DNA of 64,000 nucleotides from an uncultured Planctomycetaceae bacterium (GTDB lineage: Bacteria > Planctomycetota > Planctomycetia > Planctomycetales > Planctomycetaceae). The notes below the pieces were generated by a model. It did not search any database and had not been told where the DNA came from. It saw only the letters and a list, made by a program, of their open reading frames with translations. The position numbers and the translations under genes were made by a program. Shown here piece after piece: positions 1 through 64,000 of the stretch (the first letter of the stretch is position 1; each line of letters opens with the position of its first letter). Location: NCBI GenBank assembly GCA_903871805.1, contig CAIQIE010000263.1, positions 518 through 64,517 of the forward strand. The letters run 5' to 3'.

Positions 1-367
1 TACAGTTACTTGATCGTAGCTGTGCGAATCCTGCGGGCAGATATTGAGAGAAAATCTGCAGCATGGAAATTTCTTTTCCCATGCTGTCGGAGATTGCCCT
101 TGATAAAAGCGGAGGTAATTCAGAAACTTTGAGGCAGAGGCGCTTCCATAGATATTACCGATACTCAGTATTGTCTTTTCAATCCCGTGGTGGACTACAG
201 GCGCCGCTTCGTCAAGCGGCGGTGGATCTGGGCAATCTGCGTCTGAAGCGAAATAAGTGGGAACAATTCTGCATTTTCAGGATTGCAAACCGGCAGTCCT
301 GACGGCCTGAAGACGACGTCAGGCACTAGTTGTTTTCGGCGGCTTCGCGGGAAGAAGGAGCACTGGC

Positions 368-1117
368 ATGCAAATGGCCATTCCGTACCGTATGGGTTCA
401 TTGTGTCTGTTTGGACTGTTGACCGGCCTGAGTTTTTTTCCTGCCGCAGGAGATAGTCACGGATCTCGGCAGGTTTCGGCCGCGGTTGTTCCGATGGGCG
501 GGGCTCGAGTATTTTCCGGGTCACGGGAAGCCGGGGATGTCAATTTGAAAGACAGCAGGGTTTACATTTATGTCGGGAAGACGGGGCTGGGACACAATCA
601 TGGCGTCGAAGGGCGGTTGAAGAGTGGTCGTGTTCAGTTGGGTCAGCCGGAAAACGCGGGGGAACTGGTCTTTGACATGACATCCTTTGATGCGGACACG
701 GATGCATCGCGTCGGTACGTGGGTCTGGAGGGCAGCACCGACAAATCCACCCGTCAGCAGGTGAACGTCAACATGAAAGGCGCGGATGTGCTGAATGTTC
801 AGAAGTTCCCCCTGGCCACCTTCCGGATTACGTCTGCAAAGCTTTTGCAGGAGAAGGGGCGTCAGGGGCTTCCGGAGTATCAGTTGGATGGCCGATTCAC
901 GCTGCACGGAGTGACTCAGCCGCTTCGCTTTCAAGCCACGGGCGAAGAGAAGGATGGCAGGATTCACCTGCGTGGGTCGTTCAGCATCCTGCAGACAAAC
1001 TATGGCATTCGTCCCTATTCGAAAGCCTTTGGTGCGGTAGGTGTTACCGATAAGCTGACAATTTACGGGGACCTCTGGCTGGAAGCGGCTGTCATAACCA
1101 ACGGAACATCTGAGTGA
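368..1117 (+). CDS. YceI-like (polyisoprenoid-binding family) secreted protein
   Basis: 249-aa ORF with a hydrophobic N-terminus (LCLFGLLTGLSFFPAAG) followed by YceI-type blocks (ELVFDMTSFDADTD, KFPLATFRITSAKL, LHGVTQPLRFQATG, KLTIYGDLWLE). Motif-level recognition only. Confidence 0.75.
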   Translation: MQMAIPYRMGSLCLFGLLTGLSFFPAAGDSHGSRQVSAAVVPMGGARVFSGSREAGDVNLKDSRVYIYVGKTGLGHNHGVEGRLKSGRVQLGQPENAGELVFDMTSFDADTDASRRYVGLEGSTDKSTRQQVNVNMKGADVLNVQKFPLATFRITSAKLLQEKGRQGLPEYQLDGRFTLHGVTQPLRFQATGEEKDGRIHLRGSFSILQTNYGIRPYSKAFGAVGVTDKLTIYGDLWLEAAVITNGTSE

Positions 1118-1243
1118 ATATCCGTTGTGGAATTCGGAAGAGTCCGACTTCGCTTCCGAATCTGTCTGGTGACATCGATCGAACGGGGCTGCGTAAATCT
1201 GATTTTTGGGCGGCCGGTTTTTTGATCGTTCTGAAGGCCCTGA

Positions 1244-2131
1244 GTGACGACGACTTCTGTTGAGAGACATGCGCGAGCAGCCTGCGAGGACCTCATGATT
1301 TCCTGTGCGACAGTGCGTACGGATGTAATTCGGCAGCACTACAACATTTCAACGCTGTTCTATCGTCTACTGTGGGGACGTCATATTCACCATGGATTGT
1401 GGAACGGAAACGAATCACCGACTGTCGCTGCTCAGCAGTTAACAGAGCAGTTGGTGAAAGAAGCTGGAATTGCTTCGGGTGAGCGTATTGTTGACATTGG
1501 CTGTGGCATGGGCGGGTCGTCGATACATTTGGCTGGTCGAGTGGGCTGTCAGGTGACAGGAGTGACGATCAGTTCGTTTCAAAAGCGTTGGGCAACTGTG
1601 GCAGCGAGATTTTCTGGCGTGGGTGATCGAGCACAGTTTTTGTGTCAGGATGCAGAGACCACGGTGTTTCCGCCACAGTCAGTGGATGTTGTTTGGAGCG
1701 TAGAGTGCACGGAGCATCTGTTCGATAAACCCGCCTTTTTCCGAAGAATTTCGGAATGGCTTCGCCCTGGCGGTCGAGTGGCAATTTGTGCGTGGCTGGC
1801 AGGTGATGATCCTCTGACGGCCGACGCAGAGAAGCTGGTGTATCAGGTATGTGAGGGATTTTTCTGCCCATCGCTGGGATCAGAGCAGGACTACACGAGC
1901 TGGATGACGGACGCCGGGCTGAAGATGACGGCTGTCCATGACTGGACAAGTCGGGTATCACGGACATGGGAAATCTGTCGAGATCGCGTAAATCTTCTGG
2001 GGATCCGTCAGGTCGCGTCATGGCTTGACCCGGAACAGTTGATCTTTATTGATCGATTTCAAACGCTGCTGGATGCCTACAATACGGGCGCAATGAAGTA
2101 TGGATGTTTCATTGCGGAGAAGCAGCGATGA
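1244..2131 (+). CDS. Class I SAM-dependent methyltransferase (Methyltransf_11-like)
   Basis: Glycine-rich SAM motif VDIGCGMGGSSIHLA, DVVWSVECTEHL and RPGGRVAI blocks, and an N-terminal HYNISTLFYRLLWGRHIHHGLW block as in tocopherol/sarcosine-type O/N-methyltransferases. The ORF-track start at 1244 is GTG; an in-frame ATG at 1295 is a likely true start. The stop overlaps the next start (ATGA at 2128-2131). Confidence 0.85.
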   Translation: MTTTSVERHARAACEDLMISCATVRTDVIRQHYNISTLFYRLLWGRHIHHGLWNGNESPTVAAQQLTEQLVKEAGIASGERIVDIGCGMGGSSIHLAGRVGCQVTGVTISSFQKRWATVAARFSGVGDRAQFLCQDAETTVFPPQSVDVVWSVECTEHLFDKPAFFRRISEWLRPGGRVAICAWLAGDDPLTADAEKLVYQVCEGFFCPSLGSEQDYTSWMTDAGLKMTAVHDWTSRVSRTWEICRDRVNLLGIRQVASWLDPEQLIFIDRFQTLLDAYNTGAMKYGCFIAEKQR

Positions 2132-2964
2132 GTGATGTAACGGGTGGCGCTGCATTGATTGCGTTCCGCAGATGCCGGCGATTACCCTTTTCCCGACTGG
2201 GTGGTTTTGCGTTTGGCCTCTCGACCCAGGCTTTGTTTGCAGTCACCGTTGTGCATCTGTTTTCGTTTCTGCGGTATGGCTCCGCGGCGCCAGACAGTTT
2301 GTGGCTGTGGCAGGACGGCTTGCTGGCCCTGCAGTTTGCCATCCCGCACAGCATCCTTCTGCACCCTCGCTTTCGAACGCTGTTTCGCCACTGGTTTCCC
2401 GCGGAAATGCATGGAGCGTTTTTCTGTGTCTGGACATGTCTGAGTCTGCTGCTGTTGTTTCGATTCTGGAAAACATCGGCAGCAATAGTATGGGAACTCC
2501 ACGACTGGCCGGCGACTCTGATGCTCGCGGGATTCTATGCTTCGTGGGTCGGATTGCTGTACAGCATCAGCCTGACGGGGCTGGGCTTTCAAACCGGATG
2601 GACTCAGTGGGTACACTGGTACCGTCGACAACCACTGTCCGGGCGTGAATTTCAGACTCGCAGTCTGTATCGCGTGCTGAGGCATCCTGTGTACCTGAGT
2701 TTCCTTGGACTGATCTGGTTTACGCCGGTGATGACTGCGGATCACGCAGTACTTACTGGCATCTGGACACTTTATATTTTTACTGGCAGTGTTCTTAAGG
2801 ATCAGCGTTTGTTGTATTATCTGGGTGATTCGTACGCTGCATACATGTCACAGGTCAGTGGTTATCCGGGACTGTTTTTCGGGCCACTGGGGAAGTCGTC
2901 GAATCCGCAACCGGCTGAAATCGTGGTGCGCGTGAATTCTGAAAACAGGTCCCGGGCAGCATAA
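2128..2964 (+). CDS. Polytopic membrane methyltransferase, ICMT/PEMT (isoprenylcysteine carboxyl / phospholipid methyltransferase) family
   Basis: Multiple hydrophobic helices. The C-terminal signature RHPVYLSFLGLIWFTPVM ... KDQRLLYYLGDSYAAYMSQV resembles the RHPxY...E..L...G..Y..Y block of ICMT/PEMT enzymes. The ATG at 2128 is translationally coupled to the upstream gene; the ORF track extends to 2104. Confidence 0.7.
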   Translation: MSDVTGGAALIAFRRCRRLPFSRLGGFAFGLSTQALFAVTVVHLFSFLRYGSAAPDSLWLWQDGLLALQFAIPHSILLHPRFRTLFRHWFPAEMHGAFFCVWTCLSLLLLFRFWKTSAAIVWELHDWPATLMLAGFYASWVGLLYSISLTGLGFQTGWTQWVHWYRRQPLSGREFQTRSLYRVLRHPVYLSFLGLIWFTPVMTADHAVLTGIWTLYIFTGSVLKDQRLLYYLGDSYAAYMSQVSGYPGLFFGPLGKSSNPQPAEIVVRVNSENRSRAA

Positions 2965-3001
2965 TGTCAGGACGCCCCGGTGCCGCAACTCGGATGTCTC
3001 T

Positions 3002-5395
3002 ATGCATCAGATTCATGCTCGAATTCGACTTCTGCTGATTTATCTGCTGTTGTCGCTGCCAGTGATTGTTTACGGGGCGATTCAGGCATTGCAGGCCAGC
3101 AATAACTCACCCATCGACTGGGTTGACGATCGTTTCTCCGAACGAAAGACGTACGATTCGTTTGTCGAGCTGTTTGGCCCTGGCGATGCGGTGATCGTCA
3201 GTTGGCCGGAGTGTTATTGGACGGACGAACGGCTGGATCTGCTGCTCGATCGATTGCGCAGGGATCCGGCGTTTCTGAACGGTGAGGGCAAGTCATTTTT
3301 TCATACAGTGGCGTGCGGTCGCGAAATGCTGTTACAGATGACGGGAGCCGATCGTCCGAAATACACAACTCAAATCGCCTCCGGTGATCCGAACGCCAAT
3401 TCTGACGCCAATGGTATTCCTCTTGCGGATGCCGCACCAGACGGCTCATCACTGTCCATCAGTGAACCCGTAGCCATACAGCGACTGCAGGGGACGTTTC
3501 TTGGTCGTGACGGTCGACTGACCTGTGTCATCTGTACGTTCAACACTGAAGGTCTGGCATCGCGCGCCGTGATTGTGAAGAAGATGAAGGAACTGATTCA
3601 GGAGCTTTTCGGACTTGATGAAGAGGACCTGCGACTTGCCGGTCCGGTTATTGACGGACTGACTGTGGATGAAGCCAGCCACCGTTCACTGACTCAGTTT
3701 GCACTGCCGTCGTCCGTTGTCATTTTTCTGATCTGCCTCTTTTCCCTGAAGTCGCTGGTGGCCGCGACAATTGTGTTTCTGACAGCCTCGCTGTGCCAGG
3801 CGTTGCTTCTGGCCGTAATTTTCTACAGCGGGGAACGACTGAGTGCGCTACTGATCATTCTGCCGCCCCTGGTTCAGGTGCTGGCGGTTTCCGGTGGTAT
3901 TCATCTGATGAACTATTACTTCAATGCGCTGAAGATCATGCAACCCCGAGAAGCGGCGATTGAATGTTTTCGACAGGGTTGGCTGCCGAGTATCCTGTCA
4001 CTGGGGACCACAGCCATTGGAACTGCATCACTGATGATCAGTGGCCTGCAGCCGATTCGACTGTTCGGGATTTATGGAACAGTTGGCGTGCTGACGACCG
4101 CTGCAGCAGTTCTGACCGTGGTCCCGTGTTCCATGATGATACTTGGAAAAAAGAAAGCCCCGAGACGGGCAGACGGTGGAAGTCGGGAGTTCGAATTGTC
4201 GTCAGAATCCGGCGTTGAAGAGGCCACCGGGATCTGGCCATGGCTGGCAGCGTTTCTGCTGCGGTTCAACGGATTATCACTCCTTGTTCTGTTCGGCATC
4301 ATGGCCGTCGCGGCCATCGGGTTGCCGTATCTCACAACTTCGGTACGCATTGAAACGCTTTACGAAACCGACAGTCGCATCATGCGGGATTATGCGTGGC
4401 TGGAAGATCGGATTGGCGCTCTGGTTCCAATTGATGTACTGCTGACATTTGCTCCGGACAGTCGCCTGAACGATCGCCAGCGTATGGATGTACTCTGGAA
4501 GGCTGATCAGCGACTGCGACAGCTGTCCAGTGTCCGATCCACGATGTCCGCAATCAAGCTTTTTCCGGTCGTTCCGCGAATGCCTGGCGTCTCTGCAGTG
4601 ATTCGTGCATCGCTGATGAACAAAGCAGTACGGATGGCAAAGCCGGCCTTTGAAAACGCGGCCATGCTCAGAAACACCGATGCTGGTGAGGTCTGGCGAT
4701 TAACGGCTCACGTAAGTGCCCTGGCACCACTGGACTATGGCGAAGTACTGCAGGATATCCGCAGGGTTATCGACGAACAGTTGTCCGAAATGTCCCCGGA
4801 AACGCAATCCGGCATCGCGCTGATCACTTCCGGAATTATGCCACTTGTACATCAGATTCAGAGGCAACTTCTTTCGGACCTGTTCAACAGTCTGATGTCT
4901 GCGCTGCTGGTGATCACAATTACCATGACACTCGCACAGGCCGGATTTCTGAGTGGGCTGCTGGCGATGTGTTCCAATGTGTTTCCGATCATTATTGCGT
5001 TTGGGCTGATGGGGCTGATGCAGCAACCTATGGATATTGGATCCGTAATGACTGCCAGTATTGCCCTCGGCATCGCGGTGGACGATACGCTGCATTTTCT
5101 GACATTCTTTCGGCGCGAATTGAATCGCCCCGGAGCGAATCGATTCTCCGCCGTGCTGGCAACCTATCTGGATTGTGGTCCGGCAATGATCCAGACTTCC
5201 GTTTCCTGCGGCATTGGACTTCTTGTGTTTGCATTCAGCGATTTTGTGCCTACAAGCCGGTTTGCACTGCTGATGGCGTTTCTGCTGATGCTGGCGCTGC
5301 TGGGAGACCTGCTGATGCTGCCCGCACTGTTGCTGTCACCGTTTGGTCGCCTGTTTCAAGTCCCCGCGGACGAGTCCGAAATCACTTCTTCCTGA
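3002..5395 (+). CDS. MMPL/RND-superfamily exporter (HpnN-like, two 6-TM bundles)
   Basis: 797 aa with an N-terminal TM helix, a large soluble loop and a TM cluster, and this pattern is repeated once. The SSD/MMPL-like segments (LLIILPPLVQVLAVSGGIHLMNYY; SVMTASIALGIAVDDTLHFLTFF) are typical of RND/MMPL transporters. Confidence 0.8.
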   Translation: MHQIHARIRLLLIYLLLSLPVIVYGAIQALQASNNSPIDWVDDRFSERKTYDSFVELFGPGDAVIVSWPECYWTDERLDLLLDRLRRDPAFLNGEGKSFFHTVACGREMLLQMTGADRPKYTTQIASGDPNANSDANGIPLADAAPDGSSLSISEPVAIQRLQGTFLGRDGRLTCVICTFNTEGLASRAVIVKKMKELIQELFGLDEEDLRLAGPVIDGLTVDEASHRSLTQFALPSSVVIFLICLFSLKSLVAATIVFLTASLCQALLLAVIFYSGERLSALLIILPPLVQVLAVSGGIHLMNYYFNALKIMQPREAAIECFRQGWLPSILSLGTTAIGTASLMISGLQPIRLFGIYGTVGVLTTAAAVLTVVPCSMMILGKKKAPRRADGGSREFELSSESGVEEATGIWPWLAAFLLRFNGLSLLVLFGIMAVAAIGLPYLTTSVRIETLYETDSRIMRDYAWLEDRIGALVPIDVLLTFAPDSRLNDRQRMDVLWKADQRLRQLSSVRSTMSAIKLFPVVPRMPGVSAVIRASLMNKAVRMAKPAFENAAMLRNTDAGEVWRLTAHVSALAPLDYGEVLQDIRRVIDEQLSEMSPETQSGIALITSGIMPLVHQIQRQLLSDLFNSLMSALLVITITMTLAQAGFLSGLLAMCSNVFPIIIAFGLMGLMQQPMDIGSVMTASIALGIAVDDTLHFLTFFRRELNRPGANRFSAVLATYLDCGPAMIQTSVSCGIGLLVFAFSDFVPTSRFALLMAFLLMLALLGDLLMLPALLLSPFGRLFQVPADESEITSS

Positions 5396-5685
5396 ACCTC
5401 AGTGACGGATTTTTCTGCAACTGAAAAACCGGTTAGCGGCCATGAGTGGCAGGTGACAGGATTGCATGCCTAATTGGCCACCGGCTGATTCCGGGGAACA
5501 AATCAATCAGGGATCACCGTAATTTTCAAAACGTTTGGTTTTGCTGATTGCCTGTCTGCTGATCTTTGAGGAAAATCACGGAATGGCACCGCAGGCATTT
5601 CCTCAGGGTTGACGGTTCTCAGGGTTGACGGTTGCCAGGCGTCATTATCGGCGATTACTGACGGGAAGACTTCAGCGAGTATCTC

Positions 5686-6981
5686 ATGGGCGGTCTGGGA
5701 GCCAGATTGTTGCGGGCCAGGGCGAAGCTGTTCGGCTCCGCCGCGAAACAGATTCCGGTACCCTTTGAGGTGCCTTGTCACTGCGGCGGCCGTGTTGCGG
5801 GAATTCGACGACTGCAGCATCAGATTGCTGCGTGCTCAGCCTGTGGAACATCCGTTTTTATTCTCCCGGTCAATGTCTATCCAGCCACCAGACGCATTCA
5901 CAGCGAAGTCCCTGATGCCGCGCTGTCTGCCAGAGCTACAGCAGCCATGCGCGAGTTGGCGGGGCTCGATGCCAGTCCTGCCTCAGACCCTTCATCACAG
6001 GGGCTCGCTGATTCCGTCGAAAAGTCTTCACGCAGGCATGTCGGATCTCAGGCACGGGTCCCTAACAGCTCCGCCGGGGCAGAGACTCCTGATCGGAATT
6101 CGCGTCCAGCGGCAGAGACAAGATTGGCTGACTCAACCGTCGAGCAGCAGGAATCAGTTCCGGTTGTTCCCCGAATTTCCTTCAAGGTGCGTCTGAGAAG
6201 AACCTTCTCTCCATTTCGTCTGCTTGTGGCTTCCAGCCTGATTCTGCTGATGATTACGGCCTTGTGGATGGTGCAGCGGCAACAACTGGAGACCGCGCGA
6301 AAGACATGGCGACGAGAGATGGACCTCGCTCAGCAGGCCCTGAACGAGAAAAACTCCGATGCTTTCAGGACGTCTCTTGAAAAAGCAGTAGGTGCCGCCA
6401 GAAAACTTCGAAGGACTGATGCTGAAGCCCGAATGGCAGAATCCCTGCTGGATCAGTGCAGGGCCATTAACCAACTCTCCGCCTACGACCCGCTTGAAGC
6501 AATTGCGGATACGTTCAGCCAGGCGGCCGATGCTGCCATCGACCTGAATCGTCTGAATTCGGAATTGCAGGGCGTGTATCTCGTGTTCGAGTCGCCTCTG
6601 ATTCCGGACTCAGATAATGCGGCAAACCTGACTCTGGAATTGCCATTGATGATTCAAACGCGTCCGATTCGGCTGCATGTCTCGTCACCGTTGCTGACTC
6701 CATTGTGCAATAATAATCCTGCAACTCCCGTTCTGTTTCTGGCGAAGATCCAGTCCTGTCGCGCCGGAGCAGCAGATGGTCGTGGTATCGTGATTGAACT
6801 TGACGGCGGTTCCGTAACGCTGCTGACGTCGGAGTTCCTCGCGGGCCTGGCAGGCTACAATTCCCAGCAGATCCCGGAACTGGCGGCCTGTCTTCAGCGC
6901 CAGCAGAGCTTTATGGCAACGGGAAATCCAGACACAGAGGCGATCGCTCCCAAAACATCGGGACAGGGAGAGGTTCTATGA
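5686..6981 (+). CDS. Hypothetical membrane protein with N-terminal zinc-ribbon
   Basis: 431-aa ORF. It has a CHCGG...CSACG Cys4 ribbon near the N-terminus, a Ser/Pro/Ala-rich linker, one TM helix (LLVASSLILLMITALWMV) and a helical C-terminal domain. The stop overlaps the next start (ATGA at 6978-6981). Confidence 0.5.
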   Translation: MGGLGARLLRARAKLFGSAAKQIPVPFEVPCHCGGRVAGIRRLQHQIAACSACGTSVFILPVNVYPATRRIHSEVPDAALSARATAAMRELAGLDASPASDPSSQGLADSVEKSSRRHVGSQARVPNSSAGAETPDRNSRPAAETRLADSTVEQQESVPVVPRISFKVRLRRTFSPFRLLVASSLILLMITALWMVQRQQLETARKTWRREMDLAQQALNEKNSDAFRTSLEKAVGAARKLRRTDAEARMAESLLDQCRAINQLSAYDPLEAIADTFSQAADAAIDLNRLNSELQGVYLVFESPLIPDSDNAANLTLELPLMIQTRPIRLHVSSPLLTPLCNNNPATPVLFLAKIQSCRAGAADGRGIVIELDGGSVTLLTSEFLAGLAGYNSQQIPELAACLQRQQSFMATGNPDTEAIAPKTSGQGEVL

Positions 6982-8534
6982 CAGCTAACCACAGGCGAAT
7001 TCTGCTCGCATTTGGCTTTCTGCTGTTTCTGACGGCCAGCGAAACCACTTCGTGCTTCGGGCAGGTTGTCACGGTTCCCCAAATTCTTGAGCAGCAGAAA
7101 TCCTGGAAAAAATTCGCTGACGAGGGAAAGAAGCTCCAGATTGAGGGACGCTTCCAAAGTCGTGTTACGGATGCCTTCCGTATGGAACGAATCGATGTGA
7201 CCTTTCGTCACCCCTCCACAATTCGCCTGCCCGATCGAATTCACAAAGGCCAGCGAATAGAAGTTGTCGGGACCTTTGTTTCCGACGGGCCGCGCATCAC
7301 CTTTTCCGTAACTCGAATGCAGGTTCGTGATACTGACGAGGAGCAGTTACGAAAACGAGCATCCGAACCGGAGTGGGCGCTGCCCGACAAACAGCTGGAA
7401 CTCGCTGCCCAGTTTGTGCCGCGCGCAGAATTCTATGAAGACGATGTGCTCCGACAGGAAATTGCCGCTCTCCGAACCCGAGCGTTGACGGCAAAAAAGA
7501 AACTTATCGCCGGAAATGCCACTGCACTCCGCGAATTACTCGCTCAGGGAGAAAAACTGAATGTCAGTGAATCACTGCGTCAGGAACTGCGTTTTGAACA
7601 GGCTCTTGCTGAAGTCCGTCTGCCGGAGTTCAATCCAGATCAATTGCAGACTCTGGTTCACACCCTTCCCGGATGGGACGGCCGGGTCATGCAGATCCCC
7701 GAACCACTGAAAGCGGCTTTTGACAGAGATCCCGTGGCGGCCTACGCCCACGCTCTGGACACAGAACGAAAGTACCTGCATCGCCTTCTCTATATCCGTG
7801 TGCGGCTTGAAACCCTGAATCGATCATTGAAGCCAGATGGAAGTAATGCAGGCGCTCTGGCTCGTATCATTCGAGACGAATTGCCTTCAGAAGTAAAAAT
7901 CGCAGCAGAGTTTGAACGGCGGGAAATTCAGTGGCATCTGTCACGCACAGCCGGCATGGATCGCCAGGAACTGATTCAGGTCACAGAGTTGTTTGCGGGG
8001 CTTCAACGCCGCAGCGAGTCGGAGCAGTTGCGGAGCCAGTGGCTGCAGGAACAGGAAAAACGGTTTGGCACAAACTCACTTGCCGGATTGCTGCGAACGG
8101 CAGATGAGTATTTGTTTGTTGCAGAACAATGGCAGGACCAAAGCTCGCGAGAACGCGGTGTGCAACTTCTGAAAGAGGCATGGGAACGGGCGGGCAGGGA
8201 ATCACCGGAAGACGTCGCCGCAATTGCCGAGCGGCTGAAAACACTGGGGTGGGAATACTTTCGTGGTGGATGGTTGACAGCAGATCAGATCACCATGCTG
8301 CCGAAGGATGATGTGCAGCTGGCCATTCGTGAGGGACGTGTCGTTCGGGGAATGACTGCTGAGCAGGTCACAAAGACTCTTGGAAAGCCCAGAAGCGTCT
8401 CCAGACTTGGCAACAGCCGAGTGCTGCGTGAGTTCTGGAATTACGACGAAGCAGGCCTTGTCATTCGACTGCGAAGAAACCTGCAGCGCCCGGAAGAAGG
8501 CATGACCGTGGACGACGTTGCCAGAACTCGCTGA
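6978..8534 (+). CDS. Hypothetical secreted protein, C-terminal SmpA/OmlA(BamE)-like segment
   Basis: 518-aa ORF with a signal-like N-terminus (ILLAFGFLLFLTASETTSCFG), a long charged helical region, and a C-terminal GMTAEQVTKTLGKPRSVSR...EFWNY block resembling BamE/SmpA_OmlA. It is coupled to the upstream ORF. Confidence 0.55.
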   Translation: MTANHRRILLAFGFLLFLTASETTSCFGQVVTVPQILEQQKSWKKFADEGKKLQIEGRFQSRVTDAFRMERIDVTFRHPSTIRLPDRIHKGQRIEVVGTFVSDGPRITFSVTRMQVRDTDEEQLRKRASEPEWALPDKQLELAAQFVPRAEFYEDDVLRQEIAALRTRALTAKKKLIAGNATALRELLAQGEKLNVSESLRQELRFEQALAEVRLPEFNPDQLQTLVHTLPGWDGRVMQIPEPLKAAFDRDPVAAYAHALDTERKYLHRLLYIRVRLETLNRSLKPDGSNAGALARIIRDELPSEVKIAAEFERREIQWHLSRTAGMDRQELIQVTELFAGLQRRSESEQLRSQWLQEQEKRFGTNSLAGLLRTADEYLFVAEQWQDQSSRERGVQLLKEAWERAGRESPEDVAAIAERLKTLGWEYFRGGWLTADQITMLPKDDVQLAIREGRVVRGMTAEQVTKTLGKPRSVSRLGNSRVLREFWNYDEAGLVIRLRRNLQRPEEGMTVDDVARTR

Positions 8535-8642
8535 ACAGGCCACAGCCGGTCAGGAAACATGGTTCCCACGACAGCTGCCTGGGCGGGTATTACCGGCGAA
8601 AAACACGAGGTTTGTCTGGCGGCAATGTCTGGCCCGCCAGAA

Positions 8643-8683
8643 CGAAAATCGGCCCGTGATTCTGCTGGTCAGAATCACGGGCC
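8643..8683 (-). terminator. Rho-independent terminator downstream of sucD
   Basis: Perfect 14-bp inverted repeat GGCCCGTGATTCTG / CAGAATCACGGGCC (8651-8664 and 8670-8683) with a 5-nt loop. On the minus strand it is followed by GATTTTCGTT. Confidence 0.65.
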
Positions 8684-8716
8684 GAAGAAGTCTGCCTGAG
8701 AGCCGTGCCGAGTCTA

Positions 8717-9610
8717 TTATCGCTGCATGGCTTGTTTCATCGCATCGCCCATTCCACCTGGGCTGTCAGAAACCACAACACCGGCGGCTCGCAGTGCGGC
8801 CATCTTTTCTGTTGCAGTACCGGCGCCACCGGAAATGATCGCACCGGCATGTCCCATACGTTTTCCCGGAGGTGCAGTCTGTCCGGCGATGAATCCGGCG
8901 ACTGGCTTGGTGACATGAGACTTAATATATTCCGCTGCAGCTTGTTCTGCACTGCCACCAATTTCTCCGATGACCAGAATCCCTTCGGTACCCGGATCAT
9001 CCTGGAACATTTTGAGCAGTTCGATGTAGCTGGTGCCATTGATCGGGTCACCGCCGATACCAACTGCAGTGCTTTGCCCCAGCCCGACTCGGCCCAGCTG
9101 CCATGCCGCTTCGTAGGTCAGCGTACCGCTTTTGCTGATGATACCGATGGTACCTGGCTTATGAATGTAGCCGGGCATAATCCCGATTTTCGCCACGCCC
9201 GGAGTGATGACACCGGGACAATTGGGGCCAATCAGACGGGCGGAAGATTTTTCCATGCCGCGGCGAACGCGGAGCATGTCCATTACTGGAATGCCTTCTG
9301 TGATGGCTACGATCAATTCCATCCCGGCATCCGCCGCTTCAAGAATTGCATCAGCACAGAACGGAGGTGGAACGAAGATCATCGAAGTATTGGCGCCGGT
9401 TTTTTTCCGCGCTTCGATAACAGAGTTAAAGACGGGAAATCCGTCGACAGTTGTCCCGCCTTTTCCGGGAGTCACACCGCCCACAAAGACATCGACACCC
9501 GGCTGGCATTCCGCCGCGTAGGCTCGACACTGCTGACTGTGAAACAAACCGGAATTGCCGGTGATACCCTGAGTAATGACTCGAGTGGCCTTCGAAACCA
9601 GAATGCTCAT
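8717..9610 (-). CDS. sucD: Succinyl-CoA synthetase alpha subunit
   Basis: 297 aa. Contains [21 protein letters not shown], and the phosphohistidine loop [12 protein letters not shown]. Confidence 0.95.
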
Positions 9611-9671
9611 CGGAGGTAATTCGCAAAGAGAGAAAAGGAGTGAATCAAAATGGACCTGAACGCGCTGGCGA

Positions 9672-10859
9672 TCAGGCTCCCAGGGCCTTCACGACTTTCT
9701 GAGCCGCGTCAGTCAGGTCACTGGCGGCGATGATCGCACGGCCACTGGCCAGCAGCATTTCGCGGGCCTTGTCGACGTTGGTTCCTTCCAGTCGCACAAC
9801 CAGAGGTACGTTGAAGCCCACCTTTTCGTAAGCGTTCAACAGAGCAGAAACAATAATGTCACAACGCATAATGCCGCCAAAGATGTTGACCAGCACAGCT
9901 TTGACATTTTTGTCTGCCAGGATGATCCGGAAGGCCTCTGTAACCTGATCTTCGTTTGCCCCACCGCCCACGTCAAGAAAGTTTGCCGGCTCGCCCCCAT
10001 GCAGTTTAATCAAATCCATGGTGCTCATCGCCAATCCCGCACCATTGACCAGGCAGCCGATGTTCCCGTTCAGTTTGACATAGCTAAGCCCTGTATCTGC
10101 GGCACGCACCTCGGAAGGATCTTCTTCCGCAAGATCCCGCAGAGCCACAACGTCTTTGTGACGAAACAGAGCGTTGTCATCAAAGGTCACCTTGGCATCC
10201 AGCGCCAGCATCTGGCCGTCTTCTGTGATGATCAAAGGATTGATTTCCACCATGCTGCAGTCATAGTTGACGAAGAACCTGCAGATCTGGGGCAGAAACT
10301 TTTCGGCACTGCGAACCGCAGTAGCGTCCAATCCCAGAGCATACGCCAGTTTGCGAGCTTGATATGGATACAGTCCAGCCACGGCGTCGAAGGGCTCAGA
10401 CAGAATTTTTTCCGGCGAATGCGCAGCAACCTCTTCAATTTCCATACCGCCTTCCGACGACATGATCAGAACAGGCCCACCCACTTCACGGTCGACAACG
10501 ATGCCAAGGTACAACTCTCTGACAATCTTCAGCCCCTGTTCTACAAACAGTGTGTTAACCTGCTTGCCCTCTTCACCAGTCTGAATCGTTACAAGAGTGT
10601 TTCCAAGCATCCTATCGGCGTTCTGTCTCGCTTCTTCTGCAGAACGCACCAGCACAACGCCACGCTGATCCGGCTGTTCCTTAAAGGATCCTTTACCACG
10701 ACCACCCGCATGAATCTGTGATTTCACAACAGCAATTGGACCACCCAGTGTTTCAAAGGCCCTGGCAGCCTCTTCCGGAGTCTTTGCGACAATCCCCTGA
10801 GGCACTGCCACACCGGCGGCTCGAAATAATTGCTTTCCCTGATATTCATGAATTTTCAT
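9672..10859 (-). CDS. sucC: Succinyl-CoA synthetase beta subunit
   Basis: 395 aa. Has the [13 protein letters not shown]-terminus, ATP-grasp blocks, and [18 protein letters not shown]. It lies immediately upstream of sucD on the same strand. Confidence 0.95.
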
Positions 10860-10989
10860 AGAGGCCCATCAAATTCTGTTTGCCGGAACGATGAGAACGC
10901 TGCGTCAAATGACGCGCCATAATCAAAGAGAAACAAGCTATCCACTTCAATACACAACAAACAACAAGTACCTGCAGTTATCCTGCTAA

Positions 10990-11031
10990 AACACTGCCCT
11001 TGCCGAACACTGCCACTGCCGAACACTGCCA
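10990..11031. repeat. Short tandem direct repeats TGCCGAACACTGCCA (2 full copies plus 1 partial) upstream of sucC
   Basis: TGCCGAACACTGCCA occurs at 11001-11015 and 11017-11031, with a partial AACACTGCC at 10990-10998. The region is flanked by two copies of CTGCAGTTATCCTGC (10972-10986 and 11119-11133). Confidence 0.8.
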
Positions 11032-11489
11032 AAATCAATCAGATCTGGTAACTGCCAAAACCCTCGATCCTGCAAACCCACATCGTGGACCTGAGTCCGC
11101 GAGACCGGCCTGCTGGCACTGCAGTTATCCTGCGACTTACTGAAAATCCAGAATCAGCCTGTCAGGAGGCCGTTTGCAGGATCGAAGCCTTGAGAAGTTT
11201 CCGGAGCCTGAGCAGCGGCGCAAGCGTGATGATAGCATTTGAAAGCGAAGGCTTCGAGTTGTCAGAAGACTTCTGTCTGGAATTCCTGTGAAATCTGAGA
11301 TGCAACCGGCCTTATTTTACTTAAAGTTCCGGCTAACAGTCCGCACCTGCAGCAGAATGCCTCATTTTTACGCATCGATTGCCCGCTACTTTTGCCGATT
11401 GTGGCATTGGGGGTGAATCCCTGCGTTCATACGCCCTGTGCTGATGCACCAGTGCTGAACGTTACTCAGGCAATTCGCGTGGGCGCACT

Positions 11490-11924
11490 TTAATCCTGAA
11501 CAATTGGCAGCAGACTATTTCTGTGACGCACCATCGTAATTTGTCGACCGCCGTCGCCATACTCGCACACACTGAGGTAGGCACGCATTAACATCAGCCC
11601 ACGACCGCTGGGCCGTTCAATGAACTCTTCAAGCGTTGGATCAGGGACCGTTTCCGGGTTGAATCCCTCGCCCTGATCTGTCACGACGACCTCCATCTGA
11701 GTACTGTCGATCCGACACAGGACTTGCACTGTCTTGTCAGGATCCAGACGATTCCCGTGCCGGATCGCATTTGTGATGGCTTCCTCCAGCGAAAGGCGCA
11801 TCGCGAAAATATCACGCATACTGTATTCGAACAAATCCATGAAACCGATGAGTTGCTCCTGAACAGAAAGCCCATCGGTTGTGCAACTTGGTATGCGGAT
11901 TTCAAAGTGAACTGGTTCCACCAT
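11490..11924 (-). CDS. Anti-sigma factor / partner-switching serine kinase (RsbW/SpoIIAB-like HATPase)
   Basis: 144 aa. Contains EEAITNAIRHGN (N-box-like), VVVTDQGEGF (G1-like) and GRGLMLMRAY (G2-like), which is the typical single-domain GHKL anti-sigma kinase pattern. Confidence 0.75.
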   Translation of the reverse strand: MVEPVHFEIRIPSCTTDGLSVQEQLIGFMDLFEYSMRDIFAMRLSLEEAITNAIRHGNRLDPDKTVQVLCRIDSTQMEVVVTDQGEGFNPETVPDPTLEEFIERPSGRGLMLMRAYLSVCEYGDGGRQITMVRHRNSLLPIVQD

Positions 11925-11997
11925 GGCTGCGCCGAACTCTCCGCCGAATCAGTCGCCAGAAATGATCCTGACACCAGCCAGGAACAGGTATGCAGTT

Positions 11998-12351
11998 CTA
12001 GAATTTTGCCAGCGCTGCATCGAGGTCTGCACAGATCGTCAGGATCTTATCCAGTTGAGTAATCCGGAATACCTCCAGAATATCCTTCTGGATGCAGCAC
12101 AGCACCATCTTCCCCTTGGCAGCAGCCACTTTTTTGTGCAATGTGATCAGCTTTCCCAGAGCGGCACTGGAGAGATACTCCACCACACTGAACTCAAGAA
12201 TCATCTTGCGACGACCATCCTTGTCCACCAGTGCAAATAATTCCTGTCCCAACGCTTCAATATTAGCCTCGTCAAGGATCTTCTTTTCCAGCAGCTTCAC
12301 TACCGTGACTCCACTGATTTCCTCGATATCAATGCGGCGATCTTTTGACAT
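11998..12351 (-). CDS. STAS-domain anti-sigma-factor antagonist (SpoIIAA/RsbV-like)
   Basis: The product from the internal ATG (MSKDRRIDIEEISGVTVVKL...) is about 117 aa and has the STAS pattern, including the conserved phosphorylatable region VEYLSSAALGKLI. The longer ORF-track form (to 12513) adds a non-STAS-like N-extension. Confidence 0.8.
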   Translation of the reverse strand: MSKDRRIDIEEISGVTVVKLLEKKILDEANIEALGQELFALVDKDGRRKMILEFSVVEYLSSAALGKLITLHKKVAAAKGKMVLCCIQKDILEVFRITQLDKILTICADLDAALAKF

Positions 12352-13301
12352 GAATGGGCCCTGCTCTGTGATGATACTCGACACGTGATGTGGCGCTGAC
12401 GACTGGAAATCCCGAATCCGCAAGTCAGGAAAAACCGGGATTTCCCCTGAAACGTAGTGCCTTTTAGCCCCGAGGCAAGCCGGTAAGGTCGCCCACATTC
12501 GAATTCTCCTCACTATCTAATAACCCTGAAGGTGCAGTCTGTCAAGTGTTCTGCACATCCATAAGGGGGCTGACCGGGGGGGTTGTAAGGAGATTTCGGC
12601 ATCTCAACATCTGCTCTCTGGAAACTGCCATCACCAGAATCTCTGACAGACGTAAGGAGATTGCCGCAAAAATGCTGAGAGTGTAGCTGAGGCAGAGGAG
12701 CGGAAGACTCTGCGTGAGCGCAACACAGCGCACACGAAAACAACGGAAGGTTGCTCTACGGTACTGCCTGAGATCGCGAAACTCGTTAATTGACGCGGTG
12801 ACTTCCTGACAAAGCCTGCCCAGTGTTTTGCTCGGCCAGCCGGGCGAGACTTACTGCATATTGTGTTCGCGGATCGCTTTGCGCTGTGCAACGCAAAGAC
12901 GCGGAAACCCACGATCGGGTGAGAAACGAAATGGTGACAGGTTCCTGTATCCTGATCCTCAAGGAGTGACGAGGCAAAAACAGGGGGGCCGGGGTTCTGC
13001 GGCTGAGCCAGCGGACTCGTTCGCGGCGGACGGGCAGGGCTCGACATCGCTCGATGCAGGGAGGAAGCACGCCAGCACGTCGTCACAACTGAGCCGGGGA
13101 AGGTCTCCTCTGAGGGAGAGCGCCCTGAATTCACAGTCTGTCATCCGCGCGAGAGCGGGGGTCCAGTTTGTGAGGCCGGGTTCTCGCATCCGCTGGAATC
13201 ACACAAGCGGGCAGAAATATCACCGCCAACTCAATTTCTGCCTGCAGGTCCTGCACAGCGTACCGCAGACACAGGGATTGCTGCGGAAAGCGATCCACTT
13301 A

Positions 13302-14747
13302 TCACGCGGCGCGGCGACGTGGGAGGGCGTGTGCCTGTTCGGGGAGATCCACAAGTGCATGGATTGAGCCGAAGACCGGTACCGTCTTCGGCAAGTCTGA
13401 CGGAGGCATCAACGTTGCGCGAATGGGACTGGTTGGCCCCAGCATTGTCGAGATCACATGCCCATTCACTGTGCTCATGGGCTCGATCTGGAAATGGAAT
13501 CGCTTCAGCATGATGGTCAATGCCGTCCGGATTTCCACCATCGCCAGGGGTGCACCGATACACATTCGTGGCCCGGCCCCGAAAGGCAGGTAGCTGTAGG
13601 CCGACGGGCTGATGGACTGCCAGCGTTCAGGAATAAACGCATCAGGATTTTCGTACAGGTCCCGGCGGTGATGAGTGATATATTGACTGAAAATGACCGG
13701 AGTGCCGGCATTCAGATGCAGGTTCCCAAGGGTCACAGGCTCTGCTGTCACGCGCTGAGAATAGGACGACGCCGGAAGGACTCGCATGCTTTCACGAATC
13801 ACAGCATCCAGATAGGGAAGCTGTTCAAGTTCATCCAGCCGGGGAATGTCTCCGGCAACCTGAGCATCCAGCTCAGCTTTCAGCTTTTGCAGGATCTGCG
13901 GGTGCTGCGAAAGCAAAAATAACGTCCAGCTAAACGTATGCGCTGTTGTCAGATGGGCCGCGGCGAACAGCAGCGTGGCATGTCCGACGAGCTGATCATC
14001 GGAAAGGCGTTGTTCACCGCCCACAGATTCCATCATGAGGCTCAGAATGTTCATGCCGTCAGAATGTCCGGTGCGCTGTTTCGCAAACATTTCCCTGATG
14101 GATTGTTCCAGTTCCTCTGCCTGTTTCAGAAGACTGTCGTACGCCTGAGCAAACTGCGGAGCCGACACCAGGGCCCCCATGCCGACTTCATGATTGCGAT
14201 GTGTCCAGCGATCGATGAGGTGCCCCAGTCGTTCGGCGAATTCCACATCGTCCACGCCGAACAGCAGCGCACTGGTCATTCGCAGCATGAACTGCACCAT
14301 TTCGGAATTCAGATCGCATTCCGCTCCGGGGATCCAGTTTTGGGTGAGTTCATCAGTGAGTCGGCAGATGATTCCGTGGTATCCCGGCAACGCCTTTTTT
14401 GCAAAGACATCTTTCAGGGATCGCCGTGTCTCGCGATGTTCGGCGCCATTCTGACTGAGCAGTCCCGCAGTGACTCGACGCTGCGAAGAATTTCGACTTC
14501 CGCGCACAGCGAAGAACTGTGACTGGAATACCTGACTGTCTGACAGCACCTGCCGGTTAAGTTCCGGAGAAAATACGAAAACCAGACGCTGACCATTGTC
14601 CTGAAGAACTGCCTGGTCACCAAATCGCTGCTGCAGACGCTTCATGCAGGCGATGGGGTCATCCGAAAACTGCAGCAGCGAACCGTATTCAACAGGCGCT
14701 GATGCGTCGTATAGTGATAAATGATGTGGAGCAGACATCCATGTCAT
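13302..14747 (-). CDS. Cytochrome P450 monooxygenase
   Basis: 481 aa. Has the haem-thiolate loop FGAGPRMCIGAPLA, the ExxR motif (ESMR) and the I-helix-like AAAHLTTAHT. Confidence 0.9.
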   Translation of the reverse strand: MTWMSAPHHLSLYDASAPVEYGSLLQFSDDPIACMKRLQQRFGDQAVLQDNGQRLVFVFSPELNRQVLSDSQVFQSQFFAVRGSRNSSQRRVTAGLLSQNGAEHRETRRSLKDVFAKKALPGYHGIICRLTDELTQNWIPGAECDLNSEMVQFMLRMTSALLFGVDDVEFAERLGHLIDRWTHRNHEVGMGALVSAPQFAQAYDSLLKQAEELEQSIREMFAKQRTGHSDGMNILSLMMESVGGEQRLSDDQLVGHATLLFAAAHLTTAHTFSWTLFLLSQHPQILQKLKAELDAQVAGDIPRLDELEQLPYLDAVIRESMRVLPASSYSQRVTAEPVTLGNLHLNAGTPVIFSQYITHHRRDLYENPDAFIPERWQSISPSAYSYLPFGAGPRMCIGAPLAMVEIRTALTIMLKRFHFQIEPMSTVNGHVISTMLGPTSPIRATLMPPSDLPKTVPVFGSIHALVDLPEQAHALPRRRAA

Positions 14748-14861
14748 TCCAGTGAGGACCGTGTCGGGATCCAGCCCGCAAAACTGGATTATAACACACC
14801 AGAGAAAACTGGCTAATGCAGAATTTCCCCCGAATCTGCCCGGATCAAAGAGATCCTGAAA

Positions 14862-15776
14862 TCAGGAGGCCTTGTTGCGGGAGGCATGTGGGTGGGCTTT
14901 TTCATACGTTTCTCGCAGTCGCCGGGTGCTGACATGGGTGTAAATCTGCGTAGTTGTCAGACTTTTGTGGCCCAGAAGTTCCTGGACACTGCGAAGATCC
15001 GCCCCACCATCAAGCAGATGAGTTGCGAAGGTGTGGCGAAGTGTATGTGGTGTGGTCTGCTGGGAAAGACCGGCAGTCTGAATATGAGTTTCCAGAAGTC
15101 GGCCGATGCTGCGCGTTGTCAGACGTCGCCCAAAACGGTTCAGAAAAATGGCTGCTCGCTGTTTTTCCGAGGCCTTCGGATCCGGCTGACGGACTTCCAT
15201 CCATGTATCGAGGGCTTTTGTGGCGTAACTGCCGACGGGTGCCAGTCGCTCTTTTCGGCCTTTTCCAAAAACCCGCAGAATTCCGGCATTACGATCCCAA
15301 TCGGACACATTGAGTCCGACCAGTTCTGAGACACGGAGGCCGGCGGAATACATGGTCTCCAGGATCGCCCTGTCTCGAAGCCCGGCAGGGCAGTTTGCCG
15401 GCGGGGCGATGAGCAGAGCACCAATTTGCTCAGTAGTCAGAAAGTGGGGCAGTTTTCGGCCTGCTCTGGGGGTCCGCAGTGGCTTGGCCGGGTTAAGTTC
15501 ACAGATTCCTTCGCGATTGCAATACCGAAAGAAGCTGCGAAGGCAGGCCAGACGTCTGGCCACAGTCGTTCGTGCGTAGCCACATTCGTGAAGCCACGAC
15601 ACATAGCTTCGAAGTATTCCGACATCCACGTGGCGTGGTTCAGGAATGTTCCCGGTCTGCTCCTTCAGGAACTCGACGATATGAGCCATGTCATCAGCGT
15701 AGGATTTGACTGTCAGAGCGGACGAGTTGCGTTCCACATGCAGGTAATTCAGGAACTTTTGAATGGCGGATTCCAT
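14862..15776 (-). CDS. xerC: Tyrosine recombinase XerC/XerD family
   Basis: N-terminal SAM-like core-binding domain ([18 protein letters not shown]). Catalytic residues sit in context: [46 protein letters not shown]. The likely start is the ATG at 15776; the ORF track extends to 15851. Confidence 0.9.
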
Positions 15777-15900
15777 ATCCAGTCCTGTTTTGCCGGGGGG
15801 CCATGAAAATGCTGCCGCAGTCTGATTCAGACATCGCGGGCCGGCCTGCATTACAGTGGTTTCCCGCTCGTCTGTGCGCTAAGTAGCAGCGACGCGACTG

Positions 15901-16128
15901 TCAGAAGAATGCCTGGAAGTCCTCGGCCTTATCGTTCAGGTGACTTTCCTGAAGGTCCATCAGGCGATCGTGCAGCGTTGCAGCATCGCGCCATGTGAAG
16001 TCCAGTTCCGGATCTTCCGCAAACCTTGCGAGTTGGGCGCGAACGGTATCGAGACTCTGATCGTCGTAGAGAAATAAGTATTTGTGACCGTCCCGAACCA
16101 GTGCCAGAACGTTGACTGCCTTTGCCAT
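15901..16128 (-). CDS. Small hypothetical protein
   Basis: 75-aa product from the internal ATG (MAKAVNVLALVRDGHKYLFLYDD...) with a globular-looking composition. No recognisable motif. Confidence 0.4.
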   Translation of the reverse strand: MAKAVNVLALVRDGHKYLFLYDDQSLDTVRAQLARFAEDPELDFTWRDAATLHDRLMDLQESHLNDKAEDFQAFF

Positions 16129-16722
16129 GTACTGAGTTCCTTCGAATCCCTGCGGTGTCCGAGGGAAATTTTCCGCTAAAATGGCTGATTTTTCCAAGAA
16201 ATCTGTCGGTGGGCAGAATCCGGGTGCAAGTCATTCTGACAAGATTCTCCGCGAAGATTATCGGACGATGTTCGGCGAAGTCCTGCGTTAAACTACGGAA
16301 TCGGAAAAGTCACGAGATTTCCAGTGCCATGCTCTGTCATCTCCTGTACAAATTCCCCGGTGCACGGCAGATTGTGCGCGTATGGCAGACTGGAAACTGT
16401 GTTCAGTGGGATTGTGCGTGACAGATGGCCTGCGGTGTCCGACAATGTCGCAGACATTGCGGAGCAGACATGCTGCCGCGGGCAACTTCCTGCCGGGAGG
16501 AATCGTCACAAAAACAGGTCGGCACGGTGCACCATTTAACAGGTTGTTTGTGTGAGTAGTCGTGTATAGTGTTCTCCGTCGGGTCAGCAGCGATTCAGAT
16601 GCTGCTTCACGGTGTCAGGTCGGACCATTCCCAGGGCTTCGGCAGGGCCATAGCATCATCTGCAACGGCACTGTGCGAGAGAACGACGTTAACAGCATGC
16701 GGCACCGCCGCGGGACAGGATC

Positions 16723-18162
16723 ATGAGTTCAGTGGAGACAAATCGTTCCGGAGCAAAATCGTCCGGAGACTCGCCATCAGCAATTCTCAGACTGCCAGCC
16801 AGTTTTCGAGTTGCGGCGTCAGGGCGGTTGTTTGACCCGGTGGGGCGCGAATCCGAAGCCGAATCCATTACTGTTCGGATTCGCTGGTTCGGGCTCTGTG
16901 TGGGCTATCTGTATGTCAACTTCGGAACACGGGATGGAAGTCTGCCGGAACTGAATGCGATGCTGACCCTTGGTGCGGCTTATGCAATGGTCGACACACT
17001 GGCCAGCTGGAAGGGGAAGCTGCTGCTGACCAACTACCGAGTGGGCATTTCCATGATGGAGGCCCTGTTTATTGGCTTGCTGTGTCACTTTGACGAGGGC
17101 GTGACCAGTCCGTTTCGTTTTTACTACTTTCTTTCCCTGCTGGTCTGTGCGATCCGACATTCTCCATCGCTGACCTTCACCACATTCTGTCTGCATTCCA
17201 TCAGCTATATCCTGCTGGGTTTGTACGGCAATCCGCGAGTTCCGCTTGAAGTGCGTGAAGCCACACAGACGCAGCACGACATCGTGACCGTGATTCTGAC
17301 ACTCGTATTCCTTGGCTGGGGCGCCTGGGCAATCATTGCTCTGACCGGACTACTGAAAAAAGCCGGCCAGAGACTTGCCATTTTGAATGAAGAACTGCAG
17401 TCGAATCAGCAGCATCTGGAACGCAGGATTGCCGCACGTTCCAAAGAACTGCAGGAGTCTCAGGCGATGCTGGTGCAGCAGGAGAAGCAGGCGGCCTTTG
17501 GACTGCTGGCCGCCGGGATTGCTCATGAAGTTGGCAATCCCCTCGCTTCCATCAGCTCCATCGTGCAAATGCTCAGTCGCAAAAACAACGACGATTATGT
17601 TCGGGAGCGGCTGGATATGGTCGACGGGCAGTTGCAGCGAATTCAAAGAACACTGCGGGAACTGACCAGCTTCAGTCGTCCCGCCAGTCAGCAGCAATCG
17701 TCGGTGGACGTGCATGCCGCAATCAATGATGCGCTGAACATCGCCAAGTATTACAAGCGATGGAAGGGGAAATCGGCAACCACTGTTTTTTCGCCCGGCT
17801 TGCCAAACATTCGGACGGTTTACGATCAGCTGGTACAGGTCATGCTGAATCTGATTCTGAATGCCCTGGATGCGATGAATGAGGGAGCCGCAATGGAGAT
17901 TTCCACCACAGTGATTCCGGCAGAAGGCAGTCTCCCGGAACGTATCGGGATTCGTGTGAAAGACGAAGGGCACGGGATTACTTCGGAAGCGCAGAGGCAG
18001 ATCTTTCAGCCCTACTTCACCACCAAGGATCATGGCACGGGGCTGGGATTGTTCGTGTGTCGCCACATTACTCGACAGTCGCTGGCTGGCGACATAGAAC
18101 TCGTGCGATCCGACTCGGGCGGCACAGAGTTCCTGGTAACGATTCCCGCAAAGAGAATCTGA
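16723..18162 (+). CDS. Membrane sensor histidine kinase
   Basis: Has about 5 predicted TM helices, a coiled coil, the H-box AAGIAHEVGNPL, the N-box LILNALDAM, and G-boxes VKDEGHGI and GTGLGL. No response regulator is adjacent. Confidence 0.85.
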   Translation: MSSVETNRSGAKSSGDSPSAILRLPASFRVAASGRLFDPVGRESEAESITVRIRWFGLCVGYLYVNFGTRDGSLPELNAMLTLGAAYAMVDTLASWKGKLLLTNYRVGISMMEALFIGLLCHFDEGVTSPFRFYYFLSLLVCAIRHSPSLTFTTFCLHSISYILLGLYGNPRVPLEVREATQTQHDIVTVILTLVFLGWGAWAIIALTGLLKKAGQRLAILNEELQSNQQHLERRIAARSKELQESQAMLVQQEKQAAFGLLAAGIAHEVGNPLASISSIVQMLSRKNNDDYVRERLDMVDGQLQRIQRTLRELTSFSRPASQQQSSVDVHAAINDALNIAKYYKRWKGKSATTVFSPGLPNIRTVYDQLVQVMLNLILNALDAMNEGAAMEISTTVIPAEGSLPERIGIRVKDEGHGITSEAQRQIFQPYFTTKDHGTGLGLFVCRHITRQSLAGDIELVRSDSGGTEFLVTIPAKRI

Positions 18163-18412
18163 ATCAGGGACTAAGCTGTCTCTGGGGCCGCTCACAGCAG
18201 GGCGTCGCAACGGAACTGATGTTGCCGGCAGAAGTGCTGACGCAAAACTGATGGTGGCTGCTGTTGGTTCATTTAAAGAATTCGATTCCGGGAAATCCCT
18301 GCCAATTCAACTCTGAAAGCTGTCACCGCAGGGATGGATGGTCAAGAATGCCGGGGGGCCGGCACTATGTTTTTCAATACCGGAACGACCGGTCGCCTGG
18401 TGGGAGTGTTTT

Positions 18413-19300
18413 ATGACGTCCGAAGAGATCTGTTTGCCGGGAATGTCAAGCTGCGCCGGTCAATATGTTGCCACCGTTTCGCGGGTTCGTCACCTCGCCA
18501 GGGATACGTGGGCGGTTCGGGTGGAATGTCCGCAGCTGGCCGAGACGATTGTTCCGGGGCAGTTCTTCATGATTCGTCCACTGACCGGCAGCGATCCGCT
18601 CCTGGGGCGTCCATTTGCGTTCTACGATGTCTGCTGCAATGACGCTGGTCGGCCTGTGGCTGTGGAATTCGGTTTCGTCCGGGTCGGCAAGATGACGACA
18701 CTGATGAGTCACTGGAGGGAAGGCGAGCAGGTCAGTCTCTGGGGACCACTCGGCAATGGGTTCCCGGTGCCAGCCTGTGAACACCTGATCTGCGTTGCGG
18801 GCGGCATTGGCCAGACGCCGTTTCTGGGTGTTGCCAAAGAGGTCCTCGGGCTTGCCGAGTATGGAAATCCTCCGCGACAGCCTGCGACACGCCCTTCAAA
18901 GGTAACTCTGTGCTATGGTGTCAGGTCGCAACCATGGCTGGCCGGACTTGATGACTTCAAACTGCCCGGACTGGAACTGCAGATTGCCACTGACGATGGC
19001 TCCTTTGGGCATCACGGATACGTGACATCACTTCTGCGAAATCAACTGCAGCAAAATCGGCAGGGCGTTCATGTCTACTGCTGCGGACCGGAGCCGATGA
19101 TGAAGGCCACCGCAGAAATCTGTGCAGCGGAAGATGTTCCGTGCTGGCTGTCCCTGGAAACGCCGATGGCCTGTGGTTTCGGGGCGTGCTTCAGCTGCGT
19201 CACCCGAGTTCGTGTGGCGGCTGATGAGTGGGACTATCGGCGTACCTGCGTGGAAGGTCCCGTTTTTCGGGCGGACCAGCTGGTTCTCAGCGACCATTGA
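18413..19300 (+). CDS. pyrK: PyrK-like FAD/NAD-binding 2Fe-2S electron-transfer subunit (dihydroorotate dehydrogenase B type)
   Basis: FNR-like fold blocks (GQFFMIRP, LWGPLGNGF, ICVAGGIGQTP, YCCGPEPMM) and a C-terminal cluster motif ACGFGACFSCV. No pyrD is adjacent, so the partner enzyme is uncertain. The ATG at 18413 is preferred; the ORF track starts at 18338. Confidence 0.7.
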   Translation: MTSEEICLPGMSSCAGQYVATVSRVRHLARDTWAVRVECPQLAETIVPGQFFMIRPLTGSDPLLGRPFAFYDVCCNDAGRPVAVEFGFVRVGKMTTLMSHWREGEQVSLWGPLGNGFPVPACEHLICVAGGIGQTPFLGVAKEVLGLAEYGNPPRQPATRPSKVTLCYGVRSQPWLAGLDDFKLPGLELQIATDDGSFGHHGYVTSLLRNQLQQNRQGVHVYCCGPEPMMKATAEICAAEDVPCWLSLETPMACGFGACFSCVTRVRVAADEWDYRRTCVEGPVFRADQLVLSDH

Positions 19301-19315
19301 GACTGAGTACTCCCC

Positions 19316-20455
19316 GTGTTTTCGGGGTTCGGGGTGAGCGACGTGTCGAATCAACTGCTGGCCATCACCATCGGTGATGTTGCGGGAATTGGACCGGAAG
19401 TGATTGTGCGATCGCTCAGATCGCCGCAGTTTCCGCATGCAGCCGTACCAGTCCTGATTGGTCCGCCGGAAGTTTTTCAGCGTGCGGCCAAACTGGTCGG
19501 CTGTACCCTGAATCTCTGCCTGACCGAAGGGGCTGGACTGACGTCTGACGTTTTTCGCCAAACGGTACTGGAAAACTGGAAAACCGGAACAGTGACCGTC
19601 TGTAATCCGGCAGGGCCTGCTGCCATCACGGCTCCACTCTGCAAAGTCAGTGCGGCAGCTGGTGATGCAGCGTTTCGTTGTTTAAGTCTGGCCATTCAAA
19701 TGACCTCGGCCGGATCTACTGACGCGATTGTCACTGCACCCCTTAACAAGGAATCCCTGCACCTTGCCGGTCACCACTATCCCGGACATACAGAGATCCT
19801 TGCAGAGCAGTGTGGAGTCAAAGACTTTGCAATGATGCTGCACCTTCCCGAAACGGCACTCAGGCCACTGCGGCAACTGCTGCTGCGTTCACCGGCATCA
19901 CCTGGTCCGGAAACAGCCTCCGGCGGCCATGGTCTCAGTATCGCCCATGTAACCCTGCATACTTCGGTGGCGAGCGTTTCAGGATTACTGTCCGTCGAAT
20001 CGATCGAAGAAAAAGTTCATCTCATGGATGGTTTTCTCTGCCGGGCCGGCTGTGGTCGCCGATCCATCGCCGTCTGTGCTCTGAATCCCCATGGTGGTGA
20101 GCATGGATTGTTTGGAAATGAAGAGGCGGAGATCATCGAGCCCGCCGTGGCCAGGTGCCGTGGGTCAGTCCATGTTCATGGCCCACTGCCAGTCGACACG
20201 CTGATACGCCGAGCGGTTCTGGGAGAATTTGATGGTGTGGTAGCAATGTATCACGACCAGGGACACATTCCCGTCAAGCTGATCGGGTTTGATGCGGCCA
20301 TCAATATCACGCTGGGGCTCCCACTGATTCGGACAAGCCCTACTCACGGAACGGCATTTGACCGAGCGTGGAATGAATCTGCGCCTTCCAGTGAAGCCGG
20401 CATGCTGGAAGCAATTCGCATGGCGTATTCAATGGCACAGACCAGACACAACTAA
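19316..20455 (+). CDS. pdxA: 4-hydroxythreonine-4-phosphate dehydrogenase
   Basis: Contains ITIGDVAGIGPE, YPGHTEILAE, LNPHGGEHGLFGNEE and MYHDQGHIP, which are typical PdxA blocks. Confidence 0.88.
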   Translation: MFSGFGVSDVSNQLLAITIGDVAGIGPEVIVRSLRSPQFPHAAVPVLIGPPEVFQRAAKLVGCTLNLCLTEGAGLTSDVFRQTVLENWKTGTVTVCNPAGPAAITAPLCKVSAAAGDAAFRCLSLAIQMTSAGSTDAIVTAPLNKESLHLAGHHYPGHTEILAEQCGVKDFAMMLHLPETALRPLRQLLLRSPASPGPETASGGHGLSIAHVTLHTSVASVSGLLSVESIEEKVHLMDGFLCRAGCGRRSIAVCALNPHGGEHGLFGNEEAEIIEPAVARCRGSVHVHGPLPVDTLIRRAVLGEFDGVVAMYHDQGHIPVKLIGFDAAINITLGLPLIRTSPTHGTAFDRAWNESAPSSEAGMLEAIRMAYSMAQTRHN

Positions 20456-20498
20456 AGGCGGGACAGGCAACTCCACCGTCGTTGTACCGGGCAGAGAC

Positions 20499-23400
20499 TC
20501 AGGTGATGCCATATTTTCTGCACTTACTGAAAAACGTACTGCGGGGCAGATTCAGATTTCGAGCCGCGACGGCCTTGTTGCCACTGGCCAGCCGCAGTGC
20601 TTCACGAAGGATTCGTTCTTCTTCCGCCGGTGACTTTGCGGCAATGGAACTGGCAGTGACGGAGCCTGGAAGTTTTCGGGCCACACTCCTGACTGGCACC
20701 GCCGACTCAGGAACTCGTTCTGAGCGAACCATGGGCTTAGCGCTGATACCCGTGCGGATTTCTGCCGGCAGATCATCCAGTGTAACAATGTCGCTGTCTG
20801 CGAGGACCACGGCACGTTCGATCACGTTTTCCAGCTCTCTGATGTTTCCTGGCCAGCGGTGGGATTCAAGAACTTCCAGCGCTGCAGGTTCGATCTGACG
20901 AATCTGCTTGCGAGTCTTCCGTGCAGCCCGACTGAGAAAGAAAAAGACCAGTTCTGCCAGATCCTCCACTCGTTCTCTCAGTGGAGGCAGAGTGAGTGCC
21001 ACGACATTGAGTCGATAGAACAGATCTTCCCGGAACTGTCCTTTGGCCATCAGGTCCTCAAGATTGCGATTTGTGGCGGCGATCAGTCGCACATCCACAT
21101 CGACACTTGTATCACTGCCGACGGGTTCAAACCGTCGCTCCTGCAGGACACGCAGCAGCTTAACCTGAGTTTCCAGGGACACATCTCCAATTTCATCAAG
21201 AAACAGCGTGCCACCGTTGGCGGCCTGAAACCGACCCGGCTTATCGGCATGCGCCCCAGTGAACGCGCCTTTCACGTGGCCGAACAGTTCGCTTTCCAGC
21301 AGGGATGGTGAGAGGGCAGCGCAGTTGACACAGATTAAACTGGCTGACGCTCGTTCACTATTGCGATGAATCACCCGAGCCAGCAGTTCCTTGCCCGTGC
21401 CACTTTCCCCCCGAATCAGTACATTGGAGCTGCTTCTGGCCACTTTGCGGACCTGGACAAGAACTTTCTGCAGGGCAGCACTGCTGCCGCGGACCCCATC
21501 AAGATCCAGCTGATTGTCTGTTTGAGTTACGGGATTCTGACCGGCTTCCTGCTGCAGAATCTTCAGCTCTGCTCTCAATGCCGCCAATTGTCGCTGCTGC
21601 TCAGAAAGGCTTTCCATCTTTGTTTTCAGTTCTGCGTTCAGTCGCGTCATCGTTTGATTGGTGCGTGAACTGTGGAGTGCAAGCACGCTCATACGCGCCA
21701 TTGCCTGCAGAAACGCAAAATCTTCGGCCGTGTAGATAGCGCCGTTCTGGCGTCGTCCCAGAAGAATCACGCCATGCAAACCATCCTCGCCTTCCAGACG
21801 GCAAAGGAGTTCAGCCCGCCATTCATGAAGCAACCTCTGGACAGCATCCATCGACTCACGATTCGCGGACGGCTGACGCAGCACAACAAGAGAATTCGTG
21901 TCAGTCCCCTGCAGCATTTCTGCGGGAAGCTGTGACGGCGATTGCGGAGCAGAACGACTTCCAATCAGGCGAAATGTTCCCTGCCCATCACGAACGAACA
22001 TCATCGCCCATGAACAGGAAATCACATCTTCGCAGGTCTTGAGTGTCATTTCAGCCATCGCAGACGGCTCGGCAAGATACGCTGCAGACCGATTGAGCTG
22101 CTGCATTGCCCGGTCCAGTTGGTATTTTTCGCTGAAAAATCGTCGATCCAGTACCGCCTGCAGACGATCTCTGCCCCACAGACTTAAGCCTGCCGCCAGT
22201 ACCAGAATCAGAAACAGAGAAATCTGCTGTGTCGTCGAAGAATTCAGTGGCAGACTCCAGGAATGTGCCAGCATTCCACCAAGTGCCAGAAAGATCGCGA
22301 ATCCTGCTGATACCAGTACCGACATTCCAATGTAACGACGGCTCCGGTCGTCCACGTCTTCCGCCAGCATCAGCCTGTCACGAAGCATTCCATGGGAATA
22401 GGCCGCCATAAATAACATGCTTGCCGTGAACATCGGCAACTGCGCCCGGCCAAGCGCAAAATCAACAGTTCGAAAGAACGCCAGATACAGCGTATATCCG
22501 ATTGGAACAGTCGCCAGCAGTGCTGCACTCAGGATTGTCACCACCTGACGACGCTCTCTGGGCGTGTCGCTGTTCAACAGGCTGGAGGCCAGCCGAAAAA
22601 CCGTACAGCCGAAATACAGTGAAGCAATCCCGATTGCTGTCTGAACCAGCAACCGCAGTACATAAAGCAGCGTGGTCGCAGCGGACGTCGGGGCCAGCAG
22701 GGAAATGGAACCCTGAAAAATCATCTGAGAGACCGCAGACAGTTTTTGAATAGCCGTCAGCGGACCTGAAGCAGAATTCCCGTTCAACGCCCAGCCCGTC
22801 CAGTACGTCAGCCCAATCAGCAGACTCATCAATCCCGCCGGAAGATACACGGCAAATCCCACGCCACGCCGCCAGTTCCGAACGAAGTCTGATTCCTTCG
22901 GGAAAACCAGGAAAAAGTTCAGCACCAGCGCCGGCAGGATCCCGGCACACAAAATGAACGGCAGATTCAGAAGCGGACTGCCAGGCAACATCCACCAGTG
23001 AAACCCCGGAACAAAAGCGCCCATCGAAGCGCTGCACATCAGGCAGAACGCATGGCTGACTCGGTCAAATGGACGGTACCAGTAGGCCGTCACTGCAAAT
23101 CCCAGAATCGTCAATTGACAGGCAAACCACACAATCGTCAGAGCAATTCCCATCATCCTTACAGGACGAACTGGAAGATAGGCCCGCTGAACAAGCACAG
23201 GCTTGCCCGGATCCACATCCCCGTGCTGATACTCCACTTCAACAAACCGCTCCGATGGCTGAGACGGATCGCGGGAATATATCTCCACCAGCGGTGGCAC
23301 ACGCAGTTCCCCCGGATCTGACCCCGGCGCCAATTGACCTCCCGGAGCAATCTTGGCAAAACGCAGCCCCTGCAGCGCTCGCACAAAATCCAGAAACGTT

Positions 23401-23687
23401 GAAATCTTCTGCCCATTCAGACTTAATAAACGATCCCCGGCCTTCGGCGCAGGATCCGTCAGCCCATCCTCAATGTCGATGTACTGCTGAATCTCAACCC
23501 CAGCACCCACCACCGTTGCTTCTGGCAACAAACAACGAATACCCGCATCCGGAAACGTCGCAACAAACCACAACACAACCACACAATAGGCTACCACCAT
23601 CCCCAAAAACGTAGCAACGAACCCCCGCTGGTCAGCCGTAGAAGTTAAAGATGTCCGTGTCCATAATTGCATGAAAGAAGAGTCCAA
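20499..23687 (-). CDS. Membrane-embedded sigma-54-dependent transcriptional activator (PDZ-like, polytopic TM, GAF and AAA+ domains plus a Fis-type HTH)
   Basis: The AAA+ core has GESGTGKELLARVIH (Walker A), the GAFTGA loop (HVKGAFTGA), GGTLFLDEIG (Walker B) and RLIAATNRNL. The C-terminal HTH reads AVAARNLNLPRSTFFSKCRKYGI. Upstream of the core are a GAF-like region, roughly 9 hydrophobic helices and an N-terminal PDZ-like block (PAPKAGDRLLSLNGQKISTFLDFVRAL). The ORF-track start at 23687 is TTG; the first ATG is at 23672. Confidence 0.9.
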   Translation of the reverse strand: MDSSFMQLWTRTSLTSTADQRGFVATFLGMVVAYCVVVLWFVATFPDAGIRCLLPEATVVGAGVEIQQYIDIEDGLTDPAPKAGDRLLSLNGQKISTFLDFVRALQGLRFAKIAPGGQLAPGSDPGELRVPPLVEIYSRDPSQPSERFVEVEYQHGDVDPGKPVLVQRAYLPVRPVRMMGIALTIVWFACQLTILGFAVTAYWYRPFDRVSHAFCLMCSASMGAFVPGFHWWMLPGSPLLNLPFILCAGILPALVLNFFLVFPKESDFVRNWRRGVGFAVYLPAGLMSLLIGLTYWTGWALNGNSASGPLTAIQKLSAVSQMIFQGSISLLAPTSAATTLLYVLRLLVQTAIGIASLYFGCTVFRLASSLLNSDTPRERRQVVTILSAALLATVPIGYTLYLAFFRTVDFALGRAQLPMFTASMLFMAAYSHGMLRDRLMLAEDVDDRSRRYIGMSVLVSAGFAIFLALGGMLAHSWSLPLNSSTTQQISLFLILVLAAGLSLWGRDRLQAVLDRRFFSEKYQLDRAMQQLNRSAAYLAEPSAMAEMTLKTCEDVISCSWAMMFVRDGQGTFRLIGSRSAPQSPSQLPAEMLQGTDTNSLVVLRQPSANRESMDAVQRLLHEWRAELLCRLEGEDGLHGVILLGRRQNGAIYTAEDFAFLQAMARMSVLALHSSRTNQTMTRLNAELKTKMESLSEQQRQLAALRAELKILQQEAGQNPVTQTDNQLDLDGVRGSSAALQKVLVQVRKVARSSSNVLIRGESGTGKELLARVIHRNSERASASLICVNCAALSPSLLESELFGHVKGAFTGAHADKPGRFQAANGGTLFLDEIGDVSLETQVKLLRVLQERRFEPVGSDTSVDVDVRLIAATNRNLEDLMAKGQFREDLFYRLNVVALTLPPLRERVEDLAELVFFFLSRAARKTRKQIRQIEPAALEVLESHRWPGNIRELENVIERAVVLADSDIVTLDDLPAEIRTGISAKPMVRSERVPESAVPVRSVARKLPGSVTASSIAAKSPAEEERILREALRLASGNKAVAARNLNLPRSTFFSKCRKYGIT

Positions 23688-23697
23688 AGAAAATCTG

Positions 23698-23782
23698 GGC
23701 GCCGATGTCGCTCCCGAAGATTACTCGACGGGCGCCGAAATTTCAACAGACTGAAGCTTTCGGCGCCGAAGAAACCGGCGCC
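23698..23782. promoter_or_regulatory. Cluster of four GGCGCC palindromic hexamers (three as GGCGCCGA) forming a candidate activator/operator site array
   Basis: GGCGCC occurs at 23698, 23731, 23762 and 23777, which is four copies in 85 bp. The array lies between the sigma-54 activator start and the -24/-12 promoter at 23875. Confidence 0.45.
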
Positions 23783-23874
23783 AAGCCCTGATTTTTTGAC
23801 GTTTTATCAGGGTTTGTCAGAAGTTTTGAACACGATTGGTGCCGTGTCTCCTCAAAAGCGAAAGTTTGCGTAAA

Positions 23875-23890
23875 TGGCACAGAATCTGCT
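23875..23890 (+). promoter_or_regulatory. Sigma-54 (-24/-12) promoter candidate P1
   Basis: TGGCACAGAATCTGCT compared with the consensus TGGCAC-N5-TTGCW. The GG and GC dinucleotides have the exact 12-nt offset. It is nearly identical in form to E. coli glnAp2 (TGGCACAGATTTCGCT). It is divergent from the sigma-54 activator gene. Confidence 0.6.
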
Positions 23891-23900
23891 AAAGTTTTAG

Positions 23901-24048
23901 AAACCCAGACGCCCTTCGGTGGATGAGGCCGGTGTTGAACAAAGAGATCACTCGCTGCCTTCGGTGACCCAGCCGCTGCAGCCTCCCCAGTTTCCTCAAA
24001 CGTTCAGTCCCCACACGGTACTCAGCCAATTTCACCGAAGGGCTTTTT
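23901..24048 (+). ncRNA. Candidate sigma-54-dependent small RNA (about 148 nt), not assignable to a known family
   Basis: The predicted +1 is about 12 nt after the -12 GC. An 11-bp perfect long-range helix, GCCCTTCGGTG (23911-23921) with CACCGAAGGGC (24033-24043), is followed directly by TTTTT (24044-24048). A second CCTTCGGTG copy at 23958-23966 offers an alternative pairing. There are two C-rich stretches (CCTCCCCAG, AGTCCCCAC). No convincing ORF is present. Confidence 0.35.
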
Positions 24049-24199
24049 CATGCGCGGTGCACCGCTGGGACCGAATTTCGGGAACTCAAGGTTCAACGTC
24101 GCAAAGCCCTGAACCGAATTTTTCTGCGAATACACGCACGGCCCCTGGTGCTCCAAACAAGCCGGTTGGCCCCTGATTTCACAAATCACCTCGCCTGAA

Positions 24200-24216
24200 C
24201 TGGCAGGGTCAGTGCC
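24200..24216 (+). promoter_or_regulatory. Second, weaker sigma-54-like -24/-12 element P2
   Basis: CTGGCAGGGTCAGTGCC has correct GG/GC spacing but three mismatches at less conserved positions. It lies about 460 bp upstream of the 24677 ORF. Confidence 0.3.
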
Positions 24217-24676
24217 CATCAGTCCCGAAAAACATTGGCACTTTATGCCGCCTTCCAGACATCAACGCTCCCAGCCGTTGAACAGTCCACAGTTGTTTCC
24301 TCTGAGAAGTCAGGAACCCAGTCACGGAACTGGGTTGGAAGAGCGAGTGATTCGGTTAACAATAGGAGTTGTTAAGTCGGGCACATGGTATTCGGGTCAC
24401 GGATGGACGCATTTTCGTCCCACCAGGGTGACTGGGTCGTGTGCGTGAAAGTTGGAAACATCCTCGCGGTTCTCAGGGCAAGTTCACTGCCGACGTTTGT
24501 CGCCAGTGTCGACGGTGCGTTAAAAATTGCCGTGCAGGCCGTGGATACAGCACAAGTTTCGCCCGGAAGTTGCCATGGTTGGTTTTCGATCGGGACGGGA
24601 TAATCCAACGAAGAAGAGGTGAACGTCAGGGGACGGATCGCTTCAGAAGGTACGAACTCTCAGGGAAAGCAAAACA

Positions 24677-25270
24677 ATGGGCGATATCAAGTGGACGGTC
24701 TGGGCATTCGTTAGCGGCGCTGCTCTGTCGTGGGGCATCTATGTTCCTCTGGTGCACGACGCTACCGCAAAGCTAGGCAGTAACCTGCGGGCATTTCTGA
24801 TGGTGGGTGTGGCCTACTTTCTGGTGGCCGTTCTGGTCCCCGGAATCTTTATCTTCCTGCTGAAAAGTGACCCGACAGCAAAGGACCTGTCCAAGCTGAA
24901 CTGGTCGGGGGGAAGCCTGGTTTCCGGCCTGCTCGCCGGTGTGTCTGGCGCTGTTGGTGCACTGTGCGTAATTTTTGCAACGCGAGATGCCGTCGCTTCG
25001 GTCGGGCCGATCGTTGGCCCGCTGCTTGTGGCACCGCTTGTTTTCGCAGGTGCACCGATTATCAACACGCTTGCGTCAATCACAATCTTCGCACACGGCA
25101 AAAAATTTGAAGCTCCCTCGCCAGTGTTTTATATCGGGCTGGCCCTGGCCGCAGCAGGTATGGTAACCGTGATGGTGAATAAGCCAAAAGAAGTGAAGGC
25201 AGCAAATGCAGCGTCCGCTGCAGCAGCCTCCCCTTCCGCAGTCAATAAGGCGGCTGTTCCCGAAAAGTAA
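24677..25270 (+). CDS. Small integral membrane protein (4-5 TM, DMT/EamA-like half-size?)
   Basis: 197 aa, strongly hydrophobic with Gly/Ala-rich helices, ending in a C-terminal Ala-rich tail. No diagnostic motif. Confidence 0.55.
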   Translation: MGDIKWTVWAFVSGAALSWGIYVPLVHDATAKLGSNLRAFLMVGVAYFLVAVLVPGIFIFLLKSDPTAKDLSKLNWSGGSLVSGLLAGVSGAVGALCVIFATRDAVASVGPIVGPLLVAPLVFAGAPIINTLASITIFAHGKKFEAPSPVFYIGLALAAAGMVTVMVNKPKEVKAANAASAAAASPSAVNKAAVPEK

Positions 25271-25495
25271 TTCTGACGTTGGCCGTTCGCAACCGGTGGA
25301 TGGAACCCATGGTAAGTCCTCCACCGGTATCGCAGGCCAGGGGTGTCTCCCATCAATCCGTCATCCTGCAGATTTCACCTAACCTGCAGTTTCGGCCAGA
25401 TTAAAGCCTGTTCGATATCGTTCAGGCTCTCAAAGCCCCCTCATTTGCAAATGCAGACTTCGGAAGCGTGGCTGATGCGGGGGGGGCGGTAGTGC

Positions 25496-26920
25496 TCACG
25501 CAGCCTTCATGCTGGCAGAGGGGTGCTGAAGCAGTCGCTGAACAAGCCGTTCCAGCTTTAAGACCCGGGAGCCCTTGACACACAGAATGTCGCCTTCAGA
25601 AAGCAGGCATTCCAGAACCGGTTCAAGGCTGAACAGATCGCTGAAGGCGGAAACGCGATTCAAGGGCATTCCAGCTTTCAGAGCGGCGTCAGCACAGACT
25701 GCCGAGTGTTTTCCAACGAAAACAGCATGGTCAACGCTGGATTGGGCCAGCAACTGTGCAATTTCACGATGATACTGTTCTTCCTGGTTCCCAAGTTCCA
25801 GCATGTCTCCCAGCACAAAAATTCGCCTTTTGCCGGTCCAGTTGTTCATCTCCCGTATGCAGGCGCTCACGCTGGCCGGACTGGCATTGTAAGTTTCGTC
25901 AATCACCGTCCACGGTTCGCGAAGCACGATGCGGCCCCGACCGCGATCCGGCTGGAATGACTCAAGCCCACTGGAAATCTGGCCAGAGGTTAATCCGAGT
26001 ATCCGGCCAAGAGTGACAGCGGCAGCAGCGCTGGGCATCAGGTGGCGGCCACCGGTAAACTGAAAGCAGTCGCCAGCCATTCGAAAGGAACAGTGCCCGT
26101 TGACGCATTCTTCCGGAGTGAACTGGAGCGACGCTTCCAAATTTTCTCCGTAAAACACCACAGGAGCTACTGCGGCTGACGACATCTCTCGGACAAGGGC
26201 ATCATCGCCGTTCAGAATCACAAGGCCATGCTGCGGAATGCTGCTAACCAGTTCCTCCTTGGTTTGCTGAATCTTCTGCAGGTCCCCAAATGTCTGAAGA
26301 TGACATGGGGCCACTCGTGTCACCACGGCAATTTCCGGTTTTGCCAGTTCGCACAGAAATCGAATGTCGCCAGGTCTGCCCGCTCCCATTTCCAGTACCG
26401 CGATTTCGTCATCCTCTTTCAGCTGAAGAAGTGAGAGTGGAACCCCAAGTTCATTGTTGAAGTTTTTTGGACTCTGAATACTGCGAAAACCCTGTTTCAG
26501 AATCTGCTGGATCATCTGACGAGTTGTTGTTTTGCCAACGCTTCCCGTGATGCCGATTACAAGTGCTTCGGAATGCAGTCGATTCCAGTGAGAAAATGCC
26601 TGAAGTGCCTGAAGCGGATCCGGGACCAGAATCACCGGACAAACTCGGGCACCCGAACCTGAAAAAGGGGATGCAGGGGGCAGACTGAATTCCAGTGGCG
26701 GAGCAACATTTGTCACGATGCAGGCAGCCCCGGATGCGATGGCCTGTGCAACAAACTGAATGCCATGATGCGACTGGCCGGGAAGGGCAAAGAAGGCGTC
26801 TCCGGGCTGTATTAGCCTTGAATCAATGGAAACCCCTGTGATCGCTGTTTGCCCGTCACCGAAGCCCGTAAAGCGTCCATGCAGGATTTCTTGCAGTTGT
26901 GTGATATTGCAGGGAAACAT
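25496..26920 (-). CDS. murF: UDP-N-acetylmuramoyl-tripeptide--D-alanyl-D-alanine ligase
   Basis: Mur ligase P-loop ITGSVGKTTTRQMI, with central and C-terminal Mur ligase blocks (LEMGAGRPGDI, NASPASV). It lies downstream of murE. Confidence 0.9.
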   Translation of the reverse strand: MFPCNITQLQEILHGRFTGFGDGQTAITGVSIDSRLIQPGDAFFALPGQSHHGIQFVAQAIASGAACIVTNVAPPLEFSLPPASPFSGSGARVCPVILVPDPLQALQAFSHWNRLHSEALVIGITGSVGKTTTRQMIQQILKQGFRSIQSPKNFNNELGVPLSLLQLKEDDEIAVLEMGAGRPGDIRFLCELAKPEIAVVTRVAPCHLQTFGDLQKIQQTKEELVSSIPQHGLVILNGDDALVREMSSAAVAPVVFYGENLEASLQFTPEECVNGHCSFRMAGDCFQFTGGRHLMPSAAAAVTLGRILGLTSGQISSGLESFQPDRGRGRIVLREPWTVIDETYNASPASVSACIREMNNWTGKRRIFVLGDMLELGNQEEQYHREIAQLLAQSSVDHAVFVGKHSAVCADAALKAGMPLNRVSAFSDLFSLEPVLECLLSEGDILCVKGSRVLKLERLVQRLLQHPSASMKAA

Positions 26921-27163
26921 TTAATTCGGATCTGCAGGTGTCGAATTCCGTGAACTGGCACGGGTGACGTGAACTTATAGAGTCGCGCTGCTTTGCAAAG
27001 ATGACCGGGGATTGTCGGTTCTTTGCCCCTGGGCGATCACCGTGCTGAGGACATGTCTGCTCGCCGATCTCCCTCCTGCAGCAGCATAGCGTCTTTCCCG
27101 GTTTTTGTTCTACCTCAGGATTTCGAGGGCCGCAGGTTGGCTTTATCCCGTTTCGCAGACGAA

Positions 27164-28630
27164 TCATCTGCTGAGTCCCGATTCTCGCAGTAGCCGCCTG
27201 GCAACTTTTCGGTCGTCAAAGGAAATCTGGCGAGTTCCGATGGTCTGCCGTGTTTCATGTCCCCGTCCTGCAATCAGTACGACGTCACCTGATTTGGCCA
27301 TTGAAAAGGCCATCCGGATAGCCTTTTCACGGTCCGTGATCTGATGCACATCCGCGGTGGCCGAAAAGCCACTGCAGATGTCCGCGATAATGGCCTGGGG
27401 GGCTTCGGAGCGGGGGTTATCGGATGTCACGATGACTGTATCTGCGGACTCTGCCGCCTGAGCCATCAGTGGTCGTTTGTGTCGATCGCGATCTCCGCCT
27501 GCACCGAAGACCAGAAGAATCCTGCCCATGGAAATTGCGCGGGCAGTGGCGATGGCATGCGTCAACCCATCGGAGGTATGAGCATAGTCCACCACCACCA
27601 CGAATGGCTGGCCTTCATTGATTTGTTCCATGCGGCCGGGGACGCGTTCCAGGGATTCCAGTCCCAGCCGAATGGTTTCGGCGTCAACCCCCAGTTGCTG
27701 AGCCATGCCGGCCGCGGTTAACAAATTCAGGGCATTGTGTCGTCCGATCATTCGGGAATGTACCAGGATCGCTGTTTCTCCAAGAGACATCTCGAGTGTC
27801 TGCCCTGCCGCGTCGGCGTGGGCTACGGAGACTTTCAAATCACTGTCGAGCGACATTCCGAACGTCCTGATCCGGACGTCCTTCAGAAACGTCAGTGCCT
27901 GGCGAACTCCGGGATCGTCAATTCCAACAAGTAACGAGACATCAGGGGCCAGCAATTCCGCAATTCGAACCTTGCACTGCAGGTATGAGTTAAAACCGCC
28001 GTGATAGTCGAAGTGATCCTGAGTAATATTGGTAAGGGCCGCTGCCGCCAGTTGGAAGGCTGAACATCGCTGCTGGTCCAGGGCGTGGCTGCTGATTTCC
28101 ATAACACAGTGACTGGCCTTCACGGAAACCATCTGGCGGAACAGCGCCGCAAGATCAACGGCATCCGGCGTGGTCATGCCCGACGGGTGCGTATGCTGAC
28201 CGTCACTGTACTCAATCGTGCCCACAAGTCCCGTCCGGAACCCAGCCTGCCGCAGTATGGCTCTCAGCATCCAGGTGACGGTGGTTTTGCCATTTGTCCC
28301 GGTAACTCCGGAGATCTGCAGATGCTTTGCCGGATTGCCCAGTCTGCGCATCGCGATCCATGCCCAGACCTGTCGGGTGTCTTTAACCACACACTGGGCA
28401 AGATTCAGATTCGAAAACGGGCGTTCCACAATCACAGCCGCCGCGCCAGATGCCACGACCTCATTTAGAAAATCATGTCCATCAACGGTGTTGCCTCGAA
28501 CAGCAACAAAGATATCACCACGCCGAACGGCGCGACTATCATTGCAGAAGCGTGTGCCGCGAAGATCACCGCAGCCAATAAAGCTGACCGGGCAGGGGCT
28601 GTCTCGTAAACTAATCGACTGGATATCCAT
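27164..28630 (-). CDS. murE: UDP-N-acetylmuramoyl-L-alanyl-D-glutamate--2,6-diaminopimelate ligase
   Basis: P-loop GVTGTNGKTTVTWML, the MEISSHAL block, and the DAP-specificity motif DNPR (VTSDNPRSE). Confidence 0.92.
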   Translation of the reverse strand: MDIQSISLRDSPCPVSFIGCGDLRGTRFCNDSRAVRRGDIFVAVRGNTVDGHDFLNEVVASGAAAVIVERPFSNLNLAQCVVKDTRQVWAWIAMRRLGNPAKHLQISGVTGTNGKTTVTWMLRAILRQAGFRTGLVGTIEYSDGQHTHPSGMTTPDAVDLAALFRQMVSVKASHCVMEISSHALDQQRCSAFQLAAAALTNITQDHFDYHGGFNSYLQCKVRIAELLAPDVSLLVGIDDPGVRQALTFLKDVRIRTFGMSLDSDLKVSVAHADAAGQTLEMSLGETAILVHSRMIGRHNALNLLTAAGMAQQLGVDAETIRLGLESLERVPGRMEQINEGQPFVVVVDYAHTSDGLTHAIATARAISMGRILLVFGAGGDRDRHKRPLMAQAAESADTVIVTSDNPRSEAPQAIIADICSGFSATADVHQITDREKAIRMAFSMAKSGDVVLIAGRGHETRQTIGTRQISFDDRKVARRLLRESGLSR

Positions 28631-28776
28631 ATCGGTACAGTTTGAATAAAGAGCCGCGGCCCAAGTGCAGCAGCGGGCACTGGTTCACCGCCAGGGCAGG
28701 ACAGAACAGAACACATCTGACCTGCCTCGGCCATCTGGTCACCCGCTGCTGTCCGGTACCGCTGGTCGCCCGACAA

Positions 28777-29871
28777 TCAACCGCAACCGCACTGACCTTG
28801 CGTCTCTGAACCGCAGGATTTCGCGTGCGGTATCTTCCAGAGTTCCAGCAGCTTTGAGGATTCATAATCTCCGGCAGTGATCTGGAATCCAAGGTCTGCA
28901 ATCATCCGGAAGTCCTCTTCCGCCTTTTGCCCCGGTGTCGTCAGGTAGTCGCTGACAAACATCGAGTTGGCCGGATAGAGCCCCATAGTCTGCATGGAAC
29001 GCAGATTGACTTCACGGCCACCCGCAATTCGCAACTCGGCTCGAGGATTCGTCATCCGGAACATCGCCAAAACTCTCAGGCAGTAACGCGGATTCAATTC
29101 GTGCTTCGACTGCAGAGGAGTTCCGTCGATCGCATGCAGGAAGTTGATTGGGATGGATTCGACGTTCAGTTCGGCCAGTTTGAGTGCAACATCCGCGACG
29201 TCTCCATTGACTTCTCCCATTCCCACAATCATCCCCGCACACAATTCAAGTCCCGCATCGCGGCAGATACTTAATGTCTGCAGACGGTCACGGAATGTAT
29301 GTGTGGTGCAGATTTCCGGATGGAATCGCTCACTGGTATTCAGATTGTGATTGACTCGGTCGACACCTGCCGCCTTCAGTTTTAATGCCTGCTCGGGCTC
29401 CAGCAGACCAAGACAACAGCAGATATGCAGCCCGTACTGTTCCTTGATCTGACGCACAACCCCTGCCACATGGTCCACCTCGCGATTGGTCGGACCGCGT
29501 CCACTGGCGACGATACAGTACGTCCTGGCATTGCTTTCTGCGGCCTTACGAGCCCCATCCATGAGTCGCTCTGCACTCAGCATCGCGTAACGCTCTATCG
29601 GAGCGTCGGAGATTTTTGACTGCGAGCAATAGTTGCAGTCTTCGGGACACAACCCGCTCTTCGCATTCTTTAAATAGTACAACTGCACTGTCTGGCCAAA
29701 ATACTGGCGGCGTATGCGGAAAGTCGCGTTCAGAATCGCCAGTAACTCGTCATCCGACGCTTCAAGAATGCGAATCGCGTCGGTTCGGGAAATTGTGCCG
29801 CCCTCCAGCACAAGATCCGCCATTTCCTCCCACGACAATGCACCGGTCTCTGCAGCAGTAATAACAGACAT
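28777..29871 (-). CDS. bioB: Biotin synthase (radical SAM) with Cys-rich C-terminal tail
   Basis: CPEDCNYCSQS (CxxxCxxC) plus typical BioB blocks (YCIVASGRGP, NHNLNTS, CAGMIVGMGE). There is an extra C-terminal ...HAKSCGSETQGQCGCG. Confidence 0.92.
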   Translation of the reverse strand: MSVITAAETGALSWEEMADLVLEGGTISRTDAIRILEASDDELLAILNATFRIRRQYFGQTVQLYYLKNAKSGLCPEDCNYCSQSKISDAPIERYAMLSAERLMDGARKAAESNARTYCIVASGRGPTNREVDHVAGVVRQIKEQYGLHICCCLGLLEPEQALKLKAAGVDRVNHNLNTSERFHPEICTTHTFRDRLQTLSICRDAGLELCAGMIVGMGEVNGDVADVALKLAELNVESIPINFLHAIDGTPLQSKHELNPRYCLRVLAMFRMTNPRAELRIAGGREVNLRSMQTMGLYPANSMFVSDYLTTPGQKAEEDFRMIADLGFQITAGDYESSKLLELWKIPHAKSCGSETQGQCGCG

Positions 29872-30183
29872 TCAATTGTACTCAAACTGGAAAAAGGAGT
29901 TCCTGGAAAGACTCTTCAGAAAGATTATGACACCCTGAAAACATTCCAAAATCGATGAATTTCAACCAACTCAGCGACCGGCATCGGCAGAGAACATCAC
30001 AATTATCCGCCTGCAAAATGCTGCCTGGCGACATAGTCTAACGAACTGCAATTCATGTTTCACCCCCTCCGCATAATCAGGACTTCCCGGTCCGAATTTT
30101 CCTCAAAATTCTGGTTTGTCTCTAGTTTGCGTCGTCATTCTCGCGTACGCGGGACCCCAGTGAATTGCGTCGGCCTCATTGCC

Positions 30184-30206
30184 CTTCAGGTGCATGGCAC
30201 CTGAAG
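30184..30206. terminator. Perfect 10-bp hairpin downstream of mnmA (possible terminator, no clear U-tract on the minus strand)
   Basis: CTTCAGGTGC-ATG-GCACCTGAAG. The T-rich tail (TCGTAAGTTGTTGTTGT) is present only on the plus strand. Confidence 0.3.
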
Positions 30207-30283
30207 TCGTAAGTTGTTGTTGTAAAATGGGTTGCGAACATGATTGTGCGGGAGCAGCGAGCGTGTTTTTGAGGCCCGAGGGT

Positions 30284-31399
30284 CTATTGTGGAGGCTGGA
30301 TCCAGCCTCCACCGAGTACGCGGGTGTCGTCGTAGAAAACGGCCGCCTGACCCGGGGCGACTCCGAAGATCGGGGAGTCCGGATAAATAGTGACTGATTC
30401 GTCTGGATTTCGGACGATGCGACAGGGCTCAGAATGTTGTCGATAGCGGACTTTTACGAGACAGCGGAGATCCGTTTGCGGTTTGTCGGCGAGCCAGTTG
30501 ACCTGAGTGACAGCGATCTTTTGCACGGCGAGGTCGTCTTTCAGACCAAGGACCACCTGGCGAGTTTCCGGTTCGATCCGAATAACAAAGCGGGGTTCAC
30601 CAAAAGCGATTCCAAGGCCTTTTCGCTGACCGATGGTGAAGTGTTCGTATCCGTCGTGTTTTCCAAGGACACGTCCTTTCATGTCCACAAAATCGCCGGC
30701 GGTGCTTTCGTGGTTTCGGTAACGTTTCAGAAATCCGGCGTAGTCCTGATCGGGAACAAAGCAGATTTCGTAGCTGTCTTTTTTGGTGGCGACGCGGAGG
30801 CCGGCATCGCGTGCCAGTTCCCGGATTTCCGGCTTCTCCCACGTTCCGATCGGCAGCAGAATGTTGGGGAGTAGTTCTTTTCGAATTCCGAACAGGACAT
30901 AGGACTGATCTTTGTTGTCATCATGGCCGCAATAAAGGCCCCAGTCGTTTTCAGCGGCATTGTGTTGAATGCGGGCGTAATGGCCCGTTGCGATGTAGTT
31001 GGCATCCACCTGCTGAGCAAACTCCCAGAGCTTTCCGAACTTCAGCCAGTTGTTGCACTGGACGCAGGGATTGGGAGTTCTGCCAGCGAGATATTCGTCA
31101 GCAAAATAGTCTTTTATGCGTCGAAATTCTTCCTGGAAGTTCAGAGAATGAAATGGGATGCCCAGTCGATCGGCGACGCGTCTGGCGTCGGCAGCATCCT
31201 CGGAACTGCAGCAACCCTGACGATGTGCAGGACCGGAAACAACCGGCAGCAAACCGGTTGTGGGAATGGCGCAGGCAGATTCGCTTTCGCCTGAGCGCAT
31301 GAACAGGCCGACAACGTCGTAGCCCTGCTGATGCAGCAGGACTGCTGCCGCCGAGCTGTCGACTCCACCGCTCATTGCAAGAACAACCCGTTCTGCCAT
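30284..31399 (-). CDS. mnmA: tRNA 2-thiouridine(34) synthase
   Basis: PP-loop VLAMSGGVDSSAAA, NPCVQCN, ATGHYAR and DQSYVL blocks. Confidence 0.93.
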   Translation of the reverse strand: MAERVVLAMSGGVDSSAAAVLLHQQGYDVVGLFMRSGESESACAIPTTGLLPVVSGPAHRQGCCSSEDAADARRVADRLGIPFHSLNFQEEFRRIKDYFADEYLAGRTPNPCVQCNNWLKFGKLWEFAQQVDANYIATGHYARIQHNAAENDWGLYCGHDDNKDQSYVLFGIRKELLPNILLPIGTWEKPEIRELARDAGLRVATKKDSYEICFVPDQDYAGFLKRYRNHESTAGDFVDMKGRVLGKHDGYEHFTIGQRKGLGIAFGEPRFVIRIEPETRQVVLGLKDDLAVQKIAVTQVNWLADKPQTDLRCLVKVRYRQHSEPCRIVRNPDESVTIYPDSPIFGVAPGQAAVFYDDTRVLGGGWIQPPQ

Positions 31400-31825
31400 G
31401 GTTGACCAATCTCTGAAGATCCGGTTTCTGAGAAATTACGAGGGCCAGGCAATGGTATGCATTGGTGATGCCCGGTCCGGCTGTTGTGAATCATACGAAA
31501 TGCAGACGGCCAGCCCGGCAGAAGATGCTGCCAAATTCGTAATTCCCTGACACGGCATCAGCGAGGGAGCTCGCTTTTCCCGAGTTGCCCGGGAGATTCT
31601 TCGATGGCCCGTGATTTCGGTAATTCTTTTGGCGGATTACCAACTGTCCAAGGATTTCCGGCATATGAGTCTCGTTTTTCCAAAACGGTGTCAGCAGCAT
31701 TCCCGCTTCCGAGTATTGATCGGGCGATCTATACTACGGCCTCTATTGTTTTCCGGCCGCTCTACCATCCGTCGCTGGGCTTTCGATTTCGGACAACGGC
31801 CTGAACTCACGGGAAACAGGACGCC

Positions 31826-32836
31826 ATGTCAGGCAAGAGGCCGAATCAGACACTGCGAATTGGATGGGTGGGATTCCATCAGGAAGGTATTCCGGCTCTG
31901 GCATGGCTGCGGCAGGCAGAAATCCGGCTGGAAGCCATTTTCACCCTGGACGAACCGTCTGTGGCAAAACGCAGCGCCAGAGGAAGTTACGAGGAGATTG
32001 TGGAGGGCTGGGATGTCCCGCTGCACAAGGTCGCCAGTATTAACGACCCATCAACCGTGCAGACTTTGAAAGGGCTCAATCTGGATCTGCTGTTTGTGAT
32101 TGGCTGGAGTCAGATTCTGCATGGCGAGGCGCTTGCCGCAGCCAGTATCGGGGTGATCGGTGCTCATGCGTCGCTGCTGCCGCATAATCGCGGAAGTGCT
32201 CCAATCAACTGGGCTGTCATCCGGAATGAAAATGTCACGGGAAACAGCCTGATCTGGCTGACGGAAGAAGTGGACGAAGGACGAATCATCGACCAGATCG
32301 CATTTCCGATCACGCCGTTTGATACCTGTGCCACGTTGTATGACAAGGTAGCCGACAGTAATCGAGTAATGATTGAGCGGGCCTTGCCAAAACTGCTCGC
32401 TGGAGAGATTCCCGGAACAGTGCAATCCGCGACCGATGAACCCATTCTGCCTCGACGTCGTCCCGCTGATGGCCTGATCAACTGGTCTGCTACGGGTGAA
32501 GGGATCTACAACTTTGTTCGGGCACTCACCAGACCATATCCGGGGGCCTTCAGTTTTCTGGATGGGGTTCGCTGGACTATTCAATCGAGTGCCCTGCTTC
32601 CTGGTGGTTTGACTGCGGCGAGATCAGACTTCAGTGCTGGCACGATTGTGGGGCCGTGCTTCAGTCCGATCAGTGATGCCTGCGGGATTGTCGTGCAGTG
32701 TGGTGAGGGGCAGATTCTGCTTCTGGAACTTGAACGTTCGGATGGGTATGTATTAAGGGGGCCGGAGTTGAGCCTTCGGGCGACGGATACCCCGGAGCAT
32801 TCCGGCTGGACAGGAAGGATTTGGTCGAATGAGTAA
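31826..32836 (+). CDS. Formyltransferase (Fmt/ArnA N-domain-like) with C-terminal Fmt-type beta-barrel domain
   Basis: Catalytic block GAHASLLPHNRGSAPINWAV and a downstream VDEGRIIDQ (Asp) block. The C-terminal domain has YNFVRALTRPYPGAF. Its genomic context (sugar genes) argues against a canonical Met-tRNA formyltransferase. Confidence 0.85.
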   Translation: MSGKRPNQTLRIGWVGFHQEGIPALAWLRQAEIRLEAIFTLDEPSVAKRSARGSYEEIVEGWDVPLHKVASINDPSTVQTLKGLNLDLLFVIGWSQILHGEALAAASIGVIGAHASLLPHNRGSAPINWAVIRNENVTGNSLIWLTEEVDEGRIIDQIAFPITPFDTCATLYDKVADSNRVMIERALPKLLAGEIPGTVQSATDEPILPRRRPADGLINWSATGEGIYNFVRALTRPYPGAFSFLDGVRWTIQSSALLPGGLTAARSDFSAGTIVGPCFSPISDACGIVVQCGEGQILLLELERSDGYVLRGPELSLRATDTPEHSGWTGRIWSNE

Positions 32837-33506
32837 TGTACCGGTTCTGGTTATCGCGGCTCATCCGGATGACGAGGTGCTTGGCTGTGGCGGGGCGATC
32901 GCCCTTCATCGCGATGCCGGTGATCCTGTGACGGTAGTCATTGCAACTCGCGGAAGGACGGCTGCAGACAGTTCCAGTGGTCAGGCGCAGTTCACATATA
33001 CGGCAGCGGCGATGAAGGTACTGGGTGTGAGCGACTTCCGATTTCTCGGGTTTCCTGACCAGAAGCTGGATACGTTTGGATTAACCGAAATTATCACTCC
33101 GCTGGAAGCCGTGGTCCGGGAGGTTCGCCCGAGGATAGTCTACTGCCAGTATGGTGGTGACATCAACCACGATCACAATGTCCTTTTCAGAGCGGCACTT
33201 GTAGCCCTGCGACCGCAGGAAGACTACCTGCAGTCAGTACTGACATTCGATACGGCCAGCAGTACAGAATGGGCATACCCACGCACATTTATTCCGGACA
33301 CATGGCTGGACATCAGTCGTGGTCTGGAACGCAAAATTGAAGCGATGACGTGCTACGAGCCGGAGTTGCGTGAGTTTCCTCATCCGCGTTCCTGTGAAGC
33401 CCTGCGACATCGTGCCGCGGCCTTCGGAAGCATGTGCTGTATGCCGGCTGCTGAAATTTTCATGACAGTGAGACGAGTACTTCGAAATGGTCAAACGCCT
33501 CTTTGA
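32829..33506 (+). CDS. PIG-L/LmbE-family N-deacetylase
   Basis: AHPDDEVLGCGG metal-binding motif and a downstream HxDH-type block (INHDHN). It overlaps the upstream gene by 8 nt. Confidence 0.85.
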   Translation: MSNVPVLVIAAHPDDEVLGCGGAIALHRDAGDPVTVVIATRGRTAADSSSGQAQFTYTAAAMKVLGVSDFRFLGFPDQKLDTFGLTEIITPLEAVVREVRPRIVYCQYGGDINHDHNVLFRAALVALRPQEDYLQSVLTFDTASSTEWAYPRTFIPDTWLDISRGLERKIEAMTCYEPELREFPHPRSCEALRHRAAAFGSMCCMPAAEIFMTVRRVLRNGQTPL

Positions 33507-34167
33507 TATACTGGCAGCTGCGACTGCTCTGATTCTGCTGGCACCACTGCTGGTCTGCTCGGCTATTGGCGTGCGACTCAGCAGTGCCGGCCCGGCGATA
33601 TATCCAGCTCGGCGGGTAGGACGCGGCGGCAGTGAGTTTGTGATGTACAAATTTCGCACGATGCATGTCGCTGCAAACCAGGGAAGCGTCATTACGGCGT
33701 CGTCAGATTCCCGTGTTTTTTCACTGGGCAGGATTCTTCGAGCTCTGAAGATTGACGAATTGCCGCAACTCTGGAATGTTGTCCGGGGAGACATGTCCAT
33801 TGTCGGCCCCAGACCAGAAGACCCCAAAATTGTGCAGCGGCACTTTGGCCGTCTGGGAATGGAAACGCTTAGCGTAGCGCCGGGACTGGCCAGCCCGGGC
33901 AGTCTTTACAATTACACTCACGGCCATCTGATGGTCGACAATCAAAATCCCGAAGCCGCGTACGTGCAGCAACTGCTCCCTGTCAAACTGGCCCTGGAAC
34001 TGGTCTATGTGCGGCACAGGTCGCTGCTTTATGACGTCCGGATTATCCTCCGCACGGCCTTGACAATTCTGCAGATTGCCGCTGGAAAGAAAAACTTTCC
34101 TGATCCTCCGGAAATGCTGTGTGCGAGCGGCATGCTGAAGGAAATGCCACAGTTGTTTGTCCGATGA
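33487..34167 (+). CDS. Small monotopic phosphoglycosyl transferase (bacterial sugar transferase, PglC/WbaP C-domain type)
   Basis: KRLFDILAAATALILLAPLLV re-entrant helix, YKFRTM, and DELPQLWNVVRGDMSIVGPRP. It overlaps the upstream gene by 20 nt. Confidence 0.9.
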   Translation: MVKRLFDILAAATALILLAPLLVCSAIGVRLSSAGPAIYPARRVGRGGSEFVMYKFRTMHVAANQGSVITASSDSRVFSLGRILRALKIDELPQLWNVVRGDMSIVGPRPEDPKIVQRHFGRLGMETLSVAPGLASPGSLYNYTHGHLMVDNQNPEAAYVQQLLPVKLALELVYVRHRSLLYDVRIILRTALTILQIAAGKKNFPDPPEMLCASGMLKEMPQLFVR

Positions 34168-34414
34168 TTTTACTGTACGGCCAGTCGTTGCTGAGCTGGT
34201 TTCACAGTTCCAGGATTTCTGAACCACTTCGACGAAAACAGGAAAGTTACAGCCCGAGATGCCCCGAGTTTTCCGGAATTCCGGGTTAGCGAATGATGTG
34301 ACTACGTAGTGACTGAGAGCCGCATCCTGAGTTTATCGTTGTCGATTGTTGCAAAACCCTGTCGCGCACAATTCTGATGCTCAACGGCTTTGCTTTACAG
34401 TTCTCCGACAGCCG

Positions 34415-35962
34415 TCATTCAGAAGCGGTTGTAGTCGGTTCAGATTCCGTCGAATTCACGAGGTCGGGTTCCAGCGCGCGGCCGGCAGCCCACTGACGCA
34501 GGGCCTGAAGAGCACGTCGGCCTCTGAGAAAATAGGTGTCATCCAGTTCCTGAACCGCCTGACGACAAACCTGCCTTGCCGATTGCTGCCAATCCGCAGC
34601 CTGACTTTGCACAAACCCCCGCTGCTCCATCCAGACAGCAATCTCCACAGCAATATCCTCATGCCCGCGAAAGGATGGATGTACGTGATCCACCAGGACC
34701 TGTTCCCCCACAATTCCGCCGTGGCAGCGTCGCCCCAGAAGCTCGTGTGCATTCAGGAACGGGATGTTGTGCGTGCCAGCCACATGCTGCATAGCCTGAC
34801 TCAGTGCCGACTTCATTCTCAGCGGACATACGTCCTCGTCCAGAGCTCGATTGAACGATGTCAGGGCATTCTTCAGATCCCCGATTGTCAGTTGAATCTG
34901 GCCCAGTTCATACCACCCCAGAGCATATCGCGGCTCCTGCCTGACAATCGACTGCATCAGCGTCAGGGCACTCACGGCATCGTCTTGCGCACGCTTGCGA
35001 GCTTCTCTGAGTGTCTGCAGGACCTCTGCCTGTTTTTGTGCCGATGTGTCCTCAGAAAACTGGGACTTGAATGGGGGGCAGTCACTGAGATTTACCGGAG
35101 GCTGAATCAGCAGCAGGGGCACATTTTTCTGACGGCACAGGGCAGTCATGCGTTCCAGATTGAACCGAAAGTGACGAACAACCGCGTCAGTGTGCTCATC
35201 GTTGCGATGGTACCTGTCGAGTCCCCCGGATTGATCCAGCAGCGTCTGAACGTCTTCATGAAGCAGCGGTCTGGATGACAGTTCGTGGTTCTCTGATAAG
35301 CCAGTGCTCGTGCAGCAATTGACAAATGCCCGAACGCTCTGCAAATGCCCGGCAATGGACAACAACGGCTCCAGCACCGGTGTCAGTCTGCGAGTTCCGG
35401 AGTACGTGACTTCCTCCAGAAATTCGTTCTGCCCTTCGCAGAAAATGTAGAGATCCGGTTCGTACTGAAAGCACTCTTCCATGACCGGCAGAAGCCGATA
35501 GCTGGCATAGGAAACACCGCCGCAGTTCACCACTTCCCATGATCGGTCAGGTGCCATGGTCTGCAGTGTTCTGCGAAGAAACTCCGCAAAACTCGTCTCC
35601 GTTGAGAATGGATTTCCCTGAACGGTCGAACCGCCAAAGACAAAGATCCGAAACTCATTCCCGGGCTTACGAGCTGCAAACGAGTCTTCCCTGAAGAACG
35701 CGCGTCGCTGGGGGGCTATGTGAAACGATGAACCATCCGGCGTGCGTTCAAACAGCGGACGCACGGCAGAAAAACCAACAAATGGGTCTGTGGAAAAATC
35801 CGGCTGCCCCCAACCAGCGCTGCGGCACAGGATTTCTGTCGCCGCCAGTGGAAGACACCCCAAAAGTAACGCCCCAAGACGAAACAAAATCCGACGCATC
35901 CATGGGCTGTCAGAGGAGAACCGGACAGTCTGCGGGACAGACCCTGAACGCTTCCGCCTCAT
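34415..35962 (-). CDS. SGNH/GDSL-type hydrolase domain protein with C-terminal TPR-like repeats
   Basis: 515 aa with an N-terminal TM/signal segment, IFVFGGSTVQG (block I Ser), VNCGGVSYASY, and a distal DHVHPS (block V). It has TPR-like helical repeats (ALGWYELGQIQLTIGDLKNALTSFNRAL). The start overlaps the thioredoxin stop (ATGA). Confidence 0.65.
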   Translation of the reverse strand: MRRKRSGSVPQTVRFSSDSPWMRRILFRLGALLLGCLPLAATEILCRSAGWGQPDFSTDPFVGFSAVRPLFERTPDGSSFHIAPQRRAFFREDSFAARKPGNEFRIFVFGGSTVQGNPFSTETSFAEFLRRTLQTMAPDRSWEVVNCGGVSYASYRLLPVMEECFQYEPDLYIFCEGQNEFLEEVTYSGTRRLTPVLEPLLSIAGHLQSVRAFVNCCTSTGLSENHELSSRPLLHEDVQTLLDQSGGLDRYHRNDEHTDAVVRHFRFNLERMTALCRQKNVPLLLIQPPVNLSDCPPFKSQFSEDTSAQKQAEVLQTLREARKRAQDDAVSALTLMQSIVRQEPRYALGWYELGQIQLTIGDLKNALTSFNRALDEDVCPLRMKSALSQAMQHVAGTHNIPFLNAHELLGRRCHGGIVGEQVLVDHVHPSFRGHEDIAVEIAVWMEQRGFVQSQAADWQQSARQVCRQAVQELDDTYFLRGRRALQALRQWAAGRALEPDLVNSTESEPTTTASE

Positions 35963-36423
35963 TCGTGCTTCTTCAAAATGGAATCAATTTCTGCCTTTGG
36001 TGCCAACCCGACAAAACCATCAATCTGCGTTCCTGAGCGGAAGATGCGAACATCCGGGATACTGTTGATTCCAAGGTAGCGAGAAATCGCCGGGTTCTGA
36101 TCCACATCCAGCTTAATGATTTCAATCTTATCGCCCCAGTCCTTCTTCAGATCTTCCAGAATCGGAGCCAGCTGACGACAGGGTCCACACCATGAGGCCC
36201 AGCTGTCGACAAGGACCAGTTTTGAATCGCTGCGACGCACCAGCTCAAGGAACTTCCCTTCCATGTGTCCGACAGTGCCGTCCTCCGCAACCGTCAGAAT
36301 CTCGACTGCACCGTCCGGTGACTGTTCCACGGAGCGACCATTCGAGGGGCCTTCACCGCAACCAATCAGCACTGGCATCAACGCAAACACAAGTACGCCA
36401 CACATTGTCATAGACGATTTCAT
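35959..36423 (-). CDS. Thioredoxin-family lipoprotein
   Basis: Lipobox-like LIGC near the N-terminus, WCGPC active site (SWASWCGPCRQLAP), and a thioredoxin fold length. Confidence 0.85.
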   Translation of the reverse strand: MKSSMTMCGVLVFALMPVLIGCGEGPSNGRSVEQSPDGAVEILTVAEDGTVGHMEGKFLELVRRSDSKLVLVDSWASWCGPCRQLAPILEDLKKDWGDKIEIIKLDVDQNPAISRYLGINSIPDVRIFRSGTQIDGFVGLAPKAEIDSILKKHE

Positions 36424-37729
36424 CTGTTCCTCGTTTCAGCTAATCCAGTTCAGCGAATCCTGTCTCTTCGGGGCAATTTCCGCAGCACCCAGATCCTGTC
36501 GCGTGCTCGTGCAGAACAATTTGCCGGCAAAAACACGCAAGGCAGGGGGTCTTCAGATATCATTAATCTTTCAACGAACTTGTCCGGTTACTGACCACGC
36601 ACGCTCACATTTTTGGGGGACGTTGATCCCGTGAGTCCTCTGAGCTTAACGGATGCTAAGTGACGAATTCCTTCCAGCAATGCCTCCATCAAACAACACA
36701 TGGAGCCTGCAGTTCAAAACCTTAGGCCAGCGTCTGTCAGTTCACATGGCTCACTTCAAACTTGAACTGTCTCAGAAAACCGCCAGAAAAACACCAGAAG
36801 ATTTCTCCTCAAACCTTACCGCTCATGGCGACTCCGAAAATCGCATAATACATCCCCTTTCCTGCGAAGCCAATTGCGAGAGTTCGGTGCGGGAAAATCG
36901 CTGGTGGTGCAAAGCCCCTTCAATCCTGTGTGCAAAAGCGTGAGAATCATTTTTGACCGGCTCCCGAGGGATACCGTTCTCCTGTTTTCCACGATTACTC
37001 AGCAGAATCTACCAGCGGCGACAAATCTATGGGCGGAATTCTCCGTTCCGATCCGCAGATATTCGGGCTGTCTGCCCCCGGAACGCTGCTTCTACGACAA
37101 ACCGCGGCAATCGGCAAAAAAGACAACATTGTCTTTTCTTTTTTCACCAATCCTGATTGACCATCGTCGTCCGAAAAATAACGTCGAATCTCGAGTTGCT
37201 ACAACCAACGTTTTCAGCGTTTTGTGCCGGGTAGTTCGCGGCTGACTCACCTCCGCCGGTCTCGTCTCCCAAAATAAAAAGACTTCCATGCCCACTATAA
37301 AAGCGAGTGATGGCTAGTTTTGTGGCAATGAGACCCGACAGAACGCTGACGATTCTTCGGAATCAGCCATTTTTTGACTGTAAATTCCCGGTTTTCCCCC
37401 GTAGATTTCGTAAACTCCTGCGTTGCCTCGGCTGAGTCTGTGGGCAGGGTGGCTCAAATTTTCGCAAAGTACGTTTGTTGTCGGCGAATTGCCGATAATA
37501 TTGATGGGGTGGATCTTTCGGCAAGGCTGCATCAGTTTCTTCTGATGCGTGGCCGATTGGCCTGCCCGCTGTGAAGATCGCCTGGTTTTCCGGGATTGGC
37601 TCTGGGTTTATCGTTTCTTAAACAAGGCCGTGGGTTCTGTTTTTAGACCCATGGCATCTCATTTGGATCTCGCTGCAAGTTCTGCGGCGGATCAGGACTT
37701 TCCTGTTCAGCATTTTTTGGAGAAGTGCA

Positions 37730-38062
37730 ATGTCAATCATTTTGACGGAAAAGGCTGCCAACGAAATTAAGCGAGTGATCTCAGAACAGAGTCGGCCTGA
37801 ACTGAAGTACGTTCGCGTGGGTGTGGTTGGTGGTGGTTGCAGCGGATTTCAGTATTCATTCGACTTCACAAACAACTACGATGCTGCCAACGACTTCATG
37901 GAAGAACACCATGGCGTTGGCGTGATCGTTGATAAGAAAAGTGATCTCTACCTGGACGGCACAGAGATCGACTTCTACACCGATCTGGCACGCCGGGGCT
38001 TTACGTTCAAAAACCCCAACGCTGTGAAGTCCTGCGGCTGTGGCAGCAGCTTTTCGGCCTAA
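37730..38062 (+). CDS. erpA: Iron-sulfur cluster insertion protein (HesB/IscA/ErpA family)
   Basis: 110 aa. Contains GGGCSGFQY and C-terminal KSCGCGSSF. Confidence 0.9.
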
Positions 38063-38225
38063 CGTTAGTCCGGTTCCTGATGTCAGTCTGGTCGGATAAG
38101 TTGGCCAAACAGCCCAGGGCACAAAGTCAACAATTCCTGTTTGATAATCAAGCCTTTTTATAAACACTGGGCTCGATCGGCACGCTGAAAACAGCGTCTC
38201 CCTGAAAACAGAATCATCAATTTGC

Positions 38226-38268
38226 AGACAGGCCTGGAACCCACTGGGTTCCAGGCCTGTCTTGTTTT
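38226..38268 (+). terminator. Strong rho-independent terminator (erpA 3' end)
   Basis: 17-bp perfect stem AGACAGGCCTGGAACCC / GGGTTCCAGGCCTGTCT with a 3-nt loop, followed by TGTTTT. It lies about 165 nt after the erpA stop. Confidence 0.75.
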
Positions 38269-38370
38269 CCATGCGAGGGTTTCAGCAGAATATCTGCTGT
38301 CGTGTTGCGCCGCCGGATAACTTCTCGCTGGTGCTGGCGGAGCAATCACCGGGCATTGCCCGTTCAATCT

Positions 38371-40794
38371 TCAGTCGTCGTATGTGCCTGGGCAGTCAAT
38401 CGACGAATGGGCATCCAGCCGTGCTGCGGCGATGGCAAGTTGTCCGGCCGAAAGTCCTCCATCATTGGGGGGAATTCGGCAGGGCATGACGACCTGGCGG
38501 CCACGCTCTGCAAGGCTGGCCATCACCATTTCCGCCAGCTGACGATTCTGAAAACATCCGCCGCTCAGTACCACCGGGCGTTCTGGAATCCTCTCGGCAA
38601 ACTCCAGAATAAGATTTGCAACGGATCTGTGAAAAATCCATGCGAGGTACGAAGCATTTAGCCCCTGCTGAATGAGATAGACAATATTGCGCACCAGAGG
38701 ACGCCAGTCTGCCTCGATGGGGCACTCTACCCCGGATGAAGATGCCGTGTTGCTCAACCACGAAACAGCCGGCAACTCGCCAATCATCGTCGGAAGGCCA
38801 CTGATGGCTGCAGCACCTGGGCCCTGAAACTCATAAGAGGCCTCCTCCAGCATCATGGCCGGTGCGCCCTCGAAACTGGCCTCCTTAATTCCCAGAATAA
38901 GGCAGGCCACCCCATCAAACAGTCGTCCCATACTGGTCGTCAGGATGGCGTAACCGGAATGCAACAGTAACTGAATCTGATGGACTTCCTGACGTGAGCG
39001 ACTACGACTATGGTCACCAGAAATGTCTGCGGAACCAGATAACAGTCTGCTGACATCATTTGCATTCATTTCCGGAAACGCTTCAGCAAGCAACGCGACA
39101 GCGACTCGCCATGGTTCGCGAATCGCGGCTTCACCTCCAGCGAGCCCAAATGGGTGCAGGCAGCCTGCCCGTTGATACTGTCGGCGATCCGCCAGCAGAA
39201 ACTCGCCACCCCAAATTGTTCCATCCGGTCCGAATCCGGAACCATCGAAGGCAATACCGAGGACCTGGTCACTCAGTCCATGTTCCAGCATCCCGGCGAC
39301 GACATGAGCGTGATGATGCTGCACAGCCATCGTGCGACAGTTCTGCTGCAGGGCCCAGTTTACAGTAAAGTAGTCCGGATGCAGATCGTGCACGATGAGT
39401 TCCGGCGTCATCTCATACAGATTCAGCAGCCCCTGCACCTGCTGCATAAAACGGGCACGTCCGGAAATTGTATCCAGATCACCAAGATGTGGACCCATCA
39501 CGGACTGCGCACCGTTGCTGAGAGAAACCGTGACTTTTTGCTGTCCACCCATCGCCAGAAGGCAACGGCTGGTTGACAACGGAAGAGTCATTGGCGTCAG
39601 CCCGCGGCCGGGGCGAATGGTCACGGGCTGATTGCTGATGACGCGCACGACACTGTCGTCCACGGGACGCACGATGCGTCGATCGTGAAGCAACAGACCG
39701 CATTCGGATGCCTCGGTCAGCGTCCGGATCTCATGATCCTCGTAGATGATGGGGTCGGATTCTGTATTGGCACTGGTCACAACCAGAGGACGCTGCATTG
39801 CCCGAAGCAGCTGGAAATGTATTCCGGACGAGGGCAGAAAGACGCCCTGCGATTTCATACCAACGGTGACAGAAGGGGCAAGGCTGGTAATCGGTGAGCC
39901 GGAAAGTATCACGATCGGATTTTCCCTGGACTTAAGCGACCGTTCTTCAGGGGCCGAGATGTGGTCGCAGACCCATTCTTCAGAAGGAATCATCACGGCC
40001 AGAGGTTTTCCATACCGTTGCTTCAGGTGCCGGATTTTCTGTACAGCCTGCTCACTGGTGGCGTCGCACAGCAGCTGATAGCCACCAATTCCCTTCAACA
40101 GCAGAAGCTCTCCTGCTCGCAAAACATCTGCCATCAGATTCCACTGAATGTCTGTCCCCGGCCGAAGAATCTGAGGTCCGCAACTCGGGCACCCAATCGC
40201 CTGAGAATGGCCGCGACGGTCGTTCAGTGAATGAAATTCTGCGTCGCAGTCAGCACAAATTGGCCACTCCGCCATCACAGTCGCGGAGCGTTCCCACGGC
40301 ATCGAATACAGAATGCTGTATCGCGGTCCACAGTCAGAGCACCCGTTCAGGGCCCACGCAAAACGCCGATGTTCAGAATCAGTAAGCTCCTCAAGACATC
40401 GGCGACAAATTCCCAGGTCAACCGGAACCGGAGCAGACAGGTGCGCCCCGGTCCCCACTTCACCACCGCTGGCTCTGGAATCACCGACGGAGTTTTCTGC
40501 ATCGAGAGCGGTTGCCTGTACGATCTGAAAGCCTGCTGAATCTGTTGCCGGCCACACAATATCGGGATGTCTCTGACAGCCACCGTAAGTACGCAGTACC
40601 GCGTCCAGCTGACGGCAGAATTCACGCAGCGAATTATCCGCACCCATCACATGCACGAAGACTCCGTGTCGCGTGTTGCGGACAGAGCCTGAAAGTTGTG
40701 AGGAGTTGGCGAGTGAGGCAATTCTGGAGCGGAGACCACGGCCCTGAACCAGACCTGTCAAGAGTATTCCCAGGGAAACACAGTGTTCACTCAT
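38371..40794 (-). CDS. hypF: [NiFe]-hydrogenase maturation carbamoyltransferase HypF
   Basis: 807 aa with an acylphosphatase-like N-domain, two CxxC-x18-CxxC zinc fingers (CRRC...CSDCGPRYSI; CADC...CPSCGPQ), a YrdC-like domain, and a Kae1/ASKHA-like C-domain. Confidence 0.93.
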   Translation of the reverse strand: MSEHCVSLGILLTGLVQGRGLRSRIASLANSSQLSGSVRNTRHGVFVHVMGADNSLREFCRQLDAVLRTYGGCQRHPDIVWPATDSAGFQIVQATALDAENSVGDSRASGGEVGTGAHLSAPVPVDLGICRRCLEELTDSEHRRFAWALNGCSDCGPRYSILYSMPWERSATVMAEWPICADCDAEFHSLNDRRGHSQAIGCPSCGPQILRPGTDIQWNLMADVLRAGELLLLKGIGGYQLLCDATSEQAVQKIRHLKQRYGKPLAVMIPSEEWVCDHISAPEERSLKSRENPIVILSGSPITSLAPSVTVGMKSQGVFLPSSGIHFQLLRAMQRPLVVTSANTESDPIIYEDHEIRTLTEASECGLLLHDRRIVRPVDDSVVRVISNQPVTIRPGRGLTPMTLPLSTSRCLLAMGGQQKVTVSLSNGAQSVMGPHLGDLDTISGRARFMQQVQGLLNLYEMTPELIVHDLHPDYFTVNWALQQNCRTMAVQHHHAHVVAGMLEHGLSDQVLGIAFDGSGFGPDGTIWGGEFLLADRRQYQRAGCLHPFGLAGGEAAIREPWRVAVALLAEAFPEMNANDVSRLLSGSADISGDHSRSRSRQEVHQIQLLLHSGYAILTTSMGRLFDGVACLILGIKEASFEGAPAMMLEEASYEFQGPGAAAISGLPTMIGELPAVSWLSNTASSSGVECPIEADWRPLVRNIVYLIQQGLNASYLAWIFHRSVANLILEFAERIPERPVVLSGGCFQNRQLAEMVMASLAERGRQVVMPCRIPPNDGGLSAGQLAIAAARLDAHSSIDCPGTYDD

Positions 40795-40804
40795 GAAAAG
40801 TCCA

Positions 40805-41527
40805 TCATTGCTCTGGCTGTTCGCTGGGCGTTGGTTGCAAAGCGCACAGCGACGTCGGGGGCGATGCCAGCGAAGCGATCATGCGTTCTCTGGCGGTTTC
40901 CAGGTAACTGCACCAGCTATCGATACCGACATTCTTTAGAGCGCTGACTGCCATGGTCTGGATCTCGGGCTGAATCAGGCGTGCATCGCTGATCACCTGA
41001 TCCAGTGAAAACGGGACCCAGGGAAGCAGATCTGTCTTGCTGATGATCATCACCTGACTGGTGCGGAACATTTTGGGATATTTCCCGGGTTTGTCGTCGC
41101 CTTCTGTCGTGCTGAGTACGACCACACGCAGGTGCTCTCCCAGGTCGTGAGACGCTGGACAGACGAGATTGCCAATGTTCTCGATGAATAAAAAGTCGAG
41201 CGGCTGTGGAAGCTTTTCCAAACCTCGAATCACCAGCGGAATTTCCAGGTGACAGGCACCTCCCGTCGTCAATTGCTCGGCCGGCATCAGTGGGCGCAAG
41301 CGTTCTGCATCCCTTTCCGTGGCCAGATCACCAACAAGCACCCCGATTCGATATCGTTGATTCCAGAACCTTCCGGTGGCCTGTAACAGGCTGGTTTTCC
41401 CGGCGCCGGGCGATGCGACGATGTTGACAATCAGCGTGCCCAACCGTGACAGGCGATTCCGGAACTCTGCAGCCAGTTGCCTGCGATCTTCCAGCACGTC
41501 CTTTTGAACAGAGATGATCGTTACCAC
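40805..41527 (-). CDS. hypB: Hydrogenase nickel-incorporation GTPase HypB
   Basis: SPGAGKTSLL P-loop, the TGGACHLE metal-site block, ENIGNLVCPA, TEGDDKPGKYP and ISKTDLLP. There is no His-rich N-terminus. Confidence 0.9.
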   Translation of the reverse strand: MVTIISVQKDVLEDRRQLAAEFRNRLSRLGTLIVNIVASPGAGKTSLLQATGRFWNQRYRIGVLVGDLATERDAERLRPLMPAEQLTTGGACHLEIPLVIRGLEKLPQPLDFLFIENIGNLVCPASHDLGEHLRVVVLSTTEGDDKPGKYPKMFRTSQVMIISKTDLLPWVPFSLDQVISDARLIQPEIQTMAVSALKNVGIDSWCSYLETARERMIASLASPPTSLCALQPTPSEQPEQ

Positions 41528-41837
41528 AAGGATCCTTCTTTACAAGGGGCTGCAATCTTTGCCTTCACTGACGCACCTGTCGAAGTCTGGCGTCGAAAGC
41601 CGTGGAACATCTTCAGGTCGACGTGCATGGTTTGTCGTCCATTCTTCCCGGTTTGCGGCATGGGGTGAAGAGGGTTCCGATGAAATCAGGACTGATTCGT
41701 CGCAGTCGCAATGTCCCGGCACTGGGATGCGAGGCTTCATCGTTGTCTTTTGCAATTCCATCGCTCCGCAATTACTCTCCACGGAGCTGGATGGTCCGTG
41801 TTTGTCACCACCGCTGAACGATCAGGGGAGTTTCCCG

Positions 41838-43196
41838 ATGAGAGTGCACCGAATAGCGTCCGGATGGCTGCTTGGGTTATGCCTGGTACAGGGCGCATTT
41901 GCTGCCGAATTTCAAGTGGGGCATGCGAAGCGCGAGATCACTCCTGCCGCGCCTGTACCCATGTGGGGATATGGTGCACGTGGCGCAGCTCTGTCGACGG
42001 GGGTACGAGATCCGCTGTTCATCCGAACTGTTGTGATTGATGTGGGCAGTGACAAACTGGCGATTGTCGGAATGGACCTTGGACGAGCTCCAACGGATGC
42101 CATGCTGCCGCGAATTCGAAAAGCTGTCAGAGAAGCTTCCGGAGTCAATTTTTTACTGATTTCCGGTTCGCACACGCACCATGGTCCTGTGATGGAACTT
42201 CTGGACGAGCCCGACAAGGGACGTGGAAGATTCGATGATGCTGTCCGATGGAGTCAGTCGCTGGAGACCGCAATCATTGAATCCATCAACCAGGCCGCGG
42301 CGTCTGTTCGCCCAGCCAGACTGGGGTGGGGTTCAAAATCGGTGGCCATGAATCGCAATCGTCATACAGAAAGAGAGCCAAAACCGGTGGACTCTGAGTT
42401 GGGAGTGATTCGGTTTGATGATCTGGAAGGTAACCCTCTGGCTGTTGTCGTCAACTATGCAGCACATCCGACAATGCTGGACAGCAGAGATCTTCGCTTC
42501 TCGGCGGACTGGCCCGGCGCAATGGCGAAGGCGGTGGAAGAAGTTCTGCAGTCGCCCTGTGTCTTTATGCAGGGGGCATGCGGCGATTTATCATGTCAGC
42601 CGGATGAACAGTCACGTGGAGTGGATGCATTTGGGGCGGCCCTGGCACGTCAGGTCATCGAAACGGCAAATGCCATAGCAACAAAAATTCCCCAGCGTCC
42701 TCGAATTCGCGGTATCGATGACACCTTTGAATTTGAAACTCGTTTGCCGTTTTCGAATCCTCTGACTCGTGTCATGTTCAGTACAGCCTTCTTTCCGGAA
42801 CTTGCCAACGCCAGCATGACCGAAGATCTGCTGCGAAATCGAATTCGGCCAAACATGACGACCATTCTCCTGAATCAGGAGCTGGCACTGGTTGGATGTT
42901 CAGGCGAATTTTTCTGTGAGCACAGCCTCAGGCTCAAAGAACGCGCTCGGGACACCGATGTCTTCTTCTTTGGATACTGCAACGGGCATCACATGTACTT
43001 TCCCACCATTGAAGCCGCAGCCGAAGGCGGATATGGAGCGGATTCTGCAGTCAGCTGGGTCAGTCCTGGAGCCGGCGAATCCATGATGGATACCGCGCTG
43101 ATCAATATCTACACGCTGAAGGGGAGTTTTCTCCTGGATCGCACTGCCCGATCCGGGAATACCGCCCACGAGACTCCAGCCTTAAAGGCTCCCTGA
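41838..43196 (+). CDS. Neutral/alkaline ceramidase-like secreted hydrolase
   Basis: The signal peptide starts at the internal ATG (MRVHRIASGWLLGLCLVQGAFA). It has MWGYGARG...GVRDPLFIRTVVID and SGSHTHHGP blocks typical of the neutral ceramidase N-domain. The ORF track extends to 41514. Confidence 0.75.
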   Translation: MRVHRIASGWLLGLCLVQGAFAAEFQVGHAKREITPAAPVPMWGYGARGAALSTGVRDPLFIRTVVIDVGSDKLAIVGMDLGRAPTDAMLPRIRKAVREASGVNFLLISGSHTHHGPVMELLDEPDKGRGRFDDAVRWSQSLETAIIESINQAAASVRPARLGWGSKSVAMNRNRHTEREPKPVDSELGVIRFDDLEGNPLAVVVNYAAHPTMLDSRDLRFSADWPGAMAKAVEEVLQSPCVFMQGACGDLSCQPDEQSRGVDAFGAALARQVIETANAIATKIPQRPRIRGIDDTFEFETRLPFSNPLTRVMFSTAFFPELANASMTEDLLRNRIRPNMTTILLNQELALVGCSGEFFCEHSLRLKERARDTDVFFFGYCNGHHMYFPTIEAAAEGGYGADSAVSWVSPGAGESMMDTALINIYTLKGSFLLDRTARSGNTAHETPALKAP

Positions 43197-43594
43197 TATC
43201 CTGCGGCGAGTGCAAAACCTGCGTATCAGCCTGTTTGAGACTGCTGAAACGCTCTCTCATCGGCGAGGCCATAGCCGATCGGAACGCGGAACCAATCGGG
43301 TCAACGCGTTTGACGAACAATTCTTTGAGGCGTGGTACGAAGTCTGAAGCCTGCTCAGATCCCGACACAGGCGCAGCCAAATTTTCTGCCACAGGCATCG
43401 TGCGATCGCAGAGCAGACAGCTCAAATGGCTATTTATACAAGGACAGGTCTGGGCGGGAGAGACCGTATTGGAAGGAATGGCAGGCAGGATTTTTTTCAG
43501 TTTACTGTCCGGTAATCTCAGGACGCTGCGCGTGGGGAAGGACACAGCACCAGAGGGTCTGTCCGTTAGTCCTTAACAGACGTTATGGCCGTAC

Positions 43595-43780
43595 TCATGC
43601 CTTTTGATCCGGTGTCGTTTCCCGGCGAATGGCTTCGTAGACCTCTTCGCGATGTACCGTGACATCCCTTGGGGCTTCAATACCCAGACGAACCTTGTCA
43701 CCTCGGATCTCAATGACCATCAGCGTAATGTTATCGCCAATGACAATCTTCTCATCTTTCTTGCGGCTGAGTACTAACAT
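43595..43780 (-). CDS. csrA: Carbon storage regulator CsrA
   Basis: 61-aa product [51 protein letters not shown]... is canonical CsrA. The 136-aa ORF-track form is an upstream in-frame extension. Confidence 0.9.
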
Positions 43781-44330
43781 GTCCAGTCCCTGGTCAATCT
43801 TCTTCGTGAATGATTGCTGTCTGCTGGTTCCTGCGAACCCGAGATCAAACACTGACCCCGGCTGACAGACAGTGAAAAATTCCGGATCAACTCCCTGACA
43901 GAAGGAGCACTTCCTTCTGGCTCTGTTCGAGCTGTGGCCCGGCGCTCCCCCAAAGTTGGACAATACTGGCCTGAAGACCTGTGCTATCCCGTGCTGAAAG
44001 CCCATGTGGACACAGCAGTCACTGCGCAGAGCGATAAAGTCTAGTTCGTGTATCGACAGGGAAGGAAATAGTTCTGCAGGATTTGCCGGAACGGATGAGA
44101 CCCTCAGGCCACTTTTGGCGGTTTATGCCGGAGAATCATGTTCTGCCATGGCCGCTTTTATGCATTTTTTTGATTGTGCCGGTTAAATCGACAAAATTCG
44201 CTTCAGATCCAGCGAGTAACCCGAGGCAAAGCAGTTTTTTGCAGGTCACCAGGGATGGTTGAAACCAGAGCACCATTGGGAATTGGGGGAGTGTTGACCG
44301 GATAGTCCAGTTTGACCGGGTTCGCAGCAG

Positions 44331-45692
44331 TCAGGGCTGGATGGCTCGCTGGTCGCGGATTGCAGTCTGAAAGCCGGTAATGCTGTTCTCGGACATCTCA
44401 ATTTTTCCTGCTTCGGTGCTAATTCGAATTCCCGTGCGTTTTTCTGGTGCACGGCTTTCCAGAATTCTGTTGCCGGTGAAACGCAGGTCGCGGACTTTAC
44501 CCAGAACCTCAATCGCGACCCCATCCTCACCACCACTGTTTTCAATAGTGTTGTGCTCCAGCACATTACGATTTGGCCAGAAGTCAAGGCCTCGATCCTC
44601 GTTCCGAAAGAGTACCCCAAATGTCCCACTGTTTCGAATCACGTTGTGGCTCATGATATTATCTGTGTCATTGTGACCGATAGACACTCCGTACAGATGA
44701 TTGCCATCGATCACATTGTTTTGTGCCAGTCCGAATTTGACTCCCCAGCACCAGAATAATCCCTGACTATTTCGCTCCAGCCGGTTGCCGATGATCACTG
44801 GCCTCTGGGAACCGGACCCCGGATGAACTCCAAGGTCCGCATTATCGTGACTGTGGCAATCCTGCACCACGACATCATGGCAAATCTGAAAGCTGATCCC
44901 GTCTCCATTATTATTACGCGTAGTCACTCGGCGGATCGTGTATCGTTTGCAGTCCTGCAAAAAGATGCAGCCCCCATAATTTCCATCAAGATGTCCGGTT
45001 TCCCCGCGATTTCCGTCCAGTGCGAGGTCTTCAATCGTGACGTCAGCAGAATGTTCGCCTGTCAGCAGTGGATACAGGCTGTCGCATGTCGGCTTTCCGG
45101 ACAACCAGAGATTTTCCCGAAGTCCATCATTCAGGCAGATGCGATTTCCGCTGCGGGCAATCAGTGTGCGTTTGATGACTGTCATCGCCCCATTGTGAGG
45201 ATTGGTCGCTCGCAGTACGACACCGTCACCGAGGCGAAATCCGGAAGCATCCCGGAGTGTGATTTCCTGGTCATACCAGTCCGAATCAGCCGCCAGCTCA
45301 GTGGAAACAGACGCCGGTCGGGTCAGGACCGTGTCGACTCCGCTGCCAATCAATCGAGTTCGTGATGGAATGACGACGGAATTTCTCAGTTGCCATGTGC
45401 CCGGAAGAAGCTTTACCGTACCGCCGCCAAGCCTTGCTACACTGTCCACTGCCGCCTGCAAAACCCGGTCACTGCTGCCCATCATGTCGCCGGAATCCAC
45501 GCCCACTGTCAGCGTCAGCATTTCGTCCCAGACAGGCTGAGCCCTTTCGTCGCCGTCCGTAGCCCGAGGGTTACGAACTTCCGGGGGCTGCGCACTGACT
45601 GCACTGCGCCCTGATAAAGCTGCCAGTGCGCCGGAACTCAGGCCGGCAAGGAAATTTCTTCGAAGCAGTCCCCGCGATCGTGTCGGTTTCAT
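44331..45692 (-). CDS. Tat-exported right-handed parallel beta-helix repeat protein
   Basis: Twin-arginine signal (SRGLLRRNFLAGLSSGALAAL) from the internal ATG at 45692. It carries repeated NxxxxGN/ IxxNxI beta-helix turns (VVQDCHSHDN, IIGNRLERN, NNVIDGN, HNVIRNS, EHNTIENS, TGNRILES). Confidence 0.75.
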   Translation of the reverse strand: MKPTRSRGLLRRNFLAGLSSGALAALSGRSAVSAQPPEVRNPRATDGDERAQPVWDEMLTLTVGVDSGDMMGSSDRVLQAAVDSVARLGGGTVKLLPGTWQLRNSVVIPSRTRLIGSGVDTVLTRPASVSTELAADSDWYDQEITLRDASGFRLGDGVVLRATNPHNGAMTVIKRTLIARSGNRICLNDGLRENLWLSGKPTCDSLYPLLTGEHSADVTIEDLALDGNRGETGHLDGNYGGCIFLQDCKRYTIRRVTTRNNNGDGISFQICHDVVVQDCHSHDNADLGVHPGSGSQRPVIIGNRLERNSQGLFWCWGVKFGLAQNNVIDGNHLYGVSIGHNDTDNIMSHNVIRNSGTFGVLFRNEDRGLDFWPNRNVLEHNTIENSGGEDGVAIEVLGKVRDLRFTGNRILESRAPEKRTGIRISTEAGKIEMSENSITGFQTAIRDQRAIQP

Positions 45693-45918
45693 GGAAACTC
45701 CTGTGAGTATCGAGCAGCCTGCTGTGGGAGTCCTGCCGATCGTACTGTCAGGTACTCCTCCCGGCATATTGTCCGTGGAGACAATCACACGTTCGCCAGG
45801 AATTGCCCACGGCCACGGAGACTGTCGGCCGCTCATGTTCTCATTTCTGCATCAGACAGGCAAGCAGCCCGCGGGACGGCCGTCGCATGATTTCAGCACA
45901 GATCTGTGCGTCAACGCA

Positions 45919-46173
45919 TTACTCGGGCGCTACCGTTTCTTCCTGCGCTGCACCAATCATTTCCAGGTCAAGCAGCGTCTGCTTCGCTTCGGCTTCATTA
46001 ATGAGACAGATGGCCAGTCCGGCATGAACCACGACATAGTCGCCGGGCTCCGCTTCCGGGACACAGGCCATCTGGCATTCTCGCTGTATGCCACCAAATT
46101 CAACCAACCCACGTCCAAACACAGGATCTCGATCCAGCCACTGCAGCAGTTTTCCGGGTACTCCAAGGCACAT
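45919..46173 (-). CDS. hypC: Hydrogenase maturation chaperone HypC/HupF family
   Basis: 84 aa with an MCLGVPGK N-terminus (the essential Cys2) and the OB-fold block GDYVVVHAGLAI. Confidence 0.88.
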   Translation of the reverse strand: MCLGVPGKLLQWLDRDPVFGRGLVEFGGIQRECQMACVPEAEPGDYVVVHAGLAICLINEAEAKQTLLDLEMIGAAQEETVAPE

Positions 46174-46474
46174 CGGCTTCTCCGGTGTTGCATATCACAT
46201 GCAAAAAAGGAAGAACAGGGCACGCTGTTCTGTCAGTTTGGTTTGAAACCAACGTTCAGTCTGAGCAAGGCATTCCGGGATTGCTGCTTCACGGCGTCAC
46301 TGATCATGCAGGGTTACCTCCGACAATGACGGACGTAGCCCCGCGTCCATTCAGCTCCGCTGATGTCGACTATTGTCCTGATTTGAGCCATTGAGATCAA
46401 TCGTGGCAGCGACATCCTTTACCCCGGGCAACACAGCATTGCCCTGGGGAGAAACATGGTCCCCGGGATGTCTG

Positions 46475-49400
46475 TCAGACAGAATAGCCAAGGTTAGGAG
46501 CCAGCCAGCGTTCCATTTCGGGAACGGGCATTTTCATTCGAGCAGCATAATTTTCCACCTGATCGCGGGTAAGCCGATCAACAGCGAAATACCGGGACTG
46601 CGGAAGACTGAAGTAAAGCCCACACACAGACGCCGCTGGCCACATCGCGTAACTGGATGTCAGCGTCATCCCCACGTTTTTTTCTGCGTCCAGAAGTTGC
46701 CAGAGTGGACCTTTGGGCAGGTGGTCCGGACATGAGGGATAGCCAAACGCAGGTCGCAGCCCCATGTACTCTTCGTCAATTAACTGGTCATTGGTGAGTG
46801 TTTCGCTGCGGCCGTAGCCCCATTCCTGTCGGGCCTTTTGATGCAGGTATTCCGCAAAGGCTTCAGCACACCGGTCAGCCAGAGCCTTGACCATAATCGC
46901 GCGATAATCGTCGCCTTCGGCTTCGATTGCCTTTGCCAGCTGATCACATCCGTGACCCGCAGTGACAGCAAAGGCCCCCAGATAATCCGGGGCGCTGCCT
47001 ACAGGCGCCACGTAATCGGAGAGTGAGCGGAAGTCACGCTGGCCGACTCGTTCCCACTGCTGCCGCAGCATGGGGAATCGCATCAGTTCCGTTGTCCGGC
47101 TTTCATCGGTCCACAGGATGATGTCATCGCCGTCGGAATTTGCCGGCCAGAATCCATAAACCGCCTTTGCGGACAGCGTACGATCCGCCAGCATGCTTTT
47201 CAGTTCCCTGCCGGCGTCTGCAAACAGCCGCCTGGCTTCCTCGCCGACAATATCATCGTTAAGGATCTTTGGATATTTGCCAATCAGTTGCCATGAACTG
47301 AAAAACGGAGACCAGTCGATGTAGGGAACGAGTTCCGCGAGCGGCAGATCATGAATGACCCGCAGGCCAAGAAAGTCCGGCTTTGGCGGAACATAGGTAT
47401 CCCAGTCAACAGTAAATCGTTTTGCCAGTGCCTCCTGATAGGGAACAAGCGTCTGCTGCTGTCGCTGTTCGAAGGAGGCTCGCTGCTTATTCTGAGCATT
47501 AAGGTTCCTGGCGATGAAGTCGGGCTTGCGGTCGTTGTCCAGCAGTGCTTCCACGACTCCCACGGAGAGTGATGCGTCACCAACATGCACAACGGGCTGG
47601 TCATAGACCGGAGCAATCTTAACAGCCGTATGCTTGGCGCTGGTCGTGGCTCCTCCGATCAGCAGCGGAATCTGGCAGCCCTGTTCCTTCATTGTTCTTG
47701 CGACAGTGATCATCTCTTCGAGGGAAGGTGTAATCAGTCCGCTGAGTCCAATGATGTCGGCATTATGTTTTTTCGCCTCTTCCAGAATTGTTTCGCAGGG
47801 AACCATCACGCCGAGGTCAATGACTTTGAAATTGTTGCACCGCAGCACGACGGCTACGATGTTCTTGCCGATGTCATGAACGTCGCCCTTGACGGTGGCG
47901 ATCAGAAATGTCCCTCGATGACTTGTTGTTGCTGTGGCACCAGGGACTGCCTGGGCTGCTGCGGCCAGTGCCACAGCCTCTTCACGAGCACCGAGGAAAA
48001 GTCCGCTGGTGTTGAACCGCTGCATCTGGCTGACGGCCTTCGCGGCCTTTTCAGCCTCCATGAATGGCTCCAGCCAGGCCACAGACTTTTTCATGACACG
48101 AGCGGACTTGACGACCTGCGGCAGAAACATCTTGCCGGCTCCGAACAATTCGCCGATGACGTTCATGCCGTCCATCAGTGGCCCCTGAATGATATCCAGG
48201 GGGCGTCCGTACTTCAGGCGCGCTTCCTCTGTGTCCTGATCAATGAAGTCTGTGATGCCTTTGAGCAGTGCATGTTTCAGACGCTCTTCGACCGAACCTG
48301 CACGCCATTCATCAGTCTTTTTCTTTCCGCCCTCTGCCCGATTTTTCACCTTTTCTGCGAACTCAATCAGCCGCTCTGTGGCATCCGGCCGGCGATTCAG
48401 CAGCACATCTTCGATGAAGACCAGGAGTTCCTTATCGATCTCTTCGTAAACTTCCAGTTGCTGCGGATTGACAATCCCCATGTCCAGTCCGGCCTGGATT
48501 GCGTGGTACAGAAAGGCGGCATTCATGGCTTCGCGGACCGCTTCGTTGCCGCGGAACGAAAACGATACGTTACTGACTCCGCCCGATGTTTTTGCTCGGG
48601 GACATTCCACCTTGATCCGACGCACAGCTTCGATGAATTCCACAGCGTAATTCGCGTGTTCTTCCATCCCCGTGCCGACGGTCAGAATGTTGGCGTCGAA
48701 AATAATGTCCTGCGGTGCAAAGTCGGCTTTGTCAATCAGCAGTCGATACGCGCGTTTACAGATGCGGACCTTGTTTTCGCAATCGGTCGCCTGGCCCGTT
48801 TCATCAAAGGCCATGACGATTGCGGCCGCGCCGTAGCGGCGGATCAGCCGAGCCTGCTGCAGAAACTTCTCCTCACCTTCCTTCAGGCTGATACTGTTGA
48901 CAATACTTTTTCCGTGACAGCATTTCAGGCCAGCTTCAATCACGTTCCAGTCGGAACTATCGATCATCACGGGAACTTTGATGTTGTCGTCGTGAATCAG
49001 CCAGAGAAATTTTTCCATACAGCGAGGCCCATCGAGCAGGCCTTCGTCCATGTTGACGTCGATGACGTTCGCGCCACCCTCCACCTGTTCACGCGCAACG
49101 CTGATCGCCTCGTCGTACTTTTCCTCGCGTATCAGACGTGCAAACTTTCGTGAACCCGTAACATTTGTACGCTCTCCGACATTCAGAAAACTGGCTTCCG
49201 GACGCAACGCGACGTAGTCAAATCCTGAATACGTTGACCAGCCGTTGCCTGCAGGAATTTTTCGGGGTGGAAGCCCCTTGACGGCTTCTGTCACCTGTCG
49301 GATGTATTCCGGAGTTGTACCGCAGCAACCACCAACAATATTCAACAGCCGTGATTTGGCGGCATTGTGTAGAAGTGAGGCAAACTCTCCGGCACTGCTG

Positions 49401-50245
49401 TCAAAGCCCCCCATTCCGTCAGGCATTCCGGCGTTGGGGTAACAGCTGACAAATGTTGTTGCCATCGACGACAGAGTTTCAAGGTACGGCTTCATCTGCT
49501 TTGGGCCCAAAGCACAGTTGAAGCCAACGCTGACGGCCGGGAAGTGCTGGATTGAAGTGTAGAAGGCTTCCACCGATTGCCCCAGCAGTGTCACCCCGCC
49601 CGCAAACACGGTTCCGGAGATCATGACCGGCAGTTCTCGCCCTTTTTCTTCAAACACCTTCCAGATTGCGAACAGACAGGCTTTCATGTTCAGCGTGTCA
49701 AAGCTGGTTTCCGGAAGCAGCAGGTCACAGCCGCCATCCATCAGGCCACGGACCTGTTCGGCGTATGACTCAACCATCTGATCAAAGGTAAACGGCCGCG
49801 TTCCAGGTTTGTCCGCGTTCATGGACAGCTGAATTTTTGTCGGACCGATACTGCCGGCCACATAGCGTGGCTTACGTGAATTTCGAGCTGTCTCTTTGTC
49901 GGCCACCGCACGCGCCAGTTCTGCGCCCACTTTGTTGATTTCATACGTCAGGTGCGAAAGATGAAATTCTTCCAGTGACACGAGGTTGGCATTGAACGTG
50001 TCCGTCTCGATGATGTCAGCCCCTGCATCGAGATATCGCTGATGAATCCCCGAAATCATCTGCGGCTGTGTCAGTACCAGCAGGTCGGTCGCATTCTTCA
50101 CATCAATCGGATGATTCTTCAGCCGCTCACCCCGATAGAATGCCTCGTCCGGATTTTCGGACATGATGAGCGCGCCCATCGAACCGTCAATGACAAGAAT
50201 GCGTTCGTTCAGAAGTTCACGAATGTCGGGGCGAGAAATGGTCAT
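46475..50245 (-). CDS. metH: Cobalamin-dependent methionine synthase
   Basis: All four modules are present: the Hcy-binding domain (GGCCGTTPE), the pterin-binding domain, the B12-binding domain with the DxHxxG motif ([11 protein letters not shown]), and the AdoMet activation domain. The probable ATG start is at 50245; the ORF track extends to 50326. Confidence 0.95.
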
Positions 50246-50800
50246 GCAGTTTTTCGAGTCTGAGGTTTTCTGATTGGCCCGAGAATTTCGGCCGGACGGA
50301 AGGAGCGACTTTGACGGCTCGTGCATCCACGTTTTTCCGTCACCCGCAATTCGACTTTCTTTGGATGCCCGCGGAGTCCAGTGCAGCGGAATCGGGCGGT
50401 TACTTGCCGGCTACCGACTTCACAGACCACCCTGCCGCGATCATATACAGATTGTAAGGCCCATGCAGCCTGAGACAAAGGAGCCAACGCCCGAACACCG
50501 AATTTTCGCCGTTCATTGCCGATTTTAAAAGAGAATTCGCTTTTTCGGGGGAATTCTCGGCGTTTTCCTGCTCTCCTGGAACTGGTGTAAGTTGCCGGAA
50601 GGTCGGTTTGCAGGGGCTCTTCGGAATTTTCTGACAGGACTGCCGCTGCGACATCACGCAAGAGGCCGCTGATGCGTCTCCCGTTGTTTCCTGCGAATCC
50701 CCGATCTGCCGGGACTCGTCGATTGAAGTCGGGGCTTCAGAACACCAGAATCGAGTCTGAATAGACTTTCCTGTCCGCATACCCGCCGGAGATCTGCGAA

Positions 50801-52216
50801 ATGCGCTTCTGCTCTCGACTCGTCCTTGCAATCACCACCACTGTACTCTGCGGTCTTTCTCCGACTGCTGCCTGTCGGGCGGATGTCGGCGTCGGGGCTC
50901 GGCCCAACGAAGGGGCAGAGATGCTGCTGGATGGTTCACGCGAAATGCTGGACCAGAAGTGGACTTACTGGCAGGGTCCCGGCTTCAAGTCGTCACTGCC
51001 CGTCAAATGGAAAATTGTTGACGACCCCGTCGATGAAGGAACGGCAGTGATGACCGATGACCCAGCGGCGGCTGGTGGACGTTTCGGGGCGGCTGACCTC
51101 GTCACTAAAAAGGAGTACCGGGATTTTCGGCTGCATGTCGAATTTCTGATTGCAAATCCCGGTGGAAACAGTGGCGTATACCTTCAGAACCGACACGAGA
51201 TTCAGGTGCTGGACGGTGACAATACGTCTCATGGAATGGGGGCCGTCATCAACGAAAGTGATTCCCCCTATGCGGCCTATAACGGGCGTGGCAGCTGGAA
51301 TGCTTACGATGTGGTCTACCGCGCTGCTCGTTTCACAGACGGTAAGCGGACCGAGAAAGCCCGCTTGACCATGTACTTCAATGGTCAGAAGGTACACAAA
51401 AACTTTGACATCAATCAGGTCTGGGGAGGCCCCAACTCCGGAATCGATGGCGGTAATGATGGTGGCAAAGGAATCACAGACACACCCGGCGGACTGAAGC
51501 TGCAGTGTGAAGGTCATGATGTGCGGTACCGAAACATATGGATCAAAGAGTTGAATCTGACAACGGCGGAAACGGACTTTGACGAACCGCCCGCAGTTGT
51601 TGCTCGTATTCCCAAAACAGAAAGCGCGCAGGCACTATTTAATGGACGTGATCTGACAGGATGGGTCGGCGATGAAACACGCTGGTCGGTAAAGAATGGA
51701 ATGATCCGCGGCGCCAACGAAGATCAGGTTGTCAGCAGCACCTATCTGTTTACAGCGAAGAAGTACCGGCAGTTCAGACTCCTGCTGGAAGTAAAGCAGA
51801 CGTTGAGTGATCGACATTCCACGATGCACTCGGCAGTCGCAGCGCTGGGAGAATCGTTTACGGATGCCGGCGAAAACAAGTTTGGTTTTCGCGGGCCACT
51901 GCTGATGTTCTGCCATGACTGGGGTATCTGGGATGCTCATCGGCGTAATCGCGTTGTGCCTGGTGGTGAAGGCGGGGGCGTAGAAAAGAAAGGCGAATGG
52001 AATCAAATCGAAATCCTGGTGATCGGCGACCGAATTCGGTTTGCTGCCAATGGCCGCGAGATCTTTGATTTCACCGACAAAGCCGAAATGCTGCAGAACA
52101 GTCCAATCGGACTGCAACTGCACAGCAATGGTCAGCCGCAGGAATACCATTTTCGAACGATCCTGCTCTCAGAAAATCCCGGGCCGGAACTTGTGACCGT
52201 CGCTCCCGGCAGATAG
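50801..52216 (+). CDS. Secreted protein with two DUF1080 (3-keto-disaccharide hydrolase-like, LamG-fold) domains
   Basis: Signal peptide, then two modules of about 200 aa with DUF1080-type blocks (KEYRDFRLHVEF, NSGVYLQNRHEIQVLD, GHDVRYRNIWIKEL; LFNGRDLTGWVGDETRWSVKNGMIRG, KKYRQFRLLLEV, QEYHFRTILLSE). Confidence 0.85.
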   Translation: MRFCSRLVLAITTTVLCGLSPTAACRADVGVGARPNEGAEMLLDGSREMLDQKWTYWQGPGFKSSLPVKWKIVDDPVDEGTAVMTDDPAAAGGRFGAADLVTKKEYRDFRLHVEFLIANPGGNSGVYLQNRHEIQVLDGDNTSHGMGAVINESDSPYAAYNGRGSWNAYDVVYRAARFTDGKRTEKARLTMYFNGQKVHKNFDINQVWGGPNSGIDGGNDGGKGITDTPGGLKLQCEGHDVRYRNIWIKELNLTTAETDFDEPPAVVARIPKTESAQALFNGRDLTGWVGDETRWSVKNGMIRGANEDQVVSSTYLFTAKKYRQFRLLLEVKQTLSDRHSTMHSAVAALGESFTDAGENKFGFRGPLLMFCHDWGIWDAHRRNRVVPGGEGGGVEKKGEWNQIEILVIGDRIRFAANGREIFDFTDKAEMLQNSPIGLQLHSNGQPQEYHFRTILLSENPGPELVTVAPGR

Positions 52217-52314
52217 TGCCGCCTGCCGCAAACCGTCCGGAATGCTTTTCAAGCCTGCTGAAAAAAACGTTCGCTTGCTGACTGCTGGAAGAATACTTCA
52301 CCCCCAATTACCGC

Positions 52315-55300
52315 GTGCTTCGGAAATTCAGGATTCGGTGCGACATGCTGTTTCAGGTCCAAATTGTTTCTGTACTCGCAATGCTTTCCCTGGTGCTTTC
52401 GGATTCTTTTGGTCAGGGACAGTCTCTGGAGGAATCGCTGAAATCTATTCCAGGCCAGGTGCTGGCGGCAGAGGCGGCGCAGGCTGGCGATGCTGTGCGG
52501 GGAGCAATCGTATTTCATCAGCAGCAAATGCAGTGCTCAAAATGCCATACGGTCGGTCAGACCGACCTGCTTCTGGCTGGCCCCAATCTGACAGCCATCG
52601 GATTGCAGGAATCCGATGCCGCTCTGGTGGAATCCGTGCTGATGCCCTCGAAAGTGATTCGGAAAGGCTTTGAGACCACCACCATTTTGATGAAGGATGG
52701 CAAAACAGTCGCTGGCCTGCTGACAGAACGGACGGATCAGTACGTTATCCTGAAGGATCCAGCGCGATTCGGAGAATCTGTACGAATTCCTATCGAAGAG
52801 ATCGATGAGATTGTCGCGAGCGAAGTGTCCCTGATGCCCGTCGGGCAGGTCAATCAGCTCAGCAGCCGCCAGCAGTTTCTGGATTTGATTCGCTACCTTA
52901 TGGAGATTCGTAACGGGGGTGCGAAGCGCGCTCGTGAACTTCAGCCATCGCCCGCCCTGCTGACTTTTCAGATTCCGGAGTATGAACAAACGATTGACCA
53001 CGCCGGCTTTCTGAGAGGTCTGGATCAGGAATCCTTTAAACGGGGCGAGGCAATCTATCAGCGGGTCTGTCGAAACTGCCATGGCACAAAGGACGAGCCC
53101 GGATCTTTGCCGACGTCGCTGCGATTCGCCGAAGGAAAGTTTCGCAGTGGTCATGATCCATTCACAATGTACCAGACGCTGACCCGAGGCTTCGGGCTGA
53201 TGGCCGCTCAGACATGGATGGTTCCGTCGCAGAAATATGATGTCATCCATTATATACGGGAAACTTTCCTGCGTCCCCATAACCCATCGCAGTGGAGCGA
53301 GATGACAGAGGTCTACCTTGCGAATCTGCCGCAGGGTGATTCCCGCGGGCCTGAACCTGGCAACATTCAACCGTGGAGTGCCATGGACTATGGCCCCGCT
53401 CTTACGCATTCCTATGAAATACCCGGAGGCCCGCTGAATATCGCTCAGAAGGGAATGGCTATTCGGCTGGATCCCGGCGCCGGTGGAGTCTCCCGCGGAC
53501 AACACTGGATGATTTTCGACACAGACACCCTGCGAATGGCTGCTGCATGGAGTTCCCCGGAAAAACAGGATTCCGAACGAAATTTTATTGACTGGCGCGG
53601 AATTCAGTTCAACGGCGAACACCAGATTCATCCTCGAATCAGTGGAACGGTGACTGCGGAAAATTCCAACGGCCCGGGATGGGCGGATCCCCGGACGGGA
53701 AGTCTGACCGATGATCAGCGTGTTGAGGGACGCGATGGCAGACGCTACGGTCCACTACCGCGAACATGGGGACGTTTCCGCGGTCAGTATCTGTACCAGA
53801 ACAAAGTTATTCTGGCCTATGACGTCGGGGGCGCAGAGATTCTGGAAATGCCAGGAGTTCTGGGGGAGTCAGCAGAGAATTCGCACGCTGTATTTACTCG
53901 TACGTTGAATATCGGACCACGCCGGCAGGAACTGCTGCTGCAGGTTTGCGAGCAGAAGGGCGCGGGGCTGATCACTGGACAAAACCCGGCGGCCAGGACC
54001 GCTGGTGATCGGTCCGTACTTTTTGGCCGTCACGCGGAAGCTGACGAGGCGGCTGGGGCAGCAGCGCCCCTGCGATTTGATGGTTCTACGTTCGTGGAAC
54101 TTTCTGACGCATCGGGCCTTGATATGACCCGTCAGGATTTCACGATCACGGCGCGTCTGAAAACCACCGCCAACGGAACCATTTTCTCGCTGTCGGGAGC
54201 TGGCGAAAAATGGATGCCCGATGGTCAGACATTTTTTGTGAGTGACGGCCATCTTGGGTTTGATATCGGCTGGGTGGGAGCCGTGAAGTCCGGCCGAAAG
54301 GTCAACGATGATAAATGGCATACGGTGGCGGTGACCTGGGATCACGTTGAAAGGAAGGTACAGTTGTGGATTGATGGACAGTTGGACGGAAGCGGAGTGT
54401 TGTCTGCAGGGGCGCGACCGGAGAACGCTGTCGCTCGGATCGGATTCACCAGGCAGGACTTTCCGCAGCCGGAAACCTTCTTCACGGGGAACCTGCAGAA
54501 TGTGCGTTTCTTTCAGCGAGCCCTCACCAATCAACGACTAAGAGATGAAGAGACATTGGCTGAAGCGTCAGAAGGGCTTCGGGGACACTGGGTATTCGCA
54601 GGGGCTGCGGGGGAAAGCATTATCGATGCCTCGGGGAATCAGAAGCCTGCCCGGATTCGCCGCGGGAAAGCAACCGCACCGATTGATGTACCGATCGCCG
54701 CCGGTATATCCCCCGACGTTTCCGATCTCGACTGGGTCGTCAAGGAAGACCAGTTGTGTCTGAGAATTCCTGCGGGGTCGGAATCACTGAGGTTTACGCT
54801 CTGGATGGCAGCTCATCCAAATTCCCAGGAACCGGCACCGGATCCTGCAATTCCCGATGCGGGGGCTGATTTGAAAGCCCTGACACAGGGGGGACCAGCA
54901 CGATGGCCGCAGAAACTCGTGACGCGGATTGCCCCAATGAGCGACCAGGGGGCATTTGCCTCAGATCTGTTGACAGCGCCAGAAACTAACCCATGGCTGG
55001 CACAGACACGTTTTACCGGACTGGATTTCTTCGCGGATGGTCGTATGGCGGCCTGCACCTGGGACGGTGATGTCTGGGTAATCTCCGGCGTCCCGGATGG
55101 GCCGGAACTGCAATGGCAGCGAATTGTCTCGGGGCTATATCAGCCGCTGGGTCTGAAAATTCTGAATGATACTATTTATCTGACATGCCGGGACCAGCTG
55201 GCTGTCCTTCGTGATCTGAACGGCGATGGAGAAACGGACTTTGTGGAGTGCCTGAATAATGACCATCAGGTCACCGAGCACTTTCATGAATTTGCTATGG

Positions 55301-56280
55301 GGCTTCAAGCGGATGAGTCTGGTAACTTCTACTATGCGAAATCGGGCAGGCATGCATTGGAAGCCGTTGTGCCACATCATGGCACGCTGCTCCGCGTTTC
55401 TCCGGACGGAACGCGGACGGATATTGTCGCCACAGGATTTCGAGCAGCCAATGGAGTTTGCCTGAATCCGGATGGCTCGTTCGTCGTGACAGATCAGGAG
55501 GGATTCTGGAATCCAAAAAATCGCATCAACTGGGTAACGCCGGGGGCACAGGGAAAACCAGGATTCTACGGCAACATGTTTGGCTACCATGATGTCACCG
55601 ATTCCTCTGATTCAGCGATGGAACCTCCACTTTGCTGGATCACCAATGAGTTCGATCGATCTCCCGGAGAGTTACTCTGGGTAAACAGCCATAAATGGGG
55701 ACCACTGAATGGATCGTTGCTGAATCTATCCTATGGATACGGCAAGGTCTTTCTGGTGCCGCATGAATCAGTCGGAGGACAGATGCAGGGAGGCATGATT
55801 GAACTGCCGATACCGGCATTTCCTGCCGGCATCATGCGCGGACGATTTCATCCCAAAGACGGACAGCTGTATCTGTGTGGCATGTTTGCATGGGCCGGCA
55901 GCGCAACGCATCCTGGCGGGATCTACAGACTGCGGACAACTGGAAAAGAAATGCATTTGCCGGTTCAACTGCACGCAGAAAAGCAGGGGATCTCGCTGGG
56001 TTTCACGGCACCCATTGACATCTCCAGCGTCACCCCGGAAAACTTTGAAATCAAAGTCTGGGATTTGAAAAGGACGGCTGGTTACGGGTCACAACACTTC
56101 AACGAACGTCCGTTGGAAGTTTCAGCGGCCAATGTCAGCGACGACGGCCTGCACGTGACCGTGCAGATCCCGAAACTGGGGCCAACCTGGGGTATGGAAA
56201 TCAGGTACAGCCTGAAATCCAGATCAGGAGAACCAGTCGATGGCAGAATTCACAATACGATTCACCATTTCCCGGAATAA
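52315..56280 (+). CDS. Large secreted dihaem cytochrome c / LamG / beta-propeller protein (PVC-type haem-binding CxxCH family)
   Basis: It has two CxxCH sites (CSKCHTVG, CRNCHGT) and a LamG/ConA-like block (FTITARLKTT...DDKWHTVAVTWD...LWIDGQLDG). The C-terminal region resembles glucose/sorbosone-dehydrogenase-like propellers. The signal-peptide-like start is at the ATG at 52345 (MLFQVQIVSVLAMLSLVL). Confidence 0.8.
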   Translation: MLRKFRIRCDMLFQVQIVSVLAMLSLVLSDSFGQGQSLEESLKSIPGQVLAAEAAQAGDAVRGAIVFHQQQMQCSKCHTVGQTDLLLAGPNLTAIGLQESDAALVESVLMPSKVIRKGFETTTILMKDGKTVAGLLTERTDQYVILKDPARFGESVRIPIEEIDEIVASEVSLMPVGQVNQLSSRQQFLDLIRYLMEIRNGGAKRARELQPSPALLTFQIPEYEQTIDHAGFLRGLDQESFKRGEAIYQRVCRNCHGTKDEPGSLPTSLRFAEGKFRSGHDPFTMYQTLTRGFGLMAAQTWMVPSQKYDVIHYIRETFLRPHNPSQWSEMTEVYLANLPQGDSRGPEPGNIQPWSAMDYGPALTHSYEIPGGPLNIAQKGMAIRLDPGAGGVSRGQHWMIFDTDTLRMAAAWSSPEKQDSERNFIDWRGIQFNGEHQIHPRISGTVTAENSNGPGWADPRTGSLTDDQRVEGRDGRRYGPLPRTWGRFRGQYLYQNKVILAYDVGGAEILEMPGVLGESAENSHAVFTRTLNIGPRRQELLLQVCEQKGAGLITGQNPAARTAGDRSVLFGRHAEADEAAGAAAPLRFDGSTFVELSDASGLDMTRQDFTITARLKTTANGTIFSLSGAGEKWMPDGQTFFVSDGHLGFDIGWVGAVKSGRKVNDDKWHTVAVTWDHVERKVQLWIDGQLDGSGVLSAGARPENAVARIGFTRQDFPQPETFFTGNLQNVRFFQRALTNQRLRDEETLAEASEGLRGHWVFAGAAGESIIDASGNQKPARIRRGKATAPIDVPIAAGISPDVSDLDWVVKEDQLCLRIPAGSESLRFTLWMAAHPNSQEPAPDPAIPDAGADLKALTQGGPARWPQKLVTRIAPMSDQGAFASDLLTAPETNPWLAQTRFTGLDFFADGRMAACTWDGDVWVISGVPDGPELQWQRIVSGLYQPLGLKILNDTIYLTCRDQLAVLRDLNGDGETDFVECLNNDHQVTEHFHEFAMGLQADESGNFYYAKSGRHALEAVVPHHGTLLRVSPDGTRTDIVATGFRAANGVCLNPDGSFVVTDQEGFWNPKNRINWVTPGAQGKPGFYGNMFGYHDVTDSSDSAMEPPLCWITNEFDRSPGELLWVNSHKWGPLNGSLLNLSYGYGKVFLVPHESVGGQMQGGMIELPIPAFPAGIMRGRFHPKDGQLYLCGMFAWAGSATHPGGIYRLRTTGKEMHLPVQLHAEKQGISLGFTAPIDISSVTPENFEIKVWDLKRTAGYGSQHFNERPLEVSAANVSDDGLHVTVQIPKLGPTWGMEIRYSLKSRSGEPVDGRIHNTIHHFPE

Positions 56281-56753
56281 CGACTTTGCCTTGGTCGGGT
56301 CTGCGGACAGTTGCTGTCTACTCGCCGCAATGACGCCGGAAGTCCCTCGATAGCCGTCCCCGGGTCCTGCCCGGGGAAGGCGATCGGGCGATTAGCGGCT
56401 GGGGCTTCTACTATTGCCTCGCCACCTCCTGCACTGAGTGCCCGGGACTGGATTTCGTTGCGGCCAGTGTCGCTCGGCGCTAATGGTGGGCCGTCGCGCG
56501 GGGCCATCCACCCTGTTCTTCCTGGCAGGAAGTGGCGTGAAATTCGAATTCAGCGGTTCAACCCAATCTCTGGATTAGGCGCGTTGACGGCTGCGCCCGG
56601 TCTCTTCCCCGGTCATTCTCGCGTTATCGGCAGCGTGTTCTCACAGCCACGCACTGCTGCAGGCTCCGGGCAGCCTTCCGAGTCCATTGGCGAGGAACGC
56701 ATTGCCGGCCGCAAGTGCTTGTCAATTTGAGGTTTGCAGCCGCAGGTGCCAGG

Positions 56754-56889
56754 CACCATGGGTGCGCCACCATGGGTGCGCCACCATGGGTGCGCCACCA
56801 TGGGTGCGCCACCATGGGTGCGCCACCATGGGTGCGCCACCATGGGTGCGCCACCATGGGTGCGCCACCATGGGTGCGCCATGGGTGCG
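56754..56889. repeat. Perfect 14-bp tandem repeat (CACCATGGGTGCGC), 9 full copies plus one 11-bp truncated copy
   Basis: Read directly from the sequence. Copies run head-to-tail from 56754 to 56879 with no mismatch, then CATGGGTGCG(G). A degenerate half-unit precedes the array at 56745-56753. The array is intergenic, about 360 bp upstream of the 57247 start. Confidence 0.97.
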
Positions 56890-57246
56890 GAATTTTTGCC
56901 CTGGCAGCGTTCGGAGGGCCCCAGTGAGAATGTTGAGAAGGGGGGCCGATTCGGGGTGGGTGGCCCAGTGGGGGTTGAGATTTAGAGCAGGGTTTTCCGG
57001 AGGTGGAGGTGCTGCAGAAATTGCCGGTCGACTGGGGAGCCGGCATTTCCGGCATCTGGTGTATGAGGCCAATCGGCAGTTTCAGGACAATTGGAGTGAT
57101 CGGCAGAACTGTTGAATTCAGAATCATCCACATATCCCGCACATTTTAACTCAACCTGAGGACCAGAATCGTCCGATCGAAAAGAGTAACCGTCACTGCC
57201 GGCGCATCCGGCACACTCCGTTAATACGGCTCGATCGGAACAATCG

Positions 57247-60200
57247 ATGAAACCCACGCGAATCTTTGCCACGGCCTCTCTGTTTTTCAGCAGCATTGCT
57301 CTGATAACGGCGGCGAACATCTCTGCAGGAGATGAGGGCGTTGTCCGGATGTCCTCGTTAAGACCCCAGGAAGGCTCGGTGCCAGTGGCCACGCCGGATC
57401 CTGTGGGTTCCGGGCTTGTACCTCCTTCGTCAGAGGGAACAGCGACTGTGCCTCGGGCGGGAACACCATTGCCTCAGGCGGTTGCTCCGGAGATGTATCC
57501 GCAGCCGAACAGCTATTCGCCTTACTTTGAGCGAACACTGGGGGCCACGGAAGTGGTTCCAGGGGCTGGCTATCGTCCGGAAGCTCCATTTGGCCCGATC
57601 ATGATGTTCGAAACGAACATTGGAAGTGGTCTGGGCTACGACAAGGGCTACCAGCGGCTGAACGCTCGTGTGCCTTACCACATCATCCCGAACACCACGG
57701 TGCTTCTGGGGGACGTTTCAGCGTCCGTGACGTGGGATGGCATGCCGGTCTTCAGTGGTGGCGGCATCTACCGTAACTACGATCCATTCCGGAATCGGAT
57801 CTTTGGTTCCAACGCCTACTTCGACTACGACAAGGGTTACGGCAACGCTGAGTGGACACGAGCCACGGTGGGGCTTGAGTCTCTGGGTAAGTACATTGAC
57901 TTCCGTGCCAATGCCTACATTGTGGCGGGAAGTGATTCCCAGTTGCTCAGCAGTACTCTGCTGCCGGACATCCAGTTGATGGCCAACTCGATTTACAAGA
58001 CTCGGGTTGATGTCCGTGACAATGCCTACTCCGGCGGTGACTTTGAAGTTGGGGGGCCTCTTCCGCTGCTTGGAAAATACGGGATGAACATGTATCCCGG
58101 AGCGTACTTCCTGACCAACAGCTATGGCGGCAGTTCCGTTGGTGCTCAGATTCGATGGGAAGCTCTGATCACTCAGAATCTGACCGTGAATACCTACCTG
58201 ACCCACGACGGAACATTTGACACAAATGCATGGGTGAATCTCCAGTACGAAATTCCGAACTATCGGCAGAAGCGAACTCTGCGAGACCGCGGAACTCGTG
58301 AACGCCTGATGGACCCCGTGGTTCGTGCCGGCCGAATTCATTCCCGCATCGATACGCTGTCAAATCATGAAGCACAGATCAACCCGATGACCGGTCTGGC
58401 GTGGAACCTGATTCACGTAGACCCGAACCTGCTCGCCGCAGGCGACGGTTCCTACGAGAATCCTTTCAATACAATGCAGGCCGCGAAGGTGGCTAACAAT
58501 GCCGGTGTGGACATTCTTCGCATTCGTCCACGTGAGGACGACACGGGAACTAATCTGACGGTGAACGGGGGAATGGGGTTGTTTGATGATCAGATCCTGA
58601 TGTCATCACTGGTTCCACTGGAGCTGGCCCCGGACTGTATCATTCCTACGGATGATCTGACCAACGCACCACTGGCACCACTGATTTCTGATCCGGTGAT
58701 GGTTGCCGGTGGCAGTGTGATTCGTCTGGCCAACAACAACTCGGTGCTGGGTCTGCGAATTGACGGAGCCAACGCTGCTGGCACTGTGTTCGGAAACGCC
58801 ATCTCCAATCCACTTCCGATCACCAACGTAAACCTGACCGGGAACACCTTCTCACAGTATGTGAACGGAGCCAACCTGCAGGATGTGTCTGGACGGGTGA
58901 TTGTACAGAACAACATCTTCGACGGACTTCTTGGGGTATCCGAGAACGGTCTGAATCTGTCGGTGGCCGGTGGTTCTTCCGCCAATGTTCTTGTGGCGGA
59001 CAACACGGCATCCGACAACAGCGGAGCGGGCCTGAAGATTGTTGCCGGCCCGGGGTCAACACTGAACGCTGACAACCCGCTGGGATCAGCACCAACAGGG
59101 ATCCTGAACAACGTGGCCAGCGGCAACGGCACAGGCATCAGCATTGAGGCAAAAACCGGATCAACGGTGAATGCGGTTGTCGAAGGCAATACAGCTGAGC
59201 AGAACACCTTTGATGGTCTGCAGATGGTGGCTGACAATTCCACCTTCAATCTGGCCAGCATGGCTCAGAACAAGCTGAATGACAACATTGGAAATGGTAC
59301 CTTTATTCATTACCTGAATGGCGGCACCTTCAATGCTGTCTCAGAAGATGCCAATGGAAACGGAATACTTGAGCCGGGCGAAGACCTGAACGGCAATGGT
59401 CGCCTTGATCAGGGGATAGTTTCCAACGTGATGAGCAACAACCAGATCGCCGGAATCTGCATCTTTGGTGAAGACGCCAGTGCGGGTGTGTTCGATATTG
59501 GTGGCCCGCGTCCATCTCTGGGCAACATGATGATGGGTAATCGGGAAGGCGGCCTGCTGGTTGACCTGAAAGATACAGCCACAGCTCAGACGGATGCTCT
59601 GTTCAATACGATTCAGGGCGGAAACTCAAAGCCAGGCCTGACTGTGGTTCTGGACTTCATCGACCCGGCCCAGGGCACGGTAGTGGACGCCAACGGTCGG
59701 GCAGTGGGACCTTTCGATCTTGCATCCTACGGATTTAACCCATCGCAGTATGACCTTGTCACACGGGCGATTATGGCAACGGTGGAAGATCACTATAAAA
59801 ACCTTCCGACCAATGCAGACAATCCACTCAGTTCAATTCCTGATGGAGAAGAACTGGACATTGACTTTGTCATCGGAGATACGGGAACCGCACCATCGAA
59901 TGGGGCTACTGAGTACTACGTTGTGACAATTGGTGACAGCACAGCGGCTCCGGCGGGTCTTGCTGGACAGTCTGCTGACATTGGCAACATCCGTGACAAA
60001 AACGGAAATGGCCCGGGACAGGGATTGCTCGGATACCCTCAGGTTAACGGAGCGTCCGCTGTTGGCGTGTATACCAACAACGTCAATCAGCTGAGTTCAC
60101 TGCTGAATCCGCCAAATGCCTTCGGTGGCGCTGTCAACGATGGAATTCGGGTGGACCCCAACAACTCTGCTCCTTATGCAATCACTGCTCTGACGTCAGG

Positions 60201-63200
60201 AAACCTGACGTATACTCGCCGAGCACTTGGTCTGATTGTGTCTCATGAACTTGGCCATGCGTTGTCCCTGCGTCATATCGCAGGAGCAGGTGCGGTGACT
60301 CCAGCCGGAGCAAATCCAATCATGGGAACCCCGGCGATCGACCTGCCTGTTCAGGTGCTTGTGGAAGAATCTCGTTTTTCTCTGAATGGTACCAATCCTG
60401 GCGAACTTCCTGGCGAAGCACCATTCCAGCAGAACGATGTTTCCCAACTGGCCTCTGCAGTCGGGACACGTATTGCCGCCGGTGAATCGAAGGTGGGGAT
60501 TCGAGTCAATGCGACGGATAGTGCTCGTCTGCTCGAGTCGACCTTCAACAACAACTCACTCAGTGCCGGTGAAGATGGCATTGCGATTCTGATGAACAAC
60601 AGTGCTGTTGCAGAAGGTGTGACGATTCAGGGCAACCAGATCGCTGGCGGTGGTGGCAACGGTGTTCGTCTTGTGGCTGACGGTGCGAATGCGGAAATTC
60701 ACGCAGACAGCACAATTGGCGGGTTTGGGACCAACATTTACGGTGGAACTTCCTACAGCCAGGGGAACTTGATCTCCCGCAACGGTGGCGATGGTTTCCG
60801 GGCTGTGGCAGCTAATGGCGGTCTGGTGTATGGCAATCTGCTGAACAACACGATTACAGACAACGGTGGCAATGGTGCTGCTCTGTTGATTGACAATGGC
60901 GGCCGAATGGATTTCGGCACAGTGGCCAGTAACCGCGTGGTTCGCGGCAACACAATCACCGGAAACGGTGGAGCAGGTCTGCTCACGAACCAGCTGACAA
61001 ATCCTTCCACACAGGCCCAGCTGGACGCGACCGTCGTGGGCAATACGTTGTCCAACAACGGTGCTGGCGGTATTGTGTCACGGCTGTTCGGTGCGAACAA
61101 TGCTCCTCCGGCAATTCCAGCCCTCGTCAACAACAACAGGCTGAATCTGAAGGTTGGTGGAACCACAGCTGCAGACGCGAATACGATCAGCGGCAATGCT
61201 GAAGTGGGTGTCGGTGTGCGAGTGACCGGAAACGGTTATGCAAACGTTGATATGAAGAATGTCACCGTATCCGGAACAACAAACGGTGCTGACCCAACCT
61301 TTGACGGCGACGGAATCGCGTTCAATCGAGAGGGCTCTTCCCTGCTGACAGCAACGCTGTCTGGTGTGAATTCGACCGGAAATGCTGGTGATGGATTGAA
61401 TGTCAGCACTCAGGGAACGGACAAAACTGATCTGAATCAGCCATTCTCCGGTACCGCGAACACTGTCACAGCAATCGACAGTAACTTCAGCAGCAACGGA
61501 CAGAATGGTGCGTCGTTCACTGCTCGCGGTGACTCGACACTGATTGCGGATCTGACCAGAAGCACCTTCAGTGGCAACACTGCGAACGGTATTCAGGTCA
61601 ACACCTCGGAGAACGCCTCATTCGGAGACCCGAACGTGGGGCTGCCTCCGGGACGACGATCGGTGTTCAATGGTCTGGTTGTGAACGGCAACGGCAACGA
61701 CGGTGTGCAGATCAATGCCACTGAAGCGTCCCGAGCTCTGGTTGAAATCTCCAGCACACCAGGTGCAGCCGGTAGCGGAGCTCATGCCGCAGCCAGCACT
61801 CTTGGCAGCACAAGCATCTCCGACAACGGTCGCGATGGTGTTCGAATCGACACGACTGGTGGTCGCTCCGACATCCTGGTGACGTCCAACGCCGGTGCCA
61901 AAACCACGATTGACGGCAACGGGACGAACGGTGGTGGTAACGGGATCCGTTGGAACGCCAGCGGGGACTCTGATGGAACCCTTCGCGTGACCAACACCAC
62001 GATCAGTGGCAGCATCCGCGGGGCCAGTGAAGACGTTAATGGCGACGGTGTACTGAGCGCTGCGGAAGACCTGAACAACAACGGTGACATCGATATCGCA
62101 GACGGTGATGGTATCCAGGCCAATTTCTCAGAGAATGCGAACGCGACTCTGGTCGTCGGTAACGTTGGACAGGGCAATACGATCCAGAACAACCAGGACG
62201 ACGGGATCGCAATCACAGCAACCGGAAGCGACCTGACAGGAAATCCCCGTCCGATCATCAACATCTCGCACAATACCATCGGCGGTTCAGCCTCCGGGAT
62301 CACGGCCGGCAATGGTGGTGATGGTGTGAGCCTGAATGTGTTCGGTGGAACCGCGGTGGGTGTCGCACCTGGCCAGGTGGACTTCACCTCACCAGGTCTG
62401 ACGTTCAATGGAGGTGTTTCTGAAAGTGGGGCTGTGCCGCAGTTCACGATGACGAACAACGTGGTGACCAATAACGGTGCCCGGGGTATCAATCTGCTGC
62501 TGACGGGAGCGTCCGGAGATCGACGCCGGGATCCAACACCGTACTTCTTCGATCCTGTACGAATCTCCGTTCGCGACAACACAGTGGAAGCCAACGGTGC
62601 GGAAGGTGTGTTCTACCGAGCTGACTCGGACATGAACCAGAGCCGATTCGTCTACCTTGCCAACACAGGTGCACCTGGCGACGACAATCAGAACTGGCTG
62701 CCGATACGACCGGAATTCACATTCCTGAACTTTGGCAGTGTTAACGGCAATACAACCTACCTGTCACCCTACCTGAATCTGAACTCTGTCCAGAACAGTC
62801 TGTTTGAGCTGACTGGCAACACAATTCGGAATAATGGTCGGGCAGGCGTCACGGGAGAAGGCGTGAGAATTGATGTCGGCACCGGAGCCTATGTGGCTGC
62901 TGATGTTCAAAACAATACCTTTGGTGGAAATCTGGAAGCGGACTTCGCGACATCTTCCTTCCTGTCTGCCGGCAACACGTTTGATTCCAGCGACGAGTCT
63001 GGTGTAGATACCTTCGACTTCGTCTACCTTGACGATGTCGCTCAGATGGATCTGCGATTCCAGACCAACAGCGGTAACCAGATTGCACCGGACGACTTTG
63101 GTGCCGTCTACACGAACCTGGATCCTCTGAAGGAACAGTGGTTTGGAACAATCGACGTGGTACAGCGAGACGCCTCGTTCTTCCAGGTCGACAATGGCCC

Positions 63201-63345
63201 GAACCTGAACAGTCCGAACAATCAGTTCTTCACGTTCGGAATCACTCAGAACATCCAGAACGCCTTCAACGTCGGTGGTTACAACATTCGTGGTGCGGCC
63301 GATCCACTGTGGCCGAATCCAGGATTCACCCCATTCCTGCCATAG
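57247..63345 (+). CDS. Giant (2032 aa) surface protein: inverse-autotransporter-like N-terminal beta-barrel plus parallel beta-helix passenger with an embedded metzincin-like zinc-binding motif
   Basis: Signal peptide, a Pro-rich linker, and residues ~118-338 that resemble the intimin/invasin beta-domain. The rest consists of hundreds of residues of NxxxxNGxxG beta-helix turns. HELGHALSLRH lies at residues 1000-1010 with a downstream Met (NPIMGTP), and there are two Asp/Asn/Gly calcium-loop clusters. It is monocistronic with a strong terminator. Confidence 0.85.
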   Translation: MKPTRIFATASLFFSSIALITAANISAGDEGVVRMSSLRPQEGSVPVATPDPVGSGLVPPSSEGTATVPRAGTPLPQAVAPEMYPQPNSYSPYFERTLGATEVVPGAGYRPEAPFGPIMMFETNIGSGLGYDKGYQRLNARVPYHIIPNTTVLLGDVSASVTWDGMPVFSGGGIYRNYDPFRNRIFGSNAYFDYDKGYGNAEWTRATVGLESLGKYIDFRANAYIVAGSDSQLLSSTLLPDIQLMANSIYKTRVDVRDNAYSGGDFEVGGPLPLLGKYGMNMYPGAYFLTNSYGGSSVGAQIRWEALITQNLTVNTYLTHDGTFDTNAWVNLQYEIPNYRQKRTLRDRGTRERLMDPVVRAGRIHSRIDTLSNHEAQINPMTGLAWNLIHVDPNLLAAGDGSYENPFNTMQAAKVANNAGVDILRIRPREDDTGTNLTVNGGMGLFDDQILMSSLVPLELAPDCIIPTDDLTNAPLAPLISDPVMVAGGSVIRLANNNSVLGLRIDGANAAGTVFGNAISNPLPITNVNLTGNTFSQYVNGANLQDVSGRVIVQNNIFDGLLGVSENGLNLSVAGGSSANVLVADNTASDNSGAGLKIVAGPGSTLNADNPLGSAPTGILNNVASGNGTGISIEAKTGSTVNAVVEGNTAEQNTFDGLQMVADNSTFNLASMAQNKLNDNIGNGTFIHYLNGGTFNAVSEDANGNGILEPGEDLNGNGRLDQGIVSNVMSNNQIAGICIFGEDASAGVFDIGGPRPSLGNMMMGNREGGLLVDLKDTATAQTDALFNTIQGGNSKPGLTVVLDFIDPAQGTVVDANGRAVGPFDLASYGFNPSQYDLVTRAIMATVEDHYKNLPTNADNPLSSIPDGEELDIDFVIGDTGTAPSNGATEYYVVTIGDSTAAPAGLAGQSADIGNIRDKNGNGPGQGLLGYPQVNGASAVGVYTNNVNQLSSLLNPPNAFGGAVNDGIRVDPNNSAPYAITALTSGNLTYTRRALGLIVSHELGHALSLRHIAGAGAVTPAGANPIMGTPAIDLPVQVLVEESRFSLNGTNPGELPGEAPFQQNDVSQLASAVGTRIAAGESKVGIRVNATDSARLLESTFNNNSLSAGEDGIAILMNNSAVAEGVTIQGNQIAGGGGNGVRLVADGANAEIHADSTIGGFGTNIYGGTSYSQGNLISRNGGDGFRAVAANGGLVYGNLLNNTITDNGGNGAALLIDNGGRMDFGTVASNRVVRGNTITGNGGAGLLTNQLTNPSTQAQLDATVVGNTLSNNGAGGIVSRLFGANNAPPAIPALVNNNRLNLKVGGTTAADANTISGNAEVGVGVRVTGNGYANVDMKNVTVSGTTNGADPTFDGDGIAFNREGSSLLTATLSGVNSTGNAGDGLNVSTQGTDKTDLNQPFSGTANTVTAIDSNFSSNGQNGASFTARGDSTLIADLTRSTFSGNTANGIQVNTSENASFGDPNVGLPPGRRSVFNGLVVNGNGNDGVQINATEASRALVEISSTPGAAGSGAHAAASTLGSTSISDNGRDGVRIDTTGGRSDILVTSNAGAKTTIDGNGTNGGGNGIRWNASGDSDGTLRVTNTTISGSIRGASEDVNGDGVLSAAEDLNNNGDIDIADGDGIQANFSENANATLVVGNVGQGNTIQNNQDDGIAITATGSDLTGNPRPIINISHNTIGGSASGITAGNGGDGVSLNVFGGTAVGVAPGQVDFTSPGLTFNGGVSESGAVPQFTMTNNVVTNNGARGINLLLTGASGDRRRDPTPYFFDPVRISVRDNTVEANGAEGVFYRADSDMNQSRFVYLANTGAPGDDNQNWLPIRPEFTFLNFGSVNGNTTYLSPYLNLNSVQNSLFELTGNTIRNNGRAGVTGEGVRIDVGTGAYVAADVQNNTFGGNLEADFATSSFLSAGNTFDSSDESGVDTFDFVYLDDVAQMDLRFQTNSGNQIAPDDFGAVYTNLDPLKEQWFGTIDVVQRDASFFQVDNGPNLNSPNNQFFTFGITQNIQNAFNVGGYNIRGAADPLWPNPGFTPFLP

Positions 63346-63378
63346 TCTGACAGGCTGACGATCAGGAGATTTTTCTCA

Positions 63379-63413
63379 GGGCTGCCCGGTTTTCCGGGCA
63401 GCCCGTTTTCGTT
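63379..63413 (+). terminator. Rho-independent terminator of the giant gene
   Basis: GGGCTGCCCGG-TTTT-CCGGGCAGCCC forms a perfect 11-bp stem and is followed by GTTTTCGTT. Confidence 0.85.
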
Positions 63414-63649
63414 GCCGGGTTGGCAATTGCCCGGGATTTGTCCTGAAATCCCCAAATCCTTTGCGGCACCGGGCTGGTCAGACTTCAGGGCGATTTCCGG
63501 TTCTGCATCCCTGTTTACCGTTGGCTCGACCGTGTTTCGACGTTAAGCTGGAGCGAATAATGTCTGATCTGCTGCCTGCTTTCCGCGTGTTTCCTGCGAT
63601 TTCTCTCCACTACCTGCAACTTCTGACACCTGGATGAAAGTGTCTCCCA

Positions 63650-64000
63650 ATGCGTAAGCTGCATCGTCGCTCTGTAATCAAGGGGCTTGCTGGTGTGTCT
63701 CTGGCCCTGCCGGTTCTGCAGGCCATGGGAGAAGAAGTCAGCAGTCAGACTCCGCGCCGCTTTTGTGCGATGTACACCGCGAATGGGATGTCTTTGCCCA
63801 ATGCCGACAACGGAATCGGTGACTGGAGCTGGTTTCCGCAGACAGAAGGGGCCGCGTTTGAATTCGGTAAGTCCACGGAACCCTTGCGTCCCTTCCGCGA
63901 ACACCTCAGCTTTCTCGGAGGCCTGCATCATTCGTCGGGGGTAAAAGCAGATCCGCATATGTGTTCGGATATGTGGCTGACGGGAGCGCCGCTGCACAAT
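63650..64000 (+). CDS. DUF1552-family protein (5' part, runs off the window)
   Basis: My own translation from the ATG at 63650 is [30 protein letters not shown]...[15 protein letters not shown]...WSWFPQTEG...[16 protein letters not shown]. This is the typical DUF1552 N-terminus (Tat-like RR, LALPxLxxM, xYxxNG, LSGL). The frame is open to the window end. It is not in the ORF track because it has no stop. Confidence 0.85.

Follow-up and report, generated by a model that had tools for sequence, protein, structure and literature searches.

A gene for a sigma-54 activator (bEBP) in the 64,000-nt stretch of Planctomycetaceae DNA analyzed here (the window) is flanked by an intergenic region that raises a simple question: does this region hold a small RNA gene under the activator's control, or do its promoter-like and palindromic sequences occur there by chance? 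The first-pass annotation, made from this one sequence, had proposed a sigma-54 promoter and a GGCGCC array leading into a terminator-closed non-coding RNA of ~150 nt, divergent from the activator gene. All of its features (promoter, hexamers, helix, a second copy of CCTTCGGTG, and C-rich stretches) are present where it had placed them, and comparative data back every part of this core reading that can be tested computationally. Our results strongly support a previously undescribed gene for a structured small RNA of ~148 nt, which adjoins the gene of a membrane-bound sigma-54 activator and has its own predicted sigma-54 promoter, activator sites, and terminator (Table 1).

Table 1. Features of the activator-small RNA locus, in window coordinates; promoter, activator sites, and RNA ends are predictions.
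Feature	Position	Strand	Remarks
Sigma-54 activator gene (bEBP)	20499..23672	-	1057 aa; divergent from the RNA; from Pfam and translation
Predicted activator site 1, GGGCGCCGAT	23697..23706		Center ~-199 from predicted +1; 25 bp upstream of activator ATG; block TCGGCGCYGA conserved in 52 loci
Predicted activator site 2, GGGCGCCGAA	23730..23739		Center ~-166; aligned block conserved
Predicted activator site 3, TCGGCGCCGA	23760..23769		Perfect 10-nt palindrome; center ~-136; best conserved of the four, reading TTCGGCGCCGA in almost every locus
Predicted activator site 4, CGGCGCCAA, partial	23776..23784		Center ~-121; GCGCCA kept in a subset of loci; weaker than sites 1-3
Predicted sigma-54 promoter, TGGCACAGAATCTGCT (TGGCAC-N5-CTGCT)	23875..23890	+	GG at -24, GC at -12
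Small RNA, ~148 nt	23901..24048	+	Covariance model R1, 131.8 bits, E = 8.5e-35; sole copy in the window
Unpaired motif 1, ACCCAG (candidate seed)	23903..23908	+	Extreme 5′ end; single-stranded in 52/52 individual folds
P1 closing helix, 5′ strand	23911..23923	+	Pairs with 24031-24043; 94% of cells paired; 7/10 pairs compensatory, e.g., CG to UA in 27 sequences
P2, 5′ strand	23925..23940	+	Variable covarying part, then invariant GUGUUGAAC; pairs with 24002-24025 across the GUCCCC internal loop
P3 apical hairpin, GCUGC...GCAGC	23954..23982	+	Loop displays unpaired motif 2, GACCCAG (23966-23972)
Unpaired motif 3, UCCCCAG	23984..23990	+	3′-side internal loop after P3; CCCCA at least 85-95% conserved; unpaired in consensus and individual folds
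Unpaired motif 4, GUCCCC	24007..24012	+	Asymmetric internal loop between GUUC and CAC strands; UCCCC invariant in the core alignment
P1 3′ strand, UUCACCGAAGGGC, then UUUUU	24031..24048	+	Terminator-like end; U-run after P1 in essentially all homologues
ATGCGC motif directly past the U-run	24050..24055		[A/T/C][T/C]GCGC in 62/66 homologues

Taken as a single sequence, the locus gives mixed signals. TGGCAYN6TGCW occurs once in the window against 0.95 occurrences expected, so the promoter match by itself is no more than chance would give. Likewise, TGGCACN5TTGCW with one mismatch allowed was found twice, against 3.4 matches expected. The four GGCGCC hexamers start at 23698, 23731, 23762, and 23777, three of them as GGCGCCGA; this longer form is not over-represented in the window overall (5 copies vs. 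3.6 expected), but four of its five copies fall within 72 bp at the RNA locus. Because neither promoter nor hexamers are significant in the single sequence, we built our argument on comparative data from 79 orthologous activator loci, and it is conservation across genomes that provides the decisive evidence of something more than chance.

Conservation of the whole module of activator, sites, promoter, and RNA extends to over 70 planctomycete genomes, and ~100 full-length orthologues of the activator were found in Planctomycetaceae. Every activator locus with sufficient upstream sequence shares the divergent module, with an RNA of 130-150 nt that ends in the closing helix and U-run. The RNA was matched by nhmmer in 52 loci and by the covariance model in 65, and all covariance-model matches adjoin the activator in divergent orientation. 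A DNA-pattern scan of metagenomes was too permissive, as just 6 among the 80 matches listed were true by the covariance model, and all six of these adjoin the activator. No further copies or paralogues of the RNA were detected in the window with filters off, or in 623 kb of loci. Carriers include Fuerstiella and Planctomicrobium as well as many MAGs from fresh water, the sea, and soil. Among cultured bacteria, we found the RNA in Planctomicrobium sp. SH527 and SH661 and in Fuerstiella marisgermanici NH11 (CP017641.1, ~4,591,893-4,592,032, minus strand, as computed from the coordinates of our locus L203). In the Planctomicrobium clade and other distant loci (L069, L071-L079), the activator's sensor domain is just 32-40% identical, and these loci keep the sites, the promoter, the 5′ ACCCAGC or ACCCCAACC tail, the closing helix with its U-run, and the GACCCA apical loop.

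The predicted promoter in the window has one mismatch to TGGCAC-N5-TTGCW, and its GG and GC are separated by exactly 10 nt. Across loci, TGGCAY-N6-TGCW was strictly matched in 67 of 72, and the other five were near-consensus. The -24 and -12 elements are invariant while the spacer between them varies freely, including the consensus -15 T, which is not conserved at these RNA promoters, and the distance from promoter to RNA is fixed. This is the pattern that bears out the TGGCAC-type promoter first proposed at this position. The conserved stretch of the RNA sets in 14 nt past the -12 C, consistent with a start 11-13 nt downstream of -12. From this promoter geometry and onset of conservation, we infer a +1 near 23901 and take it as the 5′ end of the RNA; the 3′ end was placed in the U-run.

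Upstream of the promoter, repeated dyad sites are conserved among orthologous loci, as expected of an enhancer at roughly 80-200 bp, with three to four in the window between ~-121 and -199. Each locus with enough upstream sequence carries two to four TCGGCGCCGA-type sites at ~-85 to -295 from +1, and in the orthologous loci the motif occurs at 12.4 per kb in the enhancer region vs. 0.44 per kb elsewhere, a ~28-fold enrichment. Spacing between sites peaks at 31-35 bp, or ~3 helical turns. Clusters of at least three sites were found at the corresponding spot in 63 loci vs. two elsewhere in 623 kb, and this locus has the only such cluster in the window. The enhancer-like layout attributed to the GGCGCC array was therefore well founded. 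Conservation and enrichment suggest that the activator's HTH binds the TCGGCGCCGA palindromes, and the ATGCGC directly past the U-run is possibly half an activator site.

The divergent gene encodes an AAA+ protein with GAFTGA, as a cognate enhancer-binding protein of a sigma-54 promoter should be. It matches Sigma54_activat (E = 1.3e-70), AAA_lid_14, and HTH_8 in Pfam, and its translation has an intact GAFTGA and a Walker A motif. Based on Pfam matches, hydropathy, and an AlphaFold2 model of residues 1-560 that is of moderate quality (pLDDT 66.7), the predicted protein begins with a transmembrane helix, a ~125-aa extracytoplasmic beta-rich domain with a weak PDZ match, and at least seven more transmembrane helices. 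A weak GAF match, a coiled coil, the AAA+ sigma-54 interaction domain with GAFTGA, and a Fis-type HTH would make up the rest. For the signal domain, Pfam and NCBIfam yielded just the weak PDZ and GAF matches, and no NCBIfam equivalog reached its cut-off for the activator. A Foldseek search of the model against PDB returned a weak likeness to 7-TM bundles (GPCR; TM ≤ 0.5) that is not informative. The window does not contain rpoN, which we assume to be present elsewhere in the genome.

The RNA itself shows the compensatory substitutions, beyond controls, that mark a structured RNA. The 23901-24048 region folds on the plus strand at -54.9 kcal/mol (z = -4.27, with 0 of 200 shuffles as good), whereas z is -0.51 on the minus strand, and all 52 homologues tested fold individually to the same rod. 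In the MAFFT alignment, pairing is kept in 87.4% of cells, against 31-45% when the structure is slid, 22 pairs are compensatory, and none of 500 shuffles reaches the covariation score. The model-based alignment gives 89.4% paired vs. 33-45% slid, with a covariation score of 0.378 vs. 0.168 and compensatory changes in 30 of 36 pairs, so that the covariation anticipated beside orthologous activators is indeed there. By region, 16 of 18 pairs are compensatory in the P2 region (helices 2-4, 81-92% paired) and seven of eight in P3 (helices 5-6, 82-91% paired). G-U pairs outnumber A-C by ~3:1 (194 vs. 65), in keeping with an RNA read from the promoter strand.

The closing helix was first recognized as GCCCTTCGGTG (23911-23921), complementary to CACCGAAGGGC (24033-24043) and followed by TTTTT (24044-24048). 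Both helix and U-run are conserved in homologues, in line with the terminator-closed RNA of ~148 nt that had been suggested. P1 is a GC-rich stem of 11-13 bp directly before UUUUU, as in a terminator, but it encloses a nested rod of ~110 nt and not the short loop of a compact hairpin. This makes the terminator atypical and explains why a simple terminator scan missed it. Termination may still work because the rod would zip outward co-transcriptionally. The idea of alternative folds through the second CCTTCGGTG copy (23958-23966) did not hold up: this copy is not conserved beyond the closest relatives, and the segment instead forms the inner stem of the conserved P3 apical hairpin.

The likely functional sites are four C-rich segments that are invariant and stay unpaired: two with ACCCAG, one with UCCCCAG, and one with GUCCCC. 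Motif 1 takes the form (U/A)(A/C)CCCAG(CC) in the core and Fuerstiella clades; in the distant clade, it reads ACCCCAACC or ACCCAGC. The ACCCA core of the P3 loop is invariant in all clades, Planctomicrobium included. The first-pass annotation had named CCUCCCC (23982-23988) and GUCCCCAC (24007-24014) as C-rich stretches that could act as anti-Shine-Dalgarno seeds. It overlooked two others, which are the best conserved of the unpaired motifs: the 5′-terminal ACCCAG and the apical-loop GACCCAG.

Could the conserved block be something other than a small RNA gene? Its surroundings offer some reason to see the 5′ leader, or an attenuator, of an operon under sigma-54 control, acting in cis with P1 and the U-run as a conditional terminator. 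A sensor histidine-kinase gene comes next on the same strand in 11 loci, mostly starting 7-72 nt on, so read-through is possible there; in five other loci, a DUF1501-like gene starts ~87 nt past the RNA; and in the window a gene for a 197-aa membrane protein lies on the same strand. However, this last gene is 628 nt past the RNA, and the ~620 nt beyond the U-run had no similarity in any locus. Across clades, the gene after the RNA belongs to at least four unrelated families, and in the Fuerstiella clade, NH11 included, it is convergent, leaving nothing to read into; in F. marisgermanici the U-run faces this convergent gene. Nor was there a conserved anti-terminator pairing, and the second CCTTCGGTG is not conserved. 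With the downstream gene either unconserved or convergent, we rejected a 5′ leader of that gene as highly improbable.

We attach still less weight to conservation at the DNA level, in which an extended or autoregulatory operator would exist with no functional RNA, or to an encoded small protein. The region does adjoin the activator gene and contain palindromes, and one gene caller put ORFs of 65 and 72 aa in the gap (assembly L202). Yet compensatory changes in most pairs and the excess of G-U over A-C imply selection on a single-stranded, plus-strand RNA, and the sigma-54 promoter and U-run precisely bracket the conserved block. For a protein, the indels between anchors are not multiples of three, with anchor-to-anchor distances occurring in all three frames. 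There is no conserved ORF and most homologues lack an ATG ORF, which agrees with the initial view that nothing here is coding and led us to dismiss a small protein.

This returns us to a small RNA, and to how it might be made and used. In our proposal, the gene has a single promoter, of the sigma-54 type, which the divergently encoded activator switches on from the membrane. This activator would sense a signal from the envelope or from outside the cytoplasm, using its PDZ-like periplasmic domain together with its polytopic membrane module, as its domain layout suggests. Its Fis-type HTH would bind the three to four TCGGCGCCGA palindromes at ~-120 to -200, and the AAA+ ring with its GAFTGA loop would open the sigma-54 closed complex at TGGCAC-N5-CTGCT for a start near 23901. 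The transcript would then zip as a nested rod, from P3 through P2 to P1, a structure borne out by covariation, and the GC-rich P1 before the U-run would end transcription. Most likely, the C-rich motifs would finally pair in trans with G-rich mRNA stretches (CUGGGU, CUGGGGA). Activator autoregulation is also likely, since the activator must have its own promoter somewhere between its ATG and the small RNA promoter, and this is the interval that the array occupies. A terminated, structured non-coding RNA driven by sigma-54 and the activator, that is, the middle of this chain from DNA binding to termination, we consider very probable. For the whole chain, from signal through activator and small RNA to base-pairing with mRNAs, we estimate a probability of about 62%.

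The last step is where another reading competes. The same gene under the same control may produce a protein decoy or sponge, whose three to four repeats of an unpaired (C)CCCAG/UCCCC motif would titrate away an RNA-binding protein in the manner of GlmY, CrcZ, and CsrB/RsmZ. The well-known sigma-54-dependent small RNAs GlmY and CrcZ act by protein sequestration, and recurrence of an invariant short motif in three unpaired contexts (5′ tail, apical loop, and internal loop) is typical of multi-site protein-binding RNAs. In addition, a complementary target signal was not found in the window: RNAduplex pairing of the four motifs with 69 translation-initiation regions was no better than with shuffled controls, and the 8-mer complement GGCTGGGT was not enriched, although failure to find targets within just 64 kb carries very little weight. 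On the other hand, the motifs number just three to four, the locus has no linked candidate for a C-rich-binding protein, and the neighboring genes vary. A conserved, single-stranded 5′ terminus is also where base-pairing seeds are classically found, and the motifs have the invariant or nearly invariant, unpaired character that such pairing in trans calls for. We therefore see a sponge as a possible but unlikely role and favor base-pairing with mRNAs.

Comparison with known systems indicates that the RNA is new. Rfam 15 at the gathering threshold gave no match anywhere in the window, Qrr (RF00378) included. At E ≤ 10 over 23500-24800, it gave just two sub-threshold, chance-level matches (narK, 16 bits, covering just promoter-like sequence; nhaA-II, 18 bits, on the opposite strand over the palindromes) and no Qrr, GlmY/GlmZ, CrcZ, or RsaE. 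A known RNA family was accordingly rejected, as the first-pass annotation had also judged. In Vibrio, luxO and qrr1 are divergent, the promoter is of the sigma-54 type, Qrr1-5 are the main output of LuxO, and their seed is single-stranded. Our locus resembles this system in its divergent arrangement, its sigma-54-type promoter, and a conserved single-stranded segment. Qrr RNAs are ~100 nt long, have four separate stem-loops, and depend on Hfq, and LuxO is a response regulator; by contrast, the planctomycete RNA is a single nested rod with no homology to them, present in one copy per locus with no paralogues found. CrcZ and CrcY of Pseudomonas, controlled by CbrB, resemble the proposed planctomycete RNA in being sigma-54/activator-dependent RNAs with several short unpaired motif copies. 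CrcZ is ~400 nt long and sequesters Hfq/Crc through A-rich motifs, whereas the planctomycete motifs are C-rich (CCCAG/UCCCC) and the RNA has no Rfam match.

RsaE/RoxS is transcribed by sigma-A under ResD/Rex/SrrA control. It shares with the planctomycete RNA several conserved unpaired C-rich motifs in loops, and differs in promoter (sigma-54 in the planctomycete), architecture, and phylum, with no homology between the two. RsaE/RoxS belongs to the "UCCC-motif" RNAs of Firmicutes, and its loop motifs pair with G-rich Shine-Dalgarno regions (PMC6158497, PMC5419742, PMC8216469). GlmY with GlrR/QseF in Enterobacteriaceae is another RNA of ~150 nt with a terminator end beside its regulator locus. 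For GlmY/GlmZ, one study describes a sigma-54 promoter that needs the activator bound at three conserved upstream sites (PMC3045617). Still, the planctomycete RNA has no sequence or structure homology to GlmY/GlmZ (no Rfam match at E ≤ 10), its sites have a different sequence (the TCGGCGCCGA palindrome), and it belongs to a different phylum, Planctomycetota. GlrR, a response regulator of the cytoplasm, receives its input from a kinase, while the planctomycete activator is a predicted polytopic membrane protein with no receiver domain. GlmY acts as a decoy for RapZ, and one study describes it as a small RNA mimic in the RapZ pathway (PMC4152352).

From this comparative sequence evidence, our verdict is that the predicted sigma-54/activator-dependent small RNA family is real and new. 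We found no sigma-54-dependent or characterized planctomycete small RNA in full-text literature searches or in Rfam 15, and by these sources it is the first well-supported small RNA of such kind in Planctomycetota. This phylum is rich in sigma-54 activators, and to our knowledge almost no small RNAs are known in it. The RNA family spans a bacterial family, and its covariance model could serve as the starting point of a new family entry and guard against spurious small-ORF calls such as the two in L202. The locus offers a complete set of predictions (sensor, DNA site, promoter, RNA structure, and candidate functional motifs), and the regulator-plus-small-RNA pair is directly testable because it occurs in the cultured NH11, SH527, and SH661. 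An enhancer-binding protein with a PDZ-like extracytoplasmic domain and at least eight transmembrane helices is unusual by itself. We tentatively suggest that it may form a one-component transmembrane module, a receptor-like polytopic activator that binds DNA while anchored in the membrane, with no kinase or receiver and with the small RNA as its single dedicated output. Through the CCCAG/UCCCC motifs, Planctomycetota might then have a new code by which RNA recognizes protein or RNA, for example in titrating a C-rich-binding protein. If so, this would be a new architecture for envelope-to-post-transcriptional signaling, beyond one more sigma-54-dependent small RNA.

The feature at 23698-24048 is real, and its reading in the first-pass annotation as a sigma-54-dependent small RNA (sRNA) locus is supported by a conserved promoter and activator-site array, a covarying RNA, and a U-run. 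The proposed promoter, GGCGCC hexamers, and closing complement with its TTTTT were all found where that annotation had placed them, and the divergent gene it had called a sigma-54 activator (bEBP) was confirmed by domain matches and by intact GAFTGA and Walker A motifs in the translation.

Features of the sRNA locus and its surroundings, in window coordinates
Feature	Position	Strand	Remarks
PdxA	19316-20455	+	beyond activator 3' end
Activator (bEBP)	20499-23672	-	1057 aa; Sigma54_activat (E = 1.3e-70), AAA lid, HTH_8
Rfam nhaA-II, sub-threshold	23695-23786	-	18 bits (gathering score 70); over GGCGCC palindromes
GGCGCC hexamers	23698, 23731, 23762, 23777
Perfect palindrome TCGGCGCCGA	23760-23769		encloses third hexamer
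Inverted repeat CCCTGAT-N13-ATCAGGG	23789-23815		T-rich stretch between array and promoter; not conserved elsewhere
Sigma-54 promoter TGGCACAGAATCTGCT	23875-23890	+
Rfam narK, sub-threshold	23876-23915	+	16 bits (gathering score 43); covers only promoter-like sequence
P1 (closing helix) 5' strand GCCCTTCGGTG	23911-23921		complementary to CACCGAAGGGC
P1 3' strand CACCGAAGGGC	24033-24043		TTTTT directly after
ATGCGC	24050-24055		right after U-run
Terminator to next gene	24056-24676		620 nt
197-aa membrane protein (next gene)	24677-25270		no Pfam or NCBIfam match
Mur-ligase family gene	25496-26920	-	downstream of locus
Mur-ligase family gene	27164-28630	-	downstream of locus

Taken as a single sequence, the locus exceeded chance only partly. 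The sigma-54 pattern occurred once in the 64-kb window vs. 0.95 times expected, and GGCGCCGA showed no overall excess there; four of its five copies fell inside 72 bp at this locus, the sole cluster of three or more palindrome sites in the window. The plus-strand RNA folded at -54.9 kcal/mol (z = -4.27, 0 of 200 shuffles) and its reverse complement at z = -0.51, limiting the unusual folding to the plus strand. Rfam 15 contained no family at this locus, in line with the annotation, which had recognized none. Chance or promoter mimicry probably explains two sub-threshold Rfam matches, nhaA-II and narK; the narK consensus resembles a -24/-12 promoter at its 5' end.

To keep out unrelated activators, we queried species-representative genomes with an alignment of the activator sensor domain only and fetched 79 loci. 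An nhmmer search with window positions 23690-24060 found matches in 52 of these, all directly upstream of and divergent from the activator, and their alignment resolved into four conserved blocks with unconserved DNA between them. The first block comprised three TCGGCGCYGA palindromes and a partial fourth, and the second was TGGCAY-N6-TGCW with a fully variable spacer. The promoter that was indistinguishable from chance in the window alone stood out across loci, the strict pattern occurring at a fixed distance in 67 of 72 and a near-consensus version in the remaining five. Palindrome density was 12.4/kb in the enhancer region vs. 0.44/kb across the remaining locus sequence, the spacing between sites peaked at 31-35 bp (~3 helical turns), and clusters of at least three sites occurred at this spot in 63 loci vs. 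two elsewhere in 623 kb. A T-rich spacer between array and promoter was common among loci and, as at glmY, could allow the DNA to bend or hold an IHF-like site.

The third block was RNA-sized and opened with ACCCAG 14 nt past the -12 C, and the fourth was the U-run followed by ATGCGC. Of 66 loci, 62 keep this last motif, more generally [A/T][T/C]GCGC(Y), at the equivalent place; no conserved ORF begins there, and the DNA further downstream was unconserved. In many loci it extends as GCGCYGA, like half of a TCGGCGCYGA palindrome, and it could be a downstream activator half-site. The interval from terminator to next gene had no nucleotide similarity in the 79 loci, 86%-identical relatives included, and therefore serves as a useful neutral control.

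Individual folding of all 52 aligned homologues gave the same nested rod, from which a consensus of 36 pairs was taken. A 5' tail of ~12 nt precedes closing helix P1, followed by the middle helix P2, variable yet always complementary. Invariant GUG/CAC and UGAAC/GUUCA pairs flank a 3'-side GUCCCC loop; further in are a 3'-side UCCCCAG loop and the apical hairpin P3, which displays GACCCAG. Four C-rich motifs proved invariant and, in the predicted structure, unpaired. Standard pairs filled 87.4% of cells in a MAFFT alignment and 31-45% when the 3' partners were slid, with 22 of 36 pairs changed on both sides and a covariation score of 0.267 (shuffled mean, 0.153). An alignment based on R1, our covariance model of the sRNA (68 matches, of which one, on the opposite strand, is spurious), gave 89.4%, 32-45%, 30 of 36, and 0.378 (0.168), respectively. 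No shuffle among 500 attained either score. The model-based alignment is biased to the structure it was fitted on; the MAFFT result is free of that bias and agrees. Because G-U pairs exceeded A-C pairs (194 vs. 65), the transcribed strand is the promoter strand.

R1 matched the window once (131.8 bits; next match, 13.9 bits) and found one copy in each of 65 fetched loci, now including the Fuerstiella clade. The conservation and covariation that the annotation had proposed to look for beside orthologous activators were both found. Loci without a match either had no upstream sequence or carried a diverged RNA (L069, L071-L079, two complete Planctomicrobium genomes among them). The latter kept the same layout: activator sites, TGGCAC-N6-TGCA, a 5' tail of ACCCAGC or ACCCCAACC, a closing helix with U-run, and an apical GCAGCC(Y)GACCCAC(W)CUGC hairpin. 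An RNA-first pattern scan of metagenomes returned at least 80 loci, mostly chance matches among those listed; all six R1-confirmed loci among the listed matches adjoin a divergent activator homologue.

Conserved sequence upstream of a gene might instead reflect a short ORF or a leader. In line with the annotation, which had seen no coding ORF, we rejected a conserved ORF because conserved anchors were separated by distances belonging to each of the three frames and an ATG ORF was absent from most homologues; the 65-aa and 72-aa ORFs called between activator and membrane-protein gene in one assembly (L202) look spurious. A leader of a conserved downstream gene was likewise rejected because the downstream gene differs among clades: the membrane protein in the clade to which the window belongs, a histidine kinase (11 loci), a DUF1501-like gene (five loci), or convergent genes (Fuerstiella). 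The ~600-aa sensor histidine-kinase gene lies past the terminator on the same strand in one clade (L020-L024, L026-L029, L031, L065), starting 7-72 nt after the RNA in most loci and ~1.1 kb in one; read-through coupling is therefore possible in that clade only. An alternative fold through a second CCTTCGGTG copy, suggested by the annotation, was discarded since the pairing was not conserved across homologues.

Around 100 full-length activator orthologues occur in Planctomycetaceae, and no NCBIfam equivalog scored above its cut-off. Domain matches, hydropathy, and predicted structure indicate that the N-terminal 700 residues form an apparent sensor: one transmembrane helix, a ~125-aa beta-rich extracytoplasmic domain (weak PDZ_6 match), ~8 further hydrophobic or transmembrane helices, a weak GAF_3 match, and a coiled coil. 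This predicted architecture is unusual for a bEBP. The AlphaFold2 model was of moderate quality (pLDDT, 66.7), and we draw no conclusion from its weak Foldseek resemblance to a 7-TM bundle. Peptidoglycan-synthesis genes lie near this putative envelope-type sensor.

Comparison of the loci shows a module of an activator with sigma-54 loop and HTH, a palindrome array at enhancer distance, a sigma-54 promoter, and a structured RNA bracketed by promoter and U-run. The membrane-embedded activator would sense an envelope or extracytoplasmic cue, bind the palindromes, and open the sigma-54 complex, yielding a ~148-nt RNA that starts near 23901 and terminates as P1 forms ahead of the U-run. Autoregulation through the array is also likely: the activator gene must have its own promoter in the interval that separates its ATG from the sRNA promoter, and this interval holds the array. 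The RNA would act in trans through its C-rich motifs, and we favor base-pairing with G-rich mRNA segments; ACCCAG(CC) looks like a duplicated seed because it recurs at the 5' end and in the apical loop. Target searches inside the 64-kb window were negative, with little power at that size. A serious rival, by analogy, is that the RNA may act as a protein sponge, as GlmY and CrcZ do.

The locus shares its regulatory logic with GlmY/GlrR, Qrr/LuxO, and CrcZ/CbrB. GlmY is transcribed from a sigma-54 promoter that depends on an activator occupying three sites upstream (PMC3045617). The C-rich loop display recalls RsaE/RoxS (PMC6158497, PMC5419742). No Rfam model of GlmY, Qrr, CrcZ, or RsaE/RoxS matched our RNA, and the activator is unlike GlrR, LuxO, and CbrB in that it is a polytopic membrane protein and lacks a receiver domain. 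This is a new, predicted sigma-54- and activator-dependent sRNA, conserved family-wide in Planctomycetaceae within a system of known kind. Its presence in cultured strains, including the type strain Fuerstiella marisgermanici NH11 (68 bits with R1), makes it experimentally tractable.

Follow-up and report, generated by a model that had tools for sequence, protein, structure and literature searches.

A predicted type Ve-like autotransporter with a beta-helical, metzincin-bearing passenger in an uncultured freshwater planctomycete

Results

The gene and its flanks

The stretch of DNA analysed here, 64,000 nucleotides from an uncultured Planctomycetaceae bacterium (GCA_903871805.1 CAIQIE010000263.1:518-64517; hereafter the window), carries at 57247-63345 (+) an exact ATG-to-stop open reading frame of 2032 amino acids, whose product is very probably a cell-surface protein of a freshwater planctomycete. 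A preliminary description had recognised in it an intimin/invasin-like domain from a series of short strings, and every one of them (SNAYFDYD, TVGLE, IDFRANAYI, GGDFEVGGPLP, YPGAYF, VGAQIRWEAL, NLTVNTYLTHDG and NAWVNLQYEIP) is present in the translation. Within this single polypeptide, the translation and the domain coordinates give the order signal peptide, N-terminal barrel and C-terminal passenger. Two elements flank the coding sequence:

57070..57246 (+), conserved candidate promoter or 5' leader, of putative function, directly 5' of the start codon
63379..63414 (+), intrinsic-terminator-like hairpin and T-rich tail, with a stem of 11 bp and a loop of 4 nt, then GTTTTCGTTG

From 57070 onwards the upstream stretch shares about 90% nucleotide identity with loci L019 and L040, as compared to 81% for the whole gene, whereas the remainder of the 967-nt intergenic region gave no match in the nucleotide comparison; no Rfam family matched. 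The upstream repeat array noted previously does exist, as 9.1 copies of a 14-nt unit (56754-56881), but it is missing from orthologous loci with 94% protein identity and is therefore not part of the system. The terminator proposed in the same description corresponds to a hairpin at 63379-63404 in which 10 of the 11 stem pairs are G-C, and in the region as a whole seven terminator-like sites were found against 7.0 expected from shuffled sequence, i.e., no excess.

Signal peptide, barrel and linker

The N-terminal part of the protein was divided as follows:

57247..57327 (+), predicted signal peptide, approximately residues 1-27 (MKPTRIFATASLFFSSIALITAANISA), recognised by its basic n-region and hydrophobic core, with small residues where cleavage is likely
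57328..57597 (+), Pro-rich spacer, residues 28-117, starting with a GVVRM motif and presumed periplasmic
57598..58251 (+), predicted 12-stranded outer-membrane beta-barrel of the inverse-autotransporter (IAT) type, residues 118-335, from the AlphaFold2 model, Foldseek and the family profile
58252..58422 (+), conserved, Arg-rich linker, residues 336-392 (...RDRGTRERLMDPVVRAGRIHSRID...), with the consensus RPxxVxxRLxxxVxRxxRV

A signal peptide followed by a Pro-rich linker had been described ahead of the barrel, and both were found there. The n-region holds K2 and R5 and is followed by hydrophobic residues 7-24 (Kyte-Doolittle maximum 1.77), the likely cleavage site being read from the sequence; most family members have comparable N-termini. 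Proline makes up 19.5% of residues 31-117, in a spacer that is weakly conserved across the family and for which the Pfam search returned neither LysM nor any other domain. In 44 of 127 family members the signal peptide is followed by a G-[VTS]-[VAS]-R-[LIVM] motif, which a control region showed in 2 of 127.

The barrel had been placed by eye at residues 118-338, and the AlphaFold2 model of residues 91-400 agrees with this in having the 12 strands expected of such a domain across residues 118-335, though at a low mean pLDDT of 55. The three best Foldseek matches of the model were invasin 4e1t (E 2.1e-9), intimin 4e1s (8.2e-9) and 5g26 (5.5e-8), with 234-237 aligned columns, a target TM of 0.60 and about 16-18% identity; other outer-membrane barrels followed at E 1e-5 or worse, about four orders of magnitude behind invasin and intimin, and the weaker matches included the barrels of Hbp, EspP, NalP, BrkA and AIDA-I. 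The Pfam IAT_beta profile (PF11924) narrowly missed the window protein alone, covering only about 48 residues at 19.5-21.5 bits (cut-off 22.3; E 2e-4 to 8e-4), but orthologues that align with it end to end passed the cut-off (P0013, 28.7 bits; P0045, 40.8; P0007, 63). All 10 members of the close-homologue alignment matched at E ≤ 0.1 (best 4.2e-17), and the matches in relatives span only profile positions ~49-186 of 279. The single window sequence had no significant match in the PDB and none to Pfam Autotransporter (PF03797), while the barrel-only family profile matched invasin 4e1t (E 3.1e-5), its sole PDB sequence-profile match, and also retrieved a proteobacterial (Methylophaga) IAT at E 8.9e-20. 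We identify the N-terminal domain as a barrel of the inverse-autotransporter type, homologous to the intimin/invasin beta-domain. In the linker that follows it, a short helix was predicted at residues 348-354 (pLDDT only ~33), and by analogy with intimin and invasin this segment presumably crosses the barrel lumen as a plug.

Passenger

The remaining ~1640 residues form the passenger, in the order beta-helix, metzincin-like module, longer beta-helix and conserved C-terminal domain:

58423..59658 (+), predicted first right-handed beta-helix segment with its N-terminal cap, residues 393-804, from the AlphaFold2 model, Foldseek and the A2 profile
59347..59418 (+), EF-hand-like loop pair, residues 701-724 (DANGNGILEPGE DLNGNGRLDQGI), found by pattern match and looping out of the helix
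59701..60474 (+), putative metzincin-like alpha/beta module between the two helix segments, residues ~819-1076, from AlphaFold2, Foldseek and weak Pfam matches
60244..60276 (+), putative zinc-binding motif HELGHALSLRH, residues 1000-1010, read from the sequence and sitting on a predicted helix
60499..62796 (+), predicted second, longer beta-helix segment, residues ~1085-1850, from Pfam and the A2 profile, its sequence-based boundaries approximate
62032-62103 (+), second EF-hand-like loop pair, residues 1596-1619, inside the second helix segment
62797..63345 (+), conserved C-terminal domain, residues 1851-2032, and stop codon, from family conservation

Profile searches and structure models confirmed the prediction of a passenger that is mostly right-handed parallel beta-helix (pectin-lyase fold). 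Pfam Beta_helix (PF13229) matched the window protein at E 5.6e-9 (36.3 bits against a cut-off of 25.9), its best stretch lying at residues 1081-1152, and the AlphaFold2 model of residues 421-1100 (mean pLDDT 83.5) consists of a beta-helix and then an alpha/beta module. The earlier view of the passenger as not Ig-like is borne out by this fold and by the Pfam search, in which Big, Intimin_C and LysM were found neither in the window protein nor in 25 relatives; the protein thus belongs to the IAT family in the wider sense, but to neither the intimins nor the invasins. The accompanying statement that the passenger is almost entirely beta-helix does not hold, since a metzincin-like module (~260 aa) and a conserved tail (~180 aa) are also part of it.

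Residues 422-804 were modelled as repeated three-strand turns with pLDDT mostly above 90, and this first helix segment, which is conserved family-wide, had Foldseek matches to AlgE6, AlgE4, AlgG, polygalacturonase and Ag43b and an A2 profile match to NosD 7o0y. Along the second segment NxxIxxNxxxG-type turns recur, and the A2 profile matches the beta-helices of AlgE4 (2.8e-5) and AlgG. The EF-hand-like loops were defined by the pattern D-x-[DN]-x-[DN]-G-x-[ILV]-x3-[DE]; residues 701-724 are without secondary structure in the model, the pair is kept in the family consensus (EDxNxNGxLxxxEDxNGNGxLD), and the loops may bind Ca2+. The C-terminal domain, at residues 1851-2032, is the best-conserved part of the passenger family-wide (mean identity 0.29-0.41, occupancy 0.89-0.96), is 48-94% identical in 25 loci and had no Pfam match; it is presumed to be a distal tip or cap.

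An alginate-modifying enzyme (AlgE, AlgG; mannuronan C5-epimerase) was considered and rejected. The catalytic motif of AlgG and AlgE is of the DPH[DE] type, and a motif search found none of the strings DPH, DP[HY][DE] and G[FI]DP anywhere in the protein, whose similarity to these enzymes is one of scaffold only.

Between the two helix segments, residues ~819-1076 were modelled as an alpha/beta domain with long helices, for which Foldseek returned the catalytic domains of TACE/ADAM17 and ADAM10 (E 4e-3 to 4e-2, target TM ~0.43). Pfam peptidase matches in the module were weak and all below their cut-offs, with E values from 9e-4 to 0.2 (Peptidase_M57 at 9e-4, DUF4953 Met-zincin, M10 and Reprolysin_3). 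A Ser stands at the usual Gly position of HExxHxxGxxH, and PIM at residues 1024-1026, 14 residues past HELGHALSLRH, is a candidate Met-turn; 21 of the 49 genome loci retain the combination HE[LI]GHxxSLxH-x13-P[ILMV]M. Sequence and model together assign the region, on weak scores, to a metzincin-like module in which the motif HExxHxxxxxH...M is intact. What stands at this position varies within the family, some other members having Peptidase_M8 (leishmanolysin) or nothing: M8 occurs in 4 of 25 members, and in the four inspected it lies at the same alignment position as the module. The retention of the putative zinc ligands and of the Met, with M8 at the same site in sister proteins, suggests selection for proteolysis there.

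Family and prior record

The barrel profile retrieved 3702 cluster representatives at E ≤ 1e-3; among the best 150 of these, most are 1200-2500 aa long and nearly all carry an N-terminal barrel. Of 25 sampled full-length members, which align end to end, Pfam detected Beta_helix in 21 and IAT_beta in 15. A survey of distribution, advocated in the preliminary description, found that the architecture is not rare, with all named relatives but one belonging to Planctomycetota; the orthologues bear the NCBI name 'inverse autotransporter beta domain-containing protein'. The combination had been called atypical and unusual, a view at odds with the thousands of relatives, with these names and with a published precedent, since invasin_beta barrels fused to pectin-lyase-fold passengers appear in section 10 and fig. 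6 of an earlier survey (Heinz et al., 2016; PMC4943183). This 'invasin_beta + pectin lyase' group has the same domain combination as the window protein; in those parts of the survey it receives one sentence and a figure inset, which name no taxon, report no experiment and mention neither EF-hand-like loops nor an inserted metzincin module nor a conserved domain at the C-terminus. Planctomycetes are also among the phyla with IATs in a 2019 review (PMC6770984). Databases and the 2016 survey thus already contain this architecture, and the protein is a further example of it.

Discussion

Judging from sequence and models, the window protein appears to be a genuine type Ve-like autotransporter whose beta-helical passenger bears a protease-like module. 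Its order is that of intimin (EHEC EaeA, 4e1s) and invasin (Yersinia, 4e1t), namely signal peptide, N-terminal 12-strand barrel, linker and C-terminal passenger, but it is without the Big_1/Big_2 Ig-like repeats, the C-type-lectin tip and the periplasmic LysM domain, the last a feature of intimin, having a beta-helix and a peptidase-like insert instead, and its host is a free-living planctomycete whereas theirs are enteric pathogens. Classical type Va autotransporters (the SPATEs EspP and Hbp, pertactin, Ag43) likewise join a 12-strand barrel to a monomeric right-handed beta-helix, possibly with a protease, but their barrel is C-terminal, the opposite of the arrangement found here. SPATEs carry a serine protease, placed N-terminally in their passenger, while the present module is zinc metzincin-like and lies mid-helix. 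With the catalytic domains of ADAM17 and ADAM10 this module shares HExxHxxxxxH on a helix, a downstream conserved Met and an alpha/beta fold; it differs from ADAM-type domains in its low identity (10-12%), in having Ser for Gly and in lying inside a beta-helix rather than after a pro-domain.

Taking these likenesses together, we consider it probable that the product of the gene is a type Ve autotransporter from a freshwater Planctomycetaceae bacterium, with a beta-helix stalk that carries a zinc endopeptidase module and is likely to serve surface proteolysis or adhesion. By analogy with intimin and invasin, the protein would be exported by Sec, its barrel would be inserted into the outer membrane by BAM, the linker would form a hairpin inside the barrel lumen and the passenger would thread out through the barrel from N to C, the direction in which type Ve passengers are secreted (PMC6555100). 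The first turns of the beta-helix would fold outside the cell and keep the chain from sliding back, and folding from N to C would be the mirror image of the C-to-N folding of classical type Va passengers. In its final state the protein would remain held in the membrane by its barrel, a Ca2+-stabilised beta-helix stalk projecting from the cell with the zinc endopeptidase module part-way along and the conserved tip at its end, and it would probably serve for proteolysis at the cell surface, for adhesion to particles or polymers, or for both.

The passenger of such an inverse autotransporter could instead be purely an adhesin or a structural fibre, with an inactive HExxH module that only binds. 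The inverse autotransporters described in one review (intimin, invasin, YeeJ and InvD) all act by binding (PMC6555100), HExxH is present in only 26 of 128 long family members, and it is the helices and the C-terminal domain that are conserved; yet 21 orthologous loci, in which the identity of the middle domain falls to 38-50%, have retained all three His, the Glu and the Met downstream, and a different peptidase family, M8, stands at the same position in other members, which makes a passenger without proteolytic activity unlikely. We regard it as quite improbable that the barrel does no more than anchor the protein in the outer membrane or form a pore there and that the beta-helix is periplasmic, e.g., a tethered NosD- or AlgG-like enzyme. 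The proteins structurally closest to the first helix include the periplasmic AlgG and NosD, planctomycetes have an unusual envelope and export here is a prediction, but the barrel is specifically of the IAT type, whose known role is passenger export (PMC6555100), its linker is conserved, a rigid rod of ~1600 aa would be hard to accommodate in the periplasm, and the AlgE/AlgG catalytic motif is missing. A chance resemblance, with another outer-membrane barrel or no barrel at the N-terminus, is highly improbable and already largely refuted: the short sub-cut-off Pfam match, the lack of a PDB match for the single sequence and the pLDDT of 55 would speak for it, but orthologues reach 63 bits, the family profile matches invasin alone in the PDB and retrieves a proteobacterial IAT, and the top three folds are invasin/intimin by some four orders of magnitude.

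A type Ve autotransporter with a metzincin-like module in its beta-helix does not overturn current understanding, and the architecture is already in databases. It does show that an intimin/invasin barrel can be joined to passengers other than Ig-like adhesins, and it supports the view of type Va and type Ve barrels as interchangeable export devices suggested in the 2016 survey (Heinz et al., 2016; PMC4943183). It also points to a very large Planctomycetota family of giant surface proteins, with thousands of sequence clusters by profile search. We know of no experimental study of this family or of outer-membrane protein biogenesis in Planctomycetota. A beta-helix forced to fold from N to C during export would allow the folding-driven secretion model to be tested cleanly, and the metzincin-like insert, in suggesting surface-bound proteolysis, bears on the feeding of these particle-attached bacteria.

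More tentatively, and with considerable doubt, Planctomycetes might possess a distinct, expanded type Ve branch in which the barrel exports a rigid beta-helix stalk, folded from N to C in reverse of type Va, that bears a zinc-peptidase 'cassette' half-way along, its members acting as surface-tethered proteases or adhesins in particle feeding; the cassette may be an ADAM-like metzincin here, a leishmanolysin-like M8 peptidase elsewhere and nothing in most members. Were this so, nature would have supplied in this branch a test of whether secretion can be driven in either direction by vectorial folding of a beta-helix, and a handle on outer-membrane protein biogenesis in Planctomycetes.

The gene stands alone, in accordance with its earlier description as monocistronic. 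Its neighbours are unrelated, and in the comparison of loci the gene order was common to the two nearest relatives only, a setting that fits a self-contained secretion unit.

The ORF and its N-terminal barrel

The ORF at 57247-63345 on the forward strand runs from ATG to stop and encodes 2032 aa, and all the peptide strings quoted in the preliminary description were found in its translation. The product is probably a type Ve (inverse) autotransporter whose beta-helix passenger bears a metzincin-like module. Its N-terminus, in which K2 and R5 precede a hydrophobic core (residues 7-24), looks like a Sec signal peptide, and proline makes up 19.5% of the poorly conserved residues 31-117, in agreement with the signal peptide and Pro-rich linker proposed from the sequence.

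The inverse-autotransporter barrel had been placed at residues 118-338. Against the profile named for its recognition, IAT_beta (Pfam PF11924), the protein itself falls just short (19.5-21.5 bits vs. a gathering score of 22.3; E 2e-4 to 8e-4), with a match spanning residues 182-230 only, while its orthologues exceed the cut-off. By itself this score would not decide the matter; four further lines of evidence do. Nine close homologues, planctomycetal wherever the source names an organism, include one called "inverse autotransporter beta domain-containing protein" by NCBI, and all ten aligned sequences, the window protein included, match IAT_beta at E <= 0.1 (best 4.2e-17). The full-length orthologues P0013 (2033 aa), P0045 and P0007 score 28.7, 40.8 and 63 bits, respectively, in matches covering profile positions ~49-186 of 279. 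A barrel-only profile built on 21 diverse family members recovered invasin from the PDB (4e1t, E 3.1e-5), with no second credible match, and, from Methylophaga, a protein with an inverse-autotransporter annotation (E 8.9e-20). Finally, the AlphaFold2 model of residues 91-400, computed from a shallow alignment with a mean pLDDT of 55, has exactly 12 strands across residues 118-335, essentially the boundaries first proposed, and in a Foldseek comparison with the PDB its first three matches were invasin/intimin beta-domains (E 2.1e-9, 8.2e-9, and 5.5e-8; 234-237 aligned columns, target TM 0.60), those to other outer-membrane barrels, classical autotransporter ones included, starting four orders of magnitude lower. 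The barrel and its topology are near-certain. Residues 1-418 searched as a single sequence gave nothing meaningful among PDB sequences, and the shallow profile A1 reached invasin at E 0.33 only, deeper profiles being needed; an NCBIfam scan of the whole protein and of its N-terminal part returned zero matches. Next comes an Arg-rich linker (residues 336-392) with the consensus RPxxVxxRLxxxVxRxxRV, conserved throughout the family, in which AlphaFold2 predicts a short helix with low confidence.

Architecture of the passenger

The passenger had been described as beta-helical rather than Ig-like, which agrees with a Pfam Beta_helix match above cut-off over the full-length protein (E 5.6e-9) and with the absence of the Big domains that were sought. 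Unlike this full-length scan, Pfam searches with the pieces 401-800, 1051-1500 and 1451-2032 gave no match, nor did phmmer with residues 401-2032 against the PDB. A confident model of residues 421-1100 (24 sequences, mean pLDDT 83.5) predicts a regular three-stranded right-handed helix at residues 422-804 and an alpha/beta module at 819-1076, with a second helix setting in near residue 1085. The second helix probably extends over residues ~1085-1850, as suggested by Pfam, by profile matches to AlgE4/AlgG and by recurring Asn/Gly turns. The passenger is therefore not "almost entirely" beta-helix, as first stated: the helices are accompanied by the metzincin-like module and by a tail of 182 residues, which is better conserved in the family than any other part of the passenger and found no match in Pfam. 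Strong conservation was also observed in residues 393-500, the first helix turns adjoining the barrel.

Foldseek related the first helix to AlgE6, AlgE4, AlgG, polygalacturonase and Ag43b. The catalytic motif of AlgE/AlgG is DPH[DE]; it is absent from the window protein, and an alginate-epimerase-like function was rejected, the helix being a scaffold and not an epimerase because this motif is missing. Each helix contains a pair of EF-hand-like loops of 12 residues, which may be Ca2+ sites:

59347-59418, forward strand: loop pair DANGNGILEPGE/DLNGNGRLDQGI, in the loop at residues ~698-722 that breaks the first helix; conserved in the family consensus
62032-62103, forward strand: loop pair DVNGDGVLSAAE/DLNNNGDIDIAD, residues 1596-1619, in the second helix

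The module at residues 819-1076 resembles the catalytic domains of TACE/ADAM17 and ADAM10 (Foldseek E 4e-3 to 4e-2, target TM ~0.43), and its Pfam peptidase matches are all weak (M57 at 9e-4; DUF4953 "Met-zincin", M10 and Reprolysin_3 weaker). HELGHALSLRH lies on a predicted helix at residues 1000-1010 and PIM at 1024-1026, which reads as a putative metzincin zinc site with a candidate Met-turn. Of the 49 related genome loci, 21 retain the pattern HE[LI]GHxxSLxH-x13-P[ILMV]M, even where identity in the middle domain is as low as 38-50%, which argues for a working metal site; proteolytic activity of the predicted zinc module we regard as a roughly even call. A pure adhesin with a dead peptidase-like domain is unlikely, given the retention of the zinc pattern among the related loci. 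HExxHxxxxxH occurs in only 16 of 128 long family members. Residues 801-1100 are a variable position in the family alignment, occupied by the metzincin module in close orthologues, by leishmanolysin-type sequence in four others and by little or nothing in most, and resemble a place in the passenger for interchangeable cassettes. The four leishmanolysin-type readings in the deeper family alignment (A2) are those of P0054, P0080, P0113 and P0148.

Proposed export

Domain order, homologous folds and conserved motifs are established here; surface export of the passenger is likely, by analogy with the model for intimin/invasin (PMC6555100). Following that model, the protein would be exported through Sec, BAM would insert the barrel into the outer membrane, the linker would form a hairpin within the barrel lumen, and the passenger would be threaded N to C. 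The first beta-helix turns (393-500) could then fold first outside the cell and serve as a ratchet, yielding a barrel-anchored stalk, probably stiffened by Ca2+, that bears a zinc peptidase module and ends in a conserved tip. Type Va passengers have their autochaperone at the C-terminus, an arrangement that the proposed first-turn ratchet mirrors. That the passenger is instead a periplasmic beta-helix enzyme tethered by the barrel is very unlikely; the intimin/invasin-type barrel points to export. A barrel resemblance due to chance, to which the window protein's own IAT_beta score might lend itself, is hardly credible beside the Foldseek ranking.

Relation to known proteins and distribution

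The protein belongs to the inverse autotransporters in the wider sense. As searches for Big, lectin and LysM domains gave no match in it, it is neither an intimin nor an invasin. The observation made from the sequence was confirmed and its structural interpretation supported; its claim of rarity was not. The combination of barrel and passenger, regarded as unusual, is on record: Heinz et al. 2016 (PMC4943183) describe a set of invasin_beta proteins whose C-terminal domain has the pectin-lyase fold, from which they argue for a functional equivalence of type Va and type Ve barrels. Planctomycetes are listed among the IAT-bearing phyla in a 2019 review (PMC6770984), and the NCBI pipeline has already assigned the IAT name to orthologues of the window protein; its own cluster mates are still "hypothetical protein". 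Our literature search found no experimental study of a planctomycete IAT or of any beta-helix IAT, and the literature found does not mention the metzincin insert, the EF-hand-like loops or the conserved C-terminal domain. The kind is known without being characterised, and some details of this protein are undescribed.

The distribution survey also spoke against rarity, as 1.84 billion cluster representatives, searched with a profile, yielded 3702 proteins at E <= 1e-3 (366 at E <= 1e-30). Among the best 150 of the 3702, most are 1200-2500 aa long with an N-terminal match, and most begin with a signal-peptide-like segment; 24 align end to end with the window protein at 25-53% identity. In these 24 plus the window protein, Pfam finds Beta_helix in 21, IAT_beta in 15, Peptidase_M8 in 4, NosD in 3, NIDO in 2 and Reprolysin_3 in 2, counts in which the Peptidase_M8 and NIDO carriers are not named individually. 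A homologue search with the barrel-only profile gave 12 proteins, with sparse sampling outside Planctomycetota.

Contigs from one genome per species yielded 49 loci, which belong to Planctomycetota MAGs (Planctomycetaceae, Planctomyces, Fuerstiella, Schlesneria) save for a few bins. Where contigs are long enough, stop-to-stop ORFs with orthologues have ~1930-2160 codons. The nearest loci, L019 and L040, are from freshwater-lake bins and share 94% identity in the barrel region. Six loci in bins labelled Chitinophaga (L006, L009, L026) or Kuenenia (L024, L042, L044) hold close orthologues (57-70% identity); all others are Planctomycetaceae-like, and the Chitinophaga and Candidatus Kuenenia bins are probably mislabelled or contaminated.

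Genomic context and flanking sequences

The following features surround the gene:

44331-45833, reverse strand: 500-aa protein with Beta_helix (1.1e-16) and NosD, no IAT barrel
52315-56280, forward strand: upstream neighbour, 1321-aa protein with Cytochrome_CBB3, DUF6797 and Laminin_G_3, weak SGL
63379-63414, 3' of the gene: strong hairpin with T-rich tail
63650-63997 and past the window end, forward strand: downstream gene, DUF1552 (HXXSHH) protein with twin-arginine-like N-terminus

The neighbours in the window (MetH, a 3-keto-disaccharide hydrolase family protein, the cytochrome c/LamG protein and DUF1552) have no relation to secretion, and the 500-aa protein is unrelated to the gene except in fold. 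The domain set of the 1321-aa protein is typical of large planctomycete haem-binding proteins, and its synteny is limited to L019 and L040. A conserved partner gene or operon was rejected, as flanking genes are common to these two loci only; with neighbours unrelated to secretion, the gene therefore behaves as a self-contained unit, in line with its earlier reading as stand-alone, and the hairpin bears out the strong terminator noted with it.

Between the preceding gene (end 56280) and the start codon lie 967 non-coding nt, in which neither a riboswitch nor another known RNA turned up, no Rfam match being better than E 0.14. An intergenic tandem array of the 14-nt unit CACCATGGGTGCGC occupies 56754-56881 (edges to ~56890; 9.1 copies, 100% match), 365 nt 5' of the start codon, and a small hairpin with a T-run, resembling a terminator, arises from its last unit (56875-56889). 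As a component of the system the array was rejected, being missing 5' of all 20 orthologues examined, those at 94% identity included; the unit occurs in 0 of the 49 related loci, and by this comparison the array is strain-specific. The 177 nt directly 5' of the start codon (57070-57246) are ~90% identical to L019/L040, with ~81% DNA identity in the coding region and the remaining intergenic region unalignable, and are a candidate for a conserved promoter or 5'-leader element. A few residues past the signal peptide the protein reads GVVRM (residues 31-35; 57337-57351). Among 127 full-length family members, 44 have a motif G-[VTS]-[VAS]-R-[LIVM] shortly after the signal peptide, vs. 2 of the 127 in a control region; it may be a signal for sorting or docking in the periplasm.
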